A stretch of DNA of 64,000 nucleotides, taken from UHGV virus genome UHGV-0351052, one strand, 5' to 3'. The number at the start of each line of letters is the position of its first letter. Within the stretch, counting starts at the first letter, position 1. This stretch comes from a virus. The notes below the pieces were generated by a model. The model saw only the letters and a program-made list of their open reading frames with translations. It was not told the DNA's origin and did not search any database. Shown here one piece after another: positions 1 to 64,000 of the stretch. Made by a program: the position numbers and the translations under genes.

Positions 1-447
1 TCGTTTGGGGATACCTTATCTCATCACCCAAGAAAGCAAGAAATCCTTAATAAAATTTCAAATGCAATTAAAAATAATAATTCAAAATTATCACCAGAAG
101 AACTTAAGCAAAAACATGGTAGACCTAAAGATATCAAAGGTAAAACTATAGAAGAACACTATGGGTTAGATCGTGCTATAGAACTAAGCAAAAAGTTCCA
201 AGAAAGAAACGCTGCGCTTAATATGAAAGGCATCAATAATCCATATTATGGACAGACACATACCAATGAAGTTAGAAAACGAATTTCTGACTCACAAAGA
301 GGTAAAAAGAAACCCCATCTAAGAGTAAGTATAGATGGGGTAGAATATCCAACAATAGCAGAAGCTGTGCGTCAAACCGGAATAAGCAGAAAACTTATAT
401 CTAAAAGATGTGCTCTAGATTGTTGGGAATCATATTTATACTGCTAA
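1..447 (+). CDS. homing-endonuclease-like protein, C-terminal portion (5' end lies outside window)
   Basis: Frame 1 is open from nt 1 to the stop at 445-447. Translation shows two NUMOD3-like repeats ([14 protein letters not shown]; [20 protein letters not shown]) then an I-TevI-like helix-turn-helix tail ([28 protein letters not shown]). Antisense to td. Confidence 0.5.
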
Positions 448-681
448 AGTTCTACATTCTTCATATTGTTTTTCCGTTAAAACAGTAATATCATAATAAC
501 AGTCAGAAGAAGTTTTAACTGTAGAAATTTTATTATCAAAATACTCACGAGTCATTTTATGAGTATAATATTTTTTGCCATAAATGATAATAGGCTGATT
601 TGGTCCTGGAACTTCTAACTCGCTTGGGTTAGGAAGTGTAAAAAGAACTACACCAGAAGTATCTTTAAATCGTAAAATCAT
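436..681 (-). CDS. hypothetical protein (81 aa) immediately downstream of td
   Basis: ORF track; start overlaps td stop region. No recognisable motif; not NrdA-like. Confidence 0.35.
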
Positions 682-989
682 ATTGCCATTTTCCCTTTAA
701 TTGCTGGATGCGATTCATAATTTTCAAGGATAAAATCTTTCGGTTTCATGTATTCAGTTAACCAGTAAAGCTGTGTTTCGGTGTCACAATTTCCAAACTC
801 TATAGGCCAATCAATTTTAAGTTCACACAGTTCTTTAGGCTCACGACGTAAAATTTCTTTACATTGCTCAGTATGATTCATATAGATGTGAGTATTACCG
901 CCAGAAAATATCAAATCTCCTGGGATAAGATTACACATCTTAGCTACAATATGAACTAACGCAGCGTATGATGCAATATTAAATGGTAG
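678..989 (-). CDS. td: thymidylate synthase, exon 2 (103 codons plus stop)
   Basis: Translation LPFNIASYA...[10 protein letters not shown] is the TS C-terminal half; exon begins CTACCATTT directly after intron 3' end ...CTGAACATAATG, as in T4 td. Confidence 0.9.
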
Positions 990-1435
990 CATTATGTTCA
1001 GATAAGGTCGTTAATCTTACCCCGGAATTATATCCAGCTGCATGTCACCATGCAGATCAGACTATATCTCCAACTTGTTAAAGCAAGTTGTCTATCGTTT
1101 CGAGTCACTTGACCCTACTCCCCAAAGGGATAGTCGTTAGGCATTTATGTAGAACCAATTCCATTTATCAGATTTTACACGATAAGTAACTAATCCAGAC
1201 GAAATTTTAAAATGCCTCTTCCATCTCTTTTCAAAATCTTTAGCACTTCCTACATATACTTTATTGTTTAAAGTATTTTTAATCTGATAAATTCCGCTTT
1301 TCATAAATACCTCTTTAAATATAGAAGTATTTATGAAAGGGCAGTCCTACAATTTAGCACGGGATTGTCTACTAGAGAGGTTCCCCGTTTAGATAGATTA
1401 CAAGTATAAGTCACCTTATACTCAGGCCTCAATTA
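990..1435 (-). ncRNA. group I self-splicing intron of td, short form (446 nt) with internally deleted endonuclease ORF
   Basis: Minus-strand sequence after exon 1 (..TTGGGT) reads TAATTGAGGCCTGAGTATAAGGTGACTTATACTTGTAATCTATCTAAACGGGGAACCTCTCTAGTAGACAATCCCGTGCTAAATTGTAGGACT, matching the remembered T4 td intron 5' end; 3' end matches ...GGGGTAAGATTAACGACCTTATCTGAACATAATG. Confidence 0.8.
1137..1304 (-). pseudogene. I-TevI homing endonuclease remnant (55 codons; N-terminal 33 aa fused in frame to C-terminal 22 aa)
   Basis: Encodes MKSGIYQIKNTLNNKVYVGSAKDFEKRWKRHFK-ISSGLVTYRVKSDKWNWFYINA; T4 I-TevI is 245 aa with these same termini. The GIY-YIG catalytic domain is truncated and the DNA-binding domain is mostly gone. 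Confidence 0.7.
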
Positions 1436-2807
<1,372 letters not shown>

Positions 2808-2817
2808 ATTATTTTCC

Positions 2818-3117
2818 TTAAACAGACTTTTTCACAATTTTCCAATCAGCTTTAAACTGTTCAACGTCAGAATGGTAAATCCAGAATCCTGCGCTTTCTC
2901 CGTCTTCATAAAGCGGACACCCATCGCATTCATCTTCCCATCCCATGCCACGTAAAAGGTGTTCAGCTTTTTCAACAAGTTCAGAATCTTTACCGATGAT
3001 ATTAAAATACCATTTACCTCTAACTTCCGAATCTTTGATGCTCTGACGTTGTAATCTCATTTTATTCTCCTTAGTTGATAAGGCTATAGTATCACTACCA
3101 TAGCCTGTTGTAAACAA
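2818..3117 (-). CDS. hypothetical protein (99 aa)
   Basis: ORF track; 32-frd interval. Confidence 0.5.
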   Translation of the reverse strand: MFTTGYGSDTIALSTKENKMRLQRQSIKDSEVRGKWYFNIIGKDSELVEKAEHLLRGMGWEDECDGCPLYEDGESAGFWIYHSDVEQFKADWKIVKKSV

Positions 3118-3378
3118 TTATTTTTGAATTTTATCGAGCCACTTACCGAGCTTAATCATTTCTTTAGTAGCCTTTTCCATACTTCTGAACTTAACCAATA
3201 GAGGATAGGTATCGACACCCATAACTAAATTGGTTACAAGACTGTGTTCACCCACAAGCCATAACGAATACGTTTGAATATCGAGCCCGTAATTTCTGTC
3301 TTTATGGACCCGTACACCCATCACTTCAAATTTCTCACTAGCTTTTTCTACCGCATCCAGGAAATCATCTTTAGTCAT
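3118..3378 (-). CDS. hypothetical protein (86 aa; start moved to ATG at 3378)
   Basis: ATG at 3378 sits in a TAATATG junction with the upstream stop; ORF-track start is upstream and overlaps. Confidence 0.45.
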   Translation of the reverse strand: MTKDDFLDAVEKASEKFEVMGVRVHKDRNYGLDIQTYSLWLVGEHSLVTNLVMGVDTYPLLVKFRSMEKATKEMIKLGKWLDKIQK

Positions 3379-3379
3379 A

Positions 3380-3766
3380 TTAGGCCTTAAAAGTTTTTCG
3401 CAAAAGTTCAATGATTTCGTCTACATTGTTTTCATCTACAATGCAGTGAATTTTTGTTACGCCAGAAACTATACCTTCATTAGCGGATTGAGGCTTTTCT
3501 AAAGTTACCTCAGTAAAGTATTTGAATTCTTCAGGGTAAATCTCAAAATACGTCTCAAGTGGGCCACCCGCCATGTATTCAGTGCCATCTTCCATAGTTA
3601 CACGTACCACACATTCACCAGCACAATCATCACTTTCCATTTCATCTACAACAAAACTAGGTCCATGCTTCTCTATTAAATTTAGCATCATCACATTGCA
3701 ACGGCACTCGTTAGCAAAGTCATTTTTAAATAAAGGGTTAATGATATAAGTTTTTCCGATTTTCAT
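3380..3766 (-). CDS. hypothetical protein (128 aa)
   Basis: ORF track; 32-frd interval. Confidence 0.5.
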   Translation of the reverse strand: MKIGKTYIINPLFKNDFANECRCNVMMLNLIEKHGPSFVVDEMESDDCAGECVVRVTMEDGTEYMAGGPLETYFEIYPEEFKYFTEVTLEKPQSANEGIVSGVTKIHCIVDENNVDEIIELLRKTFKA

Positions 3767-3810
3767 TTATTTTCTCTCATTTTGATAGGGGCTTAATAGC
3801 CCCTTGATAA

Positions 3811-4038
3811 TTATTGTTCAATCAGTCCCATGTAAAATTCTGCGTCTTCAGAATCCATGCCATCACAATATTCATTAGCCATAAAGCGGGTAAGGTCTTC
3901 AAGAGGACCTTCAATAACGATTTGAATACTCCAAAACTTAGAATCTTGCACGCTTGTGATACTAAGTTCAGGATAACGATTACGAATAATCTCTTCAATA
4001 TATTCAAAATCAACGATGTCAATATCAACTTTAGCCAT
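3811..4038 (-). CDS. hypothetical protein (75 aa; start at ATG 4038 MAKVDIDIV...)
   Basis: GAGGAAAATAATATG ribosome site; the ORF-track N-terminal extension runs through the promoter block. Confidence 0.45.
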
Positions 4039-4077
4039 ATTATTTTCCTCTCTAATCATCAGCAGTATTGCCGATAG

Positions 4078-4132
4078 TTGTATAGTACCATGGAAGAACA
4101 AGGATGTAAACAGTTTTGTGAAAAAATTTTTG
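4078..4132 (-). promoter_or_regulatory. T4-type early (sigma70) promoter block, copy 1
   Basis: Minus strand reads AAAATTTTTTCACAAAACTGTTTACATCCTTGTTCTTCCATGGTACTATACAA: GTTTACA -35-like, about 17-nt spacer, TGGTACTAT extended -10-like. One of six near-identical copies. Confidence 0.5.
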
Positions 4133-4161
4133 AAATAAAAAAGGGGACCTCTAGGGTCCCC
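4131..4161 (-). terminator. intrinsic terminator hairpin downstream of gene 32
   Basis: GGGGACC-TCTA-GGGTCCCC stem-loop followed by a T-run on the minus strand. Confidence 0.5.
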
Positions 4162-4183
4162 AATTAATTAGTAATATAATCTA

Positions 4184-5092
4184 TTAAAGGTCATTCAAAA
4201 GGTCATCCAGGTCCGTGTCATCAGCACTAGATGAACTGCCAGAGCTTGAGCTCATAAAATCATCTTCAGTTTTTGTTTTGAAGTCATCAACATTGAATGC
4301 ATCCAAATCATCAGCAACTTTATCAGCTTTCTTAGCAGCAGTCGCTGCGGCACCACCCATAGCAGCAGTTCCCATAACTTGACTGAACTTAGTGCTCAGT
4401 TCTTCAAATGATTTGAATTTATCTTTAGAAGTCATTTCAGAAAGGTCAACCATTTGTTCGAACAGTTCTTTCTGGAAAGATTCATCATCAATGTTTGGAA
4501 TCGCAGATTGATTCAGGAATTTAGATTCATCGTAGTTACTAAATCCAGAAACCTGTTTAACTTTCAGTACAAAGTTAGCACCTTCCCACGGACAAGTTAC
4601 ATCAACCGGAGTTTCACCCATTTCAACATCAACTGCAATCATTGCATTGATTTTATCCCAGATTTTCTTACCGAAACGATATTTAAATACTTTACCTTCG
4701 TTTTCTGGAGCAGCTGGGTCTTTTACTACAAGAATGTTAGCCCAATAAGAAGTTTTACGTTTAACAAGACTGTACTCTTTATTGTCAGTGTTGTACAGAT
4801 CATTTTTACTGATGTACTGACATACTGGACAAGAATCGTAATCACCGTGGGTAGATGAACAGTTTTCAATATACCATTTACCATTTTTCTTGAAGCCGTG
4901 ATTTACAAGAATTGCGAATGGTGCTTGTTCATCATTTTTAGACGGAAGAAAACGAATTACTGCTTGACCGTTACCCGCATTATCGAGTTTCAGTTTCCAC
5001 TCGCCTTTATCTTCAGAAGAAAAACCACCTTTATTTCCAGCCAGTTTAGCCATTTGTGCAGCGAGTTCAGCAGTAGATTTACGTTTAAACAT
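4184..5092 (-). CDS. 32: single-stranded DNA-binding protein gp32 (302 aa)
   Basis: Near-identical to remembered T4 gp32 ([50 protein letters not shown]...), acidic C-terminal tail. Confidence 0.95.
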
Positions 5093-5170
5093 TTTTATTT
5101 CCTTTTTAATTTAATTTAATTTAATTTAATTAACAGTTGGTGCTATGACGATGTATGACCTCATAGCTGG
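5093..5170 (-). promoter_or_regulatory. gene 32 translational autoregulatory operator (pseudoknot plus (UUAAA)n tract)
   Basis: Minus strand upstream of the 32 ATG: GCTATGAGGTCATACATCGTCATAGCACCAACTGTT then AATTAAATTAAATTAAATTAAATTAAAAAGG; seen on the plus strand as (TTAAT)n at about 5106-5131. Confidence 0.6.
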
Positions 5171-5206
5171 TCAGTGAGATAATTATAATCTATTTATAAT
5201 AAGCAA

Positions 5207-5860
5207 TTAATATTTGCAAGATTTCACAGTTTCAATGAAAACATTTTTAGCTTTCTGTGAATCAATATTTAAAATTTTTCTATAAGCCTTTAACTTTATA
5301 GAATAATTATTCCAGACTAAATTATCAGTCTGTTCATCATGTTTATCAATTATATTTAAAAACGAATCAAGCAAGATAAACGTCTCAAACGAAATTATGT
5401 TCGATTGCAGAAGTTTAAAAATATAACTTGACTGAACCTTTGGATTATATTCAAAGATTTCTTTAAAAGCAGAAACTTCAACTTTCTTACTAAAATAATA
5501 AATGTTGCGAATATCTTCTTCAAACTTAAATTTAATTTGCTTTAAGCGTCCGATATATTCACGATAAAACACAAGTGCATCAGCGTCAGAGATGTCACCA
5601 ATCCAAGCATCTTGGTTAGCAACCAAATTGCTTATAAAGATTAAAGCAAGTTCCTTTAATTTATATTTTTCTGATAACTTCTGGAAAAAATACTTATCCC
5701 TTCGCTTTTGATAAGCGGCATCAGACACCCGCATGCACCAATTATACTTAATAACATCATACTTTCCATTCATATGTTGTTTTATCATTAAGTATAATTT
5801 ATAAACTGATTTACCATCAATGTATCTTTCACCACCAGCAGGCATGCGGAGTTTAATCAT
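5207..5860 (-). CDS. 59: helicase loader gp59 (217 aa)
   Basis: Sequence and length match remembered T4 gp59. Confidence 0.9.
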   Translation of the reverse strand: MIKLRMPAGGERYIDGKSVYKLYLMIKQHMNGKYDVIKYNWCMRVSDAAYQKRRDKYFFQKLSEKYKLKELALIFISNLVANQDAWIGDISDADALVFYREYIGRLKQIKFKFEEDIRNIYYFSKKVEVSAFKEIFEYNPKVQSSYIFKLLQSNIISFETFILLDSFLNIIDKHDEQTDNLVWNNYSIKLKAYRKILNIDSQKAKNVFIETVKSCKY

Positions 5861-6195
5861 AGCAGAAAATCTAATGTATTAGTTTTTTCACAACGAACAA
5901 CAGAAGGACGTAAAAGATTTTCGTCAATGGCTTCTGACTGAATTTTTTCAATTATACCCGAAGGAATAAATTTAGCAAATTGAGTTTCAGGAATAGAATT
6001 TTCTTCTAAGAATGCTGTTGTAGCTTCAAGATAACTCATTCCAAACTCTTCTACCATTTTTTCAATAATAAATCCATTTTCTTGACGATCAAGAAGCTTT
6101 GCTATTTCATCCTTTTCTTTCTTAATTGAAAGTTCTTTTTCTGAAAGACCGGTCTCATCGACCGGACGAATATCATTTAGAGAAAACTGTGTCAT
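5857..6195 (-). CDS. 33: late transcription co-activator gp33 (112 aa; start at ATG 6195 MTQFSLND...)
   Basis: ORF-track start at 6204 is a TTG; ATG at 6195 gives the T4-length product. Confidence 0.75.
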   Translation of the reverse strand: MTQFSLNDIRPVDETGLSEKELSIKKEKDEIAKLLDRQENGFIIEKMVEEFGMSYLEATTAFLEENSIPETQFAKFIPSGIIEKIQSEAIDENLLRPSVVRCEKTNTLDFLL

Positions 6196-6442
6196 AAAGT
6201 TCAACTACCTCTTCAGTTTCAGCTTCAAACACATCACGGTTATCTTTATGATACAAAGCTAATAGACGATTAAACATCTTACCATCAACGCCAAGTTCAT
6301 CTTTGGCACGAATTCGAATATCTTTAATCAGTTCATTATAACCGGAAATTTTCAGTTTATGATCAGATGCTTCTTTAATAAATTTAGCCAAGTCTTCGCC
6401 ATGGATAGCTTCATCAAATTCAACCATTTCTTTTTTAGCCAT
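6173..6442 (-). CDS. dsbA: DsbA, dsDNA-binding late-transcription modulator (89 aa)
   Basis: Size and position between rnh and 33 as in T4. Confidence 0.7.
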   Translation of the reverse strand: MAKKEMVEFDEAIHGEDLAKFIKEASDHKLKISGYNELIKDIRIRAKDELGVDGKMFNRLLALYHKDNRDVFEAETEEVVELYDTVFSK

Positions 6443-6450
6443 TATTCACC

Positions 6451-7368
6451 TCAAAATTCATTAATGCTATTAGTTAATTTAGAAAGACCCGCTTTTACAA
6501 AATATGAATAAATTTTGCCACGCGGTGGTAATTTATATGAATTATAGTAATTCACAATGTTTGAAGCAATATTATCAGGAATATAATCAAAATCAATTAG
6601 AACTAAATTTTCTTTATAACGATTATATTCAGATTCAGTGAGAAGCACCTTAGCTTGCTCACGGTCATTAGCAATAGCTTCAACGATTGAAGTTTTCATT
6701 GAAGGAGTTCGTTCACCTTCAACTCTGGTAAACCAAAAGTCAGATCGTACTTTAACTGAAGCAACGTTATCCTTTTTGTCGCCTTTAAGGATTTTAGTCA
6801 TACAGTCAATTTCAGCAGAACCGCTTTTAATTTTAACCCATTTCTTGTGCATCGGTGACCATTGCTTAACATTTGGGTATTTGTGAAGCTGTGTAAAGTC
6901 ACCATCCGACGAAATGATTAAAATTTTATGTCCTTCTAAAGAGAACTTTTTAACAAGAACAGCAATGTGGTCATCTGCTTCATACTTATCAATATCCATA
7001 ACAATGTATGGCATATAAGCTTTCAATTCATCTATAACTTTATGACTGGATTCAAAATAACCTTCCCAGTCCCAAGTAGATTCTTCTCGTGCTTTTCCGC
7101 GGTTTTTCTTGTAATAGTAAGCAAAATCACGACGCCAATATCCAGATTTCGCGTTATCAATACACAGCACAATTTTAGTGTATCCAAGCGTTTTTGCTTT
7201 TTTGACATTAAACTTAATTGAGTTCAATATCAAATGACGAACCATTGATAAATTAATTTTTTCTTTATCTGGGAAGTTTACTAAAGCAGTTGAAAGCGCG
7301 ATTTGACTAAAGTCAATTAAGCAGATTCCTTCTTTGTAATCTTCATCCAACATCATTTCTAAATCCAT
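6451..7368 (-). CDS. rnh: RNase H / 5'-3' exonuclease (305 aa; start at ATG 7368 MDLEMMLDEDYKEG...)
   Basis: FEN-family protein matching T4 Rnh; ORF-track start is an upstream TTG. Confidence 0.85.
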   Translation of the reverse strand: MDLEMMLDEDYKEGICLIDFSQIALSTALVNFPDKEKINLSMVRHLILNSIKFNVKKAKTLGYTKIVLCIDNAKSGYWRRDFAYYYKKNRGKAREESTWDWEGYFESSHKVIDELKAYMPYIVMDIDKYEADDHIAVLVKKFSLEGHKILIISSDGDFTQLHKYPNVKQWSPMHKKWVKIKSGSAEIDCMTKILKGDKKDNVASVKVRSDFWFTRVEGERTPSMKTSIVEAIANDREQAKVLLTESEYNRYKENLVLIDFDYIPDNIASNIVNYYNSYKLPPRGKIYSYFVKAGLSKLTNSINEF

Positions 7369-7428
7369 ATGAACCTCGTTCAATTAGTGAGATTTCTATT
7401 ATACCATCCAAATCTTAAAGTAAATAAG

Positions 7429-7436
7429 TATAAATA
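7429..7436 (+). promoter_or_regulatory. late promoter TATAAATA for gene 34
   Basis: Exact TATAAATA 35 nt upstream of the gene 34 ATG. Confidence 0.5.
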
Positions 7437-7470
7437 CTTATTATTGAAAACACAATAGGAGCCCGGGAGA

Positions 7471-10400
7471 ATGGCCGAGATTAAAAGAAAGTTCAGAGCA
7501 GAAGATGGTCTGGACGCAGGTGGTGATAAAATAATCAACGTAGCTTTAGCTGATCGTACCGTAGGAACTGACGGTGTTAACGTTGATTACTTAATTCAAG
7601 AAAACACAGTTCAACAATATGATCCAACTCGTGGATATTTAAAAGATTTTGTAATCATTTATAATAATCGTTTTTGGGCAGCAACGGATGATATTCCAAA
7701 ACCTGCTGGAAATTTTAATAGAATTCGTTGGAAAGCATTACGTACTGATGCTGTATATACAACCGTATCATCTGGACCATATCAATTAAAATCCGGAGAA
7801 GCAATTTCAGTAGATACATCAGTTGGCAATGACATTGAGTTTAATTTACCACCTTCTCCTCTTGATGGAGAAACCGTAATAATTCAAGATATTGGTGGAA
7901 AACCTGGTATAAATCAGGTTAAAATAAATTCTTCAAATCAGAGTATTGTTAATTTTAGAGGTGAACAGGTACGTTCAGTTCTAATGACTCATCCAAAGTC
8001 ACAAATGATATTCATTTTTAATAATCGTTTGTGGCAAATGTATGTTGCTGATTATAGCAGAGAAGCTGCGATTGTTACTCCATCGACTGCATATCAAGCA
8101 CAATCTAATGATTTTATCGTGCGTAGATTTACTTCTGCTTCAGCAATTAATATTAAACTTCCAAGATTTGCTAATCATGGCGATATTATTAATTTCGTTG
8201 ATTTGGATAAATTAAATCCTCTTTATCACACAATTGTTACTACATATGATGAAACAACTTCAGTACAAGAAGTTGGAACTCATTCCATTGAAGGTCGTAC
8301 ATCGATTGACGGTTTCTTGATGTTTGATGATAATGAGAAATTGTGGAGATTGTTTGACGGGGATAGTAAAGCACGTTTACGCATTATAACAACTAATTCT
8401 AATATTCGTCCAAATGAAGAAGTCATGGTGTTTGGTGCGAATAATGGAGCAACCCAAACAATTGAACTTCAGCTTCCGACTGATATTTCTGTTGGTGATA
8501 CTGTTAAAATTTCTATGAATTACATGAGAAAAGGACAAACAGTTAAAATCAAAGCTGCAGGTGAAGATAAAATTGCTTCCTCAGTTCAATTGCTGCAATT
8601 CCCAAAACGTTCAGAATATCCACCTGAAGCTGAGTGGGTTACAGTTCAAGAATTAGTTTTTAACGGTGAAACTAATTATGTTCCAGTTTTGGAGCTTGCT
8701 TATATAGAAGATTCTGATGGAAAATATTGGGTTGTACAGCAAAACGTTCCAACCGTAGAAAGAGTAGATTCTTTAAATGATTCTACTAGAGCAAGATTAG
8801 GCGTAATTGCTTTAGCTACACAAGCTCAAGCTAACGTCGATTTAGAAAATTCTCCACAAAAAGAATTAGCAATTACTCCAGAAACATTAGCTAACCGTAC
8901 TGCTACAGAAACTCGTAGAGGTATCGCAAGAATAGCAACTACTGCTCAAGTAAATCAGAACACTACATTCTCTTTTGCTGATGACCTTATCATCACTCCT
9001 AAAAAACTGAATGAAAGAACTGCCACAGAAACTCGTAGAGGCGTTGCTGAAATTGCCACACAGCAAGAAACTAACGCAGGTACTGATGATACTGCAATCA
9101 TCACTCCTAAAAAGCTTCAAGCTCGACAAGGTTCTGAATCATTATCGGGTATTGTAACCTTTGTATCTACCGCAGGAGCTACTCCAGCTTCTAGTCGTGA
9201 ATTAAATGGTACAAACGTTTATAATAAAAACACTAATAATTTAGTTGTTTCGCCTAAAGCTCTGGATCAGTATAAAGCTACTCCAACACAACAAGGTGCA
9301 GTAATTTTAGCAGTTGAAAGTGAAGTAATTGCTGGGCAAAGCCAAGAAGGATGGGCAAATGCGGTTGTAACGCCAGAAACGTTACATAAAAAGACATCAA
9401 CTGATGGAAGAATTGGTTTAATTGAAATTGCTACGCAAAGTGAAGTTAATACAGGAACTGATTACACTCGTGCAGTCACTCCGAAAACTTTAAATGACCG
9501 TATAGCAACTGAAAGTTTAAGTGGTATAGCTGAAATTGCTACACAAGTTGAATTCGACGCAGGCGTCGACGATACTCGTATCTCTACACCATTAAAAATT
9601 AAAACCAGATTTAATAGTACTGATCGTACTTCTGTTGTTGCTCTATCTGGATTAGTTGAATCAGGAACTCTCTGGGACCATTATACCCTTAATATTCTTG
9701 AAGCAAACGAGGCACAACGTGGTACACTTCGTGTAGCTACACAAGTTGAAGCTGCTGCAGGAACATTAGATAATGTTTTGATAACTCCTAAAAAGCTTTT
9801 AGGTACTAAATCTACTGAAGCACAAGAAGGTGTTATTAAAGTTGCAACTCAGTCTGAAACTGTGACTGGAACGTCAGCAAATACTGCTGTATCTCCAAAA
9901 AATTTAAAATGGATTGTGCAGAGTGAACCTACTTGGGCAGCAACTACTCTGATAAGAGGGTTTGTTAAAACTTCATCTGGTTCAATTACATTCGTTGGTA
10001 ATGATACCGTTGGTTCAACGCAGTCATTAGAATTATACGAGAAAAATGGTTATGCAGTATCACCATATGAATTAAATCGCGTATTAGCAAATTATTTGCC
10101 ATTAAAAGCAAAAGCTGTAGATAGTAATTTATTAGATGGTCTAGATTCGCTCCAGTTCATTCGTAGGGACATTGCACAAACAGTTAATGGTTCACTAACC
10201 TTAACCCAACAAACGAATCTGAGTGCCCCTCTTGTATCATCTAGTACTGCTACATTCGGTGGATCAGTTTCAGCAAATAGTACATTAACTATTTCTAATA
10301 CTGGAACGGCAACTCGTCTGATTTTTGAGAAAGGACCTCAAACTGGAACAAACCCGGCTCAAACGATGACTGTCAGAGTGTGGGGAAATCAATTTAGTGG

Positions 10401-11340
10401 GGAATCAGACACAACACGTTCTACCGTATTTGAAGTTAGTGATGAAACGTCTAGTCATTTTTATTCTCAGCGTAATAAAGCTGGAAATATAACATTTAAT
10501 ATCAACGGTACAGTAACACCGATAAATGTTAATGCTTCAGGAACATTGAATGCAAATGGTGTAGCAACATTTGGTAATTCAGTCACTGCAACTGGTGAAA
10601 TTATTTCTCGAAGCGCAAATGCTTTCCGTGCTATTAACGGAAATTATGGTTTCATTATTCGTAATGACGGGTCAGTAACGAATTTTATGCTTACTGCATC
10701 AGGCAATCAAACTGGTGGATTTAATGGATTACGTCCATTGTCCATTAATAATCAATCTGGGCAGGTCACAATTGGTGAAAGCTTGATCATTGCTAAAGGT
10801 GCTACTATAAATTCAGGTGGTTTAACTGTTAACTCGAGAATTCGTTCTCAAGGTGTTAAAACATCTGATTTATATACTCGTGCGCCGACATCTGATACTG
10901 TAGGATTCTGGTCAATCGATATTAATGATTCAGCCACTTATAACCAGTTCCCGGGTTATTTTAAAATGGTTGAAAAAACTAATGAAGTTACTGGACTTCC
11001 ATACTTAGAACGTGGCGAAGAAGTTAAATCTCCTGGTACATTGACTCAGTTTGGTAACACACTTGATTCACTTTACCAAGATTGGATTACTTATCCAACG
11101 ACTCCAGAAGCACGTACCACTCGCTGGACACGTACATGGCAAAAAACTAAAAACTCTTGGTCAAGTTTTGTTCAGGTATTTGATGGAGGTAACCCTCCTC
11201 AACCTTCGGATATAGGAGCAATCCCATCTGATAATGGAATAATAGGTAATCTTACTATTCGTGATTTCTTACGAATTGGTAATGTTCGCATTATTCCTGA
11301 CCCAGTGAATAAAACTGTTAAATTTGAATGGGTTGAATAA
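7471..11340 (+). CDS. 34: long tail fibre proximal subunit gp34 (1289 aa)
   Basis: Length equals T4 gp34; internal repeated motif xTxxxRGxxxIATxxExxxGTD..TPKxL. Confidence 0.9.
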   Translation: MAEIKRKFRAEDGLDAGGDKIINVALADRTVGTDGVNVDYLIQENTVQQYDPTRGYLKDFVIIYNNRFWAATDDIPKPAGNFNRIRWKALRTDAVYTTVSSGPYQLKSGEAISVDTSVGNDIEFNLPPSPLDGETVIIQDIGGKPGINQVKINSSNQSIVNFRGEQVRSVLMTHPKSQMIFIFNNRLWQMYVADYSREAAIVTPSTAYQAQSNDFIVRRFTSASAINIKLPRFANHGDIINFVDLDKLNPLYHTIVTTYDETTSVQEVGTHSIEGRTSIDGFLMFDDNEKLWRLFDGDSKARLRIITTNSNIRPNEEVMVFGANNGATQTIELQLPTDISVGDTVKISMNYMRKGQTVKIKAAGEDKIASSVQLLQFPKRSEYPPEAEWVTVQELVFNGETNYVPVLELAYIEDSDGKYWVVQQNVPTVERVDSLNDSTRARLGVIALATQAQANVDLENSPQKELAITPETLANRTATETRRGIARIATTAQVNQNTTFSFADDLIITPKKLNERTATETRRGVAEIATQQETNAGTDDTAIITPKKLQARQGSESLSGIVTFVSTAGATPASSRELNGTNVYNKNTNNLVVSPKALDQYKATPTQQGAVILAVESEVIAGQSQEGWANAVVTPETLHKKTSTDGRIGLIEIATQSEVNTGTDYTRAVTPKTLNDRIATESLSGIAEIATQVEFDAGVDDTRISTPLKIKTRFNSTDRTSVVALSGLVESGTLWDHYTLNILEANEAQRGTLRVATQVEAAAGTLDNVLITPKKLLGTKSTEAQEGVIKVATQSETVTGTSANTAVSPKNLKWIVQSEPTWAATTLIRGFVKTSSGSITFVGNDTVGSTQSLELYEKNGYAVSPYELNRVLANYLPLKAKAVDSNLLDGLDSLQFIRRDIAQTVNGSLTLTQQTNLSAPLVSSSTATFGGSVSANSTLTISNTGTATRLIFEKGPQTGTNPAQTMTVRVWGNQFSGESDTTRSTVFEVSDETSSHFYSQRNKAGNITFNINGTVTPINVNASGTLNANGVATFGNSVTATGEIISRSANAFRAINGNYGFIIRNDGSVTNFMLTASGNQTGGFNGLRPLSINNQSGQVTIGESLIIAKGATINSGGLTVNSRIRSQGVKTSDLYTRAPTSDTVGFWSIDINDSATYNQFPGYFKMVEKTNEVTGLPYLERGEEVKSPGTLTQFGNTLDSLYQDWITYPTTPEARTTRWTRTWQKTKNSWSSFVQVFDGGNPPQPSDIGAIPSDNGIIGNLTIRDFLRIGNVRIIPDPVNKTVKFEWVE

Positions 11341-11351
11341 GAGGAGATATT

Positions 11352-12467
11352 ATGGAAAAATTTATGGCAGAGTTTGGACAGGGATATGTCCAAACGCCAT
11401 TTTTATCGGAAAGCAATTCAGTAAGATATAAAATAAGCATAGCGGGCTCTTGCCCGCTTTCTACTGCAGGGCCATATGTTAAATTTCAGGATAATCCCGT
11501 TGGAAATCAAACATTTAGTGCAGGTCTTCATTTAAGAGTTTTTGACCCTTCTACGGGAGCATTAGTTGATAGTAAGTCATATGCTTTTTCTGCTTCAAAC
11601 AATACAACATCTGCCGCTTTTGTCAGTTTCATGAATTCTTTGTCAAACAATAAACTTGTTGCTATATTAACTAGCGGAAAGGTTAATTTTCCTCCTGAAG
11701 TGGTATCTTGGTTAAGGAGAGCAGGAACTTCAGTTTTTCCATCAGATTCAGTATTGTCAAGATTTGACGTATCATATGCTGCTTTTTATACTTCTTCTAA
11801 AAGAGCTATCGCATTAGAGCATGTTAAACTAAGTAATAGAAAAAGCACAGATGACTATCAAACTATGCTAGATGTTGTATTTGATAGTTTAGAAGACGTT
11901 GGAGCGACAGGATTTCCAAAAAGAACTTATGAAAGCGTTGAACAATTTATGTCTGCGGTTGGAGGAACTAATAATGAAATTGCGCGATTGCCAACTTCAG
12001 CTGCTATAAGTAAACTTTCTGACTACAATTTAATTCCTGGTGATGTTCTTTATCTTAAAGCACAGTTATATGCTGATGCTGATTTACTTGATCTTGGAAC
12101 TGCAAATATATCTATTCGTTTTTATGATGCATCAAATGGATATATTTCCTCGACCCAAGCTGAGTTTACTGGGCAAGCTGGGTCTTGGGAATTAAAAGAA
12201 GATTATGTAGTTGTTCCTGAAAATGCAGTAGGATTTACGATATATGCACAAAGAACTGCCCAAGCAGGTCAAGGCGGCATGAGAAATTTAAGCTTTTCTG
12301 AAGTATCAAGAAATGGCGGAATTTCGAAACCTGCTGAATTTGGTGTCAATGGTATTCGTGTTAATTATATCGGTGAATCCTCTTCACCTCCAGATATAAT
12401 GGTACTTCCTACACAGGCATCGTCTAAAACTGGTAAAGTGTTTGGACAGGAATTTAGAGAAGTTTAA
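11352..12467 (+). CDS. 35: long tail fibre hinge protein gp35 (371 aa)
   Basis: Position and size between 34 and 36. Confidence 0.8.
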   Translation: MEKFMAEFGQGYVQTPFLSESNSVRYKISIAGSCPLSTAGPYVKFQDNPVGNQTFSAGLHLRVFDPSTGALVDSKSYAFSASNNTTSAAFVSFMNSLSNNKLVAILTSGKVNFPPEVVSWLRRAGTSVFPSDSVLSRFDVSYAAFYTSSKRAIALEHVKLSNRKSTDDYQTMLDVVFDSLEDVGATGFPKRTYESVEQFMSAVGGTNNEIARLPTSAAISKLSDYNLIPGDVLYLKAQLYADADLLDLGTANISIRFYDASNGYISSTQAEFTGQAGSWELKEDYVVVPENAVGFTIYAQRTAQAGQGGMRNLSFSEVSRNGGISKPAEFGVNGIRVNYIGESSSPPDIMVLPTQASSKTGKVFGQEFREV

Positions 12468-12473
12468 ACTGAG

Positions 12474-12500
12474 GGAGCCTTCGGGTTCCTTTTTTCTTTA
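12474..12500 (+). terminator. hairpin plus T-run after gene 35
   Basis: GGGAGCC-TTCG-GGTTCC followed by TTTTTTCTTT. Confidence 0.4.
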
Positions 12501-12507
12501 TAAATAA
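12500..12507 (+). promoter_or_regulatory. late promoter TATAAATA for genes 36-37
   Basis: Exact TATAAATA 23 nt upstream of the gene 36 ATG. Confidence 0.5.
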
Positions 12508-12529
12508 TATTAAAATAAAGGGGCATACA

Positions 12530-13180
12530 ATGGCTGATTTAAAAGTAGGTTCAACTGTAGGTGGATCTGTCATTTGGCATCAAGGAAATTTTCCGTTGAA
12601 TTCAGCCGGTGACGATGTACTCTACAAATCATTTAAAATATATTCAGAATATAATAAACCACAGGCATCTGATAATGATTTCGTTTCTAAATCTACTGGT
12701 GGTACTTACACTGGTCCAATTACTATTAATTACGGGGTAAATAGTTATCTTCAATTAAGTAATAATGAAACCCCAATTCGAATTCGTTCCGGTGGCGGTA
12801 CCGGTAATACTCTTGTAATTGGCGGCTCTTCTGGCGGTATTAGTTTTAGACCTGCGGGTAGTGAAATCACTACTGGACAAATTACTATTACGCCAGAAGG
12901 TTTGACAACATTTACTAGGGCTGTAACGGCTCCATCTGTAACTGTTACATCTACTCCTTCCGCAGCATCAGATGCTACTCGTAAAGATTATGTTGATGGA
13001 GCAATAAATACTGTTACAGCAAATGCAAACTCTAGGGTATTACGCTCTGGAGACACTATGACAGGAAATTTAACTGCGCCAAACCTTTTTTCACAGAATC
13101 CTGCATCTCAACCTTCACACGTTCCACGATTTGACCAAATCGTAATTAAGGATTCTGTTCAAGATTTCGGCTATTATTAA
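12530..13180 (+). CDS. 36: long tail fibre distal connector gp36 (216 aa)
   Basis: Position and size; [24 protein letters not shown]-terminus. Confidence 0.8.
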
Positions 13181-13188
13181 GAGGACTT

Positions 13189-16100
13189 ATGGCTACTTTA
13201 AAACAAATACAATTTAAAAGAAGCAAAACTGCAGGTCAACTTCCTGCTGCTTCAGTATTAGCCGAAGGTGAATTGGCTATTAATTTAAAAGATAAAACAA
13301 TTTTCACAAAAGATGACTCAGGCAATGTTATAGAATTAGGTTTAAAATATGGAGGAACAATTGATGGTTCTTTAACTGTTAATGGAAATATAATTGGAAA
13401 TTTAACAGGTAACGCTGCAACTGCAACGAAATTAAAAACAGCACGAAAAATTAATGGTATATCCTTTGATGGGTCAAAGGATATCACGCTAACTCCATCT
13501 GACATAAATGTCAATAGCACAACATTTATAAAAAATAATGGCGAATTACCTGTTGATGCTAATTTAGATGAGTATGGGCCTGTTGAAGAATATCTTGGAG
13601 TTTGGTCGAAAGCAACTTCAACCAACGCTCAACCAGCAAATAAATTTCCAGAACAAAATGCTGTAGGTGTGCTAGAAGTATTTGTGGCCGGTCAATTTGC
13701 TGGTACTCAGAGATATACAACTAGATACGGAAATGTTTATATTCGTTCCTTGACTGCTACATGGAACGGAGTAAATGGTCCGTGGAGTGTGTGGCGAAAT
13801 ATTCAATCCGGTACTCGTTCACTGTCAACAACAATTGATCTTAATGATCTAGGAGGCGCTGAACACTTGGGTTTGTGGCGAAATAGTTCAAATTCCATTG
13901 CTACCTTTGACAGAAATTTCCCAGAAGAAGGATCGTCAGCTCAAGGACTTTTAGAAGTATATGAAGGTGGAAACTATTCTCGCACACAGAGATATACGAC
14001 CAGATTTGGTGTTGTTTATACTCGCTGTCTTACTGCTGCGTGGGATGCTTCTGCGCCTAAATGGGGACCGTGGCAACAAGTCGGTAATGTCACACCAGCG
14101 ACTTTTTATGATGGAGATCTGAATGATTTTAAAACTCCTGGGTTATATAATATTTTAGGCACTGATGCCGTTATTAACTGTCCTACAGGTGAAGGTTTGC
14201 CGACTGTTATTGTTGGTTTGCTGGAAGTTAAACAGCGTGCTTCTGGCGGTGCTATTTTCCAAAAATTTACTACTGCCGGAACGGGTTCAACTACTCGCGA
14301 TCGTATTTTTGAGCGCGCATATACCGGCGGTGTTTGGGGTACATGGAACGAAGTATACACATCCTATTCTCTACCAATTACTTTGGGTATGGGCGGTATT
14401 AAATCTAACTTAGCTGAGTTAGACTGGCAAACCTTTGATTTTGTCCCTGGTAGTATGTTTAGTGTTCCTTTGAACAAAATAAAGAATATGCCAGCAAATA
14501 TGGATTGGGGTACGATTGACGGAAACTTGGTTATGTTTTCTGTCGGTCCTAGCGAACACACTAGCACAGGGCGTACTGTTCAGGTTTGGCGTGGTACTGT
14601 ATCCCAGACAAACTACCGTTATTTTGTCGTTCGTGTGTTCGGTAATTCTGGAAATAGAACTTGTACAGTTCGACGCGTTGTTCTTGAAGATGGTCGCCAC
14701 AAATGGACAGCGCAACAAGATTTTAATGGTGCAGTTAACTTCGGTGCTCCTACCAATTTTAACTCTACTGTTAACCTTAATAACACTACCACATTTAAAA
14801 CAGAAGTTAAATTCCGCTCATTGAATGCATTTAAAATGTATGGTGGTAATTTTGGTACAATTTTCCGTAATGATGGTGAAAGTCTTTATATTCTTTCCAC
14901 CAACGAAAATGATCAAGATGGAAACTTTAACACCAATAGACCTTTCCGGTATCAGTTTAGAACTGGTGATGTTACTTTGGGTGGAACTAGTGGTGCTAAT
15001 ATTTTAAGATTAAAAAGTAGTTCTCTTGCTGCTACCTTTGGTGGTGATGTTAACTTAAGTAAAGGTACATTGACGTTTGAGGCGGGTGGTAAGCAATCAC
15101 GAGATTACTTCCGGTTTAACCATTGGGGTGATAGCAATAACGCTCGTGATAACATTATTCAGTTAGAAGACAGCAAAGGCGCTCATTTTTCCACTGAACG
15201 TACTTTAGCGACAGGTGCAATTAAAACTCGTTTCTTTGGCGAAACATTCACTGATGGTACATTATACCTAAATCAGATGAATAATAGCTCTGAACGATTC
15301 TCTATCAACAATTGGGGAAATTCAGAAGCTGGACGCGCGGCAGTATTGGAAGTCGGCGATTCCAAAGGTTATCACTTCTATACGGAACGCAGGACAGATA
15401 ACAGTTTGATGTTTGATGTTGCTGGCGCTTTTACTGTGCATGGACCTTCCGGGATTACTATCAAAAACTCAGCTGGCGCACGCCATATCTGGTTTAGAGA
15501 TGATAGCGATGCAGAAAAGGCTGTTATCTGGGCTACAGATGATGGTCTTTTACATATACGAAATAATAATGGGGGTTCATTTAGTCATCACTTCCAGGGT
15601 GCAATGATTAAAGTGGGAGAGCGTGTTCCTTATGCCGGAGATCGAGGGCTTATTCGCGGTGAAGTTTCTGGTGGTGCTTATGTGGATTGGAGAGGCCGCC
15701 CTGCTGGTTTGTTGCTTGACTGTCAACAAAGCGTTAATAGTGCTCATGCTATTTGGAAAGCGGTTGATTGGGGGCGTAACTACATCGCTGCTCTGGACGT
15801 TCATTGTCCCGGCGATAGTAATAATACTGCAGCAGCGGTTCTCCATGTTCAGTCTGCTGATTATCAATTCCATGCAAATGGGAGCTTTGATGCCAGTGGC
15901 AACGGAAACTTTAACGATGTTTATATTCGATCAGACCGTCGCCTTAAAGACAATATAGAAGATTATACCGGAAATGCGTTAAGTTTGATTGGTAAACTGA
16001 AAGTGAAAACTTACGATAAAGTTAAATCTCTTAAGGACCGTGAAATTATCGGTCATGAGATCGGCATTATCGCACAGGATTTACAAGAAATATTACCAGA

Positions 16101-16284
16101 AGCGATTAATATTTCGAAAATTGGCAATCTTGATAAACCAGACGAAGTTCTGACAATTTCTAACTCTGCTGTGAATGCTCTTTTAATTAAGGCCATTCAG
16201 GAAATGAGTGAAGAAATTAAAGAATTGAAAACGCCTTTCTTCACTAAAATTGCTCGCAAAATTGGTAAATATTTTAAATTCTAA
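13189..16284 (+). CDS. 37: long tail fibre distal subunit gp37 (1031 aa), T2-type with C-terminal self-cleaving chaperone domain
   Basis: N-terminus [13 protein letters not shown] conserved with T4 gp37; remainder diverges and lacks the T4 His-rich needle tip. Confidence 0.85.
15931..16281 (+). other. intramolecular chaperone / autoproteolytic domain at gp37 C-terminus (about 117 aa)
   Basis: Begins [12 protein letters not shown]..., the S-D-x-R-x-K-x-N-I signature of peptidase S74-type domains; T2 gp37 is known to lose about 120 C-terminal residues. Confidence 0.55.
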
Positions 16285-16290
16285 CAACAA

Positions 16291-16309
16291 GGGGGAAATT
16301 TCCCCCTTT
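16291..16309 (+). terminator. hairpin GGGGGAAATTTCCCCC plus TTT after gene 37
   Basis: Perfect 6-bp GC-rich stem then a short T-run; probably a weak or attenuating terminator. Confidence 0.35.
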
Positions 16310-16321
16310 GGAGTATAAATT

Positions 16322-17104
16322 ATGGCAGTAGTTGGAGTTCCTGGCTGGATTGGAAGTTCAGCCGTAAATGAAACGGGACAGCGCTGGATGAGTCAAGCGG
16401 CTGGTCAACTAAGATTGGGTGTTCCTTGCTGGATGAGTCAATTTTCAGGTCGCTCGCGAGAAATTATTCATACACTTGGCGCAGACCATAACTTCAATGG
16501 TCAATGGTTCCGTGATAGATGCTTTGAGGCGGGTAGTACACCTATAGTGTTTAATATTACAGGTGATTTAGTATCATATTCTAAAGATGTTCCTTTATTC
16601 TTCATGTACGGGGATACACCTAATGAATATGTTCAGTTAAATATACACGGCGTAACGATGTATGGTCGTGGTGGTAATGGCGGTAGCAATGGTCCTGGCT
16701 CATCTGGTGGTCATTGTATTCAAAATGATATTGGTGGAAGACTAAGAATTAATAATGGAGGTGCTATCGCAGGCGGTGGCGGTGGTGGCGGTGGTGGGTA
16801 TTATTCTCCCACGAAACCAATGAAATTAACCTTTGGTGGTGGTGGCGGTCGTCCGTTTGGTGCTGCTGGTGGATCTGCCAACATGCAATCAGGCGCAACT
16901 GCTGGTACTCTTTATGCGCCTGGCGCAGGGTCTGTAAACGGTGTCTATAGCGGCGGTGGCGGTGGTGAGGTAGGCGCCGCAGGAGGTAGATGCAATATTC
17001 GCGGTCAAGGATCTGAATATAATGGCGGCGCTGCTGGTTATGCTGTCATAGGGTCCGCTCCAACATGGCAAAATGTTGGAGCAATATATGGTCCAAGAGT
17101 ATAA
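16322..17104 (+). CDS. 38: receptor-recognising adhesin gp38, T2/T6 type (260 aa, glycine-rich motifs)
   Basis: Poly-Gly motifs ([54 protein letters not shown]) separated by variable segments; T4 gp38 is a 183-aa non-Gly-rich chaperone. Confidence 0.75.
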
Positions 17105-17108
17105 TTTG

Positions 17109-17116
17109 AATAAATA
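17109..17116 (+). promoter_or_regulatory. late-promoter-like AATAAATA upstream of t
   Basis: 7/8 match to TATAAATA, 18 nt upstream of the t ATG, followed by AAAGGAGG ribosome site. Confidence 0.35.
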
Positions 17117-17134
17117 TCCTTAAAAGGAGGGTCT

Positions 17135-17791
17135 ATGGCAGCACCTAGAATATCATTTTCGCCCTCTGATATTCTGTTGGGTGTTCTAGATCGCTTGTTC
17201 AAAGATAATGCTACCGGGAAAGTTCTTGCTTCCCGGGTAGCTGTCGTAATTCTTTTGTTTATAATGGCGATTGTTTGGTATAGGGGAGATAGTTTCTTTG
17301 AGTACTATAAGCAATCAAAGTATGAAACATACCGTGAAATTGTTGAAAAGGAAAGAAATGCACGCTTTGAATCTGTCGCCCTGGAACAACTCCAGATAGT
17401 TCATATATCATCTGAGGCAGACTTTAGTGCGGTGTATTCTTTCCGCCCTAAAAACTTAAACTATTTTGTTGATATTATAGCATATGAAGGAAGATTACCT
17501 TCAACAATAACTGAAAAATCACTTGGAGGATATCCTGTTGATAAAACTATGGATGAATATACAGTTCATTTAAATGGACGCCATTATTATTCCAACTCAA
17601 AATTTGCTTTTTTACCAACTAAAAAGCCTACTCCCGAAATAAACTACATGTACAGTTGTCCATATTTTAATTTGGATAATATCTATGCTGGAACAATAAC
17701 TATGTACTGGTATAGAAATGATCATATAAGTAATGACCGCCTTGAATCAATATGTGCTCAGGCGGCCAGAATATTAGGAAGGGCTAAATAA
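17135..17791 (+). CDS. t: holin (218 aa)
   Basis: Matches remembered T4 holin: single N-terminal transmembrane segment and large periplasmic domain. Confidence 0.9.
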   Translation: MAAPRISFSPSDILLGVLDRLFKDNATGKVLASRVAVVILLFIMAIVWYRGDSFFEYYKQSKYETYREIVEKERNARFESVALEQLQIVHISSEADFSAVYSFRPKNLNYFVDIIAYEGRLPSTITEKSLGGYPVDKTMDEYTVHLNGRHYYSNSKFAFLPTKKPTPEINYMYSCPYFNLDNIYAGTITMYWYRNDHISNDRLESICAQAARILGRAK

Positions 17792-18064
17792 TTATTTGTT
17801 CGTATACATCTCTAGATACCGATATACACCCTCAAAACCCTCGTTGAATTCGTCGATGAGGGTTTTCTTATCTTCTTGAGTTAATTCAGAAACAATTTTA
17901 CGGAATGAATTCTGATTTAACTTTCTACCTTCATGCGTTACTCCAATCTCATTCAGAAATGCAATAAAATTAGCACGATTCTCAACAATATCTTCTCTGG
18001 AAAATTTAATCAAAATAGACGCAACAGTAATAATTTCACGAACTGTATCAATATTTTTATTCAT
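17792..18064 (-). CDS. asiA: anti-sigma70 factor AsiA (90 aa)
   Basis: MNKNIDTVREIITVASILIKFSREDIVENRANFIAFLNEIGV... matches T4 AsiA. Confidence 0.9.
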   Translation of the reverse strand: MNKNIDTVREIITVASILIKFSREDIVENRANFIAFLNEIGVTHEGRKLNQNSFRKIVSELTQEDKKTLIDEFNEGFEGVYRYLEMYTNK

Positions 18065-18076
18065 TAACTATACCAC

Positions 18077-18229
18077 TCAATTAGTTGACTTTGTTATAAT
18101 ATCATCAGACGCTTGATTTGTAAACTGGTCTGTGTTATTTTCTTCAAAAATTTTTTCTACGAATTCCTTGAACGATTCACGTTCCTGAGCTACATTATGC
18201 TCGATTACTTTTTCAAGATTATGACTCAT
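18077..18229 (-). CDS. small hypothetical protein (50 aa), below ORF-track cutoff
   Basis: Manual read: ATG at 18229 overlaps arn stop (ATGA); encodes MSHNLEKVIEHNVAQERESFKEFVEKIFEENNTDQFTNQASDDIITKSTN. Confidence 0.3.
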   Translation of the reverse strand: MSHNLEKVIEHNVAQERESFKEFVEKIFEENNTDQFTNQASDDIITKSTN

Positions 18230-18504
18230 TCGAAATAATCTTCAATTTCATAATCATGGACATAAATCATTATAGTTTTTAATACATCATCAATACTTTT
18301 TCCTGGAGCTGGAATTACGTAGAAATGTCCCGCCTTTGAGCTATCTTTATAAGTTCCAATCAAGAAATCATTATTCTCGCGATGCAGTTCTTCAACTAAT
18401 TCATTAACAATTGAGTGGTATAAATTTGGTAGAAACTTATATAGCTTTTCTAGAATATCAATTTTGATTGTGTATTGAACCACAGATTGAGAATTAATAA
18501 TCAT
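18226..18504 (-). CDS. arn: anti-restriction nuclease Arn (92 aa)
   Basis: Size and position next to asiA as in T4; acidic small protein. Confidence 0.75.
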   Translation of the reverse strand: MIINSQSVVQYTIKIDILEKLYKFLPNLYHSIVNELVEELHRENNDFLIGTYKDSSKAGHFYVIPAPGKSIDDVLKTIMIYVHDYEIEDYFE

Positions 18505-18587
18505 AGACCTTCCCCTTATGTTTCTGTTTGCGATTAGATTCTTTAAACGCTTTCTTTTTATCTTTATGGACAGAAGCTTTATTAAAA

Positions 18588-18806
18588 TTATGTTTTGCGA
18601 CTAAATTGTTCATAGTGCTGAATTACCTCTCTTAAACATTTGCATGTGAATGAAAACTTTTTAGCTACACCACATTCAAATATATGTTCTCTTAAATCGC
18701 GTGTGTCAGTATATCCCATCTCAACAATAAAATGTCGTATTAGATTTTTATCTTTATCATTGAGAGAATTAAAATAATCGGATTTTGAATTAATTTCCCT
18801 GGCCAA
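18588..18806 (-). CDS. hypothetical protein (72 aa; arn.1 position)
   Basis: ORF track; Cys-containing small protein. Confidence 0.45.
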   Translation of the reverse strand: MAREINSKSDYFNSLNDKDKNLIRHFIVEMGYTDTRDLREHIFECGVAKKFSFTCKCLREVIQHYEQFSRKT

Positions 18807-19086
18807 ATTGAATAACCTTTAGTTGACGTTTTAGTTCTTTTATCATTTCTTCGTTCATCGCAATATAAAGATCGCGTAAAGCAGGTTTTAGCATTCCATT
18901 TACTGGAGAACTAAATGGGCACACATAATCTTTTCCTACGAGCTTTTTAGTGAATTCCATATTACAGAACTGAAATGCCGGTTCATTGACATAAATTCCC
19001 CATTTTGTTGACATCATTTTATTGGCATATTCCAGTGCCTTAATTTGATTCGTAATTCCGTCAATTTGAAACTTTTTAATATTCAT
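18790..19086 (-). CDS. hypothetical protein (98 aa)
   Basis: ORF track. Confidence 0.45.
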   Translation of the reverse strand: MNIKKFQIDGITNQIKALEYANKMMSTKWGIYVNEPAFQFCNMEFTKKLVGKDYVCPFSSPVNGMLKPALRDLYIAMNEEMIKELKRQLKVIQFGQGN

Positions 19087-19547
19087 TAGTAAAGGTCCTC
19101 AGAGTAAAGTTCTTTTTCACTACCACCGCGTTCAATACGTACTTGTCCAGCATAAGTTGCAATAATCATTGCTTCTTCGCGTGTCCAATAATTACTATAT
19201 TGGTCAATAAACCCTTGGTCATCATCACAAACTTGCTGAGTAACTAATTGAGGTTTAACTACATCTAAAACTTCTGCCATATCTTTAGAATAATGACGAG
19301 CACCTGGAATAATAAGAGTTCGTCCATCTTTTAATTTAAAACGGTTGGCTGCGCAGACAATTCGTCGTTGATACTTTTGGTTTTCATCCCAATACGCAGT
19401 CTGCCAACAGATTTCAGGAACTTCTTTCAGAATATCTTCTTCTGTGCATTTATAACCATGTGCTTTAAATTTTTCAACAAGACTTTCTGGAGTTTCACGA
19501 GATAAAGGAACATTCAGCATTTTTAAACGATTAATAAATGGGTTCAT
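19086..19547 (-). CDS. hypothetical protein (153 aa)
   Basis: ORF track; ATGA overlap with neighbour. Confidence 0.5.
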
Positions 19548-19888
19548 TTAAACCATCCTTTAATACGCTGCCACAAAGTTTTCTGTTGAGCTTTGTTAAC
19601 ACCAATTGAGCGAATAACTGGTTGAGATTCCTGGAATTCTTTATAATCAGCAAGGTAAATTTCGTAAGCCGATTGAACAAAGGTACTAATCGCTGCCATG
19701 AAGTTTTTACGTACACCGCCAGGAGCTACTCCGTTAGGTAATTCAGAATTTTCACGAATAATTAAATATAGCCCAGTTCTAACTTTAACAATAGTTCCAA
19801 GATAAGCTCCGTGGTACCAGATGTCCCACCCCTCTTGAGTGGGTTCTGCACAACGACGAAGTTCATTGATAATTTCTAACTTGTTCAT
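19544..19888 (-). CDS. hypothetical protein (114 aa; motA.1 position)
   Basis: ORF track. Confidence 0.5.
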
Positions 19889-19898
19889 TATTTATTCC

Positions 19899-20534
19899 TC
19901 ACAGTTCAGACGCTACGGTGATTACTGCTTCAATGTTTTCTGCCGAGCGTTTAATGTCAAGATACACATTACCGTTTTTAGCGATTTTACATGACATTCC
20001 GATGTCAGTAAATTTCTGAATATGATGTTCCATCATTTTGTATCCAAAAATTCGCATATTTCCATTGTTGTTAATTTCAAAATTGCGAATTCCGTGAGTG
20101 CGTTTTTCTAAAATAGCAAGATAGTTACTACGATAAGTTTCAACCTTTTTAAGAACAAATCCATTTTCATCTAAAAGTTTTAACATGAAGTCTTTATCTT
20201 CTTCCATATCGGAAGTAATCTCGCGAGCTTTACGAGTTGCTCGTTTTTTCAGCAGTTCCGGAGCATTTTCCTGTGCGTATAAAGTTGCTGCATTTGAAAT
20301 AATATCCTGAGCTTCACCAGTAATGATTAATCCATCACCAGATTTCTCCACCAGGCCTTTTTTAATCAATACCCCAATATTACTATTAACTACTGCATTA
20401 CCTAAATCTGGATGCACCTCACGAACTTCTGCAGCTGTAATGAAATCTTTCTTAGCAATAGTAATTAAAATCGCAGCAGTTTTTTCGTTCAGAACATCGT
20501 TAGAAGCTTTGATGATGTAAGTTACTTTAGACAT
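19899..20534 (-). CDS. motA: middle transcription activator MotA (211 aa)
   Basis: MSKVTYIIKASNDVLNEKTAAILITIAKKDFITAAEVREVHPDLGNAVVNSNIGVLIKKGLV... matches T4 MotA. Confidence 0.9.
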   Translation of the reverse strand: MSKVTYIIKASNDVLNEKTAAILITIAKKDFITAAEVREVHPDLGNAVVNSNIGVLIKKGLVEKSGDGLIITGEAQDIISNAATLYAQENAPELLKKRATRKAREITSDMEEDKDFMLKLLDENGFVLKKVETYRSNYLAILEKRTHGIRNFEINNNGNMRIFGYKMMEHHIQKFTDIGMSCKIAKNGNVYLDIKRSAENIEAVITVASEL

Positions 20535-20571
20535 TTTCTAATCTCCGTAATTCTGTATCAGTAGTTGATAG

Positions 20572-20626
20572 TTGTATAGTACCACAGTATGCTTTGGTTG
20601 TAAACCGTTTTGTGAAAAAATTTTGA
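20572..20626 (-). promoter_or_regulatory. T4-type early promoter block, copy 2 (drives motA)
   Basis: Same conserved block (GTTTACA ... TGGTACTATACAACTATCAACTACTGATACAG) upstream of motA. Confidence 0.5.
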
Positions 20627-20635
20627 AATAAAAAA

Positions 20636-20655
20636 GGGAGAGCCTCGGCTCTCCC
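20636..20655 (-). terminator. intrinsic terminator (GGGAGAGC-CTCG-GCTCTCCC plus T-run on minus strand)
   Basis: Perfect 8-bp stem followed by TTTTTTATTT on the minus strand. Confidence 0.45.
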
Positions 20656-20660
20656 TAAAA

Positions 20661-20810
20661 TTACTTCTCGATCGCGATAACTATCGTGATAATACGTTGA
20701 ATTCCGAACGCAAGAAGACCTCCTGCTACGGCTGAAACAACACCTAAACCCGCCAGTAAAATGCCACCAGATACTAATGCAGCGCTTGTAATACCTATGA
20801 ATGGACTCAT
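20661..20810 (-). CDS. small membrane protein (49 aa; start at ATG 20810)
   Basis: MSPFIGITSAALVSGGILLAGLGVVSAVAGGLLAFGIQRIITIVIAIEK; ATGA overlap with gene 52 stop. Confidence 0.4.
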   Translation of the reverse strand: MSPFIGITSAALVSGGILLAGLGVVSAVAGGLLAFGIQRIITIVIAIEK

Positions 20811-22135
20811 TTGATTTCCTCTAAATCTTTGGTGTATTCTGTAACTACACCAGTAGTTTTCCAATATTCGTTTTCTTCTTTTTTAGCTTTAGCTTCTTCA
20901 GCAAGTTTCTTTGCTTCATCGGAGGTCATATGAAAAATATTCATTCCAACTAATTTATCAACATAAGAAGAATACATATCGATTTTCGAAAGTTCTTCGG
21001 TCAGTTCTTTACGAGTTTTACCCTGTACAACAATTTCACCTGAAATTACTTTCTTAATGAAATGTGCCTTGGCAAAGGCTAAACGAAAAGCTGACTCAGT
21101 TTCTTTAATTTTGTTATCAATTCGTTTTTGGACATAAGTTTTACGAACTTCAACGAAGTCTTTAATTAAATCAACTACGTTATCGTAAACTTGTAGCTTT
21201 CCTTTCTCATTAATGACAGTAATATTCTGAGAACGACGCTCAATCAGTCCGAAGTCTTTCATAATTTTTGCATGGCGTTCTTCTTCATTATCGCTCAAAG
21301 AGTATTCTTTTCGGAATTTAACTTTGAATCCAAAACCATGCTCACCACAAGCATCATCCCATGTAATGAAGCCTTTATCTTCAAGCGGGTCTAAGATTTT
21401 ACTCACATAAGTTTCACGATCATACTTATATGGAATCTCGGTGATATGCATTTGAGTTCGTGAAGTAAACTTATATGTTCCACGAATTTCATATTGCCCA
21501 TCAATTTCAACGACTTCACCACGAAATTCTGGGAATTCTACCTTCGGTTTAGTTACTTTCTTTCCTTGAAGAGCTTGCAATACAGCTTTCTTAACAGAAG
21601 AAACACTATGAGGAAGAATGTAAGTTGCATAACCAGTTGCAATACCGGAAACGCCATTAAGAAGAACAGTAGGAATAACAGGCAAATAGAAAGCAGGCGG
21701 AATGTGTTCTTTATCTTGATGTACCGGAGCATATTCAGTATCTTTATATACGTTATAGAAATTTTTACTTACACGAGCAAAAATATAACGACTTGCCGCT
21801 GCCTTTTGGACAGTACGAGAACCAAAGTTTCCTTGACCATCTAACAGAGGAAAGTTATTATTCCAAGTGTTCGCCATCAAAGCACCCGCATCTTGTGCAG
21901 AGTTTTCACCATGGTGATATCCAAGGTCCGCTACACCACCTGCGATAGAAGCGAGCTTATGAAACTTATCTTTATTTCCTCGTGCCAAATCAAGAGCTCG
22001 AGCAATAACAAATCGTTGAACTGGCTTAAATCCATCAATCATATTTGGAATGGCACGATTTTCAACCGTGTACATAGCATAAGCCAATGCTTCATTATCA
22101 ATGATACTTTTTAAATCACGATTATTCAGTTGCAT
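20807..22135 (-). CDS. 52: DNA topoisomerase II medium subunit gp52 (442 aa)
   Basis: GyrA-like N-terminal domain; size equals T4 gp52. Confidence 0.9.
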   Translation of the reverse strand: MQLNNRDLKSIIDNEALAYAMYTVENRAIPNMIDGFKPVQRFVIARALDLARGNKDKFHKLASIAGGVADLGYHHGENSAQDAGALMANTWNNNFPLLDGQGNFGSRTVQKAAASRYIFARVSKNFYNVYKDTEYAPVHQDKEHIPPAFYLPVIPTVLLNGVSGIATGYATYILPHSVSSVKKAVLQALQGKKVTKPKVEFPEFRGEVVEIDGQYEIRGTYKFTSRTQMHITEIPYKYDRETYVSKILDPLEDKGFITWDDACGEHGFGFKVKFRKEYSLSDNEEERHAKIMKDFGLIERRSQNITVINEKGKLQVYDNVVDLIKDFVEVRKTYVQKRIDNKIKETESAFRLAFAKAHFIKKVISGEIVVQGKTRKELTEELSKIDMYSSYVDKLVGMNIFHMTSDEAKKLAEEAKAKKEENEYWKTTGVVTEYTKDLEEIK

Positions 22136-22139
22136 AAAT

Positions 22140-22280
22140 TTACCATACTAGTGAATGTAGTGCCATAATAACATCAGAAATGAAAAGCACGACTTGAATT
22201 AATCCGAACATTATTCCGTAATATAATGCTATCAATAAAATAGCAAGGGCTAATGAATAGCCCAAGATTTTCTTAATCAT
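22140..22280 (-). CDS. small membrane protein (46 aa; 52.1 position)
   Basis: Manual read: MIKKILGYSLALAILLIALYYGIMFGLIQVVLFISDVIMALHSLVW. Confidence 0.35.
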   Translation of the reverse strand: MIKKILGYSLALAILLIALYYGIMFGLIQVVLFISDVIMALHSLVW

Positions 22281-22431
22281 TAGTAGATAACAACACAAAT
22301 GTTAAACATGCACACATACCCTGGGCTAAAGCCTGTGAAAACACACTGCTAGAATCGATACAGATAGTTAAAACACATGCTACTATCCAACAAATAAATG
22401 AAATAACTCCTAATAATTTTGCGATATTCAT
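22273..22431 (-). CDS. ac: acriflavine-resistance membrane protein Ac (52 aa)
   Basis: Manual read: MNIAKLLGVISFICWIVACVLTICIDSSSVFSQALAQGMCACLTFVLLSTND; size and position (52-ac-stp-ndd) as in T4. Confidence 0.5.
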   Translation of the reverse strand: MNIAKLLGVISFICWIVACVLTICIDSSSVFSQALAQGMCACLTFVLLSTND

Positions 22432-22438
22432 ATTTTCC

Positions 22439-22519
22439 TCACTGGCGTCCGAAGACGCCTTTGGTTTTAAGATTGTTACGATAGAACTGCATCACATGTT
22501 CGTTATGGAAATTACTCAT
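22439..22519 (-). CDS. stp: Stp peptide (26 aa)
   Basis: Manual read: [26 protein letters not shown], identical to remembered T4 Stp; ATG overlaps ndd stop (TAATG). Confidence 0.7.
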
Positions 22520-22971
22520 TAATATGCCTGCAAAACAAATTTAAAGTTATCAGCCAACATACGGTTCATTTCTTCAAGTGTTTGATACTCAGAATGATGA
22601 TTACGAGTAAATGCCAAAGCTAACTGACCTTTACCAAATCCCGTCGTCAGAGGTTTCATCTTAGAAGCAGGCAAATAAAATACTGCGTATGGAACATTAT
22701 TATTTGCAATAGTGCGCGCGAGCTGAGACCGACGTTGACGAATATGACTTAGAACTGCACTGAATCCTTGTTTAGAACGCTGATTACCTACATAAAATCG
22801 TGCAGATACGCATGAACCATATGAACCATCGAATTCACTTACTAAAAAGTAAAATCCAGGTTTAGATAAAATATCTTTGTGTGGAGTTCCCAAAAACCAC
22901 TCACCACCCTTGATTGTACCAATAACAGTAGCGCCTGCGTTGTTCAGATCAGTAACAGTCATATATTTCAT
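22519..22971 (-). CDS. ndd: nucleoid disruption protein Ndd (150 aa; start at ATG 22971)
   Basis: [45 protein letters not shown]... matches T4 Ndd; GAGGAAA ribosome site. Confidence 0.85.
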
Positions 22972-23031
22972 ATTAATTTCCTCTAAATTATTTTCTACTC
23001 CAAGGCCGCATGAATACACACGGCCATTAAA

Positions 23032-23247
23032 TTAATCGTCGCAGTCGACGCTCAATTCCCAAAACTCTTCTACAGTATAAGTTTCAGTATCATTTTCAAT
23101 ACAGAAACGTTCATTACTATTATTTTCTAAAGTAGCGTTAACTGTCGGTTTCTCGCTAGTGCTCTTAAGAGGTGAAATACGAATTAACTGATCACCGTTA
23201 TCTAAACAGAAAATTTCACCAACTTTTACATCTTTAAAAATTTTCAT
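23032..23247 (-). CDS. hypothetical protein (71 aa)
   Basis: ORF track; ndd-denB interval. Confidence 0.45.
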   Translation of the reverse strand: MKIFKDVKVGEIFCLDNGDQLIRISPLKSTSEKPTVNATLENNSNERFCIENDTETYTVEEFWELSVDCDD

Positions 23248-23362
23248 AATTCACCTCAAGGAGTATAAAATCCGAATGCAGTTGTTGACCATCCCATCCA
23301 ATATGGAAAATTTGCACCAATGTAAAACATAAGAATATAAAACCAACCGCTCAGCAAATTCA

Positions 23363-23581
23363 TCATTTTACACCGTTCCAAATTGTTTCAACCACGGGTT
23401 TTAAACCATTTTGATGAATATCCATTCCGACTACTGCCATCAAATAGATTCCAACTACAACTGAACCTAAGGCAAAAATCAGCATGAAAATGAATAAAGC
23501 CGGAAAAATATTATCGAAAAACCATTCAATAAATGTAAAAGCACTGCGTTTACGCTTCATATTTTCCTCACATAAATCCAA
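23363..23581 (-). CDS. small membrane protein (72 aa)
   Basis: Two predicted transmembrane segments. Confidence 0.4.
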   Translation of the reverse strand: MDLCEENMKRKRSAFTFIEWFFDNIFPALFIFMLIFALGSVVVGIYLMAVVGMDIHQNGLKPVVETIWNGVK

Positions 23582-23681
23582 AGTAAACGTTTAATACATC
23601 AATCATTAAAACGATTGGGAATATACTCAAAACTATTAGTATTATAACTACATTCCATATAGCTTTAACAATCTTTTTCAT
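23568..23681 (-). CDS. small membrane protein (37 aa; start at ATG 23681)
   Basis: GGAGGAACAGAAAATG ribosome site; ORF-track N-terminal extension overlaps promoter block. Confidence 0.35.
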   Translation of the reverse strand: MKKIVKAIWNVVIILIVLSIFPIVLMIDVLNVYFGFM

Positions 23682-23705
23682 TTTCTGTTCCTCCGTAGTT
23701 GATAG

Positions 23706-23756
23706 TTGTATAGTACCACAGAAGAACAGTCTTGTAAACAACTTTTTTAAAAATAT
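23706..23756 (-). promoter_or_regulatory. T4-type early promoter block, copy 3
   Basis: Conserved block as in copy 1. Confidence 0.45.
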
Positions 23757-23981
23757 TCGTAATAAATGTGAATACCAACTACTACCGCTGAAACCTGTGC
23801 AACCCACCACGCACAAGCAATAAGTACAGAATTCAAAATTTTCATAATAACCTCATCACAAAAGTAAATGTTAAACAAATTACTGGAATACTAATTAACC
23901 AAACAAAACACCACCATAATGAACTCATAGCTCAATCTCAGCGATTTTCATTTTATTCTCCAAATCCGTATCAGTTGATAG

Positions 23982-24036
23982 TTGTATAGTACCACGGTCC
24001 TTGTGGTATGTAAACTGTTTTGTGAATTTTTTTAAA
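23982..24036 (-). promoter_or_regulatory. T4-type early promoter block, copy 4
   Basis: Conserved block plus leader ...CTGATACGGATTTGGAGAATAAAATG. Confidence 0.45.
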
Positions 24037-24589
24037 TGGAAAGATACCATCCGTTGTAGTTGCTTTTTCTTACAACCTTACGAAGGTCTTCTCTGTCACC
24101 GATGAACTTCGGAGTGTACTGGATGACACCTGGATGAATTTCTTTAGTGTTGAATATAATTATACAGTCAGCGACCTGATGATTCAGAATGGGTCCTAGA
24201 TTTATTCCAGAACCATATGGATACTCTCCGCTGCATCCTGTTGTTACAGAAATCCAACGTGAGTCAGTTTGATGTGTCTTAACTTCTACACGAAGCCCGC
24301 AGTATTTTGGATGTGCTAAAACATCCCATGCATACGTGTACGGATCATCGACATCTTCTTGACCTTTGTTAACATAGCCGCTCAACCAATCTGCTACAAA
24401 AAACTCTGCGTACACCGCGATACGGCATCTTTCGATAACTTCTGCTTTATCCTGGTTCGGGTTTTGTTTTAAAGAGTATCTTGCTGTATCAGCAATTTTG
24501 ACCTTCATTTCACTAGTTAAGTCACTGTTCGATAGGGTAAATGTCGGAATCTGAAATAGTCTCTGTAAACCCGGATTCGTTTTCTGCAT
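24032..24589 (-). CDS. denB: endonuclease IV DenB (185 aa)
   Basis: Size and sequence match T4 DenB; AAGGAAAG ribosome site. Confidence 0.85.
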   Translation of the reverse strand: MQKTNPGLQRLFQIPTFTLSNSDLTSEMKVKIADTARYSLKQNPNQDKAEVIERCRIAVYAEFFVADWLSGYVNKGQEDVDDPYTYAWDVLAHPKYCGLRVEVKTHQTDSRWISVTTGCSGEYPYGSGINLGPILNHQVADCIIIFNTKEIHPGVIQYTPKFIGDREDLRKVVRKSNYNGWYLSI

Positions 24590-24851
24590 TTAAACTTTCC
24601 TTTTTACCGCTGAGATAGGCGTTATATACTTTAAGAGTGCCATAATAAATTCGATCATTTTCATCTAAAGAATTACGATCAAGTTCATCGAGATTCTTTT
24701 TGTCCATGACTATAACATCATTGCAGTAAAGAACTCCAAGTTTTTCATGCCCAAATTCGAATTTATTGCAGTACACAATATTAGCATAATGATTACCATG
24801 TAGAGAAATTTCTTTAATTCCGGGATCACCAACATTCATAAAGTGAATCAT
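24522..24851 (-). CDS. hypothetical protein (109 aa)
   Basis: ORF track; 3' end overlaps denB start by 68 nt in another frame. Confidence 0.4.
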   Translation of the reverse strand: MIHFMNVGDPGIKEISLHGNHYANIVYCNKFEFGHEKLGVLYCNDVIVMDKKNLDELDRNSLDENDRIYYGTLKVYNAYLSGKKESLNAENESGFTETISDSDIYPIEQ

Positions 24852-24868
24852 AATTTCCTCTTAAAACA

Positions 24869-24886
24869 AAAGGGCCGAAGCCCTTA
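24869..24886 (-). terminator. hairpin with UUCG tetraloop (AAGGGC-CGAA-GCCCTT on plus)
   Basis: Minus-strand RNA forms a GC stem with UUCG loop followed by a T-rich tract. Confidence 0.4.
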
Positions 24887-24887
24887 T

Positions 24888-25082
24888 TTATTTAAATTGT
24901 GCAATTCTTTTCTCTAAACAGTCAGCATAAGATTTCATTGAGATGAACTGTGAAAGTAGCAGTTCTTGCTCAACTGCACTAACCGTTAGAAACTTTGCGC
25001 TTTCTAAAAATTTGCTCAGTGCATTAATTTTGAGCATTAATTGATCGTATTCTTCTTTTACTCGTGCTTGATAACCTAACAT
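24888..25082 (-). CDS. hypothetical protein (64 aa)
   Basis: ORF track; immediately downstream of rIIB. Confidence 0.4.
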   Translation of the reverse strand: MLGYQARVKEEYDQLMLKINALSKFLESAKFLTVSAVEQELLLSQFISMKSYADCLEKRIAQFK

Positions 25083-25110
25083 AATTTTCCTTAGTTAAGG
25101 GTCGAAGCCC

Positions 25111-26049
25111 TTATTTAAATTGTTCAGTAACGTCTTCAACTACTTCGTATTGGCAGGTACGCATTTTAGCATCGTTGTAATCAATCGGAATTGATACTAC
25201 ATCGCGAGGATGTACTTTAACTTTTACAACTCGACTAGTTGAACTGCCAAAGTGACGAATATAAGATTTAGAACACACATGCAGACCATGAGAACAAGTT
25301 TGTGTATCATCGTCATTCACACGAGTACGTGGCATTTTAACTACTTTACCCGGACTGTTATCAAAGGTGTTTGAGTGACAGTCAAAGTAGTTGTCACGAA
25401 CTACTTTCCAAGCATAGAAGTAACCATCTTCTGTAATTTCAATATCATTTGCTACCAAGAAATCAAAGAGTCGAGATACCGCTTTTTGGCTTGGGTTTTC
25501 CAACAGATTTTCCAAGAACGGAAAATAAAATTCAAAGTTTTCGCCTTTTTCCATCGAGTCAAGAATACGATCAACCAAACCAGACCGCAATTCAATATTT
25601 TGATAGAACAAGCTTCCACCTTCAATTCGAACATCGCCGGAAATATATTTTTCAACAGCGCGACGAACATTAATTTTTTGCGCAGCTTCTTCCAGCTTAT
25701 CCGCTACAAGCAGATTAAGAATTTCCTGGAAGTTTGAATGAGTATTAGGAGTTGCGTTATAAGTTACACCGTCAACAGTAATTGAAATGAATTTTTTAGA
25801 AGCATTCCAAATAATATCAGATTTAGCAACTGGAGCAATAGCTACATCGCTATTAACTTTAACTGTAATATCACCGCTAATAGTAACTTTAGGATGTTTA
25901 GCTTCTTCAGCATTTTTCAAAACACGACGGATTGTGTCAACCGATACACCTTGCCAATCAGCCAATTCCTGCTGGGTGTAATTACCACTTGAATACAGTT
26001 TAACAATTTCAGCTTGTTCGTTTTTGGTCAGGCATTTAATATTGTACAT
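25111..26049 (-). CDS. rIIB: rIIB membrane-associated protein (312 aa)
   Basis: Length equals T4 rIIB; position next to rIIA. Confidence 0.9.
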   Translation of the reverse strand: MYNIKCLTKNEQAEIVKLYSSGNYTQQELADWQGVSVDTIRRVLKNAEEAKHPKVTISGDITVKVNSDVAIAPVAKSDIIWNASKKFISITVDGVTYNATPNTHSNFQEILNLLVADKLEEAAQKINVRRAVEKYISGDVRIEGGSLFYQNIELRSGLVDRILDSMEKGENFEFYFPFLENLLENPSQKAVSRLFDFLVANDIEITEDGYFYAWKVVRDNYFDCHSNTFDNSPGKVVKMPRTRVNDDDTQTCSHGLHVCSKSYIRHFGSSTSRVVKVKVHPRDVVSIPIDYNDAKMRTCQYEVVEDVTEQFK

Positions 26050-26060
26050 AATTTTCCTTA

Positions 26061-28238
26061 TTAGGCCGCAAGGGCCTTCATAGTTTTAGCGATTTGGGAA
26101 ACTTCATCATCACTTAAAGAGCTGCGATAACCGATGAAGTCAGAAACAATACGGAATTTCTTGGTAAACTCAGCAACCATTTTATCACTGTTTTTTGAAG
26201 CATTATTTGATAATACATCAAAAAGATTAGTTACTGTCCAGATGTCATGACCGATGGTATCTCTTCCACCATTAAAATATACACCCTGTAATGAACTAAC
26301 CATATTAGCAAGTCGTGTATATTCTTCAGAAACTTCATCTACACTGAAGTACTTCATCATAAAATCTAACTCAGGATACTTGATAATTTTATCAATATAT
26401 CGTTTAGCTGAACTTGAATAACCTACATACTTATCATAATCTACATCATCAAAAGCATCTACATATAAATCACGCAAAGCTTCAAAAATACATTGGCACT
26501 GACCGAGTTCTTTTATCTTTTTCTGCAAAAGCGGACGAATAACATAAAATTCATTAATGCCAATAAGATTAGCCATACGAATCAAAATATTCATAGATGG
26601 ATGACAAAGAGATGTAGTACCATCCATAGAGAAAATATCAGAACGATGCATATACGCTACATAACCAGTAATTTCATCTGCTTCTGATGTGAGCGTAAAT
26701 AATTCCTCTTTTTCCCAGCGCCCGTCTTTAATTTCAAACTTAAATGCTGTAGCAGCTTTAGGACGAGGAGCTTTACTTTTAACTACCTTTGGAATATAGC
26801 TTTTAACTAAAGCTTCAATTTCTGACAAATAATGAATGTTAACTTCATCACTTTCAAACATCGCCATAATATCAGGGAGTAAATCAATTTGCGATTCTAC
26901 TTCTGGATTAATAAACAGAAGGCGTTCGTTGTGATGAATATTCAAAGTGTTATTAAATTCACTATCATCTAACGCATGTGCTAATCCACGGACAATATTA
27001 ACACGATTTTTAATATTATCAATAACGATATTAATTTTTGTTGTATTAATACCAAACAGACGATAGCTTGATGCAACGGCTGAAGTTTCATGACTTTGCT
27101 TAATGCGCTTCAGTCGAGGGTCAAGATTTACTTCATACACAACCCCTGCATTACATAACTTACTGTCAGGTTCAAACATGCTCTGCATCTTTTTATATGA
27201 CAGATTTTTAGTCGTGAATTTGACTGAATTACTAATCATATAATCTCGAGCAGAATACCCCATCTTCATCAATTCACGATATGTGTGACGAGGAGATGTA
27301 GATTCTTTAAATCGTTTTACATCTTCATTAAATGCTTTCTCACTAAGCTCTTTAACTCGTTCAATAATATTTTTACGAGTACGATCATCCAGTGAAAGAG
27401 CCTCGCGAGATGGAGCAATATCAAGTGAACCCATTGGAAACTTAATGTAATTCACTTCATTGCGAATGCTTAGCCAGTTACGATCTCTAATAACACCATC
27501 GATAGGATAAACAATACCGCCATAGATAGCATATAATCCACCACGATCAGGCCAGTATCTTTCTGGATTTACGCCATAATAATCATCAAAATCCGGAAAA
27601 TAATCAATTTCGCGGTCAAGACCATTAATGATAGCCAAATCTTTGAATGGTCGCATGATATAAGAAACTTCATAAGCAAAGTTTCTAAAGTCTTTTTCTT
27701 CAACTGGAACTACGATTTCAATACCAGTTTTATCATCTGGACCCATTTCTTTTACGAATGTAGGTTTAATCTGTGGACCATCACCATCCATGTAAGCTAC
27801 ATAACCACGAATTTCACCTTTATGATACGAAGTAATACTAAACGTATCAGTATAACTAAATGGAGATTTAGAACCTAAACCAAATCCGCCAATGAAATCG
27901 TTAGATTCAGCCTTAGATGAACTGAAGTATGAATTATACAGACCAGGAGAATTATCATCACCCTGAATATCAAAATCACTCATACCCGGACCAAAATCTC
28001 GACAAACAAATCGCGGGTCTAAACGTCCTGGAACTTGTATGATAAATTTTTCAGGATTTCCATTGAGAGCATGGGCATCAATCATGTTAGTAATCAATTC
28101 ACGGACTACTGCGCGAATCTTGTTTGTATACAAATCAGATGACAGAATTTTAAATACTTTAGGAGATGCAGTAATACTAAATGCTTTTGATTTAGAACCA
28201 TTACCAAGAATTGTTTCTTTTTCAGTGGTGATAATCAT
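26061..28238 (-). CDS. rIIA: rIIA protein (725 aa)
   Basis: Length equals T4 rIIA; N-terminal ATPase-like region. Confidence 0.9.
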
Positions 28239-28248
28239 AATTTCCTCA

Positions 28249-28452
28249 TTAATTCATATTACGCTTAATAACTTCAGCAACTTCTAGTAGCTCATCTTTA
28301 GTTGCGGTGTCGGATTGAATTTTATCTCTAATATCTTTAAAGCGGTTTTTAAATTCTTCGGCTTCTCCCATATCGAAAAAGCGTTGAATGATTCTATATT
28401 CTCGATGAACTGCTTTATCAAAAAGTTCTAAATTTACTTTATATGATTTCAT
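28249..28452 (-). CDS. hypothetical protein (67 aa; rIIA.1 position)
   Basis: ORF track. Confidence 0.5.
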
Positions 28453-28509
28453 TTCAATATCCTCATTTGCCCAATTAATTATACCACATCCTTGTGGTAA
28501 AGTAAACTA

Positions 28510-28851
28510 CTGACTCATCCATTCTTTACGAAGGTCAGCATTATCTCCCATGAGCATTTCAAAAAGCTCTTTCCAGTTCTCAGGAAGTTTAACAACATCA
28601 TATACTGGATTTTGAATCATCTCACGATATTCAGATTTTTCCAAAGAGCCAAGTCCTTTAATATAACGGATGCTATGTTTAGGTAGAGCATCTTTGGCAC
28701 TCTCATATTCAGCGACTGTATAAAACCATTCTTGTTTTTTACCGACCTGAGCGATGATTACAGGAGTTTTGACAAAGCGAATTCGTCCTTGCTCAAACAA
28801 TTCTGGCCAATTACTAAAAAACCCGAGCAGAGAAGGATAAATAGAACCTAA
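28510..28851 (-). CDS. 60: topoisomerase II subunit gp60, segment 2 (codons 47-160, resumes at UUA after the bypass)
   Basis: Translation LGSIYPSLLGFFSNWPELFEQGRIRFVK...RKEWMSQ continues T4 gp60; the ORF-track start here is an in-frame TTG. Confidence 0.85.
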
Positions 28852-28901
28852 TCCAATAATCTCTTAATTATGAGGTATTTCTATAGATAGCCCGAAGGCT
28901 A
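28852..28901 (-). promoter_or_regulatory. gene 60 translational bypass element (50-nt coding gap)
   Basis: Take-off GGA (28902-28904), UAG stop (28899-28901), hairpin GAUAGCC-UUCG-GGCUAUC, landing GGA (28852-28854). Confidence 0.8.
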
Positions 28902-29039
28902 TCCATCGTGATCTGCGTCTGTCATAATAGCGACATTCGCATAGTTCATTGAAGAGGATTTAATAGAACGACGAACATTGTTCTGCAATTTATATTTTTT
29001 CATATCAACGCTAGAAGAATCAATTTTTACAAATTTCAT
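28902..29039 (-). CDS. 60: topoisomerase II subunit gp60, segment 1 (codons 1-46)
   Basis: MKFVKIDSSSVDMKKYKLQNNVRRSIKSSSMNYANVAIMTDADHDG then UAG, identical to remembered T4 gp60 N-terminus. Confidence 0.85.
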
Positions 29040-29838
29040 TATACACCTCATAGAACTTTTCATCAGGAATCCAACCGCGTTTAAATTCATTAAATGCTCG
29101 GCCGAATAATTTTGAATTCACAGTTATATTATTAACTGATTTCCATTTAGCAACTCCCGTTCGTTTATAATGATCGGGGTCATATTTCGTGACGTACCAT
29201 TCATATAAATTTGGTATTAATTTTACAGCCTCTGGATTTGTCGCTGATTTATTATACCATGGTTTCGCTTTTTCAAGTTCAGCTGCTTTTGCAGTAGCAG
29301 CAACAGTATTTCCAATACCAACTAATTTTTCAGCTTTAATGCGTGGATCATTAACATGAAGACGAAAAACTTCGCCTTTTTCATTTTTAAAGCATGTCAT
29401 GCCTTTAATTCCAGGAAGCTTAACACCTTTATTAACACCGCACCATTCCTTTGGGTTAAATGATCCTTTAATTAATAAGGCGCATTTACCCGATTTAATA
29501 CTTCTCATTAAAACTTTATCTTTCATAAAGTTTTTTGACCATTCAGATACTGCTCTTTGATGGTAAATTCTAGCAATTTCATATAATTTACTAGAACGTA
29601 AATATTTTTCAGTGTTTAACATTCTATTCATCGCATATGCCATTTCACGATTACGATGAATTTTATATAGTAGAAAATGTGCTAAAAAGTGTTCACGAAA
29701 AGTCAGTTTCACCAAATTTTCTTTATCATCAGAACCTCCCATTGATCTTGGAAGGATATGATGAATTTCACCCTTAAATTTAGAAACGCGGGTTTTACCC
29801 CGCACTATTAAGTCATTATAGATTTTTTCGTAATTCAC
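29020..29838 (-). CDS. mobA: HNH homing endonuclease MobA (272 aa)
   Basis: HNH motif EIHHILPRSMGGSDDKENLVKLTFREHFLAH; located between 39 and 60 as in T4. Confidence 0.8.
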   Translation of the reverse strand: MNYEKIYNDLIVRGKTRVSKFKGEIHHILPRSMGGSDDKENLVKLTFREHFLAHFLLYKIHRNREMAYAMNRMLNTEKYLRSSKLYEIARIYHQRAVSEWSKNFMKDKVLMRSIKSGKCALLIKGSFNPKEWCGVNKGVKLPGIKGMTCFKNEKGEVFRLHVNDPRIKAEKLVGIGNTVAATAKAAELEKAKPWYNKSATNPEAVKLIPNLYEWYVTKYDPDHYKRTGVAKWKSVNNITVNSKLFGRAFNEFKRGWIPDEKFYEVYNEICKN

Positions 29839-31366
29839 CTACTGTTATCCATTTACCATTAATCTGTACCTCATCATTTTCATTTACGATAATTGTATCG
29901 CCATTTAGTTCGAAAGTAAACCACTCGCCATCTTCTTTTTCTTCAAACGCCTTTTCACCAAGAACTAGACCAGTGATTGCGCAAATATCAAATAGTTCTT
30001 TGTTTTTAAGCATATCTGCATAAGACATACCCCAACTGTTGAGAACTTTACCACGCAATGGATAACCACCATGAAGTTCTTTATCGCGAACATCAATAAG
30101 ATATCCGATAGCAGAATCACCCTCAGTCAAGAAAAGAGTAGTATCAGCATCTTTACCACAAAGGTTCGCTTTGATATGTTTATGAACCTTAGCTTTAGAA
30201 GCCTTTTTAGCTGCTTTAGTTTCTGCTGCTTTTTCTGCCGCCAATTTACGAGCTAATGCTGCTTCAATGATTGGCATCAGAATTGCTTCATTATTTAGAA
30301 TAGCACGTGAAATCTTTTTAGCGTCAAGTTGAATATGACTACGAATTTCGCCAAATGGAGAAGTCAAACGCTCTTTAGTCTGAGAATCAAATCGCATGTT
30401 TTTCATATCACGAACAAACATAACGATAGTCAAACATTCTTTGACACGTGCTTTAGTCACATCAATTTTGAACTTACGTTTGATTTGTGGAATAAGGTCT
30501 TCACAAATATCATCCATAACACAGTCAATGTGATGGCCACCATTCTTAGTATGAATGTTATTAACGTATGTTAATTGACGAAAACCATCCGGTGAACGAC
30601 CAACTGCAATAGAACAATTTTCTTGTTCTTGAACAATAGCATGCTCATCATATTGGCGTGCATATTTCTTAAAATTGCCCTGAACCTTTTTACCATTAAA
30701 GGTAAATTGAATATCAGGATAAACTACTGCAAGTGTCTGGAGACGATCTAGTGTAATGTCAAGATAAACTTGGGACAGCTCATTAGTTTCAAATGACATA
30801 AAATCAGGAATGAAAGTAACACGAGTTCCTTTCCATTTTCCAGGAATATCTTCCCATGATTTATTTTCCATGCCATTTGAACAACGAACTACAATATTAT
30901 TTTGACCATCGCCAGTTTCACCAACAAACATCACAGAAAAAATGTTTGTCAAACTAGAACCAACACCATTCATACCGCCAGTGACGCGTTCTTTATCATC
31001 ACCAAAGTTACCACCTGCTTTTGGAATAGTCCAGGCAGCAACAGGACCAGGAATTTCTTCACCGGTAGGTGTTTTAACCATCGCTTGTGGAATACCGCGA
31101 CCGTTATCTTCAACTGTTACTTGATTGTTTTTAATAGTAACATTAATTTTATTTGCGAATTTAAACTTAGTACGAATACCTTCATCTACTGAGTTATCGA
31201 TAATTTCATCAATAAGCTTAACAAGACCAGGTACATACTGAACACTTTCCCATTTACCAAACAGAAAGCGCTCATGCATTTCATTAGCGGAAGAGCCAAT
31301 GTACATGCCGCTACGCTTTTTGATATGTTCAATATCGCTCAGAATTTTAATTTCATTCTTAATCAT
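29816..31366 (-). CDS. 39: DNA topoisomerase II large subunit gp39 (516 aa; ATG at 31366)
   Basis: GyrB-type ATPase; ORF-track first codon is GTG, ATG follows a GAGGA ribosome site. Confidence 0.9.
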   Translation of the reverse strand: MIKNEIKILSDIEHIKKRSGMYIGSSANEMHERFLFGKWESVQYVPGLVKLIDEIIDNSVDEGIRTKFKFANKINVTIKNNQVTVEDNGRGIPQAMVKTPTGEEIPGPVAAWTIPKAGGNFGDDKERVTGGMNGVGSSLTNIFSVMFVGETGDGQNNIVVRCSNGMENKSWEDIPGKWKGTRVTFIPDFMSFETNELSQVYLDITLDRLQTLAVVYPDIQFTFNGKKVQGNFKKYARQYDEHAIVQEQENCSIAVGRSPDGFRQLTYVNNIHTKNGGHHIDCVMDDICEDLIPQIKRKFKIDVTKARVKECLTIVMFVRDMKNMRFDSQTKERLTSPFGEIRSHIQLDAKKISRAILNNEAILMPIIEAALARKLAAEKAAETKAAKKASKAKVHKHIKANLCGKDADTTLFLTEGDSAIGYLIDVRDKELHGGYPLRGKVLNSWGMSYADMLKNKELFDICAITGLVLGEKAFEEKEDGEWFTFELNGDTIIVNENDEVQINGKWITVGELRKNL

Positions 31367-31420
31367 CACTTATCCTCGTTTGGTTTCGGGAATATTATAC
31401 TCCGGTAATCATAAAGCTAA

Positions 31421-31435
31421 AGGCCCGAAGGCCTT
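31421..31435 (-). terminator. hairpin AGGCC-CGAA-GGCCT (UUCG loop on minus RNA)
   Basis: GC stem plus flanking A/T runs. Confidence 0.4.
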
Positions 31436-31696
31436 TTATTTAAAACGAATAGTCGAATCCTTGAAGAATAGTCCAGAACATACTGTTCCTTCTACTTTCT
31501 GTCCAGTAGGTCCAATAGCACGAAATCCAGTATGCTGGAAATCATTTTCAGAGCAACCGAACCAGTTATATCCAGTGATTTCAATATTAGTAAAACCACT
31601 TGAAGACAAAACTTTGGTTGCATTATCAGCATCAGTACATCCTATTAAAGACACTGCTAATACTAATGCTGCAATAGAACGATTAACATATTTCAT
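31436..31696 (-). CDS. putative lipoprotein (86 aa)
   Basis: Signal peptide with lipobox-like LIGC (MKYVNRSIAALVLAVSLIGCTD...). Confidence 0.45.
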   Translation of the reverse strand: MKYVNRSIAALVLAVSLIGCTDADNATKVLSSSGFTNIEITGYNWFGCSENDFQHTGFRAIGPTGQKVEGTVCSGLFFKDSTIRFK

Positions 31697-31731
31697 AATT
31701 ACCCTTTAAGCAAGTCGTAAAATCCACCGTT

Positions 31732-31875
31732 CACATGCTTAGGAGCGGAAACTAACCGAATAGCAATCCGATGACAATCAGGACATACATCAGTATCCCT
31801 TTCAGAAATTTTCTTGATTTTTTCGTATTCTTTTGCACAGTCTTTGGATTGACATTTATAATCATAAAGAGGCAT
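31732..31875 (-). CDS. small zinc-ribbon protein (47 aa), below ORF-track cutoff
   Basis: Manual read: MPLYDYKCQSKDCAKEYEKIKKISERDTDVCPDCHRIAIRLVSAPSM; CxxC...CxxC spacing typical of FmdB-type zinc ribbons. Confidence 0.35.
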
Positions 31876-31877
31876 AA

Positions 31878-32303
31878 TTATTCCTTAAAGTGAGCTTTCA
31901 ACATCTGATACAAGGACCATGCCTGTTCATTATTTTCAATAGTAACTTTCATTACCGGGAATTCTGTGAAATCTTCTATTTGTTCTTGCTCTTGCTCTTC
32001 CTGCTCTTGTTCTTCAGCTGCCTGGTATGGATTTTCAACTTCATTAAAGAACCCAGCTTCGTTAGTAGAAAGCCAGATAAAGTTTTCGCCAAGGATATCA
32101 CCATATGTTGAATATCCAACTGTGCCAGTAGATGTCACAATTTTAGTAGGACGCCCGTAATAGTCAACATCTAAAATTTTAAAAGGCTCCATACCTAAAC
32201 GTCGTGCGTAGATTCCGTTATAAGTATGGTCTTTAATAAAAGCTTCTTGAGCTTGTTTATTTTTAAATTGATACCATTTATTAACTTCAAATTTAATAGC
32301 CAT
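31878..32303 (-). CDS. hypothetical acidic protein (141 aa; possibly goF/comC-alpha)
   Basis: Size and position downstream of 39 fit T4 goF; poly-EQ tract ([14 protein letters not shown]). Identity not verified. Confidence 0.4.
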
Positions 32304-32518
32304 TAATAAATTTCCTTCCAGTAAGTTGTGCCATCTTCAGTAATTTCACGAAATACGCCATAAATTGGTTGTTTATCACCGACTTTCTCATACACATAAA
32401 CCGAAGTCAAGTGAGTAAACTTGCTAGTATGTTCCTTTTGAACTACTACCAAATCTGGATCGAATAATACATCTTCAAATTCATCATTAGTGCAATTCTG
32501 AACAATTTTACGTTTCAT
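32303..32518 (-). CDS. hypothetical protein (71 aa; possibly cef)
   Basis: Size and position only. Confidence 0.35.
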
Positions 32519-32631
32519 TACAATTTCCTCATTAATTAAACATTGGAGCGATGCGTTTCAGAAGAGTATCAGCACCTTTAGCGAATTTCCATTTTATTCT
32601 CCAAGTTGTTTTCTGTATCAGTAGTTGATAT

Positions 32632-32686
32632 TGATATAGTACCATAATCAACTACCGATGTATATAGTTTTATGAAAAAAATTTTA
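32632..32686 (-). promoter_or_regulatory. T4-type early promoter block, copy 5 (divergent -35)
   Basis: Conserved -10/leader block; -35 region differs from the other copies. Confidence 0.35.
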
Positions 32687-32690
32687 AACT

Positions 32691-33182
32691 TTATGCATAG
32701 CGGGCTTTGCTATAGTGTTTAATCCAACTTTCAGGAATGACTTTGTATGTTCCTAAAAATACCGCGTTGTACAACTTAACGCCATCTTCTACCCACTGAT
32801 CGGTAATGTATGCGCACATAGCACGAGTACGCCGAGGAAGTGGTTGTCCACCTTCGGTAAATTCGAATTCATAAGGAGCAATGAACTTAATAGCCTGACC
32901 GAGTTTCCACTTAAAGTCTACACCTACATGTGAAGTATCAATCGTTTCAATTCCTTTAGCAGGAACAGCTTTCAAAAACGCAGATTCAAGAAATTTCGCA
33001 CGAACATAGCCAAACTGAGGTTTAGACTTTCCATCTTTAGGAATGATACGCACTTTTACTTCAGAATCTTCATCTTTAACGCCATGTTTAAGCTGAATGC
33101 TTACAATTTCAACCAATTTTCCTGCTGCTTTAGAACGGGATTTATCAGATACACGAGCAATTTCACCAATATTAATAATCAT
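32691..33182 (-). CDS. MotB-like protein (163 aa)
   Basis: Position and size fit T4 motB; shares a C-terminal domain with the next ORF (YITDQWVEDGVKLYNAVF vs WVTDQWIEDGVELLNVVH). Confidence 0.45.
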   Translation of the reverse strand: MIINIGEIARVSDKSRSKAAGKLVEIVSIQLKHGVKDEDSEVKVRIIPKDGKSKPQFGYVRAKFLESAFLKAVPAKGIETIDTSHVGVDFKWKLGQAIKFIAPYEFEFTEGGQPLPRRTRAMCAYITDQWVEDGVKLYNAVFLGTYKVIPESWIKHYSKARYA

Positions 33183-33258
33183 AGTTATCTCTCACTTGTT
33201 AAAAAGATTTTATACTCCACAGGACCATTATACTCTGGTCCCAAGAGTTTGTAAACTA

Positions 33259-33804
33259 TTAATTCAAAATAGCTACCACTGCACTACGAGGTACTACGCT
33301 AAAATCACCTGCATGAACAACGTTCAGAAGTTCAACACCATCTTCAATCCATTGGTCTGTTACCCAACCACAGATAGGATTATCAAAAGGACGACGAATA
33401 GACACAGCAGCACACAACAGGTCTGTAGGGTCTTGTTCTTCAACTTCTTGGAACAGGATGAACTCATCTTCATAAACCAGGTTTTTCTTTATTTTGTTAT
33501 TATCTAACCGGCGACCGTGGATGACGTAAGATTTGTCAAACCACTCACTTTTGGCAAATTCTTCAACAATAAATTCGCCTTCGCCAAAAACATCAGTCAG
33601 AGTTTTATGACCAGAAATCAAGGCATTAGTTTTAATTTTAGGTTCAACCAGTTTGTAGGTTTTGCCGATTTCAATAGCGGTAGTCATAGTAGGTTCCTTA
33701 ATTTCCAGTGGTTTAACAGGGCATACATAAGTGCTTACAACATCAAAATCAATCAGCTTAGCTACCGGATTTGGTGTGTATTCAGGATTATAATTAAATT
33801 TCAT
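33259..33804 (-). CDS. hypothetical protein (181 aa), paralog of preceding ORF
   Basis: Shared C-terminal domain with 32691-33182. Confidence 0.45.
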   Translation of the reverse strand: MKFNYNPEYTPNPVAKLIDFDVVSTYVCPVKPLEIKEPTMTTAIEIGKTYKLVEPKIKTNALISGHKTLTDVFGEGEFIVEEFAKSEWFDKSYVIHGRRLDNNKIKKNLVYEDEFILFQEVEEQDPTDLLCAAVSIRRPFDNPICGWVTDQWIEDGVELLNVVHAGDFSVVPRSAVVAILN

Positions 33805-33806
33805 AA

Positions 33807-34304
33807 TTATCTCATTTCAATAAAATCTACAAGTTCAGCATGCGATTTGCGGAACATTACTTGGTGCCCGCCAATGATAACTTCATCTTCAGGAACTTCG
33901 TATACAGCGAGATAAAATCCTTTAGAAGATAATTCTTCCCGCTCTTCTCGCGTGAACCATCTCATCATATCATATTCGCTAGCGAAAGCAAAATGATAAA
34001 GACCTATAAACCATCCTGGAATATGATATTCTACTCCAACATAATCTTTCTTGAACTTAGTATTAATTACTATATTAGCGTTTTTAACTAATAGTTTATC
34101 TTCGTGTGGTAAAGGAATTCTTTTATTATCGCTATGATGCATAAAATTAGGTCTGTTATAACCTACGTGTAATAGCCACTCTTCACTCCATGAATCTATT
34201 ATACTCCTGTACGGCGTTATTTGAATACAAAGATTTCGACGTATTGTTATAGCATCTTCATTATTAAGAATACTAAAAGATGATTCAACACGATAAATTT
34301 TCAT
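33807..34304 (-). CDS. hypothetical protein (165 aa)
   Basis: ORF track; no recognisable motif. Confidence 0.45.
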   Translation of the reverse strand: MKIYRVESSFSILNNEDAITIRRNLCIQITPYRSIIDSWSEEWLLHVGYNRPNFMHHSDNKRIPLPHEDKLLVKNANIVINTKFKKDYVGVEYHIPGWFIGLYHFAFASEYDMMRWFTREEREELSSKGFYLAVYEVPEDEVIIGGHQVMFRKSHAELVDFIEMR

Positions 34305-34367
34305 TTTATTATCCTCAGTAGCTATGGTGTTATAATACCATAACTAACCGAGGAAGTAAACAACTTT

Positions 34368-35051
34368 TTATCGTTTTGTTGGAAGAGACAGAGGATCGCA
34401 TTCTTCCTCTGATGGAGCATCTTCGAGACCCATAGCATATCGCAAAGCATACTTCATCATCAGGATGTCTTTCGCACAGTCATGAATAGAATCATGTGCA
34501 ACGAATCCATCTAAAGTTCCCTTTGGAAGAGGACACGTGGTCATATCACGAACAAGCAGAAGTGCTTCAATTCTGGTACGAATATCACGCTGATTCCAGA
34601 ATTTACATGGTTCTAACTTAAATGTATCAAGCTCATTTTCGGAAACGCCGTTAAGACGTTGAATATCACGAATAAGATCGACTAAAATTGGAAAATCAAA
34701 CGACATTCCACGGCACCAGCCTTGAGATTTCCAAGGATCGATATTATGTGCATTGATGTAATCATTAAATTTTGCAATACCGTCAATAGTACTTACATCT
34801 TCATCGGATGGTGCAATATTTTTTCGAGCTTCAGGTGATTGATTTTTCCACCATTCAATAGTGCTTTTAGTAAAAAGACGATGTCCTTTTTGGCTTTTTA
34901 AATCAAATTTGATTTTAATGCCACGTGAAACTAATTCATCAAATGTTTCAACTACTTCTGGATTAGGGTCAAAGGCAATAACAGCCAAATCAATAACAGC
35001 TGCCTTTTCACCGCTTCCCATTGTTTCAAAATCTATAATAAAATCAAACAT
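34368..35051 (-). CDS. dexA: exonuclease A DexA (227 aa)
   Basis: DnaQ-like exonuclease motif FDFETMG near N-terminus; length equals T4 DexA. Confidence 0.85.
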   Translation of the reverse strand: MFDFIIDFETMGSGEKAAVIDLAVIAFDPNPEVVETFDELVSRGIKIKFDLKSQKGHRLFTKSTIEWWKNQSPEARKNIAPSDEDVSTIDGIAKFNDYINAHNIDPWKSQGWCRGMSFDFPILVDLIRDIQRLNGVSENELDTFKLEPCKFWNQRDIRTRIEALLLVRDMTTCPLPKGTLDGFVAHDSIHDCAKDILMMKYALRYAMGLEDAPSEEECDPLSLPTKR

Positions 35052-35293
35052 TAAATTTTCCTTGCTAAATCGCGAATTTGACCTACAGTATAGTCTTGAA
35101 TATAAACTTTATTAATGGGCTCATCAATAAATTTTGCCACAGATTCAATGTCTTTTTGTATCTCTTCAAGACTGTATACTATCTTTGAAGCTTTTTCGCG
35201 AATAGTAATATTTTCAGGACCCGGATTTTCTTCAATGACATCTTTAACACTTGTCATAAGAGATTTAAACTGCCACCAACTTAATTCAATCAT
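35051..35293 (-). CDS. hypothetical protein (80 aa; start at ATG 35293)
   Basis: ATGA overlap with upstream stop; paralogous to the next small ORF. Confidence 0.4.
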   Translation of the reverse strand: MIELSWWQFKSLMTSVKDVIEENPGPENITIREKASKIVYSLEEIQKDIESVAKFIDEPINKVYIQDYTVGQIRDLARKI

Positions 35294-35546
35294 TAATAAC
35301 CGCCTTATAAAGATAGCTAATTTCACCTAAAATGTAATCACTGATTGTAACAGTTTTTACTTCACCACAAAAGAATTCTAACGCAATTAAATCTCGTTCA
35401 ATTTCTTCCAATTGAAGCATTAACTTGCCTGATTCAGTTTTCACATTTTTGCGATTTTTGCTATAAGCAATTTCATAAATTTCGCTTACTTTATCTTGAA
35501 GAAGATAAAACTGATCTTTAGTTATTTCCACGAATAGCTTCCTCAA
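35286..35546 (-). CDS. hypothetical protein (86 aa)
   Basis: ORF track; similar to 35051-35293. Confidence 0.4.
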   Translation of the reverse strand: MRKLFVEITKDQFYLLQDKVSEIYEIAYSKNRKNVKTESGKLMLQLEEIERDLIALEFFCGEVKTVTISDYILGEISYLYKAVIND

Positions 35547-35552
35547 ATTTAA

Positions 35553-36872
35553 TCATACATAAAACACATCATAACGACCACGCGTTACACCAACATAAAG
35601 AAGTTGTTGAGCCAATTCAGCATCTGCATAATGAATACAAGGCGTATAAATGAAAGCACGGTCTACAGACATGCCCTGAGCTTTATGGAATGTTGATGCA
35701 GGAAGTGCTTTCACTTTACTAAACTGTGATTTAGCATCCCAAAAATCACTCCACGGGGCTTTTCCGCCTTTATTCCAATTTTTATAAGTTTCTGCCGTTT
35801 TACCTAAAAATAGGTTAAACTTATACAATTCTTCATCAGATGAAATTATTTTAATCTTTTCACGATAATATTCATCATCGCCGTAAGTTTCTACTGTTAA
35901 ATCCCAATGACGAATTAAGTATTCTCCAGGAACACCACGGGCTTTAACAAAGGTTGATGTATACTCTGCTTCTATAATACGAACTAATTGTCCGTTATTA
36001 AAAATAATTTCTGACACAGGCTTTCCATCAATTTTATATGTTTTAATTAATGGTTCCTGCATTACAATAATTTCACCAACAATAAAATCTTTATCAGTTT
36101 CAAAAATCTTTTTACGAATAATGCTATTTAACTTGTCAACAGATTTATTCGTAAATGCCATTACGCGATTTTCAAACAAATCATCTAGTGATTTGACGAT
36201 TGAAAAATAATTTACCATAAAATCGCGTAAAGCAGTATCACCAGTAAATCCACGTACTCCATGCCCGTCAACAATTTTATCATAAATCCACTTACCGTTA
36301 CGAACGTCAGTAGCTACATCAATAATAGGAGCATTACTGCGTTTAACTTCAGTGAGTTCACACTGATAAAAATCTTTGTGTGTAAAGAATGGACTGATAT
36401 AAGCAGTATTTTCTCCTGGGTCAACAGGTCTAATTTGCTTATTATCCCCTATTCCAATTATAGTACACCACGGCGGGATAGTTGAAAGCAGAATTTTGAA
36501 TAGCTTTCTATCATACATTGACACTTCATCGCAGATTAATACCCTGCATTTAGCTAAATCTGGTACTTCCTTCTGTTCAAAAAGAACATTTTCTTCATAT
36601 GTTACTGGGTTAATTTTAAGAATACTATGAATAGTACTTGCTTCTTTCCCTGATAGTTTTGAAAGAATCTTTTTAGCTGCATGAGTAGGAGCTGCTAAAA
36701 TAATACCAGTTTCACCCGTAGATATTAAAGCTTCAATGATGAACTTGGTAAGAGTAGTCTTACCGGTACCAGCAGGTCCATTAATAGTTACATGATGTTT
36801 CTTTTCTTTGATAGCCCTCATAACGATGTTAAAGGCATTTTTCTGGCCTTCTGTCAAATCATCAAATGTCAT
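35553..36872 (-). CDS. dda: Dda DNA helicase (439 aa)
   Basis: Walker A GPAGTGKT; length equals T4 Dda. Confidence 0.9.
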   Translation of the reverse strand: MTFDDLTEGQKNAFNIVMRAIKEKKHHVTINGPAGTGKTTLTKFIIEALISTGETGIILAAPTHAAKKILSKLSGKEASTIHSILKINPVTYEENVLFEQKEVPDLAKCRVLICDEVSMYDRKLFKILLSTIPPWCTIIGIGDNKQIRPVDPGENTAYISPFFTHKDFYQCELTEVKRSNAPIIDVATDVRNGKWIYDKIVDGHGVRGFTGDTALRDFMVNYFSIVKSLDDLFENRVMAFTNKSVDKLNSIIRKKIFETDKDFIVGEIIVMQEPLIKTYKIDGKPVSEIIFNNGQLVRIIEAEYTSTFVKARGVPGEYLIRHWDLTVETYGDDEYYREKIKIISSDEELYKFNLFLGKTAETYKNWNKGGKAPWSDFWDAKSQFSKVKALPASTFHKAQGMSVDRAFIYTPCIHYADAELAQQLLYVGVTRGRYDVFYV

Positions 36873-37180
36873 CGTAAATTCCCTGCAATTGGTATACTAA
36901 CAATACGCCCAGTATCTAAAATTCGCTGATATAATCTTTGTGTGTCTACATCAGGCTTAACATGTTTAACTTCTATTTTATTAAACCAAAATTTACGTGG
37001 AGTCTCAACTAATCTTGGAATTCCCTTACCTAAAGCTAGTCGATACTGCTCTTTGAGAGTAGTAAAAACTCTATCAGCAATCTCTCTTTCAAAAAACACA
37101 GCAGGACGATGTTCATCAAGCGGAACTGGCGCCGTAAATCCGTCTTTGTCTCGGTAAACTATCGCATATACATAAACCAT
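36869..37180 (-). CDS. hypothetical protein (103 aa; dda.1 position)
   Basis: ORF track. Confidence 0.45.
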   Translation of the reverse strand: MVYVYAIVYRDKDGFTAPVPLDEHRPAVFFEREIADRVFTTLKEQYRLALGKGIPRLVETPRKFWFNKIEVKHVKPDVDTQRLYQRILDTGRIVSIPIAGNLR

Positions 37181-37181
37181 A

Positions 37182-37928
37182 TTATCCTCGGATAAGTTTA
37201 AAAATTGAACAATTTAGCGGATATCCTCTTTTCAGTTTAAGTTTATCAATAAAAGACAAGTTTTGATACCGCTCTACACCTTGAATAATTTTATCACACA
37301 TATCATATTGCATTTCTGCTTCTGACAACTTTTTCACAGTTTTCCAATCCGAGCCTTTAAGAAGAACGTTCAATTTAACAACTTCAGCGCCTTCTGCTAT
37401 ACGAGAACCATCAATACGAGCTTTGAGTGCTACAATCGTTAGCTTAATATCAGAGGTTTGTTTTGATTTAGAAAGCTGAGAAATGTGTTCAATTCGGTTT
37501 TCACGTTTTTTCTGTATAGCTTTAATTTGATTATAAGTCTTTTTGATTTTAGCCCATTTCTTTTCATCTAAATTTAGTTTATGAACTTTTTTCGCAGATG
37601 AACGACCAATTCGCAAAGCAAACAAATCACGCTTTTCAATCAACTCTTCTAAAGTATAATCAGAACGAAATGTATTATACTTTTTCTTTACTGCAATAAC
37701 ATTCCCTTTAATGTATCCAACGTTATTATCAAAACGTTCTAATGATAATTTCTCTCCTTCAATACGATTATCAAAAGGTTCTCCCGAGTAAGCGCAAACT
37801 TTCTGATCTAAAATGTTCTTAATGTAATTGAAGTCTAAGTTAAAATCTTTAGAACGTCTTTTAGCAGATGCCTGAGTGTGCTCTAGACGACGTGTAATTT
37901 TACGAATTTGATTTTTAGACAGCTTCAT
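37182..37928 (-). CDS. Srd-position protein (248 aa) with degenerate HNH-like segment
   Basis: Location between modA and dda fits T4 srd; segment CAYSGEPF..LSLERFDNNVGYIKGNVIAV resembles an HNH/AP2-type fold lacking the catalytic His. Confidence 0.4.
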   Translation of the reverse strand: MKLSKNQIRKITRRLEHTQASAKRRSKDFNLDFNYIKNILDQKVCAYSGEPFDNRIEGEKLSLERFDNNVGYIKGNVIAVKKKYNTFRSDYTLEELIEKRDLFALRIGRSSAKKVHKLNLDEKKWAKIKKTYNQIKAIQKKRENRIEHISQLSKSKQTSDIKLTIVALKARIDGSRIAEGAEVVKLNVLLKGSDWKTVKKLSEAEMQYDMCDKIIQGVERYQNLSFIDKLKLKRGYPLNCSIFKLIRG

Positions 37929-38053
37929 ATTTTTCTCACATCTTACGGACGATTTAATACTTTATTACTATAACATTTTTACCTTAACTTGTAAACAACT
38001 TTATGTAAAAATGCTTTAAAAATTTCATGGTATAATGAATCTAAGTCCTTCCA

Positions 38054-38656
38054 TTATAGATTAAATCCTTCAAAATCAAGAGTATAGATAGTGTATGTTG
38101 AATACTTTTTGTACTCATATCTATCTGCAATTCTAAATACGCTTCCAGCCGGTATCATTACTTCTTGTTCATCTGAAACTAATTCCATATTACGATAACG
38201 ATGGCTATCTGGAAACTTAAAGTTTGGATTGTATTCTTTACAGCGTAGAGCTTTTATAGCATACTCCTGGAAATTGAATACCATAGGAGCTTTGAATTCA
38301 AAAATAACTTGTGTGTTATACTCTAACCCAGAAGCAAAATGTAGAGCTATATTTTTATCATATGAAGCTGATACGACTTTATCAAATGTAATAATATCAA
38401 TTCCTTGATTTAATACTTGCTTAGTCTCAGCTGGAACACCTCTCCAAAGAGGTTTATCGTTTGGAACCAAACGAGATTTGATTATTTCATTTAACCAAGT
38501 ATGGTCATCTGGTTTGTTGGTAATACAATGAATTAAAAGTTCAATTTCAGATAAATTAAACCCTTCAGAAAGTAATTCTTCACGAATAGAAGCACGCACC
38601 GATGCATCCACTGATTTTATTTTAAAATCTTTTAGTTGCATTACTGAGTATTTCAT
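38054..38656 (-). CDS. modA: ADP-ribosyltransferase ModA (200 aa)
   Basis: R-S-E type motifs (LWRGVP, SAS, EQEVMIPAG); size equals T4 ModA. Confidence 0.7.
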   Translation of the reverse strand: MKYSVMQLKDFKIKSVDASVRASIREELLSEGFNLSEIELLIHCITNKPDDHTWLNEIIKSRLVPNDKPLWRGVPAETKQVLNQGIDIITFDKVVSASYDKNIALHFASGLEYNTQVIFEFKAPMVFNFQEYAIKALRCKEYNPNFKFPDSHRYRNMELVSDEQEVMIPAGSVFRIADRYEYKKYSTYTIYTLDFEGFNL

Positions 38657-39288
38657 TCAACTACCTCAATATCATACACTTTAAATGTTCCAAATGAATC
38701 GTGTAATTTTTCTTTTGAAATAGAAGTTATTCTATACTTTCCAATTGGAATCATCCATTCTTGTTCACGCACAATCATCATTAAGTTATCAGTACGTTCT
38801 GAATCTAATCCATCAGTATCTTCATATGTATACTTAAACTCAGTATTAGGAGAAGAAAGTATAATATCGCTGATATGGTCAGAATAATTAAAAGCTTTAT
38901 CAGTTTTTAAGCGAAATATTATTTCAGTGAAATACTCAACATAAGAAAAACCACATGCTGTGAGTAAACTAGTAGTAAATGAATCTACCCTGTTCGTTGA
39001 AAACACTTCTCCAACTTGTAAATCTTTAATGAGTTCTTTTGCCGATTTTGATATACCACGATATAGCTGATAAGGCGATTTAGTTAAATGCTTTTTAACG
39101 ATTTTATTCAACTGCCTATGAAGAGCTTCATTCTTTTTGGCTTCCATACATTGCCAAAGAATTGACTGTTCAAAGTCAGTAAATTTTTCACAGACCTTTT
39201 TATACATATCATATTGAAAATCGACACTTTCAGCTTTTATAGATAACTGTTCAACATCTGCAAGATTAATAATCATGATAGCCTCCAT
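38653..39288 (-). CDS. modB: ADP-ribosyltransferase ModB (211 aa)
   Basis: Paralog of ModA with LYRGIS and EQEWMIPIG motifs. Confidence 0.7.
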   Translation of the reverse strand: MEAIMIINLADVEQLSIKAESVDFQYDMYKKVCEKFTDFEQSILWQCMEAKKNEALHRQLNKIVKKHLTKSPYQLYRGISKSAKELIKDLQVGEVFSTNRVDSFTTSLLTACGFSYVEYFTEIIFRLKTDKAFNYSDHISDIILSSPNTEFKYTYEDTDGLDSERTDNLMMIVREQEWMIPIGKYRITSISKEKLHDSFGTFKVYDIEVVE

Positions 39289-39343
39289 ATACTTCAGAAG
39301 CTATCATATCATCGTTAGAAAGGAAAGTAAACAACTTTTTGAA

Positions 39344-39526
39344 TTATTTTGCCCAGGGAGCCCAGGGCGGAGGGTCAAGATGGTATGAAGCTAGTTCTTC
39401 TAGAAGAGCATCTGGGGCTTCAATTCCATAATTCTGTAATACTATACGGTACTCTTTCTTATAATCACTAGAATCATTCTGGATATTCGTAGAATGATTA
39501 TCTTCTAACATCTCAAATAAATCCAT
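39344..39526 (-). CDS. hypothetical protein (60 aa)
   Basis: ORF track. Confidence 0.35.
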   Translation of the reverse strand: MDLFEMLEDNHSTNIQNDSSDYKKEYRIVLQNYGIEAPDALLEELASYHLDPPPWAPWAK

Positions 39527-39534
39527 ATTAATTC

Positions 39535-40005
39535 CTAGCGATAAAAACCAAAATAACGATTAGCTTCAATAATCTTTCTTTCTTCTTCGGACATTCTCCA
39601 GCGTAGTCCAACATCAAAATGAGCCCAGACCATCTTAACAAATGCATTTATATCTTTAATATCTTCAATAATGAATGTTTTACTTTTCGAAGGTTGACTC
39701 GCTAATTTAACTTTATCATCTTCAAACAGGTCAAAAAGACCATATTCATGAGCTCTTTTATAGCCTTTAATAGTTAAAGCTTCGGAAGAAGAAAACGGTG
39801 AATCAGTATTTTGTAAAATATCTTCAGTATGCTTTATAATTAGAATAATATTTTCTGGATATTTTCTTTCTTTTATATCTTTAATTAAAAAATCCGGATT
39901 TTCTGCTAAAGGAATAATCAATGAGCAATTTTTATCAAGCGTATTTACTGATTTACCTTCTTTAGACATAAATTCTATCGAATAATGTTTTGCTACTTCA
40001 ATCAT
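39535..40005 (-). CDS. hypothetical protein (156 aa; mrh position)
   Basis: ORF track; size near T4 Mrh. Confidence 0.45.
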
Positions 40006-40162
40006 GTGATTTCCTTTTGCCTACTAATGGACCGTCGGGAATTTTGTTTTCCTGGATATATTTCTCATTTTCTTCCATCATTTTACTACCAATTTTAAGA
40101 AGCAAATCCATTGCTTCATTTGCTTTAGCCTTAGCCTCTTCTAACGTCATATCTTTGTTCAT
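39998..40162 (-). CDS. small hypothetical protein (54 aa), below ORF-track cutoff
   Basis: Manual read: [54 protein letters not shown]; ATGA overlaps at both ends. Confidence 0.35.
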
Positions 40163-40362
40163 GATTTATCCCCATAGATGTCTCTCATCAATTTAAGCGC
40201 TGAGCGTTCTAATTTCTTTTCTTTCTCAGCACTAATCATTGATTTCATCCACTCTTCCGATTCGTTCTGCATTTCTTTATTTGCCTGTTCAACCCAACCA
40301 TCATCAATATACATTGAGTTTGGTCTATTGAACCATTCAAGCATCTTCTTCAGAACTTTCAT
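40159..40362 (-). CDS. hypothetical protein (67 aa)
   Basis: ORF track. Confidence 0.35.
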
Positions 40363-40834
40363 TTGTTTTACCTAAAACAATAGTAGGAGCATCGTCAAAT
40401 TCATGAATTTTTAGCAATTTTGGATTTAAATTATTCCATACATAATAAATGAAGTATGATAAAGCATCTTCACTCGCAATTATAAATTTATTTCCTTTAT
40501 CTATTTTCCAGTCATATACTGAATCGTACGAATAAAAAGATAAAGGGTTATCATTATATTGTTCTGCGCTAACATTGATGTATTCGGATTTAGTAAATGC
40601 TTCAATTGCTCTAAACGGACTATTTGGCACAGTTTCAATAATTCCGATCTTTTTAAGTTTTATTTCAGCATCTTCTGGAACTGGCATTGAAACGAAATTT
40701 TCTACGAGATACATAGGGTTACGATAACCCTTATCAATCATTACGGCTACAGTAATTGGAACATCTTTAGCAAACGACATGCTATTACTGCTAATATACA
40801 TTTCAAACAAAATCGCTTCCATAATTTTCCTCAA
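40337..40834 (-). CDS. hypothetical protein (165 aa)
   Basis: ORF track. Confidence 0.45.
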
Positions 40835-41175
40835 TCACAAGATGTAGATGAACAACTAGAATCACAAGAACTTCCACATGAATCGCCCGTCCATACATGA
40901 ACAGGAACATTAGTATCATATGAATCAGAACTAGACTGTGTATTCTGTGTGTTAGGTGATGTAGTAGGTGTTGACCAGCGCCAAGGATTTTTATAATATT
41001 CTTGGGCTTCTTCATAAGTCATAGTAACTGCTTCTACTGTTCCATCTCCCATATAAACATACTCAACTACAGTTAAAGGAAGATAGTCATTTGAAATAGG
41101 AACTACACCTTCCCCAGGAGTTGTAGAGAAAAAATCCGTAAAGAAACTTTTAAACCAATTAAAGATAAACATCAC
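40831..41175 (-). CDS. hypothetical protein (114 aa) with Cys/Ser-rich C-terminal tail
   Basis: Hydrophobic N-terminus; C-terminus [19 protein letters not shown]. Confidence 0.45.
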
Positions 41176-41384
41176 AAAAATCCTCTTTGAAATTCGACTC
41201 TTTGAAATCCACCCCAGTCAGTATATCGCATTTCAGCATTGAACTCGACTGAACCATCTGCATGCATCATGAATGAATGCGTGACGACATCACAATCCCA
41301 GCTTTTCATACCCCATTTATCAGCGATAGCTTTATCAAGAACCTTCTGGAGGTCTTCATTTGGTTTAATCCAACGATTTAACAT
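41172..41384 (-). CDS. hypothetical protein (70 aa)
   Basis: ORF track; ATGA overlap. Confidence 0.4.
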   Translation of the reverse strand: MLNRWIKPNEDLQKVLDKAIADKWGMKSWDCDVVTHSFMMHADGSVEFNAEMRYTDWGGFQRVEFQRGFL

Positions 41385-41456
41385 AGCGCTCTCCTCTATA
41401 AGATAATTTTATTATACCATACTCATTTTGGAAAGTAAACCGTTTAAATGAAAAAA

Positions 41457-41477
41457 GGACTCCCGAAGGAGTCCTTG
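41457..41477 (-). terminator. intrinsic terminator after soc (GGACTCC-CGAA-GGAGTCC)
   Basis: 7-bp GC stem with UUCG loop on minus RNA then TTTTTTCATTT. Confidence 0.5.
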
Positions 41478-41482
41478 AATTA

Positions 41483-41719
41483 TTAACCACCTATTTCTGT
41501 AGGCGTAAACATTGCAGCATTCTTAGTTTTCCAGTCAGCTGCATCAGAAACTACAGTAGAATATGCCGCCTTTTCAGAAGGAAAGGTCTGATAATGAGAA
41601 TCTGCAATACGATGCTCGTTAGAATAGATTTCAAACGGAACAGAAACTTCCATACCTTTAACTTCTTTGCCTTCACCCGCTGGATGAGTAAAGGTCTTGA
41701 TGTTAACGAAACCACCCAT
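41483..41719 (-). CDS. soc: small outer capsid protein Soc (78 aa)
   Basis: ...HYQTFPSEKAAYSTV... matches the remembered T4 Soc core. Confidence 0.8.
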   Translation of the reverse strand: MGGFVNIKTFTHPAGEGKEVKGMEVSVPFEIYSNEHRIADSHYQTFPSEKAAYSTVVSDAADWKTKNAAMFTPTEIGG

Positions 41720-41749
41720 AATAAACTCCTTTATTGTTTAATTACAGGT

Positions 41750-41757
41750 GTATTTAT
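41750..41757 (-). promoter_or_regulatory. late promoter TATAAATA for soc
   Basis: Exact TATAAATA on minus strand about 30 nt upstream of the soc ATG. Confidence 0.5.
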
Positions 41758-41758
41758 A

Positions 41759-41932
41759 TCAGTCTTCAATGAAAACTTGTGCCAGGAATTCGTGTTCATC
41801 TTGAATTTGTTTATATAAAGCCATTACAGCATTTATATTAGAGCTATCTACTTTAAGTTGATAAGCATACCACTCGTGTAAATTAATTAAAGCTTTTTGA
41901 CGTCTAATAAATTCTTCTTTGGATATTTTCAT
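41759..41932 (-). CDS. small hypothetical protein (57 aa), below ORF-track cutoff
   Basis: Manual read: MKISKEEFIRRQKALINLHEWYAYQLKVDSSNINAVMALYKQIQDEHEFLAQVFIED. Confidence 0.35.
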   Translation of the reverse strand: MKISKEEFIRRQKALINLHEWYAYQLKVDSSNINAVMALYKQIQDEHEFLAQVFIED

Positions 41933-42129
41933 TTTGAATGCTCTATAATTAATTTTAAGGCTTTTTCACTGACAAAAATTTCATCAGGACCTTCTTCTAT
42001 AACCCAATCAACTGTACGAAGCTGATTAGATAGGAGCTCGTATGTGAGCTCCTTGTCATAATTTTTAAATAGCTGGTCAATACGTTTCTTGTGGGCTTTC
42101 TTAAGTTGACGTTTATTTAAACGAGCCAT
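41929..42129 (-). CDS. hypothetical protein (66 aa)
   Basis: ORF track; occupies the soc-56 interval where T4 has segF. Confidence 0.4.
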   Translation of the reverse strand: MARLNKRQLKKAHKKRIDQLFKNYDKELTYELLSNQLRTVDWVIEEGPDEIFVSEKALKLIIEHSK

Positions 42130-42647
42130 TAATAACCTCGGTCTTGACGAGCGAAGTTTTCAGCATTTTTCAGATAATAAAGTTTAAAGATTTCTTCTGC
42201 TGTAAGACCAAGACCTTGAAACATGTTCAGAACAAAATGGAGAATATCAATCATTTCGAATTTGATTTCTAACTGGTCCTGTGGAGACAAATCAGTAATC
42301 AGAGTTTCACGACGTTCACCATGCTGAGCTTTCCACGGCTTCCATACAGCAGATGCATCTTTTTCGCCATTGCTCATACCACCAAGAGAAGTCAGAAGTT
42401 CGCGGAATTCATCATCAATATAATCTTTCTGATTACGCAGCCAATCAACAACTTCACCTGCGGTAGCCAAATCATCAGGATGACGATTATATTCAGGTTT
42501 ATCTTTAGCTAAACGAATCTGCAGAGATTTCTGCATGTCAAGCATTACCTGTAGCGGGTCTTTTTCATCACCGAGAATATCCCAATATTCATTTTGAGCT
42601 TTATCAGCGCCTTCGATCAGTTGACTACATTCGTTAAAGTAAGCCAT
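42129..42647 (-). CDS. 56: dCTPase/dUTPase gp56 (172 aa; start at ATG 42647)
   Basis: MazG-like pyrophosphatase matching T4 gp56. Confidence 0.85.
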   Translation of the reverse strand: MAYFNECSQLIEGADKAQNEYWDILGDEKDPLQVMLDMQKSLQIRLAKDKPEYNRHPDDLATAGEVVDWLRNQKDYIDDEFRELLTSLGGMSNGEKDASAVWKPWKAQHGERRETLITDLSPQDQLEIKFEMIDILHFVLNMFQGLGLTAEEIFKLYYLKNAENFARQDRGY

Positions 42648-42707
42648 TATTTTTCCTTTCAATTCATTAATAAGTTAAATAATTATATCATTTGAATATG
42701 TAAGCAA

Positions 42708-43496
<789 letters not shown>

Positions 43497-43568
43497 TCAT
43501 TTATTGCAGCAAAAAACGAATTATACAATTCTTCATCATATGTATTTGATAATACTAACACGTTTTGC

Positions 43569-43576
43569 GATAAATA
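43569..43576 (+). promoter_or_regulatory. late-promoter-like GATAAATA
   Basis: 7/8 match to TATAAATA 20 nt upstream of the plus-strand ORF at 43596. Confidence 0.3.
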
Positions 43577-43595
43577 TTAATTTAAAGGAGGATAC

Positions 43596-43796
43596 ATGGT
43601 ACAAAAATTAATGGCACTTGTTAATGCCATAAAAGGTAATAAGAAACGTATAGCTTTTACTATTTCTGCTATGATAGGAATTTTACTTTGGAATTTTGTT
43701 TTATCGCCAGTTGCTATTGCTCATGGCGTTAGTATTCCAGTAGTTACTCTTGATACATTCGTAGATTTAGCATTTGCTTTAGTTGGGTTAATTTAA
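43596..43796 (+). CDS. small membrane protein (66 aa), plus strand, convergent with gene 61
   Basis: Strong ribosome site AAAGGAGGATACATG; hydrophobic product with two predicted transmembrane segments. Confidence 0.5.
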   Translation: MVQKLMALVNAIKGNKKRIAFTISAMIGILLWNFVLSPVAIAHGVSIPVVTLDTFVDLAFALVGLI

Positions 43797-44821
43797 ATCT
43801 TAGCATATTTAGATAGCCGCATTTTAGCCATCAACCCCTGGGCAATATTATTTTTCATATATTCCATAATTTGTTCAGGGGTTGCACCTTCCTTTCTAAT
43901 CATATCATTAACATCTTTTGATTTCCAGGGAGATTTATCCCAAAACATAACCCTTTCTCCTGCATCAACTAATTTAGTCATTCGTTTAATAGTGTCAGGG
44001 TGACGAGGTTCATTATCTAAGACCCACACTCGTCTATCTTTAAATGGAACAACTTCTAGGTCTAATTGACCACCCGTAATAGCTATACCATTTTCAATAA
44101 AAAGTGAATCTATAGGTCCTTCTAGAACATATACATCACCATCTTTAACTCGTTCGACTCCATAGATTTTTGTTGCCTCAGGATAAGCTTTGATGGTGAT
44201 ATATTTTTGAGGAGCATCTTTCTTTAATGCACGTCCTTGAAAAGACTCAGCTTTTCCATTAGCATTATAAATTGGAATAACAAGACGAGGCTCAGAAATT
44301 TCCTTTTTGTATGTTCCCGGTGCTATGCTATTAACCAATTTAGGCCATTCGGTTGTAAACCAAAGATATTTCCATTTATCCTTTGGAATACAACGAGCTT
44401 TTACGTATTTTATAATTGGATGGTCTTCCGCCAGTTTATCTAATCTAACACATGACGGAAGAGATTTAATTATTTTCTTCTCAGGTTGTTTAGGAAGTTC
44501 TTTAGGTTTTTCTACTGGACGACTTTTACCTTTTTCTTTTCTTATTTCAAAGATATACTCACGATATAAATCAGGTTCAAACTCCTTTAGATATATTCCG
44601 ATTGGTGCATGATAGTTACAGTTATAACAATGAATATTTCCTTCATTATTATCACCATAATACCATCCACGGGCTTTATTTTGGTCGGTTTTTGAATCTC
44701 CACAAACAGGACATCTAAACCGTAATTTAAAAGTTGAACTATTATTTACTTGTGTGAATTTAGGTAAATGAGCTAATGCACGGTATGCGAACTCATTATC
44801 AATCCAAGGTATTGATGACAT
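43793..44821 (-). CDS. 61: DNA primase gp61 (342 aa)
   Basis: Zinc ribbon CPVCGDS...CYNCNYH and TOPRIM region; length equals T4 gp61. Confidence 0.9.
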   Translation of the reverse strand: MSSIPWIDNEFAYRALAHLPKFTQVNNSSTFKLRFRCPVCGDSKTDQNKARGWYYGDNNEGNIHCYNCNYHAPIGIYLKEFEPDLYREYIFEIRKEKGKSRPVEKPKELPKQPEKKIIKSLPSCVRLDKLAEDHPIIKYVKARCIPKDKWKYLWFTTEWPKLVNSIAPGTYKKEISEPRLVIPIYNANGKAESFQGRALKKDAPQKYITIKAYPEATKIYGVERVKDGDVYVLEGPIDSLFIENGIAITGGQLDLEVVPFKDRRVWVLDNEPRHPDTIKRMTKLVDAGERVMFWDKSPWKSKDVNDMIRKEGATPEQIMEYMKNNIAQGLMAKMRLSKYAKI

Positions 44822-44823
44822 TT

Positions 44824-44988
44824 TTACTCTTCTTTTTCTTTAGATTCCTCTTTTTTCTTTTTAGGAATCTGTTCAGGACCTTTATTTACTACAGCACCTG
44901 ATGTTGTTCCAGTAGAGATATTTTCAGGATTACCACCTGAATCTCCAGCAACCATATCTTCTTTGATAAATTCTTTATATGTTTTCAT
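44824..44988 (-). CDS. small hypothetical protein (54 aa; 61.1 position)
   Basis: Manual read: MKTYKEFIKEDMVAGDSGGNPENISTGTTSGAVVNKGPEQIPKKKKEESKEKEE. Confidence 0.4.
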   Translation of the reverse strand: MKTYKEFIKEDMVAGDSGGNPENISTGTTSGAVVNKGPEQIPKKKKEESKEKEE

Positions 44989-44989
44989 A

Positions 44990-45616
44990 TTAACCTCTAT
45001 TCATAAAAGCATTAAAAATTTGGTCATCAATAGAAACATTTACTTTAGACTGTTTTTCAGATGGCAATTCATATCCACATATTACAATTTTATGATCAAT
45101 ATCAAAATACACAGAAGCAATATGATTAATGATGTTTTCAGTAAAGTCTAAATCAACATCAATATCTTTTTGACCACAGCCCAAAGGATAAATAATGCGA
45201 GTAATTCGATTATCTTTAACAAATATTCCACCGACATACTCTGTGCTGCGTTTAAAGTCTACACGCCGACGAAATGAAAAATATTCAGGCTCTTTATGAG
45301 CTCGGCTCATAGGGCACAACGAATAACTAGAATAAGAGATGTCAAATCCTACGCCTTCAATATGAACTAAATTGTCATGATTAAACCAATTATAATCATA
45401 TGCCAAGTCCATTAGATTGTCATATGTAAAAGGCACCGGATTAACATCATTGGTCACAAGCATATAATTAGCAACTGCTATAATTTCATTATTTTTAACG
45501 AATACAAACCGTGATTGATGCGAATGACCTGGACCTGCGTTTTCACGATTAATGATATAACACTGGGCACCTTTATATTTGTACGTGTCTTTACACTTGT
45601 GCATTTGATAAAGCAT
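44990..45616 (-). CDS. hypothetical protein (208 aa; 61.2 position)
   Basis: ORF track. Confidence 0.5.
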   Translation of the reverse strand: MLYQMHKCKDTYKYKGAQCYIINRENAGPGHSHQSRFVFVKNNEIIAVANYMLVTNDVNPVPFTYDNLMDLAYDYNWFNHDNLVHIEGVGFDISYSSYSLCPMSRAHKEPEYFSFRRRVDFKRSTEYVGGIFVKDNRITRIIYPLGCGQKDIDVDLDFTENIINHIASVYFDIDHKIVICGYELPSEKQSKVNVSIDDQIFNAFMNRG

Positions 45617-45909
45617 TATTCACCTACCACTTCAGCGATGATATTTTTATTATTAAAGTTTTTATCACAATACAGAACATAATTATACTGCATTACACCA
45701 CCAGACTTAAGCTGTTTTTGCACTTCAGCTTTCATTTCAGGACGATCACGCTCAACTATATTCATAATATCTGCTTCAATTTGAGTTTCAACCTCAGTCT
45801 GATCCGCAGTCATAGACCATTCGCACAAATCTTTATCATAACCTGCCATAGCAGGCTGAGCAGCACAAGAAGCTAAAGCAAAAATTGTAGCAAAGATAAA
45901 TTTTTTCAT
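45616..45909 (-). CDS. sp: Spackle periplasmic protein (97 aa; start at ATG 45909)
   Basis: Signal peptide MKKFIFATIFALASCAAQPAMA; matches T4 Sp. Confidence 0.8.
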   Translation of the reverse strand: MKKFIFATIFALASCAAQPAMAGYDKDLCEWSMTADQTEVETQIEADIMNIVERDRPEMKAEVQKQLKSGGVMQYNYVLYCDKNFNNKNIIAEVVGE

Positions 45910-45970
45910 GATTAATCTCCTCAGTAGTTTATGTTTATATAGTATCTCAATTTCCAATAAAAGTAAACAG

Positions 45971-46228
45971 TTATTTTAAAACTTTTGCATAATCACATGT
46001 TACAAACTGTTTCTCTAACTTGACGATCTTACGAAAATACCTTTTACACTGACGAATCTGCCTCTTCGTAGGACGTACAGCAAACTTAATAAATTCCACT
46101 CGACCAAATGGAGGACTTTCTTCTGCTGGAATATCTAACACCAATTCCCACGTATCTGCAATAAGTGCTTTGAATTGCGTATTTTTCCTGATGTTATACG
46201 GCGTAGGTTTAAATAAAACAATATGCAT
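45971..46228 (-). CDS. hypothetical protein (85 aa; start at ATG 46228; 61.4 position)
   Basis: TAATATG stop/start junction with dmd. Confidence 0.45.
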   Translation of the reverse strand: MHIVLFKPTPYNIRKNTQFKALIADTWELVLDIPAEESPPFGRVEFIKFAVRPTKRQIRQCKRYFRKIVKLEKQFVTCDYAKVLK

Positions 46229-46229
46229 A

Positions 46230-46412
46230 TTATCCTCGGCAATCCACTTCACATACTTTCTTGTCATCAATGAAAGCTTTAACTAATGCTTTATTAACTT
46301 CAGCATATTGAGTAGTAGCCCATTGAACGTCATCTTTCATCATTGTGGTTTCTTTAGTAAACATGCTTTCATTCTTAAACCACCCCATAAAAACTACCTT
46401 TACCAATTCCAT
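46230..46412 (-). CDS. dmd: Dmd antitoxin (60 aa)
   Basis: MELVKVVFMGWFKNESMFTKETTMMKDDVQWATTQYAEVNKALVKAFIDDKKVCEVDCRG, essentially identical to remembered T4 Dmd. Confidence 0.85.
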   Translation of the reverse strand: MELVKVVFMGWFKNESMFTKETTMMKDDVQWATTQYAEVNKALVKAFIDDKKVCEVDCRG

Positions 46413-46470
46413 AACAATCTCCTCATTTAACCAACAAGACTACTATACCATAGTCTCGTCAGCTTGTAAA

Positions 46471-47898
46471 CTAAAATTTTAATTCATTTGCCAAAGCATC
46501 TAACTGAGCTCGAGTGGATTCGTTTCTTTGATAGCGATTCTGCTCAGCCTGAATCTGCTGCGAACCTGCTACTTCACTCACTCCAGTTGGAGTAGAATCT
46601 TGTTCAATTTCTACCCATTTCTGATTTCCCTTTTGAACACCCATCAAAAACTTATTCCATTTGTTCTTATCACCATATCGTGATTTGATTTGCTTAATGA
46701 GTTGTTGCTCAGCAGCTGCTAGCTCCTCAGTTTCAATGACCGCAAGCATAAAATCAGCTGTTGCTGGAAGACCAGCAGATTCTGCAATATCGCTCATGTT
46801 AACATCGGAAGAGTCCCAAGCTTGTTTACCAACCTGTGCTGCAGTCCAAAGAACAGTTTCGGTTTCAACAGCCAGAGCACGCAATTCCTCTGCAATAGCT
46901 TTAACAGTTGTGTAACTATTTTCTGAATAAACTCTAATGCGGCAAGATTTACAAATACCTAGATAGTCAACAATAATGATTGTTGGAACAAAATTCTTCT
47001 TGAGCTTTAATTCATTTAAAAGCGATCGAAATGTATTAGCATCTGCTCCACCGGTAGGATACTGTTTAACGATTAAACGACCGAGAGTAGATTTCTCACG
47101 CCATTTTTCCATTTTTCCTTTATACTCAGCGTAAGAAATATGCCCATCATCAATGTCATCAAGAGAAACATCAAGCATATTAGCATCAATACGCTTAGCA
47201 CAGACTTCTTCTGCCATTTCCATGGAAATGTAAAGAACATTATGTCCGAGCTGTAAATAATCTGCTGCCAATGAACACAGACCTAATGACTTACCAACGT
47301 TAACGCCAGCCATTAAAACGTTCAGTGTTCCAGTTTCAGCTCCGCCTTTAGTAATTTTGTTTAGAATTCTGAGTTTAAATGGAACCTTACGAGCTTTATT
47401 CATATAAGATAGCCAACGTGCTTCATAGTCATCCATCCAATCATGACCAACGTAACTATCAAATGAAATTGATAATGCTTGGCGCATGATGTCAGGAATA
47501 GCACCAACATCCGGCATTTTCTTATTTCGTTTTTCCGGAGGAAGCTCAGCATTAGTTTGAATTTCGATTATTTTAGACGTAGCATTAAACATCGCCCTTT
47601 GCTGAACATATTTTTCTGTTTCTTTTACTAACCAGCTATGGTCTTCCGGAGAATCAGCTAGTTTTGAAATAAGTGTTTTTACACCAGAATATTCTGTTTC
47701 AGTAAATGAACTATTTTCTAATGCAACATTTAACGCATTAATAGATGGAACGCTATGATACTCATTGACATGAGATTTAATTAATTTGAATGTATTTTTA
47801 GCTGGACCACTTTCAAAATATTCTGAATCCATATATGGCCAAACTTTTGAAAAATAAGCTTGATCAAATATGAGATGAGAAAGAATAATTTCTACCAC
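46471..47898 (-). CDS. 41: replicative DNA helicase gp41 (475 aa)
   Basis: DnaB-family Walker motifs; length equals T4 gp41. Confidence 0.9.
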   Translation of the reverse strand: MVEIILSHLIFDQAYFSKVWPYMDSEYFESGPAKNTFKLIKSHVNEYHSVPSINALNVALENSSFTETEYSGVKTLISKLADSPEDHSWLVKETEKYVQQRAMFNATSKIIEIQTNAELPPEKRNKKMPDVGAIPDIMRQALSISFDSYVGHDWMDDYEARWLSYMNKARKVPFKLRILNKITKGGAETGTLNVLMAGVNVGKSLGLCSLAADYLQLGHNVLYISMEMAEEVCAKRIDANMLDVSLDDIDDGHISYAEYKGKMEKWREKSTLGRLIVKQYPTGGADANTFRSLLNELKLKKNFVPTIIIVDYLGICKSCRIRVYSENSYTTVKAIAEELRALAVETETVLWTAAQVGKQAWDSSDVNMSDIAESAGLPATADFMLAVIETEELAAAEQQLIKQIKSRYGDKNKWNKFLMGVQKGNQKWVEIEQDSTPTGVSEVAGSQQIQAEQNRYQRNESTRAQLDALANELKF

Positions 47899-47907
47899 AC
47901 TTACTCC

Positions 47908-48270
47908 TTAAAAGAATTTAAATTTTTTCTTTGACCTTTTATTAAATGCATCTTGCAGTTGCATTGTAATACATTTTTCTACATGAGGAGCTAACTCAGC
48001 TTTTCTTTCTTGGTCAAGAACAGCAAAGTCCATTACAACCTTTCCATCAACCCAATCCAGTTTAGTTACATACACTATATGTGTAGAACCATCTTCTAGT
48101 TTAATGACAATCTCCTGGATAACATTTTCCATAGCGGATTTAATTATCTTAAGAGACTCATTAAAAAGACGTTCTTTTCTTTCTTCTTCCCCCTCCGAAG
48201 AGGGGGATTCATCGATAATTTCTAGATCTAAATCTAAATCATCTTTACTCATTAAATTCTTCCATATCAC
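47908..48270 (-). CDS. 40: gp40 head assembly protein (about 120 aa; start uncertain)
   Basis: Position between uvsX and 41. Confidence 0.6.
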   Translation of the reverse strand: MIWKNLMSKDDLDLDLEIIDESPSSEGEEERKERLFNESLKIIKSAMENVIQEIVIKLEDGSTHIVYVTKLDWVDGKVVMDFAVLDQERKAELAPHVEKCITMQLQDAFNKRSKKKFKFF

Positions 48271-49426
48271 TTAACTGCTCGAGGTCAGTTTCTAAATCAG
48301 CAGCTGATTTACTTTTACTTTCTGGAGATTTAAATTTTTCAACCTTTGAGTTAATCAATTCATCAACTTCAGCTTCAACAATTTCATTACTATCAATAGC
48401 ACCTAACTGATAAGCGCGTTTAATAGCATCTCGGAATGGTTGATGCTTAAATAAAGGACCCCAGAATGTAGTGCAGTTGGTATCTTTTGCACGCCAAGAT
48501 TTTTCTTCGCGAATCATCTCGCCAGTTTCTTCGTCAAGAAATTCACGAGCATACCAGCCATTTTTAGGTTTTACTACAAATCCTAATTCTAGAGCCATAT
48601 CTAACAATCCAGAATAAGGATCGATACCACCGTCAAATTTAACATCAATAAAGAATTTACTTTTTTCTTTAACGGTACGAGATTTTTCTACATTTAGAAC
48701 AAATTGATACCCCTGAAGATCAGAACCATCTTTAATCTGACGCTTACCGATAATGAATACGGTATCAGCCGAATACATTACGCCTGTACCACCTGTCATC
48801 ACGGTTTTACTAAACATTTCAATTGTTTCAATTGTATGGTTAACCGCAACACATGGAATATTTTTAATGCTAAAATAAGGAGTAACAATACGGAATAATG
48901 ACTTCAGTGATTTAGCACGAGTCATATCTGCCACAGATTTTTCATTCAAGGCATCTTCCGTTTCTTTCTTAGAAGCCATATTACCGATTGAGTCGATGAA
49001 TACAATAACCTTTTCACCACGCTCAATAGCTTCAAGCTGGTTCACCATATCAATTTTCAGCTGTTCAACTGACTGAATTGGCGTATGAATTACTCGTTCC
49101 GGGTCAACTCCCATGGATCGCAAATAAGCTGGAGTAATACCAAATTCGCTATCATAGAATAGACAAACCGCGTCAGGATATTTGTTCAAATATGCCGCAA
49201 CCATAGTCAAAGACATATTTGATTTAAAGTGTTTAGAAGGCCCTGCGAAAATAGTTAAACCAGACTGCATACCGCCATCAATCGCACCAGAAATAGCGAT
49301 ATTAAGCATTGGAATTTTTGTACGAATTACATCCTTTTCATTAAAGAATTTAGATGTAGTCAGTTCAGCAGTCATTTTAGAAGTGGAAGCTTTAATCAAA
49401 CGGGATTTTAAATCTGCAATAGACAT
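48245..49426 (-). CDS. uvsX: recombinase UvsX (393 aa)
   Basis: RecA-fold Walker A GPSKHFKS; matches T4 UvsX. Confidence 0.9.
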   Translation of the reverse strand: MSIADLKSRLIKASTSKMTAELTTSKFFNEKDVIRTKIPMLNIAISGAIDGGMQSGLTIFAGPSKHFKSNMSLTMVAAYLNKYPDAVCLFYDSEFGITPAYLRSMGVDPERVIHTPIQSVEQLKIDMVNQLEAIERGEKVIVFIDSIGNMASKKETEDALNEKSVADMTRAKSLKSLFRIVTPYFSIKNIPCVAVNHTIETIEMFSKTVMTGGTGVMYSADTVFIIGKRQIKDGSDLQGYQFVLNVEKSRTVKEKSKFFIDVKFDGGIDPYSGLLDMALELGFVVKPKNGWYAREFLDEETGEMIREEKSWRAKDTNCTTFWGPLFKHQPFRDAIKRAYQLGAIDSNEIVEAEVDELINSKVEKFKSPESKSKSAADLETDLEQLSDMEEFNE

Positions 49427-49503
49427 TCATTTTTTCCATAGGCATCATTATATTTTCCTCACTGGTTAAAGATAGAGTAATTATAACACAATAAATTTAG
49501 GCA

Positions 49504-50352
49504 TTAATCAACTGCTATTGGATGAATAGCATTAAACTTATGAAATGCTTCTGATTTTTCTTTACGCGAAACACACATGCGAAGAACCTTTAATGGCTCG
49601 TCTTCTTCACCCAACGATTTTCGTTTTTCAATATTCGATGTTTTCCAACGAGCTTGCTCTGGAAACTCTCTATTGATTTGCTCAAGCGCTCTATTATGTT
49701 TAGAATTACTACGAATTGAACTACACCCACCGGGAGCGTGTGATTTTCCAGATACAACTAGATATTTGAACAAGGCCAAATGCGGATAACCTTGATTAAT
49801 TAAATTGAGAAATGCATACATATCTTCGCATAAATCAATTTTTCCATACCCAATTTGTTCTGTCGTAAGTTTTCCGAGGTCATACCATGTATTCGTGAAT
49901 CCATATGAGTTTTCACGATAATTACCCCAAGATGAAGTAATTTTAAAAATTGGTAGACGAGCATGACCGTGATAATACCCGCAATCCATGGCATCCTCAA
50001 CGTATTGAATCAATTCATAGAACTGTTCACGAGTTAATTGATTAATTTTATCTACGCGCCGTTTATCGTCTCTCTTTCGTATTGAACTCATACGAATAGT
50101 AGTATCATCATCAATCATCCAGATTCGTTGACCTGCATACATATCAGTAATTGCTTTACGAGTACCGGCAATTCCGTTTACATCATCAGGAATAGTTACA
50201 ATTTTAGCTCTAGACCCATAAGCATCATAATAAGCTTTTTCTTCGTGTTCACGCACTACAATATGGGGCTCATAATCAGTCGGAAACATATTAAGGGCAG
50301 AAACTGCCCCTACACGCTGATAACTTGGAATTACGAATTGAATCATTTCCAC
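49504..50352 (-). CDS. putative GT-A type glycosyltransferase (282 aa) at the beta-gt locus
   Basis: Lies between uvsX and 42, where T4 encodes beta-gt (351 aa); carries a DXD-type motif (RIWMIDDDTTI) and is unlike T4 beta-gt. Confidence 0.5.
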   Translation of the reverse strand: MEMIQFVIPSYQRVGAVSALNMFPTDYEPHIVVREHEEKAYYDAYGSRAKIVTIPDDVNGIAGTRKAITDMYAGQRIWMIDDDTTIRMSSIRKRDDKRRVDKINQLTREQFYELIQYVEDAMDCGYYHGHARLPIFKITSSWGNYRENSYGFTNTWYDLGKLTTEQIGYGKIDLCEDMYAFLNLINQGYPHLALFKYLVVSGKSHAPGGCSSIRSNSKHNRALEQINREFPEQARWKTSNIEKRKSLGEEDEPLKVLRMCVSRKEKSEAFHKFNAIHPIAVD

Positions 50353-51083
50353 TCACCGTTATAATCTTTTTTCACAATATGAGTTTCGCCAGTATTCCAC
50401 CAATGATCAACCAAGTAAAAATGACGAGAATATACATGAAGACTTCCAACATTCCATATAATAGAACCTGCTTTATACTGACGAGTTGAATCGCCTGCAT
50501 TCAAATCAGATACTAATTTATCTAATACGTATTTTTGCCATGCATAATCATTACGGAATCCGAAGACCACGTCATTTGAGCGCATGTTAACAACCGCATT
50601 GACTTTCTTATCACGAATCAGGTACTGTACTGTATTAGTACACATGAAATCTGACATACCATCTTTATTGTAGTCAAATTGCATGGATGGACGAGTATAA
50701 ATCATGATACCACGTCGAGAATCAGGATTTTGACCAAGTTCAGCTAAACACATATCATACTGAGCATAGTTATCTTCTGACCAGATAGCCCAACCATAAT
50801 TCGAGTTAATTTCGCCTTTAGAAGATGCTACTTGTTGCCAAATCTTTGGTGTTTCACCCGGAATATCTTTAACGAACAAGCTTTTAGATTTATACCATTC
50901 AAGTTCACGCTGAATGTATTCATCATTAAGAGCGCCAAAAATAAACGGTTCATCTGCTACAAATGATGCGCCAATAATTTCAATAGTTTTAACACCAGTT
51001 TTATCAACTACGAAATCTTTTTCTTTTAATGCAAGCCCCAAATGAAGACGGATTTCTTCAACTGTCATAGAGTCACTAATCAT
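50343..51083 (-). CDS. 42: dCMP hydroxymethylase gp42 (246 aa)
   Basis: Thymidylate-synthase-like fold; length equals T4 gp42. Confidence 0.9.
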   Translation of the reverse strand: MISDSMTVEEIRLHLGLALKEKDFVVDKTGVKTIEIIGASFVADEPFIFGALNDEYIQRELEWYKSKSLFVKDIPGETPKIWQQVASSKGEINSNYGWAIWSEDNYAQYDMCLAELGQNPDSRRGIMIYTRPSMQFDYNKDGMSDFMCTNTVQYLIRDKKVNAVVNMRSNDVVFGFRNDYAWQKYVLDKLVSDLNAGDSTRQYKAGSIIWNVGSLHVYSRHFYLVDHWWNTGETHIVKKDYNGEWK

Positions 51084-51090
51084 TTAAACC

Positions 51091-51240
51091 TCAATTGATA
51101 CATTCATATTTAACTTGTAACAGTAATAAACCCCAACCTAAAATAATAGTTGGAATCATAAGAGGAACCGTTACACTATAGTATATACTTATTATAATCA
51201 TCAAGATTAAAAGCAATGCTGCTATAATTTTGCTTTTCAT
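51091..51240 (-). CDS. small membrane protein (49 aa), below ORF-track cutoff
   Basis: Manual read: MKSKIIAALLLILMIIISIYYSVTVPLMIPTIILGWGLLLLQVKYECIN; ATGA overlap with imm stop. Confidence 0.35.
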   Translation of the reverse strand: MKSKIIAALLLILMIIISIYYSVTVPLMIPTIILGWGLLLLQVKYECIN

Positions 51241-51488
51241 TCCTTTTCTCTGATGATAATTACCTGATTTGGCTGTGCAGACTTTTTAGTTTCACCCGCA
51301 ATTGACCAAATAAATGTAATAAACCAACCAATAATTGACCAGTTAAACAGTAAAGATGTGAAAAAGATTCCTACTGTCGATTTTGACCCACGCATCAAGG
51401 CAATAAACCATGGAAGCATGTATATAATAATAGCCAACACACCTGAAACTAAAACCATAAAAATTGAACCTGCTACTAAAGTTTCCAT
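51237..51488 (-). CDS. imm: superinfection immunity protein Imm (83 aa)
   Basis: Two transmembrane segments; matches T4 Imm. Confidence 0.85.
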   Translation of the reverse strand: METLVAGSIFMVLVSGVLAIIIYMLPWFIALMRGSKSTVGIFFTSLLFNWSIIGWFITFIWSIAGETKKSAQPNQVIIIREKE

Positions 51489-51495
51489 GTTTTCC

Positions 51496-51876
51496 TCACT
51501 TAGTCAAATTTTTTACACATGAATTATAAGAATTCACTACATACTCCATCGGAGCATTTTTACCTGTACGCCATTGGTAATTATTAGCCCAATTTGCCCA
51601 AAGTTCAGCGCAGTAGTTTTCAATTTTTTCTTCGCGTGTAATTACATCAGAATTACGATATGCTTGAGCAGATTCATCTGGACGAATAGCCTCGTCAAAA
51701 TTCGCCTGCATTTGTTCTACTGTCTGTTTTGGAGCTTCTTTATAACACTTGACATTAGGATTATAAAACTTGCTTGAACAGTTTACAATTTTTCCTACAT
51801 CAGACTGATTTACTACCGGTCCTTGAGCCACACAACCAGTAAGACCTAATGCAATAACCAAAATAGCGATTTTCAT
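51496..51876 (-). CDS. putative lipoprotein (126 aa)
   Basis: Signal peptide with lipobox LTGC (MKIAILVIALGLTGCVAQG...). Confidence 0.5.
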   Translation of the reverse strand: MKIAILVIALGLTGCVAQGPVVNQSDVGKIVNCSSKFYNPNVKCYKEAPKQTVEQMQANFDEAIRPDESAQAYRNSDVITREEKIENYCAELWANWANNYQWRTGKNAPMEYVVNSYNSCVKNLTK

Positions 51877-51886
51877 AATAATTTCC

Positions 51887-52123
51887 TCAAATGCAAGTAG
51901 TAATTACTCCAGTAGTGCTTATGCAGGTATTACCCATTTGCACACCTAAAGATCCATTTGTATTCACATGAAGATTATCATCAATTTTAACTGATATTTT
52001 ACCATTAGTGTGAATAACGGTGCTAGATTTAATCACAGGTTGAGTATCATTTTCAACACTAACAAATGGAACTGCTACTAATGCAACTAAACACACTGCT
52101 AAGCAACCATAAACAATTTTCAT
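51887..52123 (-). CDS. secreted small protein (78 aa; start at ATG 52123)
   Basis: Follows conserved early leader GGATTTGGAGAATGAAATG; N-terminal signal-like segment. Confidence 0.45.
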   Translation of the reverse strand: MKIVYGCLAVCLVALVAVPFVSVENDTQPVIKSSTVIHTNGKISVKIDDNLHVNTNGSLGVQMGNTCISTTGVITTCI

Positions 52124-52156
52124 TTCATTCTCCAAATCCGTATCAGTAGTTGATAG

Positions 52157-52210
52157 TTGTATAGTACCATAGAAGAACAGGGATGTAAACAGTTTTGTGA
52201 AAAATTTTTA
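52157..52210 (-). promoter_or_regulatory. T4-type early promoter block, copy 6
   Basis: Near-identical to copy 1. Confidence 0.5.
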
Positions 52211-52277
52211 GGGAATCCAAAGGGTCCAGAATCATCTCTTTTTCATAAGTATAGATTTATATTACTTGTATGAAAAA

Positions 52278-52293
52278 GGGACCTGGAGGTCCC
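52278..52293 (-). terminator. intrinsic terminator after gene 43 (GGGACC-TGGA-GGTCCC)
   Basis: 6-bp GC stem then TTTTTCAT on minus strand. Confidence 0.5.
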
Positions 52294-52306
52294 TAGATTT
52301 ATTCTA

Positions 52307-55003
52307 TCAGCCAAACAGGAAGTCTAACGAAGCTTTTTCTTCATAGTCCATACCAGCCGATTCACACATGCCTGCAAGCGGTTTAACAAACGATTTTTGG
52401 AACAAAGTTGAGTGGTCAATCCAAGATAGTACGTCAGAACGAATTTCTTTTGGAAGTTCTGTACCAGACGGCCAAGCAATGCATTTGTCACCAAATGGAT
52501 TTCCTTCACGTAATGGAAGAACCATTACTTTATTTCCATCCAAAATTGGAGCTACACCCAGACCACTAACAGCTCGACGATAAGTTAGCACACCGCGAAT
52601 ATGGAACGGGCATTTAAATCCTGGCCAACCTTTATCATCATATTTCGCTATATCGTTCGCAGTTTTTACTTCAGCAATAACTTTATAGTCGAGTTGACGA
52701 TATTCTTTCTCGAAGTTCTTGTAGTATTCTTGGACAGACTCTTCGCCTTCCTGAAGAATACGACGAATACTTTCTTCGAGAGCTTCTTGCACTGCTTTTG
52801 GTGTTGAACTCTGCTGAGTTTCCATACCCATGATTTTTAGATGCGGTTCAGCAAATCGCTTATCTTCCATATCATAAACGTTCAGAGCATAACGCTTTTT
52901 CGCTTTCCAAAATCCACCAACGCCCTTTGAACCAAGTGGAGGACAAGAAATAGCTTCACGGTCCATATGCATCAGATGCTCGCGGTTATTCATATAATCA
53001 CATAACTCACGATATGCAACATCAATCATAGGTTCCATCTTTTTCTTACCGAACTGATTCATAAATTCAACCAAATCGTTCTGCTCTTTGAATCGGTCAA
53101 GACCAACTTTTTCAATAACTTTATCTACACAAACATATACCGAATCAGTATCACCTGCTGCGATAAAATCTTCACCATTAGTTCCGCATACTTTATTCAG
53201 ATATTCATTGATTTTACGAGCAATCCACTGAATACCGACTTGGCCAAAAATTGTGATAGCAGTAGCATTTCGCAAATCATAGTAACGGAAATGAATATTA
53301 CCAAGAGCACCATAAAGACTGTTAATGAGAATTTTACGGTTCAGCTGATTTGTGTTAGCAAGTGTAGCAGCTTTTTCACATTCCTCAATCAGACTATTGA
53401 GAACAGATTCAGTATAATTCGACAGTTCATTTAAGAAATCATCACTGAACTTAACATATCGTTCAACTTCTGGTTTAGTTGAACAAGACCCTGCGCCTTT
53501 CATAATAATCTTTTTAATAGCTTCGGCATTCATTTCTTCAGCGAACATTTTCTTTTTCCAGTCTTTACGCTGGAAAAATACTTTAGCGATTTCCTTTGGA
53601 ATGATACCTTCTTGATGCTTATCATACATCCATCCATTCGGAGAACAAGAATATTCTTCACTTGGCTTAGGAGCTGTTCCTGCGATATATTCATGGATTG
53701 GATGAACTTTAAATTGTCCACGAATAGTCTCAGGACTAATGTTAACCTGACGAATAATGCTCGGATACAGAGACGTCAAGTCAAAACTCATAATATATCG
53801 ACGAGCAATTGGTTTAGGTTCAAACACAAATGCACCCGGAAAACTCTGTTTAACGTGCGAACCTTGTTGAGGAATAACCTTATGTTCACCTTTCAATGAG
53901 TTAAAAATAATAGCATCCCAAGTTTTAATAGGACTCATTACACCGGAAAAAGGCATTTTAGCGTAATAAGACATACTTAAAACTAGATCGATAAACCCGC
54001 GAATTTTATCAATTGCTTGAACTGATTCTACGTCAATGATGTTATAACTAATGTATCGTTGATGATTAGTTTCACGAAGTTTATTAATAGGACCGTCGTA
54101 TGGTAATTTACCTTTTTTGGTTTCATGTTGAGCAACTGATTCCAAAGAGAATGACGGCAAATTAGTAAATGCGAACTTCTTGTACAAATCTAAATAATCA
54201 AGAATAGATACGCCATCAATAGAATAAATTTCTTTGCTACCGTACACATTTTGAATTAGTTTAGATTTTACTCGACCGATTGGAGAGAAGCGTTTCATAC
54301 TACGTTCACCGAGAACCATTTTAACACGATTCATGATATACGGAACGTCAAATCCCTCAATATTCCAACCGGTAAAAATAGCAGGTCGTTTCTGTTCCCA
54401 GAGATTAATATATTCCATGAGCATATCACGCTCATTATCAAATGGCATATAAATTACTCGGTCAAGAATTTCTTGAGGAACTTCATCACCACCTTCACAG
54501 TCAAGCTTAGCAGCTAACTTTGCATCCCATTTTGATACTGAACCGTACATTGAATTCAACAAATCAAAGACGTAAAAACGATCGTCAATTGAATCATAAT
54601 GAGTGATAGCATCAATTTCATATTCTGCTTTCATTGGGTCAGGAAATTTATCACCAGTAACCTCAATGTCGCAGTTAGCTACACGAACAAATTTTCGGTC
54701 ATAAACAATTTCTGAACCATATGTATCACTGATGTAAGCGAGTTTAAAATCGTTCATACCGAGAGCTTCGAGACCGATGTCTTCCATTCGCTTCATCCAG
54801 TCTCGTGCATCTTTCATTGATGGAAATTTTTGAGGAGCGCAGTTTTTACCATAGATGTCTTTGTATTTTGACTCTTCCTTACAATGTCTAAACATAGTTG
54901 GAAGATATTCTACTTCACGAGTACGTTCCTTTCCGTTTTCATCAATATAACGTTCAACAATGTTATTTCCGACTGTTTCAATAGAGATATAAAATTCTTT
55001 CAT
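52307..55003 (-). CDS. 43: DNA polymerase gp43 (898 aa)
   Basis: Family B polymerase; length equals T4 gp43. Confidence 0.95.
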   Translation of the reverse strand: MKEFYISIETVGNNIVERYIDENGKERTREVEYLPTMFRHCKEESKYKDIYGKNCAPQKFPSMKDARDWMKRMEDIGLEALGMNDFKLAYISDTYGSEIVYDRKFVRVANCDIEVTGDKFPDPMKAEYEIDAITHYDSIDDRFYVFDLLNSMYGSVSKWDAKLAAKLDCEGGDEVPQEILDRVIYMPFDNERDMLMEYINLWEQKRPAIFTGWNIEGFDVPYIMNRVKMVLGERSMKRFSPIGRVKSKLIQNVYGSKEIYSIDGVSILDYLDLYKKFAFTNLPSFSLESVAQHETKKGKLPYDGPINKLRETNHQRYISYNIIDVESVQAIDKIRGFIDLVLSMSYYAKMPFSGVMSPIKTWDAIIFNSLKGEHKVIPQQGSHVKQSFPGAFVFEPKPIARRYIMSFDLTSLYPSIIRQVNISPETIRGQFKVHPIHEYIAGTAPKPSEEYSCSPNGWMYDKHQEGIIPKEIAKVFFQRKDWKKKMFAEEMNAEAIKKIIMKGAGSCSTKPEVERYVKFSDDFLNELSNYTESVLNSLIEECEKAATLANTNQLNRKILINSLYGALGNIHFRYYDLRNATAITIFGQVGIQWIARKINEYLNKVCGTNGEDFIAAGDTDSVYVCVDKVIEKVGLDRFKEQNDLVEFMNQFGKKKMEPMIDVAYRELCDYMNNREHLMHMDREAISCPPLGSKGVGGFWKAKKRYALNVYDMEDKRFAEPHLKIMGMETQQSSTPKAVQEALEESIRRILQEGEESVQEYYKNFEKEYRQLDYKVIAEVKTANDIAKYDDKGWPGFKCPFHIRGVLTYRRAVSGLGVAPILDGNKVMVLPLREGNPFGDKCIAWPSGTELPKEIRSDVLSWIDHSTLFQKSFVKPLAGMCESAGMDYEEKASLDFLFG

Positions 55004-55042
55004 AGATATTCCTTAGTTTATAGCCCGAGTTATTAGGCTCTT
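55004..55042 (-). promoter_or_regulatory. gene 43 translational operator (hairpin with loop AAUAACUC plus Shine-Dalgarno)
   Basis: Minus strand: CAAGAGCCTAATAACTCGGGCTATAAACTAAGGAATATCTATG, matching the remembered T4 gp43 autoregulatory RNA site. Confidence 0.7.
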
Positions 55043-55063
55043 GATATATTATACTCCAAATAA

Positions 55064-55078
55064 GGGGCCGAAGCCCCT
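55064..55078 (-). terminator. hairpin GGGGC-CGAA-GCCCC (UUCG loop on minus RNA) between the 73-aa ORF and the 43 operator
   Basis: 5-bp GC stem followed by TTATTTGG. Confidence 0.5.
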
Positions 55079-55081
55079 TGC

Positions 55082-55303
55082 TTAAATTAGTACTATTTGC
55101 CGGGTGAAAATTGTCAATCCATCTGCATTAATTGACTTAACGACTGCTGTAAAATGTTTTTGTTCTGGATGAACTAGTTTTTGAAATTCTACCTGAAATT
55201 TTAGTTGGAGGTTTTCTGGTAAATCAAAAAGTGTTTCTGTTGCAGAAAGATTATATTTTTCTTTAAGAGACACCATGTATTCTTGCGGGGTTATAGCAGT
55301 CAT
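55082..55303 (-). CDS. hypothetical protein (73 aa) between regA and gene 43
   Basis: ATG at 55303 overlaps regA stop (TAATATG); encodes MTAITPQEYMVSLKEKYNLSATETLFDLPENLQLKFQVEFQKLVHPEQKHFTAVVKSINADGLTIFTRQIVLI. Confidence 0.45.
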   Translation of the reverse strand: MTAITPQEYMVSLKEKYNLSATETLFDLPENLQLKFQVEFQKLVHPEQKHFTAVVKSINADGLTIFTRQIVLI

Positions 55304-55304
55304 A

Positions 55305-55673
55305 TTAATTACCAATCGTATATTTAGGAACGAGTTTCCATTCATGTTTTTGTTTAAAAGAAATAACTCGGAAGTTATTAGTTAAATCTTTCATAAAAGT
55401 TCTTTGACCAGGGACGATTTCAATCAGTCCCCAATCTTCTAACAACCATGCAATCGAATCACGACGAACTTCATCTTCTTCTGTCATTTCAACTTGACGA
55501 CCATCCATACGAAGCATTTCTTTAAAATGGACGATATAGTATAGTCCTTTTTTCTGAAGAATATGACAGGACTGATACAGAACTTTATCTTTATTATTAG
55601 CAATTCCCATACGAGTCAAAGTTTCTTTTACTTTCAGAAAATCTTCAGGTTTTTTAAGAGTAATTTCAATCAT
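55305..55673 (-). CDS. regA: translational repressor RegA (122 aa)
   Basis: Length and sequence match T4 RegA. Confidence 0.9.
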   Translation of the reverse strand: MIEITLKKPEDFLKVKETLTRMGIANNKDKVLYQSCHILQKKGLYYIVHFKEMLRMDGRQVEMTEEDEVRRDSIAWLLEDWGLIEIVPGQRTFMKDLTNNFRVISFKQKHEWKLVPKYTIGN

Positions 55674-55674
55674 T

Positions 55675-56238
55675 TTACCATTCCAATGCTAGTTTTTTGA
55701 GTTGTTTCTGTTCTTTTACGTTCTTAGTCACTTCTTTCAAAAAATCATCCGTGACTAAACCTTTTAGTTCTTTTAATACTAAAGGAAGTTTTCCATTTTT
55801 AGTAAGAATTGATTTATAGTTAATTGCATCATTTGTATTAACTTGATACCGTTTAGCAAGTAACTTAATAATCAATACTTCGGTGGAATCTTCAACCAGT
55901 TTTGCCCATTTACCGTATCTTTTACCCCGAGGAACAGCAGCCATCAGATAATTAAAATGGGCTTCATCACTTAAACCTGATCCAATTAAATTCATAGCAT
56001 ATACAGCTGGCATGCATTCAGGAAATTGTGATAATGCATTCTCAACCATGTATTTTGAATAATCTTTTTGAGCAATAGAGCATTTAGTTTTATTATTAAT
56101 AGCTCCAATTATTTCAAAAAATTCATTTTCAGCTTTTTCTTTAAAAGAATCAGCAGCGGATTGGACAGCTGTCCAATCTTTTGAATACCAAGCAACTTGA
56201 TGCTCGTTTAATTGAATATCATCTTCAAATAAGCTCAT
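55675..56238 (-). CDS. 62: clamp loader small subunit gp62 (187 aa; start at ATG 56238)
   Basis: [22 protein letters not shown]... matches T4 gp62. Confidence 0.85.
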
Positions 56239-56239
56239 A

Positions 56240-57199
56240 TCACTTCCACTGCATTTCACATGCCAATTGAATGAAAAGATATGCTAAATGTAATTCAGTA
56301 TTAGCCGCAATTCCATGATACTGGTTATTTTCACCAACAATTTCATACATACGAATAATACTTTGCGGAGTTACGCGTGTATAGATTTCTTCGGCAAGTT
56401 TACCAACGAACCACGAATAATCAGCTGCATATTTTGGTGCTAAAGCTCTGAGTTGTTTAACATCTTTATTTTTGAGAGACTCAAGAACATCATCAATAGC
56501 ACCACGATCGTTAGTAACCAGTGATAAAATACCAGCATCCAAAACACCTTTAGATGAATAACTATCGAGCTCGCCAATAGTTTTACGAAAATCAGGAAAA
56601 TTCTTTTTAACCAAAGCTGCTACAACTTTCATATCAGCTATAGCAATTCCTTCACGCTTGCAGATTTCAGTCAATCGACGAATCATCTGCTTCATCATTT
56701 CAATTTTATCTTCATCGGTCGGTTGACCGAATGTAATAACTCGGCAGCGTGACTGAAGCGGTTTAATAATACCATCAATATTGTTAGCAGTAATAATAAT
56801 ACTACAGTTTGAACTATAAGCTTCCATAAAGGAACGAAGATGTCGCTGAGACTCTGCTAACCCTGAGCGGTCAAATTCATCAATAACGATTACTTTTTGA
56901 CGACCATCAAATGAAGCTGCACTCGCAAAATTAGTTAAAGGACCACGAACGAAATCAATTTTACAATCTGATCCATTCACAAACATCATATCAGCATTTA
57001 CATCATGACACAATGCTTTTGCTACAGTTGTTTTACCTGTTCCTGGAGAAGGAGAATGAAGAATAATATGTGGAATCTTACCTTTACTTGTAATAGATTT
57101 AAAGGTTTCTTTATCAAAGGCGGGAAGAATACATTCATCGATAGTAGATGGACGATATTTCTGTTCAAGAATGTGTTCTTTTTCATTTACGGTAATCAT
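56240..57199 (-). CDS. 44: clamp loader ATPase gp44 (319 aa; start at ATG 57199)
   Basis: AAA+ Walker [11 protein letters not shown]; GAGGAAA ribosome site. Confidence 0.9.
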
Positions 57200-57231
57200 A
57201 ATTTCCTCATTCAAGTTTTAGTGTAAATTAT

Positions 57232-57249
57232 AAAGGGCCGAAGCCCTTT
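57232..57249 (-). terminator. hairpin AAAGGGC-CGAA-GCCCTTT between 45 and 44
   Basis: UUCG tetraloop on minus RNA; T-rich flank. Confidence 0.45.
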
Positions 57250-57250
57250 A

Positions 57251-57937
57251 TTAAAAATCGTGGGTAGAATCAGCTTCAAGAGCTACCACATAATTCGCGT
57301 GTTCACCTTCAAATTTAGCAGCACCTTGTTTACCTTTTGCCCAGAGCAGAAGTTTATAATTTCCTGGTTGCATTTTCATATTTGCCATATTGATAATGAA
57401 ATTAAATGTATTTTCACCATCATAATCACCAAGAGTCAAAGAATATTTAACACGGGTCAGAGCAGAATCTTCTACTTTATTAAAACCGTTAATTACGATT
57501 TTACCTTCTTTTACCGTGATAGCAATTGTATCAATTTGCAGACCACGAGATACACGCAACAGTTGTTGAAGGTCTTCAGCTTTAATTTCAGTAACAACAG
57601 ATGCTACCGGGAATGGAATTGGTTTATTAGGAGCAACTACTGTACTCGGATCGGCTGCTGGCCAAAAAATTGTTGAACGAGCATCAGCAATTTTAATATT
57701 TCCATCTTCTGACTGGGAAATTTCTGCATCATCATTAACTAGCGACAGAATACCGAGAAAACCGTTCAAATCGTAAATTGCTACATCAAAATCAATAGTG
57801 TCAGAAATATTTGCTTCCGCATAAGTTGTACCATTAACTGCGCGAGTCATAATAAATTGACCGGATTTAAGCATAATACCGGAGTTAATAGTAGCGAAAT
57901 TTTTAAGCAGAGCGGTAGTATCTTTAGACAGTTTCAT
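57251..57937 (-). CDS. 45: sliding clamp gp45 (228 aa)
   Basis: Length equals T4 gp45; acidic protein. Confidence 0.9.
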   Translation of the reverse strand: MKLSKDTTALLKNFATINSGIMLKSGQFIMTRAVNGTTYAEANISDTIDFDVAIYDLNGFLGILSLVNDDAEISQSEDGNIKIADARSTIFWPAADPSTVVAPNKPIPFPVASVVTEIKAEDLQQLLRVSRGLQIDTIAITVKEGKIVINGFNKVEDSALTRVKYSLTLGDYDGENTFNFIINMANMKMQPGNYKLLLWAKGKQGAAKFEGEHANYVVALEADSTHDF

Positions 57938-57993
57938 GTAATTTCCTTCAATTCAAATGAGATTTAATTTTATAACTAATTTAATAAAAGCAA

Positions 57994-58383
57994 TTAACGA
58001 TTAAAATCAGCCGCAATTGTTTCGGCAACAATTTGAGCAGCAACAATCAGACGTTCATCTGCATTGCCGCAATATTCATCTTCAAGGCGTTCACCACATG
58101 AAGTCATAATAAATTTAGCACCAGCGTTTAGGGATTCTGTAGTATGTTTGCGCATTAGTTCAATCCATTTATTACTTACTTCACGATCGATAGCTTCATA
58201 ATACGCATGACGAGCAGGTGCAGATTTAATTTTGTTCTGAATAACTTCCATTGCGTTATCAGAAAGAGACAAAACCCATGCTCGACGAATTTTATTTTGG
58301 TTTTGTGGATTTGATTCAGAACGCACGTGTTTTGGCTGAATATCTTTTACGTCAACAGTATAATTCACAGTAATTTTAGTCAT
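57994..58383 (-). CDS. rpbA: RNA polymerase-binding protein RpbA (129 aa)
   Basis: Size and position between 45 and 46. Confidence 0.75.
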
Positions 58384-58392
58384 AATACACCT

Positions 58393-58581
58393 TTAGTCAT
58401 AATAATCAGTAACAGTCCAAGCTTCATTTCTATTGGACATTATTTTTGTATATTCTGCTTTAAATGCATTCCTAAGCATAGATTCAGTAACTATATGCTC
58501 TTCATTAGAAAAATTATTTCTCAGAATATATCGTTTTATTTCAGGAATAGTTAATAGATGCTGTCCAGTTGAATATTCCAT
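58393..58581 (-). CDS. hypothetical protein (62 aa; 45.2 position)
   Basis: ORF track. Confidence 0.45.
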   Translation of the reverse strand: MEYSTGQHLLTIPEIKRYILRNNFSNEEHIVTESMLRNAFKAEYTKIMSNRNEAWTVTDYYD

Positions 58582-58636
58582 GTTTTTCCTCCATAGAGAT
58601 TATACTCTAATAAATTAAAGCATAATCTCTTATAAA

Positions 58637-60319
58637 TTAAACCATTACAGTAAATCGACCGACTTTCTTCATTTGAAGATGCTGACCATATTCTTGTGGG
58701 TCATGGTCTTTATGCGAAATTATAAAAACATTAGTGTTTTTCATTGAATTTATAATATTAGCTACACCTTTAATACCTTCGGCATCAAATGACCCATCAA
58801 ACACTTCATCAAGAATTAATGTACTAATACTAACACCAGATACGATAGAAGCAATATCACGCCAAGTAAATAAAAGAGCAATATCAATTCGTGCCTTTTC
58901 ACCTTCACTAAATGAAGCATAACTAAAATCTTCACGACCACGGGATTTAATTGTCTCATTAAATTCTTCATCTAATGTAAACACATAATCCGCTTCCATT
59001 ATTTTAAGATAATGGTTAATCTGCTTATTAAATAATGGAATGTACTTTTTAATAATAGCACCTTTAATACCAGAATCTTTGAGCATATCAGTCAAAATTC
59101 CTCGGTGGTATTTTTCCATTACTAAATTAGTTTTTGTCTTAACAATTTTATCAAGTTCTTCTTGAAGCAGTGCTATTTCATCAGCATGGTCAATAAACTC
59201 AGAAGATGCTTTTTCTATAGCCGCTTTAACCTTTTTGGCTTTATCTACCGTCGTGATTAGAGATTGCTTTTTATTGCGAATATCATTTGCCAACGACTGT
59301 TGGGTTTTAATATTATCTCGGTATTCATCAACAAGAACTTTTAAATTATCACGATGTGTTGAAAGCTGTTCAAATGAATGTGTGCATTCAGAAACTTTAT
59401 CTTTAATTTTAGAAACAACTTTATCACCGGAACTTAATTGTGACAAACAGGTTGGGCATAATCCACCTTCGTGATACATATTAATGACTTTATTATACGA
59501 GTCAATTTTTGATTTAATTAAAAATGCTTCTTGACCGATTTTATTAAATGCATCAGTCGGGTCTTCATCTAAAACAATATTAACTAATCTTTCATTAGCT
59601 TCTTCTATTTCCGATTTTAGCGTTCTAGCTTCTTTTGCCAAATCATCATACATATTTTGTAGACGAGTAAGGTTGTCACCAGTTAATTTTTTCTGGCGTT
59701 CAACGTTATCATTATATATTTTAATTTGTTGGATAATACTATCTTTTTTAACATCAAGCACTTGGTTCTGCGAATTTAATTCACGTATTAGTGCTTTATT
59801 AAGCTTATCCATTTCAGCTAATGTTCCTACCTCAAGCAGGTCTTCCACAAGCTTTCTTCGCGCAGGGGTCGACAAACCCATGAAAGGGGTATACCCTGCT
59901 GTACCAAGGACAACAATCTGCTTGAAACTGGCATATGACATTCCGATAAGCTGTTCAAATTCTGCTTGGAAATCTTTACTGCTGGCAGATTCATTAAGAC
60001 GTGTACCGTTAACGGTGATTTCGAAAACGTTCGGTTTTTGTCCTCTTTTGATATAGTACTTTTTCTCATCATATTCCATCCACAGTTCAACTAAAAGTTC
60101 TTTCTTATTTGTGCTGTTTATTAATTGGCCTTTCTTTACATCACGGAATGGTTTGCCAAAAAGCCCAAATGTGATGGCTTCTAGCATAGTAGACTTACCA
60201 CCGCCATTTCGGCCAGTAATAAGAGTTTTTTGAACCTTATCTAATTGAATGTCAATCCCATTTTGACCAACTGACATTATATTTTTATATTTTACTCTAT
60301 TAAGTTTAAAATTCTTCAC
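58637..60319 (-). CDS. 46: recombination nuclease subunit gp46 (Rad50/SbcC-like, 560 aa)
   Basis: Walker A GRNGGGKST, central coiled coil with CPTC zinc hook, C-terminal signature region. Confidence 0.9.
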   Translation of the reverse strand: MKNFKLNRVKYKNIMSVGQNGIDIQLDKVQKTLITGRNGGGKSTMLEAITFGLFGKPFRDVKKGQLINSTNKKELLVELWMEYDEKKYYIKRGQKPNVFEITVNGTRLNESASSKDFQAEFEQLIGMSYASFKQIVVLGTAGYTPFMGLSTPARRKLVEDLLEVGTLAEMDKLNKALIRELNSQNQVLDVKKDSIIQQIKIYNDNVERQKKLTGDNLTRLQNMYDDLAKEARTLKSEIEEANERLVNIVLDEDPTDAFNKIGQEAFLIKSKIDSYNKVINMYHEGGLCPTCLSQLSSGDKVVSKIKDKVSECTHSFEQLSTHRDNLKVLVDEYRDNIKTQQSLANDIRNKKQSLITTVDKAKKVKAAIEKASSEFIDHADEIALLQEELDKIVKTKTNLVMEKYHRGILTDMLKDSGIKGAIIKKYIPLFNKQINHYLKIMEADYVFTLDEEFNETIKSRGREDFSYASFSEGEKARIDIALLFTWRDIASIVSGVSISTLILDEVFDGSFDAEGIKGVANIINSMKNTNVFIISHKDHDPQEYGQHLQMKKVGRFTVMV

Positions 60320-60579
60320 AAAAGATTCCTTTTAATGTATCTTTTAGACCATTCTATCATATCATCATAATCTAAAAAGTATTCATCAAATTCAGCCATG
60401 CAAACAACACCTTGTGCTGCTTTTGATGTGATATAAATTATTCCAACATATCTAGAATCTTCTTCGGTATAATCAATATTTGCTATAAATTCATCATTAA
60501 TGTCAAATGTCGAAAACTTCACAGTATGCATCCTTAATACAAGATACAGCCATATCTCGCAATGATTTAGGTGTGTCAT
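60316..60579 (-). CDS. hypothetical protein (up to 87 aa; start uncertain)
   Basis: ORF track; overlaps next ORF by 77 nt at full length. Confidence 0.4.
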   Translation of the reverse strand: MTHLNHCEIWLYLVLRMHTVKFSTFDINDEFIANIDYTEEDSRYVGIIYITSKAAQGVVCMAEFDEYFLDYDDMIEWSKRYIKRNLL

Positions 60580-60766
60580 TATCTAAAATGTTAAAGTTAA
60601 AAGATACAGCCCAGTCAGTGCAGACCGTAACCTTTTTAATACAATTATCTTCAACTTCTAGCGGTTCAAACCAGTATTCAATAATTTCTTTATGCCCAAT
60701 ATCATCTTTTACTTCGCATTCAAAATGCTGACTCATCATAACATTTTTAAATTCATCAAAAGTCAT
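60503..60766 (-). CDS. hypothetical protein (87 aa)
   Basis: ORF track; ATGA overlap with gene 47 stop. Confidence 0.45.
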   Translation of the reverse strand: MTFDEFKNVMMSQHFECEVKDDIGHKEIIEYWFEPLEVEDNCIKKVTVCTDWAVSFNFNILDNDTPKSLRDMAVSCIKDAYCEVFDI

Positions 60767-61782
60767 TGTGTTGCCTCTACATATAGCTGGTTTGCATATT
60801 GAATAAGTGCTTCACGGTCAGAATCAGTGATGTCTGGAATTGCATTAATGTATTCTTCCATCAACGTCTGAAGAGATTGAACTTCAACCTCTTCGCTGTC
60901 ATCTGACTCGACAGAGTTATCAATCTTTGACACAACTCGTAACGAATGCACAACTTTCTCTAGTTCAGATTCGAACTTCGTCAGATTTTTGTCTACTTCA
61001 GTTACTATAACACGTACTGATAGATTTGTAAAATCTTTATAGTCAATTTTTCCTTTAAATGGATAATGAATTCTACGATGCCAGGTAGTATTGTTTGGAA
61101 TAAATTCCATTCGTTCTGTTTCTGTATCAAACATCCAGAACCCACGAGGGTCATTCTCGTCACCTGCAGTTAGTGTCCATGGTGTCCCAATATATCTGAC
61201 GTTTGCAGCCTCAGAAATAGTATGGAAGTGACCAGACCACACTTCTTTATAAGTCTTAAGGAAATCAGGTTCAAGACCGTGAGATTTCATTCCTTTATAA
61301 AAATAAAATCCATTCAGTTCCCAGTGACCGACACAAAAAGAAGCAGATGAAGTTTTGATATGCTCAAGAATTTCACCAGTATTTTCTTCGCACATCCAAG
61401 GAATCAAATCAATCAAACATCCGTCAAAATCTACTGTAGTAGGCTTATCATATACTTTAACATTAGGATATTTAGCCAAAAGCTCAGTAGAGGCATTTGG
61501 ATGCATTACATTTTTATAGTGGAGATCGTGATTTCCTACAATAGTATGTAATGTAATTCCAGCATCATCAAGCGTTTGAACTATTTCACGGGCAAACTCC
61601 ATAGTTTTATGTGTGATCGCTTTTCGCACATCAAAAATATCACCGTATTGAATCCAGGTAGTAATTCCATTTTTCTTAGAATATTCTATTGCTTGTTTAA
61701 TTCCATCAATTTGAATACCGCGAATCCACTCATCATCAGCTTTAACGCCTAAATGCCAATCACCTAAATTTAAAATTTTCAT
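60763..61782 (-). CDS. 47: recombination nuclease subunit gp47 (Mre11/SbcD-like, 339 aa)
   Basis: Calcineurin-like phosphoesterase motifs (LGDWH, GNHD); length equals T4 gp47. Confidence 0.9.
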   Translation of the reverse strand: MKILNLGDWHLGVKADDEWIRGIQIDGIKQAIEYSKKNGITTWIQYGDIFDVRKAITHKTMEFAREIVQTLDDAGITLHTIVGNHDLHYKNVMHPNASTELLAKYPNVKVYDKPTTVDFDGCLIDLIPWMCEENTGEILEHIKTSSASFCVGHWELNGFYFYKGMKSHGLEPDFLKTYKEVWSGHFHTISEAANVRYIGTPWTLTAGDENDPRGFWMFDTETERMEFIPNNTTWHRRIHYPFKGKIDYKDFTNLSVRVIVTEVDKNLTKFESELEKVVHSLRVVSKIDNSVESDDSEEVEVQSLQTLMEEYINAIPDITDSDREALIQYANQLYVEATQ

Positions 61783-61919
61783 ATATCAAGAACCGTCATT
61801 GAAATGCAAAATAAAATTATTGAAATAAATCCATCTGGAGTGCTAAAGAACCCAATCCAACATGCTCTAGTGAATAGATAAAATGCAAGAAAAAGTATCA
61901 CATATCCAAGAAATATCAT
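61779..61919 (-). CDS. small membrane protein (46 aa), below ORF-track cutoff
   Basis: Manual read: MIFLGYVILFLAFYLFTRACWIGFFSTPDGFISIILFCISMTVLDI. Confidence 0.3.
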   Translation of the reverse strand: MIFLGYVILFLAFYLFTRACWIGFFSTPDGFISIILFCISMTVLDI

Positions 61920-61942
61920 TATATCAAACTCCGCATAAAGCT

Positions 61943-61960
61943 AAAGGGCCGAAGCCCTTT
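61943..61960 (-). terminator. hairpin AAAGGGC-CGAA-GCCCTTT immediately after a-gt
   Basis: Same UUCG-loop hairpin family; overlaps the a-gt stop codon. Confidence 0.45.
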
Positions 61961-63161
61961 ATTTTGTAATAATGTCAAACTGTTCTTTAAAGCAGAAGCT
62001 TGAATCTTGATGCTGATACAAAAATTCATATGCTTTTTCTCGCTCACGGTCATAAAGAGCTCGGTCAGATGACAATTCTTTAATACGTTCAAATGTTGAT
62101 TCCATGTCATTTTCATCAAACCAAATGATACCACTATCATGTGAGGTCAAAGGAGTATTATCAACACGGAATTTTAAATTATCACCCGTTGATTTCCAGA
62201 AAACAGGAATTGTTCCACATGCACCAAGCTCGAGATGAGTATATTCGAGTGAGCGTTGTAAGTATTTTTGGTTAAGTTTACTCAACTGATATCCAAAGCC
62301 AGATTTACTCATTCGTTCAAGCATTTCACTATTAATATAACAATCTAGGATTTGTGCCGGTTGATTCGGCGTGAGATTCATTTTATCAATCTCACGATTA
62401 CCATAATATTCATACGGAATACCTTTTTCCTTAATTGCAATAAAAGCAGGGGAACGTTCAAGACCTTCCATTACAGTGGATTTACCAGCAGGTTTTAAGA
62501 ATTTTTCGTGAAAATCAAACATCTGATAAAAACCTTTCCATGTAGTCGTACGACCAATCCAACGGTTGATGTTCATGTTAATTTCAGAAACATCTTTCCA
62601 ATAAGTTGACCGAACCTTCACAATATCCATAGGAGGCTGAAAATTATATACTGTTGGTGCTTCTTCAATATCATCAAACAGAGAAACAGTTTCTGGATAC
62701 CATTCTTTCATCAGAACTTTATTAAAATCACCATTATCAGAATGGCTAAAAATAACGTCAGCTCGACGAACAGTTTCTTCTAATCCCAAATTTCGACGCA
62801 AAGAAAGAACAGAATGATCATGCTGATAAACTACAACACGAATAGAAGGTTTAATATTATCTAAAAGTTTTTTATAGTTATTAATCGTGGCTTCTTGAAC
62901 GGAAGTAGCAGGAACAGAATTAATAATTAGAATATCACAATCATTTACCAGCTTAAGTGCTTTATCGTATTCTTTAGCTAAAATAACTGGAATTGAAAAT
63001 GATTTGTGGTCATGAGAACTTGTACGAGTAAATGATTTATCTTTAGCATAAACCAAAGTTACTTCATGACCATTTTTAATAAACCAATCACGCTGCTCAA
63101 GAGAAAATTTAGTTACACCGCAACCTTCAAGACCCCGAGCCAGAAAAATGCATACTTTCAT
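61959..63161 (-). CDS. a-gt: DNA alpha-glucosyltransferase (400 aa)
   Basis: Length and sequence match remembered T4 alpha-gt (GT-B fold). Confidence 0.85.
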   Translation of the reverse strand: MKVCIFLARGLEGCGVTKFSLEQRDWFIKNGHEVTLVYAKDKSFTRTSSHDHKSFSIPVILAKEYDKALKLVNDCDILIINSVPATSVQEATINNYKKLLDNIKPSIRVVVYQHDHSVLSLRRNLGLEETVRRADVIFSHSDNGDFNKVLMKEWYPETVSLFDDIEEAPTVYNFQPPMDIVKVRSTYWKDVSEINMNINRWIGRTTTWKGFYQMFDFHEKFLKPAGKSTVMEGLERSPAFIAIKEKGIPYEYYGNREIDKMNLTPNQPAQILDCYINSEMLERMSKSGFGYQLSKLNQKYLQRSLEYTHLELGACGTIPVFWKSTGDNLKFRVDNTPLTSHDSGIIWFDENDMESTFERIKELSSDRALYDREREKAYEFLYQHQDSSFCFKEQFDIITK

Positions 63162-63213
63162 TTAATATCCTCTTTGTTTTGGTTTATTTTATCAAAAAAT
63201 TTATAAAGCAATA

Positions 63214-63232
63214 TAGGAGCCGAAGCTCCTAT
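63214..63232 (-). terminator. hairpin TAGGAGC-CGAA-GCTCCTA upstream of a-gt
   Basis: 7-bp stem with UUCG loop on minus RNA; T-rich flank. Confidence 0.45.
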
Positions 63233-63406
63233 CCGCATAATACGCCATACAGAGGCTCATTAGAACTTTTAAATTTTTATGCGCTTATATGTTATAGTTC
63301 CTTCTGCTTTAGCTTTATCGTAAGACTCTTTAAAGCGTCTCATCATTTCCTCTTTAGAGAAACGAATTTTATTATAATCTATTTCAGAAGTCTGGGTGTT
63401 CATCTT

Positions 63407-63613
63407 TCATAACTGCCACCATTTTTTGACTTGATAAGAATCAACCCACACTTTCATATTAGGGTCTGCTCTTACAATAGGAGGATTAACTTCTTTAATT
63501 GAACTATCATGGTATTCTTTTTCAGAAATTTTCACACAAAGATGACCATTTAAAGATTCAGTAAATCCTGCATTAATTTTAAGACGCTTGAATTTTACGT
63601 GTGTAAGCATCAA
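63407..63613 (-). CDS. hypothetical protein (68 aa)
   Basis: ORF track. Confidence 0.35.
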   Translation of the reverse strand: MMLTHVKFKRLKINAGFTESLNGHLCVKISEKEYHDSSIKEVNPPIVRADPNMKVWVDSYQVKKWWQL

Positions 63614-63896
63614 TCATATCCTCAATCTGCGATCTAGTAGTCTTCCAAAGAATACTGATGAGTTCATCGTTATATGGCTGTTTCAGAATATCCCGACTTT
63701 TCTTGATAGCATATTCGTATTGAGCAAAATTATTATTTTCAGCTGCGATCTGAGCGTGCTTATAAAGACGATTCAGTTCGCGTTTGTTTTTAGACAATAA
63801 CTTATTTGCTTTTCTTTCTGCTTCAAGACGGTTCTTTTCTTCAATAGAAGAAATAAGCTTTTCCACTTCATCATTAATTTCGGGTTTATCAGTCAT
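63579..63896 (-). CDS. hypothetical protein (105 aa)
   Basis: ORF track; predicted helical, charged protein. Confidence 0.45.
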   Translation of the reverse strand: MTDKPEINDEVEKLISSIEEKNRLEAERKANKLLSKNKRELNRLYKHAQIAAENNNFAQYEYAIKKSRDILKQPYNDELISILWKTTRSQIEDMIDAYTRKIQAS

Positions 63897-64000
63897 ATTA
63901 TTTCTCTAATATAAAATAAAAATCATCATCTGTTAAATGATACCGATAGTTTAATTCTACACCATTAGATTTAAAAGCGGTATCATACGGATTTTCTGGA

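What the first reader, a model, noticed from the sequence alone, without database searches (positions are those of the whole stretch)
40831..41175. Small protein with a Cys/Ser-rich C-terminal tail in the mrh-soc plastic region
The 114-aa ORF has a hydrophobic N-terminus and ends in [20 protein letters not shown] Cys/Ser/Thr-dense tail could bind metal or be a substrate for modification. The surrounding block of six small ORFs (39344-41384) has no assignable function and is the most likely place in this window for uncharacterised host-interaction genes.
Basis: inference. Interest (0 to 1): 0.4.

Follow-up and report, generated by a model that had tools for sequence, protein, structure and literature searches.

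The report
T4 mrh.1: conserved Cys-Asp tail
The ORF is the already catalogued but uncharacterised phage T4 early gene mrh.1, and its odd cysteine/serine tail is the most conserved part of a small, mostly disordered protein found across T4-like phages of enterobacteria, so it is real and probably functional, but what it does is unknown.

Summary
It is the ortholog of T4 mrh.1 (Pfam DUF7206, phrog_2031, function unknown) in a Tequatrovirus window.

Among 116 family representatives (clustered at 90% identity) from phages of Escherichia, Salmonella, Klebsiella, Enterobacter, Serratia, Cronobacter and Edwardsiella:
- The penultimate residue is Cys in 100% and the last is Asp in 98%.
- 111 of 118 have exactly two tail Cys, each in an S-C-D unit, 4-10 residues apart.
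- The 4-Cys version here is a Tequatrovirus speciality, with Tyr replaced by Cys in upstream units.

Codons vary synonymously. pN/pS is 0.11 in the tail, 0.07 in the N-domain and 0.38 in the linker.

AlphaFold gives only an N-terminal amphipathic helix and a hairpin at the invariant YMGDG turn; the tail is disordered. There is no TM segment, no modifying enzyme nearby and no structural or sequence relative outside the family.

T4 screens show an early transcript, a gene non-essential by transposon mapping, and a 'Semi-fit' call by CRISPRi-ART.

Best reading (inferred): an accessory early protein that carries a C-terminal thiol-bearing short linear motif. Moderate interest.

The parts
40831..41172 (-). 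mrh.1 coding sequence (113 aa plus TGA stop at 40831-40833); ortholog of T4 mrh.1 (NP_049642 / UniProt P20706); Pfam DUF7206
   Evidence: PF23836, 3e-29, 102 bits against a cutoff of 25.6; phrog_2031
41125..41172 (-). N-terminal amphipathic, aromatic helix (aa 1-16, [16 protein letters not shown]); K8 and F15 nearly invariant in the family; possible in-plane membrane or partner-docking helix, not a TM segment
   Evidence: hydrophobic moment 0.39-0.47, KD max 0.85; helix 3-15
41095..41118 (-). PGEGVVPI motif (aa 19-26), conserved in most family members
41017..41073 (-). Beta-hairpin (aa 34-52) with the family-invariant EYVYMGDG turn (aa 37-44 = 41041-41064); the only confidently predicted structure (pLDDT 78-88)
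   Evidence: (Y40, G42, D43, G44 invariant)
40990..41016 (-). Short helix (aa 53-61) packing after the hairpin in the T4-type protein
40894..40974 (-). Disordered Ser/Thr/Asn/Gln-rich linker (aa 67-93); relaxed selection, indels, and replaced by a different basic module in other genera
   Evidence: pN/pS 0.377, indels; pLDDT < 50; linker 35-100 aa
40834..40893 (-). Conserved C-terminal tail (aa 94-113, [20 protein letters not shown]). Cys codons at 40876-40878 (C99), 40864-40866 (C103), 40852-40854 (C107) and 40837-40839 (C112); terminal Asp at 40834-40836. C103-D104 and C112-D113 are the family-wide S-C-D units; C99 and C107 are Tequatrovirus-specific
   Evidence: (pN/pS 0.113)
41172..41384 (-). 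mrh.2 (70 aa, phrog_1873, unknown function); its TGA stop overlaps the mrh.1 ATG by one base (translational coupling); present upstream of mrh.1 in 15 of 18 loci examined
41411..41439 (-). Sigma-70-type promoter-like site (TTTACT, 17 nt, TATAAT with TG extension; 10 of 12 matches) upstream of mrh.2-mrh.1; consistent with a T4 early promoter
   Evidence: a promoter is annotated at the equivalent place in phage NBG2; the mrh.1 RNA is classed 'early' in T4
41455..41476 (-). Intrinsic-terminator-like hairpin (9-bp stem, T-run) after soc, separating soc from the mrh.2-mrh.1 unit
   Evidence: a terminator is annotated at the equivalent place in NBG2 and Marfa
40337..40822 (-). mrh (T4_MRH family), immediately downstream. 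Its Shine-Dalgarno GAGG overlaps the mrh.1 stop codon. An Mrh-family gene follows mrh.1 within 0-2 genes in 17 of 18 loci

Best explanation
The ORF is the T4 mrh.1 ortholog, a real, early-transcribed, non-essential accessory gene of T4-like phages of Enterobacterales.

The protein has three parts:
- A small docking module: an N-terminal amphipathic helix plus a beta-hairpin at the invariant YMGDG turn.
- A long disordered linker of variable length.
- A conserved C-terminal short linear motif made of degenerate S-(Y/C)-D-S-G units. The last two units are always S-C-D, and the final Cys-Asp carries the free carboxylate.

My best inference is that the tail is a flexible 'thiol arm'. The two invariant Cys, with their flanking Asp carboxylates, would act chemically at a partner. 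They would either chelate a metal ion (their own or one in a target's active site) or act as a dithiol/disulfide pair, while the N-terminal module anchors the protein.

Shown: gene identity, family, conservation pattern, purifying selection, predicted disorder, synteny, and early RNA with a weak fitness effect in T4.

Inferred: that the cysteines act through thiol chemistry, that the free C-terminus is recognised, and that the partner is a conserved host or phage protein. The target is unknown.
For: Identity:
- Pfam DUF7206 at 102 bits, phrog_2031, and T4 annotation with synteny.

Tail conservation:
- Of 118 representatives, 106 end in SCD, 8 in GCD and 1 in TCD, plus 1 SCN and 1 GCN. 111 have exactly 2 tail Cys, usually the only Cys in the protein.
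- In the C-terminus-anchored profile, position -2 is Cys in 100%, -1 is Asp in 98% and -3 is Ser in 91%. Cys is preceded by Ser in 93% and followed by Asp in 91%.
- Mosigvirus ends in SCE.
- No member extends past the Cys-acid dyad.

Protein-level selection:
- Synonymous TGT/TGC, GAT/GAC and TCN/AGY turnover, with different stop codons and downstream context between genera.
- pN/pS is 0.113 in the tail against 0.377 in the linker.

Chemistry rather than shape:
- Cys-Cys spacing floats from 4 to 10 residues.
- Extra Cys were gained independently in Tequatrovirus (4), ESCO47-type P0056 (3) and P0123 (3), at positions that are Tyr or Ser elsewhere.
- The last 20 residues are 95% S/D/G/C/Y, with no K, R, E, L or M.

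Disorder and modularity:
- AlphaFold of both the T4-type and the 2-Cys type gives only the helix and hairpin; the tails have pLDDT below 50.
- A mosaic 164-aa variant keeps the tail despite a swapped middle.

Expression and phenotype in T4:
- RNA class 'early'; a promoter-like site and a terminator frame the unit.
- 'Semi-fit' in CRISPRi-ART while the neighbours are 'Not fit'.
Against: - No experiment addresses metal binding, redox state or partners.
- Two Cys with variable spacing and no His is not a recognised metal site. Most members would need to dimerise, or borrow ligands, to complete a tetrahedral site.
- The protein was not detected in the T4 time-course proteome, although trypsin gives only peptides of 8, 53, 4 and 48 residues.
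- Transposon mapping shows insertions at 31 of 31 TA sites tolerated, and the one condition comparison visible showed no depletion.
- The CRISPRi-ART call is below statistical significance (p 0.069).
- Invariance of Ser at -3 and Asp at -1 is equally what a purely steric docking motif would show.
Confidence: 0.4

Rival explanations
1. The tail is a purely steric docking motif. A host or phage protein recognises the extended S-C-D...S-C-D-COOH peptide and its free carboxylate, as in PDZ-like or tail-binding pockets, and the Cys is read as a small side chain without any thiol chemistry.
For: - Absolute positional conservation at the extreme C-terminus, with Ser at -3, Cys at -2 and Asp at -1.
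- Disordered context and variable linker length, both typical of short linear motifs.
Against: - Ser, of similar size, never replaces Cys at -2 (0 of 116) even though Ser makes up 45% of the tail and is one transversion away (TGY to TCY or AGY).
- Extra Cys were gained repeatedly at Tyr or Ser positions.
- No known enterobacterial tail-binding module prefers a Cys-Asp C-terminus (own knowledge, not tested).
Confidence: 0.2
2. The tail is the core of a ribosomally made, post-translationally modified peptide (lanthipeptide-like or azole-like, as in microcin B17), or another substrate for enzymatic modification of Ser, Cys or Tyr.
For: - Ser/Cys/Gly-rich composition.
- A weak hit of the T4-type tail (aa 95-109) to the FxLD lanthipeptide precursor model TIGR04363, E 0.034.
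- Leader-like N-terminal part followed by a C-terminal Cys/Ser-rich part.
Against: - The hit is 14 bits against a cutoff of 30 and is absent for 2-Cys members.
- No dehydratase, cyclase, YcaO or radical-SAM gene lies within about 6 kb in 18 loci from many genera; neighbours are soc, mrh.2, srh, mrh, modA.2 and the Mod ADP-ribosyltransferases.
- Most members have only two Cys.
- The protein is longer than typical precursors and carries a conserved folded hairpin.
Confidence: 0.08
3. The tail is a low-complexity self-association element. Its [S/G]-Y-[S/G] segments resemble those of FUS-type low-complexity domains and would drive reversible assembly or condensate formation, with the Cys incidental or stabilising through disulfides.
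For: - Non-T4 members carry 2-5 Tyr embedded in Ser/Gly (SSYSSYDSGS, GGYDPGYSS).
- Predicted disorder.
- The neighbouring Mrh forms a very large assembly in vitro (PMC8076793).
Against: - The T4-type tail has lost the Tyr residues yet is strongly constrained.
- The invariants are Cys and Asp at fixed distance from the C-terminus, not Tyr number.
- Strong negative charge in the tail disfavours self-association.
Confidence: 0.1
4. Mrh.1 is an integral membrane or secreted protein anchored by its hydrophobic N-terminus, with the Cys tail forming disulfides outside the cytoplasm.
For: Aromatic, hydrophobic first 15 residues in the T4-type protein.
Against: - The hydrophobic run is too short and is amphipathic (KD max 0.85 over 15 aa), and is interrupted by N5, K8, S9, T12 and D13.
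- Other genera have a 9-12 residue Lys-rich amphipathic helix (MINWLKNLFKTK).
- There is no signal-peptide architecture.
- Peripheral, in-plane membrane association remains possible and is compatible with the main explanation.
Confidence: 0.05
5. The ORF is not a functional gene, and the tail is a translation of a nucleotide-level signal such as the ribosome-binding region of mrh.
For: - The mrh Shine-Dalgarno overlaps the mrh.1 stop codon.
- The protein was not seen in the T4 proteome.
- The gene is non-essential.
Against: - pN/pS is 0.17 overall and 0.07-0.11 in the conserved parts.
- The tail is conserved in amino acids but not in codons, stop codon or downstream gene across genera.
- 121 homologs exist, over 500 phage records carry the T4 type, and 804 records match the VR26-type query.
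- The tryptic peptides are unsuitable for MS.
Confidence: 0.02

Closest known systems
T4 Mrh.1 / Pfam DUF7206 (PF23836) / phrog_2031
   Same: 98% identical to T4 Mrh.1; same length, same start-stop coupling with mrh.2 and same position between soc and mrh. Full-length match to the family model.
   Different: Nothing substantive. It differs from T4 by S73P and A95T. The family itself has no described function, and no paper held in the library mentions its C-terminal motif.
Flexible C-terminal dithiol 'swinging arms' of redox enzymes (for example the CX4C tail of E. coli ribonucleotide reductase R1, Cys754/Cys759); recalled from own knowledge, not tested
   Same: Two Cys a few residues apart in a disordered segment at the extreme C-terminus, with spacing tolerant of variation.
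   Different: Mrh.1 has no catalytic domain for the arm to serve. Its Cys are each followed by Asp and embedded in Ser/Gly/Tyr. No sequence similarity was found and no redox data exist.
Disordered metal-binding tails and Cys-rich metal proteins (SlyD and HypB C-terminal tails, metallothioneins); own knowledge
   Same: A disordered, acidic, Cys-containing C-terminal tail appended to a small folded unit. The Tequatrovirus version has 4 Cys in 14 residues.
   Different: There is no His, only two Cys in 111 of 118 members, no CxC or CxxC clusters, and variable spacing. No family model matches.
RiPP precursor peptides (lanthipeptides; microcin B17-type azole peptides)
   Same: A Ser/Cys/Gly-rich C-terminal segment after a longer N-terminal part; sub-threshold similarity to TIGR04363.
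   Different: Below the curated cutoff, no biosynthetic enzymes in any locus, a conserved folded hairpin, and most members carry just two Cys.
Small T4 early host-takeover proteins in the same cluster (Mrh, Srh, Srd, ModA/ModB)
   Same: Same early transcription region, same accessory and non-essential status, and conserved adjacency to an Mrh-family gene in 17 of 18 loci.
   Different: No sequence or fold relation to any of them. A link to sigma-32 or heat shock is only guilt by association.

Membership tests
DUF7206 / T4 Mrh.1 family | Score above the Pfam gathering threshold over the full model | tested here: met
   PF23836: 102.2 bits against a cutoff of 25.6, model positions 1-107 of 107; phrog_2031 at 5.5e-36
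DUF7206 / T4 Mrh.1 family | Invariant E-Y-V-Y-M-G-D-G core | tested here: met
   aa 37-44 present; Y40, G42, D43 and G44 invariant in 60 aligned members
DUF7206 / T4 Mrh.1 family | C-terminus ending in [S/G]-C-[D/N/E], with a second S-C-D unit 4-10 residues upstream | tested here: met
   The window protein ends ...[13 protein letters not shown]; family statistics
DUF7206 / T4 Mrh.1 family | Syntenic slot downstream of soc and upstream of an Mrh-family gene in a T4-like genome | tested here: met
   (Mrh downstream in 17 of 18 loci)
Metallothionein-like / Cys-cluster metal-binding proteins | Dense CxC or CxxC clusters with conserved spacing | tested here: not met
   Spacing is Cx3Cx3Cx4C here, a single pair 4-10 apart in most members, and there are no CxC or CxxC clusters
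Metallothionein-like / Cys-cluster metal-binding proteins | Stoichiometric metal binding | not testable with these tools
   Needs ICP-MS or spectroscopy on purified protein
Lanthipeptide / azole RiPP precursor | Match to a precursor family model above the curated cutoff | tested here: not met
   TIGR04363 at 14.1 bits against a cutoff of 30, E 0.034, T4-type only
Lanthipeptide / azole RiPP precursor | Co-located modifying enzymes (dehydratase/cyclase, YcaO, radical SAM) | tested here: not met
   None among the called or annotated genes within about 6 kb in loci from many genera
Lanthipeptide / azole RiPP precursor | Mass shift of the mature peptide | not testable with these tools
   Needs intact-mass MS from infected cells
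Integral membrane or secreted small protein | A hydrophobic segment of about 18-20 residues, or a signal peptide | tested here: not met
   KD mean at most 0.85 over 15 residues; the helix is amphipathic and only 9-15 residues long
C-terminal dithiol redox shuttle (RNR R1-type tail) | Two Cys no more than 10 residues apart in a flexible extreme C-terminus | tested here: met
   Spacing 4-10, last Cys at -2, tail pLDDT below 50
C-terminal dithiol redox shuttle (RNR R1-type tail) | Attached to an oxidoreductase catalytic domain that the tail re-reduces | tested here: not met
   Only a helix plus hairpin of about 60 residues; no domain hit in Pfam, NCBIfam, PDB or BFVD
Anti-phage defence or known anti-defence components | Match to a PADLOC model | tested here: not met
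   No hit at E up to 1

The most novel reading that the evidence does not exclude
The Mrh.1 family would be a new class of phage effector. It would tether itself through its N-terminal helix and hairpin, then insert a disordered C-terminal Cys-Asp-COOH 'thiol arm' into the metal or redox centre of a conserved enterobacterial (or phage) enzyme. Candidate targets include a zinc protease, or the thioredoxin/ribonucleotide-reductase system. The arm would inhibit or rewire the enzyme by thiolate-plus-carboxylate ligation or by mixed-disulfide formation. Tequatroviruses would have multiplied the warhead to four Cys.
Probability: 0.12. Interest if true: 0.75.

Novelty: new member of a known kind. Interest (0 to 1): 0.42.

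Why it matters
About a third of T4 genes still lack a function, and mrh.1 is one of only five function-unknown T4 genes flagged 'Semi-fit' by CRISPRi-ART.

An invariant Cys-Asp C-terminus on a disordered tail, conserved from T4 to Klebsiella, Serratia and Edwardsiella phages, gives a concrete handle that can be tested by mutation (C103, C112, the terminal Asp, the free carboxylate). Thiol-trapping could use it to find the partner.

The analysis also explains why standard tryptic proteomics misses the protein.

If the tail acts by thiol chemistry on a host enzyme, that would be a new mode of phage-host interference. If not, the finding is still a clean example of a conserved short linear motif in a phage ORFan.

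Tried and rejected
Literature:
- Searches for 'mrh.1', 'DUF7206', 'P20706' and 'mrh-soc intergenic region' found nothing relevant in main texts.
- Miller et al. 2003 is not held.
- The T4 structural-genomics paper covers Mrh only.

Sequence and structure searches:
- PDB sequence search with the family profile gave a best E of 0.41, and the tail alone gave nothing.
- A BFVD fold search returned only the protein's own family. The model has mean pLDDT 59, so further fold libraries were not queried.
- PADLOC found nothing. NCBIfam gave only a sub-threshold lanthipeptide hit, rejected as compositional.
- The exhaustive HMMER search of 1.84 billion representatives found 10 hits. All were family members or fragments except P0012, a repetitive 1152-aa protein at E 1.3e-4, judged spurious.

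Tail as a portable module:
- A 40-residue C-terminal profile returned nothing at E up to 10, not even the family, so it is uninformative.
- A degenerate DNA pattern scan of genomes was considered and dropped. I estimated about 40,000 chance hits.

Hypotheses rejected:
- TM or signal peptide, on hydropathy.
- Nucleotide-level explanation of the tail, on codon turnover.
- Mrh.2 as an obligate partner, because it is absent upstream in 3 of 18 loci.

Full report
**1. Observation**

- Read on the minus strand, the sequence around the start is ...AAGAGGATTTTTGTGATGTTT...
- The TGA stop of the upstream gene (41172-41384) shares its last base with an ATG at 41172.
- The T4 reference annotates a 113-aa product from that ATG. 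T4 has GTA rather than GTG one codon upstream, read from guide sequences quoted.
- The real gene is therefore 40831-41172, 113 aa, with a good Shine-Dalgarno 8 nt upstream.
- The protein ends in [20 protein letters not shown], exactly as reported.

The N-terminus ([16 protein letters not shown]) is hydrophobic but short and amphipathic. The Kyte-Doolittle mean is at most 0.85 over 15 residues and the hydrophobic moment is 0.39-0.47. It is not a transmembrane or signal segment.

**2. Identity**

The window is a Tequatrovirus, 94-97% nucleotide identity to phages SP21535, NBG2 and VEc20.

The ORF is the ortholog of T4 mrh.1 (98% identical). It belongs to Pfam DUF7206 (102 bits against a cutoff of 25.6) and phrog_2031, 'unknown function'.

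The local gene order on the minus strand is: 56, soc.2, soc.1, soc (41483-41719), mrh.2 (41172-41384), mrh.1, mrh (40337-40822), srh (40159-40362), modA.4, modA.3 (39535-40005, an Mrh paralog), modA.2, modB, modA.

**3. Is the tail conserved?**

Closely related proteins dominate the first search. IMG/VR loci and a profile search then revealed 121 family members from T4-like phages of Escherichia, Shigella, Salmonella, Yersinia, Citrobacter, Klebsiella, Enterobacter, Cronobacter, Serratia and Edwardsiella.

Among 118 non-fragment representatives:
- 106 end in SCD, 8 in GCD, 1 in TCD, 1 in SCN and 1 in GCN. The last one is truncated.
- 111 have exactly two Cys in the last 30 residues, usually the only Cys in the protein.

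Anchored at the C-terminus for 116 sequences:
- Position -2 is Cys in 100%, -1 is Asp in 98% and -3 is Ser in 91%.
- Tail cysteines are preceded by Ser in 93% and followed by Asp in 91%.
- The last two Cys are 4-10 residues apart, with modes at 6 and 8.
- S, D, G, C and Y make up 95% of the last 20 residues.

Mosigvirus orthologs end in SCE.

The tail is best described as two to four degenerate S-(Y/C)-D-S-G units, the last two always S-C-D. The final Cys-Asp is always the very end of the protein.

The 4-Cys tail in this window is a Tequatrovirus-specific derivative in which upstream S-Y-D units have become S-C-D or S-C-G. Extra Cys were also gained independently in P0056 and P0123. What is conserved is therefore the S-C-D unit and its C-terminal position, not 'the Cys spacing'.

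**4. Protein-level selection**

- Across genera the conserved tail residues use different codons (TGT/TGC, GAT/GAC, TCN/AGY). The stop codon (TGA or TAA) and the downstream gene also differ. The conservation cannot be a by-product of the mrh ribosome-binding site that overlaps the stop codon here.
- Among 12 Tequatrovirus orthologs, pN/pS is 0.066 for residues 1-66, 0.377 for the linker (67-93, which also carries indels) and 0.113 for the tail (94-113).
- A 164-aa variant (P0003, also Yersinia phage fPS-90) carries the middle module of the Dhakavirus/Gaprivervirus-type proteins inserted into a T4-type protein and still keeps the tail.

**5. Structure**

AlphaFold2 was run with a 60-sequence family alignment.
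- The window protein has mean pLDDT 58.9. It shows a helix at 3-15, a beta-hairpin at 34-40 and 46-52 around the invariant YMGDG turn (pLDDT 78-88) and a helix at 53-61. Residues 67-113 fall below 50.
- A typical 2-Cys member (P0014) shows the same pattern.
- No solved structure or viral model outside the family resembles it. The exhaustive HMMER search found nothing beyond the family.

**6. Context**

In 18 loci from many genera the gene keeps its slot after soc.
- An Mrh.2-like gene lies upstream in 15 of 18 loci.
- An Mrh-family gene lies within 0-2 genes downstream in 17 of 18, followed by modA.2 and a Mod ADP-ribosyltransferase.
- No modifying enzyme is nearby.

In the window, a terminator-like hairpin after soc (41476-41455) and a strong sigma-70-like promoter (41439-41411, 10 of 12 matches, extended -10) precede mrh.2-mrh.1. 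These match annotated signals in relatives.

**7. Published data on T4 mrh.1 (supplements only)**

- The transcript is classed 'early'. The protein was not detected, whereas Mrh.2, Mrh, Srh and ModA.4 were (PMC9697503).
- Trypsin would cut Mrh.1 into peptides of 8, 53, 4 and 48 residues, so non-detection is expected.
- CRISPRi-ART lists mrh.1 as 'Semi-fit' (fitness 0.79, K-S p 0.069). It is one of five function-unknown genes in that class, while mrh.2, mrh, srh and soc are 'Not fit' (PMC11879866).
- HIDEN-SEQ recovered insertions at 31 of 31 TA sites, so the gene is non-essential on K-12 (bioRxiv 10.1101/2025.11.20.689424).
- No paper held in the library discusses the protein or its motif.

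**8. Mechanism**

Shown: this is a real, early, accessory gene. The protein has a small conserved N-terminal module, a variable disordered linker and a strongly constrained C-terminal motif.

Inferred: the tail works as a short linear motif whose cysteines act chemically. The reasons are:
- Cys at -2 is never replaced by the abundant, similar-sized Ser.
- Cys number increases repeatedly at Tyr or Ser positions.
- Spacing is free.
- Each Cys is paired with a carboxylate.
- The motif must be at the free C-terminus.

This fits either a flexible chelating arm (metal binding, possibly in a partner's active site) or a dithiol/disulfide arm. The second is analogous to C-terminal redox tails of enzymes such as ribonucleotide reductase R1, recalled from own knowledge and not tested here.

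I put 0.4 on this thiol-arm reading. The rivals:
- Purely steric docking motif: 0.2.
- Low-complexity self-association: 0.1.
- RiPP or modification substrate: 0.08. Its only support is a 14-bit hit to TIGR04363 against a cutoff of 30, with no enzymes nearby.
- Integral membrane protein: 0.05.
- Non-gene: 0.02.

The remaining probability is for something not considered.

**9. Novelty and score**

The gene and its family are catalogued (T4 mrh.1, DUF7206), so this is a new member of a known, uncharacterised kind. The family-wide S-C-D...S-C-D-COOH motif appears not to have been described in any paper the library holds, and it turns an anonymous ORF into a testable one.

Interest is moderate at 0.42. 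The most novel reading not excluded is a phage 'thiol-arm' effector that ligates a host metal or redox centre. I give it about 0.12 probability, and it would deserve about 0.75 interest if true.

Noticed in passing
window 39344-39526 (modA.2) and equivalents in L019 3487-3672, L024 2570-2746: Many T4-like phage records label modA.2-type small ORFs 'molybdenum ABC transporter, periplasmic molybdenum-binding protein'. This looks like a name-transfer artefact from the T4 gene names modA.x to E. coli ModA. These are 55-69-aa phage proteins of Pfam Phage_T4_Y01E.
   Followed up: partly
window 39535-40005 (-): modA.3 is a full-length paralog of Mrh (PF24070, 6.4e-39; phrog_1234), so the phage carries two Mrh-family genes about 300 bp apart.
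   Followed up: partly
window 41759-42129 (-) compared with L002 4107-4781: Between soc and gene 56 the window has two small ORFs (soc.1 and soc.2 type, 57 and 66 aa), where the T4 reference carries the GIY-YIG homing endonuclease segF. This is a presence/absence polymorphism of a mobile gene.
   Followed up: no
P0003 (Escherichia phage 235Ecol030PP) and BFVD A0A449C3E1 (Yersinia phage fPS-90): A 164-aa Mrh.1 variant is an intragenic mosaic. It is a T4-type protein with the basic middle module of the Dhakavirus/Gaprivervirus-type orthologs inserted just before the conserved tail.
   Followed up: partly
window 40803-41015 (-), inside mrh.1: An alternative-frame 70-aa ORF lies within mrh.1. P0006 (141 aa, from a 175-kb NCBI genome) is a frameshifted mrh.1 that reads into this frame, which is either a sequencing error or a natural pseudogene.
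   Followed up: no
window 40822-40833 and 41170-41175 (-): Tight coupling along the operon. The mrh.2 stop and the mrh.1 start share a base (TGATG), and the mrh.1 TGA stop forms part of the mrh Shine-Dalgarno (TGAGGAAAATTATG).
   Followed up: yes
T4 Mrh.1 protein (window 40831-41172): Trypsin yields only four peptides, of 8, 53, 4 and 48 residues. This probably explains why Mrh.1 is 'NA' in the T4 time-resolved proteome although its neighbours were detected.
   Followed up: yes
L018 2308-2535 (Mosigvirus O157 typing phage 3, Mrh.2-like gene): As annotated, the Mosigvirus Mrh.2 homolog overlaps the mrh.1 start by 35 nt and ends in ...EEVVCC. Its Mrh.1 ortholog is much shorter (82 aa), lacks the first Tyr of the YMGDG core (WEYIGDG) and ends in SCE rather than SCD.
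   Followed up: no

Follow-up and report, generated by a model that had tools for sequence, protein, structure and literature searches.

Lysis by bacteriophage T4 is accounted for by the holin gene t together with the endolysin gene e. Holin T is made late and sits in the inner membrane by a single helix, with its N terminus inside and its C terminus outside; RI works by way of a domain in the periplasm, and RIII is a cytoplasmic protein. Membrane microproteins such as AcrZ, MgtS, and CydX bind a larger membrane protein by helix-helix contact, and an Asn residue within a membrane helix promotes helix association.

[quoted passage not shown] Among the 50 T4 late sites given in the same source, 32 are perfect, nine have A at −13, and the remaining ones show other single deviations; such variant promoters are used both in vitro and in vivo (PMC2988020). 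A preprint describing dRNA-seq of T4 reports 150 phage TSSs, 22 of which are antisense (bioRxiv 10.1101/2024.04.04.588121).

The closest described counterpart of the gene analyzed here is dam.1, a name that the T4T record HM137666.1 gives to an ORF between dam and gene 61 (T4Tp032, ADJ39749.1). Its ortholog in RB69 is RB69ORF029w (NP_861719.1), and that in VR7 is VR7ORF033w. The T4 reference entries (NC_000866.4 and AF158101.6) show no annotated gene in the dam-61 interval. We analyzed a 64,000-nt stretch of the virus genome UHGV-0351052 (the window) and find that a 66-codon ORF in it is the same gene as these three, at the same site and in the same orientation, with the same signals and neighbors. 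The ORF is therefore the T-even gene dam.1, already catalogued, belonging to an uncharacterized family, and not peculiar to this phage.

Results

Location and existing annotation of the ORF

The original prediction placed a small hydrophobic plus-strand protein between dam and gene 61, embedded in a minus-strand early region. Both points hold: The ORF is there, 66 aa long (Table 1), and from 17792 to 64000 the non-nested ORFs of at least 90 aa in the window ORF list are all on the minus strand. The 66-codon ORF is the sole plus-strand gene in ~46 kb, and the same list contains no minus-strand ORF of at least 30 aa across its body.

Table 1. Features of the dam.1 locus and promoter-type sites elsewhere in the window (positions are those of the window)
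Feature	Position	Strand	Description
dam (DNA adenine methyltransferase)	42708..43487	-	Divergent neighbor; name from annotation of matching records
Candidate late-promoter (gp55-type) variant	43569..43576	+	GATAAATA; G for T at −13; ends 19 nt before ATG
Shine-Dalgarno sequence	43584..43591	+	AAAGGAGG; ends 4 nt before ATG
dam.1-type ORF	43596..43796	+	ATG start, 66 codons; protein MVQKLMALVNAIKGNKKRIAFTISAMIGILLWNFVLSPVAIAHGVSIPVVTLDTFVDLAFALVGLI
Terminator-like hairpin	43611..43630	-	ATGGCATTAACAAGTGCCAT then TAATTTTTGT; within ORF codons 6-12
Stop-codon overlap, 66-codon ORF/gene 61	43793..43796		TTAA; 4 nt shared, convergent
Gene 61 (DNA primase)	43793..44821	-	Convergent neighbor; name from annotation of matching records
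Hairpin in 3′ coding part of gene 61	43832..43884	+	14-bp stem, then CACCTTCCTTTCT; 36-88 nt past ORF stop
TATAAATA	7429		Precedes 1289-codon ORF; fits tail-fiber region by T4-map position
TATAAATA	12499		Precedes 216-codon ORF; fits tail-fiber region by T4-map position
TATAAATA	41758	-	Precedes 78-aa soc-like ORF
AATAAATA	17109		18 nt before ATG of 218-aa holin gene t

What did not survive is the implied novelty. The prediction implied that T4 might have no gene at this position, and a T4 counterpart already known from there was to count against it; T4 encodes the same ORF there (NC_000866 17738..17938, 95.5% identical by tblastn to the T4 records), and the T4T record names it. The copy in the window differs from the T4 ORF by 3-4 residues and in nothing essential.

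Existing annotation has much to say about the presence of the gene and little about its product. An identical protein (100%) is annotated in phage vB_EcoM_G8 and others, the ORF is annotated as a hypothetical protein in hundreds of genomes, and ~250 named cluster members are almost all called "hypothetical" or "uncharacterized." In PHROGs, residues 2-66 match the family phrog_2024, "unknown function" (E = 8.1e-31). The T6 RefSeq name, "putative head morphogenesis protein," was rejected, since adjacent genes in that record carry plainly wrong transferred names; a soc-sized gene (locus 740..985), for example, bears the name "virion structural protein" and a note reading "similar to ... terminase small subunit."

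A time-resolved transcriptome and proteome study of T4 quantified the features of the NC_000866.4 annotation, and the ORF is not among them. Since that annotation is without the ORF, annotation-based omics studies cannot report dam.1. A full-text literature search returned no mention of dam.1 or its accessions in the papers searched, and a search of the ribosome-profiling and small-protein literature returned nothing on T4.

Conservation and selection

Using the 66-aa peptide as a tblastn query, we found a homolog in 693 phage records, 686 of which cover at least 80% of the query. Identity is at least 80% in 503 of the records (Tequatrovirus) and <60% in the other 190, for which the listed examples are Mosigvirus and Gaprivervirus; identity to annotated orthologs ranges from 100% to 48%. 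The C-terminal half of gp61 has matches in 502 records at ≥95% identity. Since these Tequatrovirus-grade gp61 matches are set against 503 records with the ORF, essentially every gene 61-bearing Tequatrovirus has it. A profile search returned 114 clusters of 41-73 aa, all from T4-like phages and none credibly named by function, and added T4-like phages of Klebsiella, Salmonella (Gelderlandvirus), and Citrobacter. The family was not found at the Karamvirus and Krischvirus loci examined and is thus dispensable for the T4-like life cycle.

The reading frame is unbroken in 16 loci, with ORF lengths of 63-66 codons. Nine representative loci from three genera were chosen from these intact loci (36 pairs), and dN/dS by the Nei-Gojobori method is 0.09-0.49 in every computable pair, with synonymous sites saturated between genera. 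An alignment of 34 diverse members shows W32, N33, P38, and G44 to be invariant and A40, P48, and G64 to be nearly so; the conserved protein motif can be written W-N-[FY]...P.A..HG...P.

The dam.1 family comprises three subtypes. Type A, which is T4-like, has the pattern AIKGNKKR...WNF...AHG...LDTFVD; type B begins with MGTLFYQIWKL and contains LWNLLVVPIAATQG; and type C begins with MSEVK and contains AWNY...THG. In Gaprivervirus genomes, a type A copy has a type B copy directly after it, in tandem. This second copy carries a frameshift or an extension in the VR7 record, is truncated at its N terminus in genome L017, and survives as a remnant in UPEC07. No second copy was found in the window when all six frames were scanned with an HMM. 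We consider it very probable that the ORF is a real protein-coding gene.

Expression signals

The strong ribosome site and the late-promoter-like element that had been claimed upstream of the ORF were both located (Table 1). All orthologous loci keep GGAGG or AGGAG at 4-8 nt ahead of the ATG. Apart from ATAAATA and the Shine-Dalgarno sequence, no alignment is possible among the upstream regions of the T4/dam, T6, RB69, and VR7 types. At all loci examined (T4, T6, OE5505, RB69, VR7, UPEC07, Potts1, Roth67, the metagenomic contig L023, and Melville) except Melville, ATAAATA is found upstream of the orthologous ATG, with −13 occupied by G, A, or C; Melville has only a TATTAAATA-like sequence, without exact ATAAATA.

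The base at −13 differs among lineages. T4, the window, the OE5505 type, and L023 have the GATAAATA form; the T6 and RB69 types have the AATAAATA form; the VR7 type, UPEC07, and Potts1 have the CATAAATA form; and Roth67 has both the G and the C forms. The sequence GATCCATA is an altered form of GATAAATA meant to abolish plus-strand RNA. The ATG-proximal motif ends 12-22 nt before the ATG (16-22 in most lineages; 33 in L023). The consensus T at −13 occurs in zero of about six independent contexts. Since this base is never T and since Melville is without exact ATAAATA, expression may be weak, and the nonconsensus base may reflect a deliberately weak promoter.

We counted promoter-type sequences over the whole window. 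NATAAATA is strongly depleted, with 14 sites compared with ~38 expected; TATAAATA is observed five times compared with 10 expected; and VATAAATA is observed nine times compared with 28 expected, all 100 shuffles giving higher counts. The depletion of NATAAATA, together with the exact placement before the Shine-Dalgarno sequence and ATG and the conservation across lineages, makes the site upstream of dam.1 informative. Elsewhere in the window, holin gene t has a promoter architecture (AATAAATA, 18 nt, ATG) matching that of the dam.1 ORF.

A T4 late gene depends on gp55, gp33, and gp45, is transcribed only once DNA replication has begun, and is marked by a TATAAATA-type element close to the gene, ~6-7 nt before the transcription start; GATAAATA is such an element with a single deviation, at −13. 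Because T4 early and middle transcripts are all counter-clockwise (PMC2988020), a clockwise T-even gene can only be late. A list of 31 RB69 late promoters includes none upstream of ORF029w (Nolan et al. 2006). Judging from orientation and motif, we think it likely that the ORF is transcribed late from the GATAAATA promoter.

Gene order, overlap, and hairpins

The lone plus-strand, tail-to-tail placement beside gene 61 recurs in six genera and is shared by the Jiaodavirus-like phage Roth67, the Gelderlandvirus Melville, Potts1, and a metagenomic contig. The opposite flank varies and may hold dam, gene 56, or an extra ORF; T6, RB69, and VR7 are without dam here and have gene 56 in its position. 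As had been predicted for this stretch, the stop codons of the ORF and gene 61 overlap; 4 nt are shared, as they are in T4, T6, RB69, OE5505, Melville, and Potts1. Since the stops overlap, the further claim that the transcript is antisense to the 3′ end of the primase mRNA is necessarily true of any complete transcript. The overlap is absent in VR7, where a ~200-nt gap contains the second copy; in Klebsiella phage Roth67, which has an 18-nt gap; and in the metagenomic contig L023, where a 124-aa gene intervenes. Overlap with gene 61 is therefore common and not required.

Two hairpins lie around the ORF. The one in the 3′ coding part of gene 61, on the plus strand past the ORF stop, came from folding; a simple terminator scan gave no plus-strand terminator downstream of the ORF. 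It has a minimum free energy (MFE) of −22 kcal/mol and a z-score of −4.3 relative to dinucleotide shuffles, and relative to synonymous gp61 recodings it scores z = −3.4 (plus strand) and −3.1 (minus strand). RB69 (z = −4.25) and Melville (z = −4.3) also have hairpins at this place, with arms of different sequence. In VR7 the hairpin is weak, in Roth67 it is missing, and no single long hairpin was found in two phages without the ORF. The hairpin in the window could be the 3′ end (a terminator or stabilizer) of a late plus-strand transcript, or else a feature of the primase mRNA. The second hairpin, on the minus strand within the ORF, is the sole terminator-like site in 43300..45200, where 0.7 are expected by chance. 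Its sequence is kept in Tequatrovirus and not in RB69 or VR7; it is a weak indication that the gene 61 transcript possibly ends here.

These observations bear on a different account of the locus, in which the product is chiefly an antisense RNA. The late promoter would fire into the 3′ end of gene 61, with the ORF secondary, and RNA pairing with the primase mRNA or polymerase collision would lead to late shut-down of the 61-dam-56 unit, which is transcribed early and in the middle period. [quoted passage not shown] However, purifying selection on the peptide, invariant residues, and a conserved Shine-Dalgarno sequence are unneeded by a noncoding RNA. The overlap, moreover, has been lost in VR7, Roth67, and L023, and conservation of the hairpin, which is ambiguous as to strand, does not extend to VR7 or Roth67.

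The comparison with cis-antisense transcripts of convergent overlapping genes points the same way. The locus resembles them in its overlapping stops and in having mRNAs that are complementary at their 3′ ends, but the dam.1 RNA codes for a conserved protein and some lineages are without the overlap, so the conserved overlap free of coding constraint by which a cis-antisense RNA is recognized is not what we observe. A purely noncoding role appears unlikely given the protein-level constraint in the alignments, and we regard an RNA as the chief product as improbable. Antisense and protein roles are compatible with each other.

Predicted protein

The reading that we prefer is one in which the protein is the main product. 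AlphaFold2, given the 34-sequence alignment, predicts helices at residues 2-12, 16-42, and 52-63, with a mean pLDDT of 77. A single segment, residues ~19-41, has strong hydrophobicity in each of the three subtypes; in type A, but in neither B nor C, the last 19 residues are hydrophobic as well. Residues 1-18 of type A include five K/R, and the sole acidic residues, D53 and D57, come after the helix. With basic residues before the helix and acidic ones after it, the positive-inside rule predicts an N-in/C-out orientation. For RB69ORF029w, the supplement of Nolan et al. (2006) gives a single TMHMM helix at 21-41, and the same study found no SignalP 3.0 signal peptide. The product is predicted to be a single-pass inner-membrane microprotein with its N terminus inside and a periplasmic tail of ~24 residues. 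Taken together, the real gene, its late transcription from this promoter, and the membrane prediction make up an account that we hold to be probable.

The invariant Trp-Asn pair is located within the predicted membrane helix. In combination with the conserved stretch at the periplasmic edge, it suggests helix-helix association, either with another copy of the protein or with a membrane partner. The pattern P-x-A-x2-[H/Y/Q/N]-G...P...[D/E] at that edge, as read from the alignment, would argue for a specific contact and not for a generic anchor.

In the databases searched, dam.1 is without homology to any characterized family. Pfam and NCBIfam gave no match even at E up to 10, and PADLOC gave none; a profile search of the PDB gave insignificant matches only (E ≥ 0.09); phmmer against 1.84 billion representative proteins returned only family members and repetitive hydrophobic proteins; and the good matches in a BFVD fold search were family members only.

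The one functional label that recurs is "Holin," attached in UniProt to the OE5505 ortholog (A0A482MZV5) and present in UniRef and BFVD, and it raises the question of whether dam.1 is a holin- or pinholin-like membrane-lesion protein. In favor of this, the protein is small, has a transmembrane (TM) helix, and is apparently late, and the holin gene t of this window has the same promoter and Shine-Dalgarno architecture. Yet there are no matches to Pfam or NCBIfam holin families at E up to 10, the other ~250 cluster members are all hypothetical or uncharacterized by name, and the sole good holin-labeled match in BFVD (E = 2.9e-07) is the OE5505 member of the family itself, another holin entry scoring E = 6.4. 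The C terminus is hydrophobic (…AFALVGLI), with no charged tail and no basic residues, and only one segment confidently spans the membrane across subfamilies. The window, furthermore, already contains the T-even holin gene t, and dam.1 is not linked to endolysin. A holin would be known by family homology and a charged hydrophilic C-terminal tail, and here one TM helix is present without either. We conclude that the lone label on the OE5505 member is unsupported and that a membrane-lesion function is very unlikely.

Rated slightly lower still is a pre-peptide, in which residues 1-42 would be a long signal sequence cut by signal peptidase I after A-I-A (40-42). Release of a 24-residue hydrophobic peptide, HGVSIPVVTLDTFVDLAFALVGLI, to the periplasm or outer leaflet by this cut is just as hard to credit. 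The alignments do show a conserved P-x-A-x-[A/T/S] followed by [H/Y/Q/N]-G, and the nearly invariant A40 at −3, the small residue at −1, and the proline at −5 fit the −3/−1 rule. Against it, a hydrophobic core of ~20-23 residues, as here, is what uncleaved signal anchors typically have, the W-N pair that is invariant within the segment implies that the helix itself is functional, and SignalP 3.0 was negative for RB69ORF029w (Nolan et al. 2006).

A chance ORF without function, to which the short length, the intergenic position, the missing annotation in the T4 reference records, and the absence from some T4-like genera might point, was rejected and is effectively refuted by the comparative data: The ORF is intact in ~690 genomes of at least six genera, with dN/dS well below 1, invariant amino-acid motifs, and a conserved Shine-Dalgarno sequence and promoter.

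Discussion

For the membrane microprotein favored above, a course of action can be proposed. A gp55-type late promoter belonging to the gene itself, with −13 occupied by G, A, or C, would drive clockwise transcription, and translation would start from a strong Shine-Dalgarno site. The protein would then be placed with its basic N terminus in the cytoplasm, a TM helix at ~19-42, and ~24 C-terminal residues in the periplasm, and this late microprotein would act on a partner via its Asn-containing membrane helix. The likeliest arena would be late envelope events, that is, lysis timing or lysis inhibition through holin T. Topology, motifs, and analogy are the basis for supposing that dam.1 acts in lysis or envelope control, and we put this forward tentatively, as a possibility with the odds against it.

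The analogies differ in how far they reach. The predicted topology of dam.1 is that of holin T (N-in/C-out, with a single helix), and the t gene in the same window has the same kind of variant promoter. An HMM scan of the window, however, found no sequence similarity between the two, and T is a protein of 218 aa with a large periplasmic domain. With AcrZ, MgtS, and CydX, dam.1 shares a size of 60-70 aa, one TM helix, and a conserved polar Asn in the helix; it has no homology to them and, unlike them, is phage-encoded and apparently expressed late.

Because the dam.1 stop overlaps that of gene 61, the dam.1 mRNA is antisense to the 3′ end of the primase mRNA, and an effect on the primase mRNA may be a secondary role. 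The two roles can be joined in a dual-function late module, in which the protein would be a third regulator of holin T (or of another envelope machine), acting through its membrane helix, and the RNA would act against primase and the early region. The mRNA would end at the hairpin within the primase coding sequence and help to switch off primase late. We think such a module improbable, somewhat more so than an RNA as the chief product. If it is real, the absence of the ORF from the reference annotation would be the reason that T4 genetics and omics have missed it.

In its position, dam.1 is one of very few clockwise genes in a long counter-clockwise early region, and its transcript must collide or pair with the primase mRNA. 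In other respects it is an ordinary catalogued hypothetical-protein gene, noteworthy chiefly for its omission from the T4 reference annotation: T4 is among the best-studied viruses, yet this conserved gene is missing there. Adding the ORF to the annotation would allow existing data sets to be re-read at no cost. As a conserved and apparently late membrane microprotein, dam.1 would be a reasonable candidate for details of lysis timing, lysis inhibition, and envelope remodeling that are so far unexplained.

Annotation of the small ORF in related phages

In the T6 record (NC_054907.1, 2001..2201), ATT stands at the site of the first ATG of the small dam.1 family ORF in other phages, and because of this the RefSeq gene start falls at Met6, distant from the Shine-Dalgarno sequence (SD). 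We rejected the product name given there, "putative head morphogenesis protein"; names in this region have clearly been mis-transferred, as also for a soc-sized T6 gene called "virion structural protein" and noted as similar to the terminase small subunit. The sole dam.1 family member with a functional name is the OE5505 ortholog (UniProt A0A482MZV5, "Holin"), a label without support from homology to any holin family, which is found in the BFVD fold library too.

Variation around the small ORF

By sequence comparison, the interval between dam and the small ORF is a variable spot. An insertion of ~540 bp, with an extra 186-aa minus-strand ORF, occurs here in many Tequatrovirus genomes; it leaves the small ORF's promoter-proximal sequence unaltered. 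On the minus strand of RB69, a middle promoter, Pm:16038, has been predicted (Nolan et al. 2006). It presumably serves gene 56. This predicted promoter overlaps the plus-strand AATAAATA that lies 5′ of ORF029w, the RB69 small ORF; divergent promoters would therefore use the same few bases in this phage.

Immediately 3′ of the first copy, Gaprivervirus genomes carry a divergent tandem second copy of type B, the subfamily that starts MGTLFYQIWKL (followed further on by LWNLLVVPIAATQG). Its condition differs among genomes: in the VR7 record it is frameshifted or runs on into gene 61, in L017 part of the N-terminus is missing, and in UPEC07 only a remnant is left. The copy recovered from Klebsiella phages, for example Potts1 and Marfa, is of type B.

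Coordinates of features in the window and in compared phage loci (own coordinates)
Feature	Sequence	Position	Strand	Remarks
AATAAATA	Window	17109..17116	+	5′ of holin gene t (ATG 17135)
Terminator-like hairpin, ATGGCATTAACAAGTGCCAT then TAATTTTTGT	Window	43611..43630	-	Within codons 6-12 of small ORF
Hairpin, then CACCTTCCTTTCT	Window	43832..43884	+	Within gene 61; 14-bp stem, two G.U pairs on plus strand
Insertion with extra minus-strand ORF	OE5505	1341..1901		Also seen as two-piece matches of other genomes
Predicted Pm:16038	RB69, NC_004928.1	15998..16038	-	
AATAAATA	RB69, NC_004928.1	16032..16039	+	5′ of ORF029w
Second copy	VR7	2201..2470		
Second copy	L013, L015	about 1701..1898		
Second copy	L017	1735..1896		
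Second copy	L018	2000..2179		

Hairpins

The terminator-like hairpin within the small ORF, conserved solely within Tequatrovirus, is a candidate site at which the gene 61 transcript could end ahead of dam. The hairpin inside gene 61 exceeds in stability both dinucleotide-shuffled sequences (z = -4.3) and gp61 sequences recoded synonymously (z = -3.4 on the plus strand, -3.1 on the minus strand). RB69 and Melville have hairpins of different sequence at the matching position.

Elsewhere in the window, a palindrome (about 1302..1335, with CATAAATA on both strands) lies 5′ of an I-TevI-like GIY-YIG minus-strand ORF of just 55 aa (MKSGIYQIKNTLNNKVYVGSAKDFEKRWKRHFK joined to ISSGLVT...), starting near 1304. 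Compared with I-TevI, this ORF appears to have undergone an internal deletion, leaving the N-terminal part fused directly to the last residues of the C-terminus.

Late-promoter variants

In none of about six independent lineages does the small ORF promoter have T at -13, as in the T4 late consensus. Holin gene t resembles the small ORF in its promoter/SD/ATG architecture, with AATAAATA in place of TATAAATA 18 nt upstream of the ATG, and a strong SD. Over both strands of the whole window the late-promoter core is strongly depleted: TATAAATA occurs five times (10 expected) and VATAAATA nine times (28 expected), with all 100 of 100 shuffles giving higher counts for the latter. Judged by this deficit of VATAAATA, variant octamers too seem to be under negative selection wherever they are unused.

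Follow-up and report, generated by a model that had tools for sequence, protein, structure and literature searches.

Identification of the transferase gene

The window, the whole 64-kb stretch of viral DNA analysed here, carries on its minus strand (positions 49504 to 50346) a gene that very probably encodes a T2/T6-type beta-glucosyl-HMC-alpha-glucosyltransferase (ba-GT, also g-gt; Pfam TAGT), an inverting GT-A enzyme making gentiobiosyl-5hmC. This assignment is based on orthology, on membership of the family with all of its invariant residues kept, on a fold resembling GT-A, and on the finding of genes for the earlier pathway steps in the window. The predicted activity draws on published work on deletion of the T6 gene, and the expected DNA chemistry on nucleoside analysis of phages whose enzyme is one residue away.

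The protein matched Pfam PF20691 (TAGT, TET-associated glycosyltransferase) with an E value of 5.4e-10 and a score of 40 bits, against a gathering cut-off of 27.5, over profile positions 2-205 of 205. It also matched PHROG 842 (phrog_842), described as 'beta-glucosyl-HMC-alpha-glucosyltransferase', at 5.9e-88. Alignment with the T2 (AP018813) and T6 (AP018814) proteins encoded at the equivalent locus, a check that the first-pass annotation had proposed, gave 96% identity over the full 280 amino acids. Pfam Glycos_transf_2 gave no match at E <=1, and no sequence similarity to T4 beta-gt was detected (BLASTP E = 4.1). The family matches and this last result bear out the earlier proposal of a glycosyltransferase unrelated to T4 beta-gt.

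The gene is named ggt in GenBank records MH550421 (T6) and MH751506 (T2), and cloning of the T2 and T6 ba-GT genes is credited to Winkler and Ruger (1993; NAR 21:1500; cited in PMC11946311). We also came across a misnomer in the records for RB55 (KM607002) and RB59 (KM607003), in which a gene 100% identical to T4 beta-gt (24364-25419) is labelled 'beta-glucosyl-HMC-alpha-glucosyl-transferase'; this label could spread via annotation.

Reading frame and gene locus

The open reading frame at 49504 to 50352 on the minus strand is real, extending for 282 amino acids from a GTG without a stop codon or frameshift. The ATG at 50346, located two codons downstream of the GTG at 50352, is nevertheless likely to be the start codon and would give a protein of 280 amino acids followed by a TAA stop. 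We prefer this ATG because of its overlap with the gene 42 TGA (aaATGAtt), its agreement with the 280-aa annotation of T2 and of the Durham phages EL, CP, TB37, and Geo, among others, and the MIQFVIPSY that it yields, with which all of the homologues open. The overlap between the stop codon of gene 42 and the start codon of ba-gt suggests translational coupling. The reading frame with WMIDDDTTI that had been noted between uvsX and gene 42 is thus confirmed, with its start moved by two codons. The genes of the locus and of the associated pathway are as follows.

48245 to 49426, minus strand: uvsX, downstream flank of ba-gt; 90.5% identity to T4 UvsX
49504 to 50346, minus strand: ba-gt (g-gt) coding sequence, probable beta-glucosyl-HMC-alpha-glucosyltransferase of the TAGT family, identified by reading frame, Pfam, PHROG, and identity to T2/T6
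50343 to 51083, minus strand: gene 42, dCMP hydroxymethylase; 97.6% identity to T4 gp42
61959 to 63161, minus strand: a-gt, alpha-glucosyltransferase, at the position previously given for it; 99% identity to T4 alpha-gt and to EL alpha-gt
42129 to 42647, minus strand: gene 56, dCTPase/dUTPase; 72% identity to its EL counterpart, for which the annotation is dCTP pyrophosphatase

Neither a T4-type beta-gt (best tblastn E = 0.15) nor segA (best tblastn E = 1.4) was found in the 64-kb window, and the interval between uvsX and the transferase gene, unlike that of T4, is free of segA. A scan of positions 49000 to 51600 for promoters and terminators returned counts equal to the shuffle expectation.

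Several other features of the window were apparent. Gene 56 (42129-42647) represents a divergent allele, and the region around it is mosaic: it is 72% identical to its EL counterpart, compared with 96-99% for neighbouring genes. A very hydrophobic 49-aa reading frame (51091-51240, minus strand) spans precisely the interval from gene 42 to imm and has a start that overlaps the imm stop; it is kept in T4, T2, and T6, where it is unannotated in the records examined, and is labelled 'Phage protein' in EL, CP, TB37, Geo, Some, and Solly. The gap between regA and gene 43 is expanded to approximately 300 bp, versus 78 bp in T4, by an extra 87-aa reading frame (55082-55345, minus strand; approximately 73 amino acids if started at an internal Met). 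Of the 401-bp stretch containing this reading frame, at least 80% was matched in 178 of 503 records from related phages; the reading frame is absent from T4, T2, and T6. Finally, a segment at 29518-29838 (minus strand) shows 42% identity over 113 amino acids to the T4 HNH homing endonuclease MobB and may be a homing endonuclease gene or fragment, at a site that differs from that of T4 mobB.

Conserved residues and structure model

In a profile search against 1.84 billion representative proteins, 2159 matched at E <=1e-3 and 742 at E <=1e-10. Residue conservation was scored on an alignment of 116 diverse members with identities of 17-64% to the window protein. Five residues (R11, D80, D175, G186, and G207) were invariant among the 116 members and eight others (I6, P7, R63, D79, D81, L180, G206, and R212) nearly so; the window protein has every one of them. 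The conserved motifs, in the numbering of the 280-aa protein, are located as follows.

50314 to 50334, minus strand: VIPSYQR, residues 5-11 at the NH2-terminus, after strand 1; R11 (codon 50314 to 50316) in 116 of 116 members, I6 in 112, and P7 in 110
50095 to 50121, minus strand: WMIDDDTTI, residues 76-84
50104 to 50112, minus strand: codons of the DXD-type triplet D79-D80-D81; D80 invariant, D79 and D81 each in 114 of 116 members
49822 to 49827, minus strand: E174-D175, the 'ED' that opens the predicted helix 174-184; D175 in 116 of 116 members, E174 in 90

Inverting GT-A enzymes have a DXD site for metal and UDP as well as a catalytic base. On this analogy, D79-D81 would be the putative site for a divalent metal and the UDP diphosphate, and D175 a candidate catalytic base. 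By analogy with GT2 enzymes, VIPSYQR, including R11, may contribute to binding of the nucleotide sugar. The triplet directly follows a predicted beta-strand (residues 74-77) and so lies at the end of the fourth strand, as in GT-A enzymes.

A sequence search of the PDB revealed no relative at E <=1, and the fold assignment therefore rests on a structure model. This model is of moderate quality, with a mean pLDDT of 70 and values below 50 for residues 127-151 and 191-210. It is predicted to form a single alpha/beta/alpha nucleotide-binding domain, and its fold matches are GT-A enzymes, in agreement with the fold that had been proposed from the DXD-type motif.

Proposed pathway

Genes for the steps upstream of the transferase (a-gt, gene 42, and gene 56) are all present within the window. 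In the proposed pathway, gp42 would make the 5hmC precursor and the gp56 dCTPase would exclude unmodified C, so that 5hmC becomes the sole form of cytosine in phage DNA. The alpha-GT would then attach alpha-linked glucose to part of the 5hmC bases, creating the acceptor for ba-GT. With UDP-glucose as donor, ba-GT would extend this first glucose by another in beta-1,6 linkage and thereby generate gentiobiosyl-5hmC.

The activity of the classical T2/T6 enzyme has been summarised (PMC13216743, PMC13160076). DNA of T6 delta-ba-gt is reported to have lost the second glucose and to carry only alpha-glucosyl-5hmC; sensitivity to Brig1 is increased (PMC11078745), and the DNA becomes a substrate for the deglucosylase BapA (PMC13160076). 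The suggestion in the first-pass annotation that the protein adds a second glucose is supported by orthology with the T2/T6 enzymes, by the presence of alpha-gt, and, by analogy, by the gentiobiosyl-hmC measured in EL, Geo, and BGP (PMC13390438).

Alternative interpretations

Given that the gene occupies the position of beta-gt, its product might instead be a member of the TAGT family that uses unglucosylated 5hmC directly as its acceptor and functionally substitutes for T4 beta-GT. Many phages possess a solitary TAGT without an alpha- or beta-GT (PMC13216743), and some family members must therefore use other acceptors. We consider direct action on 5hmC very improbable here, however, with phages whose protein is one residue away containing no beta-glucosyl-5hmC and retaining 20-33% naked 5hmC (PMC13390438), with T6 delta-ba-gt DNA reported to contain alpha-glucosyl-5hmC only, and with an identity of 96% to the T2/T6 enzymes. 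A similarly slight probability attaches to an intact gene with a weak or inactive product, which would leave the DNA essentially monoglucosylated as in T2 (approximately 5% gentiobiosyl). The T2 protein is 96% identical to that of the window and yet little gentiobiosyl-hmC is found in T2; in addition, two T6 database records carry lesions in ba-gt, indicating that loss of the gene is tolerated in laboratory stocks. Against this reading, the window protein keeps R11, which is H11 in T2, together with all of the other invariant residues, making an inactive product unlikely; its reading frame contains no stop codon or frameshift; and the nearest allele, that of EL, Geo, and BGP, goes with approximately 40% gentiobiosyl-hmC.

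That the protein is not a glycosyltransferase at all, with the DDD run being a chance motif in an unrelated protein, has next to no probability. A DXD-like tripeptide is short and common, and NCBIfam has no model matching ba-GT, nor one matching alpha-gt. The full-length Pfam and PHROG matches, the GT-A fold matches, and the conservation of DDD across 116 members with identities of 17-64% nevertheless refute this idea.

Alleles and expected DNA composition

The closest enzymes are those of EL, Geo, and BGP (vB_Eco_EL etc. of the Durham collection; OZ034682, OZ034685, and OZ035849), which share 279 of 280 residues with the window protein, the sole change being D19N. Synteny in these phages matches that of the window, including dam and the small reading frame between gene 42 and imm; the window dam is 99% identical to those of EL and T2. 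A restriction-enzyme-like gene beside dam in EL, Geo, and BGP, which the Durham authors described as specific to these three phages (PMC13390438), is missing from the window. A 28-aa remnant at 43490-43570 (minus strand) of the window is 96% identical to the COOH-terminus of this 186-aa 'restriction enzyme-like' gene.

In the Durham study, nucleosides were measured in ten Tequatrovirus phages with alpha-GT and TAGT (PMC13390438). Virion DNA of EL, Geo, and BGP contained 5hmC, alpha-glucosyl-5hmC, and gentiobiosyl-5hmC in a ratio of approximately 1:2:2, whereas that of the other seven phages comprised approximately one-third 5hmC and two-thirds gentiobiosyl-5hmC, plus no more than traces of monoglucosyl-5hmC; beta-glucosyl-5hmC was absent from all ten (PMC13390438). 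We compared the ba-GT of seven Durham phages, T2, and T6, a set that included four of the seven members of Durham group iv and was without QOTSP, NR1, and EH2. A seven-residue allele (V50, I89, K95, R97, I101, S202, and H203) was shared by the window, EL, Geo, and BGP, and the alternative allele (I50, M89, R95, C97, V101, A202, and Q203) by CP, TB37, Some, Solly, T6, and T2. The allele parts the 1:2:2 phages (EL, Geo, and BGP) from the mostly gentiobiosyl phages (CP, TB37, Some, Solly, and T6), although this association is a correlation over few phages, three against five, and is confounded by their relatedness.

Given that the window carries the EL/Geo/BGP allele, our best guess for its virion DNA is approximately 20% 5hmC, 40% alpha-glucosyl-5hmC, and 40% gentiobiosyl-5hmC, with zero beta-glucosyl-5hmC. 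This quantitative prediction is weak, as the extent of diglucosylation varies widely among near-identical enzymes, with gentiobiosyl contents of 5% in T2, approximately 40% in EL, and approximately 70-72% in T6. It is possible, but doubtful, that the seven-residue EL-type allele itself causes the intermediate pattern (approximately 40% alpha-monoglucosylated) and that the T6-type allele drives near-complete conversion. If so, natural allelic variation in one enzyme would tune both the mix of modifications and exposure to defences that recognise the sugar. The window phage, with the EL-type allele and dam and without the restriction-enzyme-like gene of the EL group, would serve as a useful natural test.

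Sequence differences in T2 and T6 records

Residue 11 of ba-GT is H in three independent T2 records (AP018813, piece 7283-8125; MH751506, 2286-3128; LC348380, 2295-3137), whereas all 116 diverse members have R there, as do the other T-even proteins examined. H11, in place of this family-invariant R, is a candidate explanation for the low gentiobiosyl-5hmC content of T2 DNA (approximately 5%, versus approximately 72% for T6). Exact-pattern scans of IMG/VR for the H11 codon gave zero H-type and three R-type matches, too few for an estimate of frequency.

The two T6 records differ from each other. AP018814 (piece 7135-7974) has a 3-bp deletion in GATGATGAT that converts DDD to DD. MH550421 (piece 4138-4983) keeps DDD but has an amber codon at position 10 (CAG to TAG) and is annotated from a downstream start, giving 261 amino acids. 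Laboratory T6 stocks may not all make classical DNA. We also considered DD versus DDD as a marker of high versus low gentiobiosyl content and rejected it, given that DDD is present in the second T6 record and in the four high-gentiobiosyl Durham phages examined. Together with the allele-pattern association, the T2 H11 observation is a mildly new by-product of this analysis.

Distribution and relatedness

Megablast detected the gene in 479 phage records (475 at full length) with hosts in Escherichia, Shigella, Yersinia, Salmonella, and Citrobacter; in many RefSeq records it is named beta-glucosyl-HMC-alpha-glucosyltransferase. T4-type beta-gt was present in 29 phage records, mostly those of T4 and its laboratory derivatives. 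The earlier statement that the gene replaces T4 beta-gt therefore holds relative to T4 but not in general: ba-gt at this position is the norm for Tequatrovirus, from which T4 deviates. Among 753 phage genomes with such transferases, alpha-GT and beta-GT were combined in only six, with the combination of alpha-GT and TAGT being common (PMC13216743).

Identity of the window over 25 kb was 97.2% with phage HP3 and approximately 96.5% with EL; the latter value indicates that the window represents a phage different from EL. No record in the collection was >=99% identical to the window over 25 kb. By sequence, the window phage is a typical Tequatrovirus.

Biological significance

The predicted DNA would contain three forms together, namely naked 5hmC, alpha-glucosyl-5hmC, and gentiobiosyl-5hmC, without beta-glucosyl-5hmC. 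Such DNA would be partially protected from the alpha-glucosyl-specific glycosylase Brig1, and its diglucosylated sites would resist deglucosylation by BapA, but its unglucosylated 5hmC would still be exposed to enzymes specific for 5hmC, of which Brig3 is an example. Such DNA should also be sensitive to enzymes of the GmrSD type. The consequences for defence that had been anticipated for this locus are documented for T6 and T6 delta-ba-gt with regard to Brig1 (PMC11078745) and BapA/Brig3 (PMC13160076). The ba-gt gene itself is already known, being part of textbook T-even biology and of a common Tequatrovirus genotype, and publications already cover the enzyme as well as its fold class and distribution. 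The assignment is thus of use for phage annotation and for the choice of phages for therapy, and contains nothing new in principle.

Comparison with known enzymes

The ba-GT of the window resembles those of T2 and T6 in its location between uvsX and gene 42, its overlap with gene 42, its length of 280 amino acids, its DDD and ED motifs, and its alpha-gt partner. It differs from them by 10-12 substitutions: residue 11 is R in the window and T6 and H in T2, and the T6-specific residues N40, G55, and H106 are missing from the window protein. TarP (6h1j) and TarS (5tze) of S. aureus, GT-A enzymes of the GT2 family, show 7-15% identity to ba-GT, whose acceptor is a sugar on DNA and not teichoic acid or a lipid-linked glycan. 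T4 beta-gt (PF09198) occupies the same genomic position, where it is adjoined by segA, but shares neither sequence nor fold with ba-GT, having a GT-B fold rather than the GT-A-like fold predicted here. Both T4 beta-gt and ba-GT depend on UDP-glucose and attach glucose to modified phage DNA through a beta linkage, with the acceptor being 5hmC for T4 beta-gt and alpha-glucosyl-5hmC for ba-GT.

Follow-up and report, generated by a model that had tools for sequence, protein, structure and literature searches.

The 64,000-nt stretch analysed here (the window) originates from a T-even (Tequatrovirus) phage genome, in which the replication cluster is located on the minus strand in the order 62-regA-43.1-43, with genes 62, 44 and 45 upstream of regA. 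This textbook locus comprises in T4 the clamp loader, RegA and the gp43 operator, the latter used in the first SELEX experiment. According to the ORF list, regA (55305..55673, minus strand) encodes the 122-aa translational repressor; it is 98.1% identical to T4 regA at the nucleotide level and is annotated as regA in the matching records. Gene 43 (52307..55003, minus strand, ATG at 55003) encodes the DNA polymerase of 898 aa and carries this annotation in all matching records. The interval between both genes spans 301 nt (55004-55304, minus strand). Read in the direction of transcription, the regA stop codon TAA (55305-55307) is followed by a single nucleotide at 55304 and by ORF 43.1 (55082..55303, minus strand), which consists of 73 codons plus TAA and encodes a protein of 8.4 kDa. 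Its start codon ATG (55303-55301) forms the junction TAAtATG, and its stop codon TAA (55084-55082) lies two bases before a hairpin, AAGGGGC-UUCG-GCCCCUU with a C(UUCG)G tetraloop and followed by AUUUGG (55062..55079, minus strand). Further downstream on the same strand there are a GGAG motif (55057-55054), a TATAAT -10 element (55053-55048) and the gene 43 translational operator with its leader down to the Shine-Dalgarno (SD) sequence (55004..55039). The latter region contains the operator hairpin AGCCU-AAUAACUC-GGGCU (55039-55022) and the gene 43 SD AAGGAA (55014-55009). The ORF abutting regA, the UUCG hairpin, the TATAAT element and the operator had all been listed by the first-pass annotation of this DNA and are present at these places on the minus strand.

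Database searches revealed that the 73-codon ORF is the catalogued small gene 43.1, an already known family that many T4 relatives carry. It matches Pfam family PF25760 ("Phage RB18 ORF43.1 protein") with 102.3 bits compared to a cut-off of 27 (E 1.3e-29), with residues 5-73 covering positions 1-69 of the 69-position profile and thereby its full length, and PHROG 3826, a family of unknown function, over positions 1-73 of 73 (E 2.8e-37). The GenBank annotation in RB14 and RB51 is "RB32ORF047c hypothetical protein, similar to RB18 43.1", and the gene is also annotated in RB32; RB18 ORF 43.1 and RB32ORF047c (RB32/RB14) share both the position between regA and 43 and the length with the window copy. 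The window protein is 94-99% identical to those of approximately 178 database phages; a single substitution (V11 vs A11) separates it from the RB14 copy, with no further difference of substance. Six residues are invariant among 29 homologues (K14, L19, F26, D27, L28 and E30) and all are found in the window protein; Y17, Q33, Q37, P46, F51, G62, R68 and E72 are nearly invariant, with E72 replaced by L in the window allele. A search of the searchable literature for 43.1, RB32ORF047c or PF25760 retrieved no publication and likewise no proteomics or ribosome profiling. Some database entries (P0002, P0014, P0018 and P0021) start 43.1 inside regA, resulting in proteins of 85-87 aa and of 127 aa in phage KK4/GADU22. 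Starts of this kind (window 55304-55345, minus strand) are probably mis-called, as the extension is not conserved across alleles; the corresponding 87-codon frame starting at 55345 was rejected, as the added codons merely read the 3' end of regA in another frame and are not common to the RB51-type allele or to other genera.

The interval is considerably shorter in T4 and in RB69. In T4 (NC_000866) the regA end at 29972 and the gene 43 start at 29893 leave 78 nt between them, and in RB69 the interval has 81 nt with the layout regA TAA, GGGACUUCGGUCCC hairpin, GGAGTATAAT and operator. The statement of the first-pass annotation that this interval is short in T4 was borne out by the comparison. 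Both phages lack the ORF, and the regA stop abuts the hairpin directly, unlike in the window; T4 has an exact empty junction at this position. The 78 nt adjoining gene 43, from GCAAGGGGCTTCGGCCCC to the ATG, are identical between the window and T4 at every base and include the hairpin, GGAG, TATAAT, the operator hairpin with its AAUAACUC loop and the SD; the elements from hairpin to SD of RB69 are clearly homologous to the window copies. As revealed by side-by-side comparison, the sole difference between the window and T4 in the interval is an exact block of 223 nt (55082..55304, minus strand), composed of the 1-nt spacer and ORF 43.1 including the stop codon and located between the regA TAA and GCAAGGGGCTTCGGCCCC. 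This block is bounded by TTAA...TTAA direct repeats with a computed spacing of 223 nt. The interval had been described as containing an extra ORF and an extra terminator. The ORF is indeed additional compared to T4, but the terminator is not, since it belongs to the 78-nt block identical in T4 and is conserved in RB69 and in five other genera.

Among the available genomes the locus is a common three-state polymorphism, consisting of two alleles and an empty site, with T4 simply being one of the empty forms. A tblastn search with ORF 43.1 yielded 311 phage records, in which the identity to the window protein is at least 80% in 178 (at least 90% in 177) and below 60% in 133. Being a member of a catalogued family (PF25760) with more than 300 phage records, the insert is not unusual. 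Using ORF 43.1 plus flanks, a megablast search covered 505 T-even records. The window-type allele was found in approximately 178 of these, the exact T4-type empty junction in 224 (including T4, T2 and RB3/5/6/7/9/10/27/55/59) and the exact RB51-type junction, with a protein 44% identical to the window allele, in at least 54. The order regA-43.1-43 was observed in RB14 and RB51 and in all six Tevenvirinae genera sampled, i.e., Tequatrovirus, Kanagawavirus (represented by IME523), Moonvirus (CF1, also Moon, Merlin and KM16), Gaprivervirus (VR20), Dhakavirus (WG01) and Karamvirus (CkP1). In six of seven arrangements, those of the window and of the five other genera's representatives, 43.1 starts 0-1 nt from the regA stop, with the junction forms TAAtATG, TGAtATG, TAAtGTG and overlapping ATAATG; the seventh, RB51, has a 10-nt spacer. 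In the five other genera, 2-5 nt separate the 43.1 stop from a hairpin with a UUCG or UACG loop, after which come a TATAAT-like element and an operator hairpin.

The RB51/wV7-type gene occupies the same slot and belongs to the same family as the window copy, and its downstream hairpin, promoter and operator are almost the same, with differences limited to the bases right behind the stop codon (TAAAGCAAAGGGGC in RB51 vs TAAGCAAGGGGC in the window). It encodes 78 aa and is preceded by the 10-nt spacer with an own AAGG SD, in contrast to the 1-nt spacer of the window, while the upstream regA is 98.9% identical to the window copy at the nucleotide level. Comparing RB51 (L003, 1443-1689) with the window (55082-55304), a sharply bounded allelic replacement becomes apparent; RB51 regA is 100% identical to that of RB14 at the nucleotide level. 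A profile search of 1.84 billion representative proteins retrieved only nine matches, eight of them small phage proteins, of which five had already been found as family members, and the family therefore appears to be confined to Tevenvirinae and to the regA-43 slot. The ninth match, P0033, is a repetitive protein of 3009 aa in which 49 short stretches align to profile positions 37-68; it is assumed to be a repeat artefact.

Several observations indicate that 43.1 is a genuine protein gene. A frame of this length was open in only 70 of 20,000 shuffles of the same bases and is hence improbable as a chance product of this base composition. The close alleles of the window, RB14, fPS-65 and DalCa differ by 5-8 synonymous vs 0-1 non-synonymous substitutions, corresponding to a dN/dS of 0.03-0.05; for VR20 vs WG01 a dN/dS of 0.20 was obtained, and more distant pairs gave 0.2-0.4 with dS being saturated. 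Judged by these substitution patterns, 43.1 is under purifying selection with a dN/dS of 0.03-0.2. An AlphaFold2 model calculated from the homologue alignment has a confident fold (pLDDT 90.3, pTM 0.74), predicted to consist of two helices (residues 6-16 and 30-44) and a beta-hairpin (strands 50-58 and 64-72), and the product is slightly acidic (pI 5.0-6.6; about 6 for the window ORF). Judged by the signature of purifying selection together with the confident predicted fold, the ORF therefore evolves and folds as a protein. The first-pass annotation had made its reading dependent on the absence of the ORF from T4 and on its translation; T4 lacks it, the dN/dS among the close alleles points to translation, and 43.1 is very probably translated.

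Translation of 43.1 is most likely coupled to that of regA. Stop and start codon are one base apart at 44/62 (TGAtATG), at 62/regA (TAAaATG) and at regA/43.1 (TAAtATG), and owing to this shared geometry 43.1 is most likely read by reinitiating ribosomes. For the T4 clamp-loader cistrons 44/62, which have the same stop-start spacing as regA/43.1 in the window, coupling was shown and measured experimentally (Torgov et al., 1998, as cited in PMC2988022), whereas for regA/43.1 it is deduced from the geometry. Mechanistically, the clamp/clamp-loader/regA transcription unit (45-44-62-regA-43.1) would have 43.1 as its final cistron; ribosomes would terminate on regA and then reinitiate on 43.1, to which a weak GGU(A)AU SD-like sequence inside the last regA codons might contribute, and the unit would end at the CUUCGG hairpin. 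The coupling is not obligatory because the RB51-type allele has its 10-nt spacer with an own AAGG. A RegA target in the AU-rich region at the 43.1 start was considered and rejected; in a comparison done by hand, agreement with the RegA SELEX consensus was limited to approximately 8 of 15 positions.

The two hairpins preceding gene 43 were supported by covariation across the six genera, with 93.9% of the cells paired and 5 of 12 pairs changing on both sides; none of 500 shuffles reached the observed score and sliding the partners by one column collapsed the signal. For the CUUCGG hairpin (helix 1) 98% of the cells are paired and three of seven pairs change on both sides. It forms a stable 7-bp stem; a simple terminator scan made no call because the U-tract is interrupted (UUAUUUGG), and the corresponding hairpin in phage DalCa is annotated as rho-independent terminator. 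The 45-44-62-regA(-43.1) transcription unit likely ends at this hairpin as a putative terminator, and through read-through a part of the gene 43 mRNA may carry 43.1 as a longer leader. An Rfam search gave a sub-threshold chance match over the hairpin and nothing else.

In the whole window there are five C(UUCG)G tetraloop hairpins (GGNCTTCGGNCC; 24872-24883, 31422-31433, 55065-55076, 57235-57246 and 61946-61957), all on the transcribed minus strand, compared to 0.01 expected by chance. These are T4-type intercistronic CUUCGG hairpins and the hairpin between regA and 43 is one member of this set. Between genes 45 and 44 (approximately 57215-57250, minus strand) a hairpin AAAGGGC-UUCG-GCCCUUU runs directly into a TATAAT (TAATAAAGGGCTTCGGCCCTTTATAATTT), and the cassette architecture between the clamp gene 45 and the clamp-loader genes is the same as upstream of gene 43.

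The TATAAT or a close variant is kept across genera, and Yersinia phage fPS-65 carries the annotation "predicted middle promoter" on the equivalent bases GCTTCGG...TATAAT. T4 MotA-dependent middle promoters contain a MotA box (tGCTTtA) centred near -30 in combination with a TAnnnT -10 element at a canonical spacing of 11-13 nt. In the window the only GCTT near the -10 element belongs to the hairpin loop (GGCTTCG) and precedes TATAAT by 15 nt, more than the canonical distance, and a sigma-70 scan found no -35/-10 pair at this site. The GGAG between hairpin and -10 element (55054-55057), the motif of the RegB endoribonuclease, is conserved in T4, RB51, RB69, IME523 and WG01 and is not found in CF1, VR20 and CkP1. 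RegB processing was reported to stimulate gp43 synthesis and this GGAG could be the processing site behind that stimulation (reviewed in PMC3014915 for the stimulation). The operator consists of a 5-bp stem and the 8-nt loop AAUAACUC upstream of the gene 43 SD and AUG and shows compensatory changes across genera. The operator hairpin and its overlap with the ribosome-binding site are described in the same review (PMC3014915); for the window operator, binding and repression by gp43 would follow from its 100% identity to the T4 operator. In RB49 and phi1, promoter-early stem-loop (PeSL) cassettes flanking gene 43 were proposed as recombination substrates (Arbiol et al., 2010, PMC2839356). The window cassette, composed of the CUUCGG hairpin and the predicted middle-type promoter, can be likened to PeSL by its architecture, as both have a stem-loop followed by a promoter and border gene 43 and small uncharacterised ORFs.

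Compared to its neighbours, 43.1 diverges rapidly. Between genera the identity amounts to 32-53% for 43.1 vs 74-86% for RegA, and between the window and RB51 43.1 is 44% identical with RegA and the N-terminal 400 aa of gp43 being 100% identical. Diverged alleles on identical RegA and gp43 therefore indicate that 43.1 is a fast-evolving cassette, which is exchanged through its conserved flanks. The gene is moreover, as far as can be read from the genomes, dispensable, because an in-frame stop at codon 41 (Q41) is present in the Citrobacter phage PhiZZ23 (L013, 151-372), for which the first 40 codons are annotated, and because shorter database entries of 55 aa and 40 aa exist; the 224 empty junctions and RB69, which lacks the gene, also count. 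The PhiZZ23 gene represents a natural knockout in a viable phage.

How the empty site arose is suggested by the bases at the junction. The T4 sequence following the stop (GCAAGGGGC) matches the window-type allele and not the RB51 type (AGCAAAGGGGC). As a deletion between the two TTAA copies yields the exact T4 sequence and as GCAAGGGGC matches, loss in the T4 lineage is favoured, and a deletion there is most likely, rather than an insertion in the window lineage. Accordingly worded as a mechanism, 43.1 would be old in Tevenvirinae and the T4-type phages would have lost it by precise deletion between the two TTAA repeats; recombination through the conserved flanks could reinstall it at the empty site in individual lineages. 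Conversely, 43.1 might have been inserted recently, as a mobile ORFan or 'moron' cassette, into a T4-like regA-43 junction that was empty from the outset, and have spread among phages by recombination in the conserved regA end and the hairpin/promoter cassette, with T4 representing the ancestral state. Exchange clearly happens, as seen from the 44%-identical alleles on backbones with 100% identical RegA and gp43 N-terminus, the identity of 43.1 is untied to that of gp43 or RegA (correlations of -0.02 and 0.29), two distant lineages are empty (T4-type and RB69), and the stem-loop/promoter cassettes of the RB49 type flanking gene 43 offer proposed recombination substrates (PMC2839356). However, a recent insertion is unlikely: the gene occupies the exact same slot, 0-1 nt from regA, in six genera, it has no own endonuclease, promoter or repeats beyond the 4-bp TTAA, and no homologue elsewhere was found in the 1.84 billion representative proteins, which leaves neither an outside donor pool nor a sign of mobility. 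Parsimony furthermore favours one ancient gain and few losses, in agreement with an old gene that was deleted in the T4 lineage.

Concerning the function of 43.1, the searches revealed no relative with a known role, neither by structure nor by sequence. Foldseek against BFVD retrieved family members only and an uncharacterised protein of Edwardsiella phage PEi26, a profile search of PDB sequences with 43.1 gave no significant match (best E-value 0.41), and PADLOC assigned 43.1 to no family. The idea that the invariant LFDLPE is a clamp-binding (LDFLF-like) motif was considered and discarded since the residue order differs from the C-terminal SLDFLFG of gp43. The protein is too small and featureless for an enzyme and catalytic features are absent. 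Its small size, the lack of catalytic features, the quick evolution and the occurrence of two alleles besides an empty site make a binding factor the most likely role; tentatively, 43.1 might be a non-essential accessory factor that binds a variable host or phage partner and is made together with RegA. It was also considered that the invariant placement itself, coupled to the regA stop and with the end of 43.1 only 2-5 nt from the hairpin, is functional, with 43.1 partnering or modulating RegA or the autoregulation of gp43 and with the two alleles and the empty state representing alternative replication-expression settings or a countermeasure to a host factor. This is quite improbable; if true, the two alleles and the empty state would tune the expression of replication genes among otherwise identical T-even phages.

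The first-pass annotation further suggested that the insert could alter polymerase expression. This suggestion found no support, as the hairpin, the predicted promoter and the operator are all located downstream of the 223-nt block and are unchanged. The -10 element, the operator hairpin and the SD of gene 43 remain those of T4, and with the control region identical to T4 the autoregulation of the polymerase should be unchanged, leaving no basis for an effect on expression. The insert might nevertheless act in cis on gene 43, if the longer spacer alters transcriptional read-through, the processing of the RNA or the folding of the operator. Transcripts that read through from upstream promoters would gain 223 nucleotides, the minimum-free-energy fold pairs some 3'-terminal bases of the ORF with the leader, and the upstream RNA context could matter for RegB processing, which stimulates gp43 (PMC3014915) and for which a GGAG is present between hairpin and operator. 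Yet no base differs from T4 between the start of the hairpin and the gene 43 ATG, the fold of the region is no more stable than that of shuffled sequence (z = -0.68), the hairpin and the operator each fold locally, with a covariation that is independent of the ORF, and the sequence of 43.1 evolves as a protein with a dN/dS much below 1 and not as a spacer, which renders an action in cis very improbable. Hardly credible at all is a chance or decaying open frame without translation. It would agree with the ORF being short, AT-rich and without a strong SD of its own, with the truncated versions (PhiZZ23 and the 55-aa and 40-aa entries) and with the many phages that do without it. Against it, only 70 of 20,000 shuffles keep such a frame open, the protein and its invariant residues are conserved in six genera, synonymous substitutions strongly predominate and the structure is predicted with high confidence.

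As a whole, the locus is best explained, with a probability of roughly 0.8, by 43.1 being a dispensable and fast-evolving last cistron that is coupled to regA, was lost by T4-type phages with the control of the polymerase unchanged and may encode a binding factor. As the locus is well known and 43.1 is a named Pfam/PHROG family annotated in hundreds of genomes, the presence of the ORF in the window matters little by itself. The reference phage T4, however, is without a gene found widely across its subfamily, and T4-based maps therefore under-describe the operon. The clean natural three-state polymorphism on near-identical backbones makes the phenotype of 43.1 easy to approach by crosses or competition.
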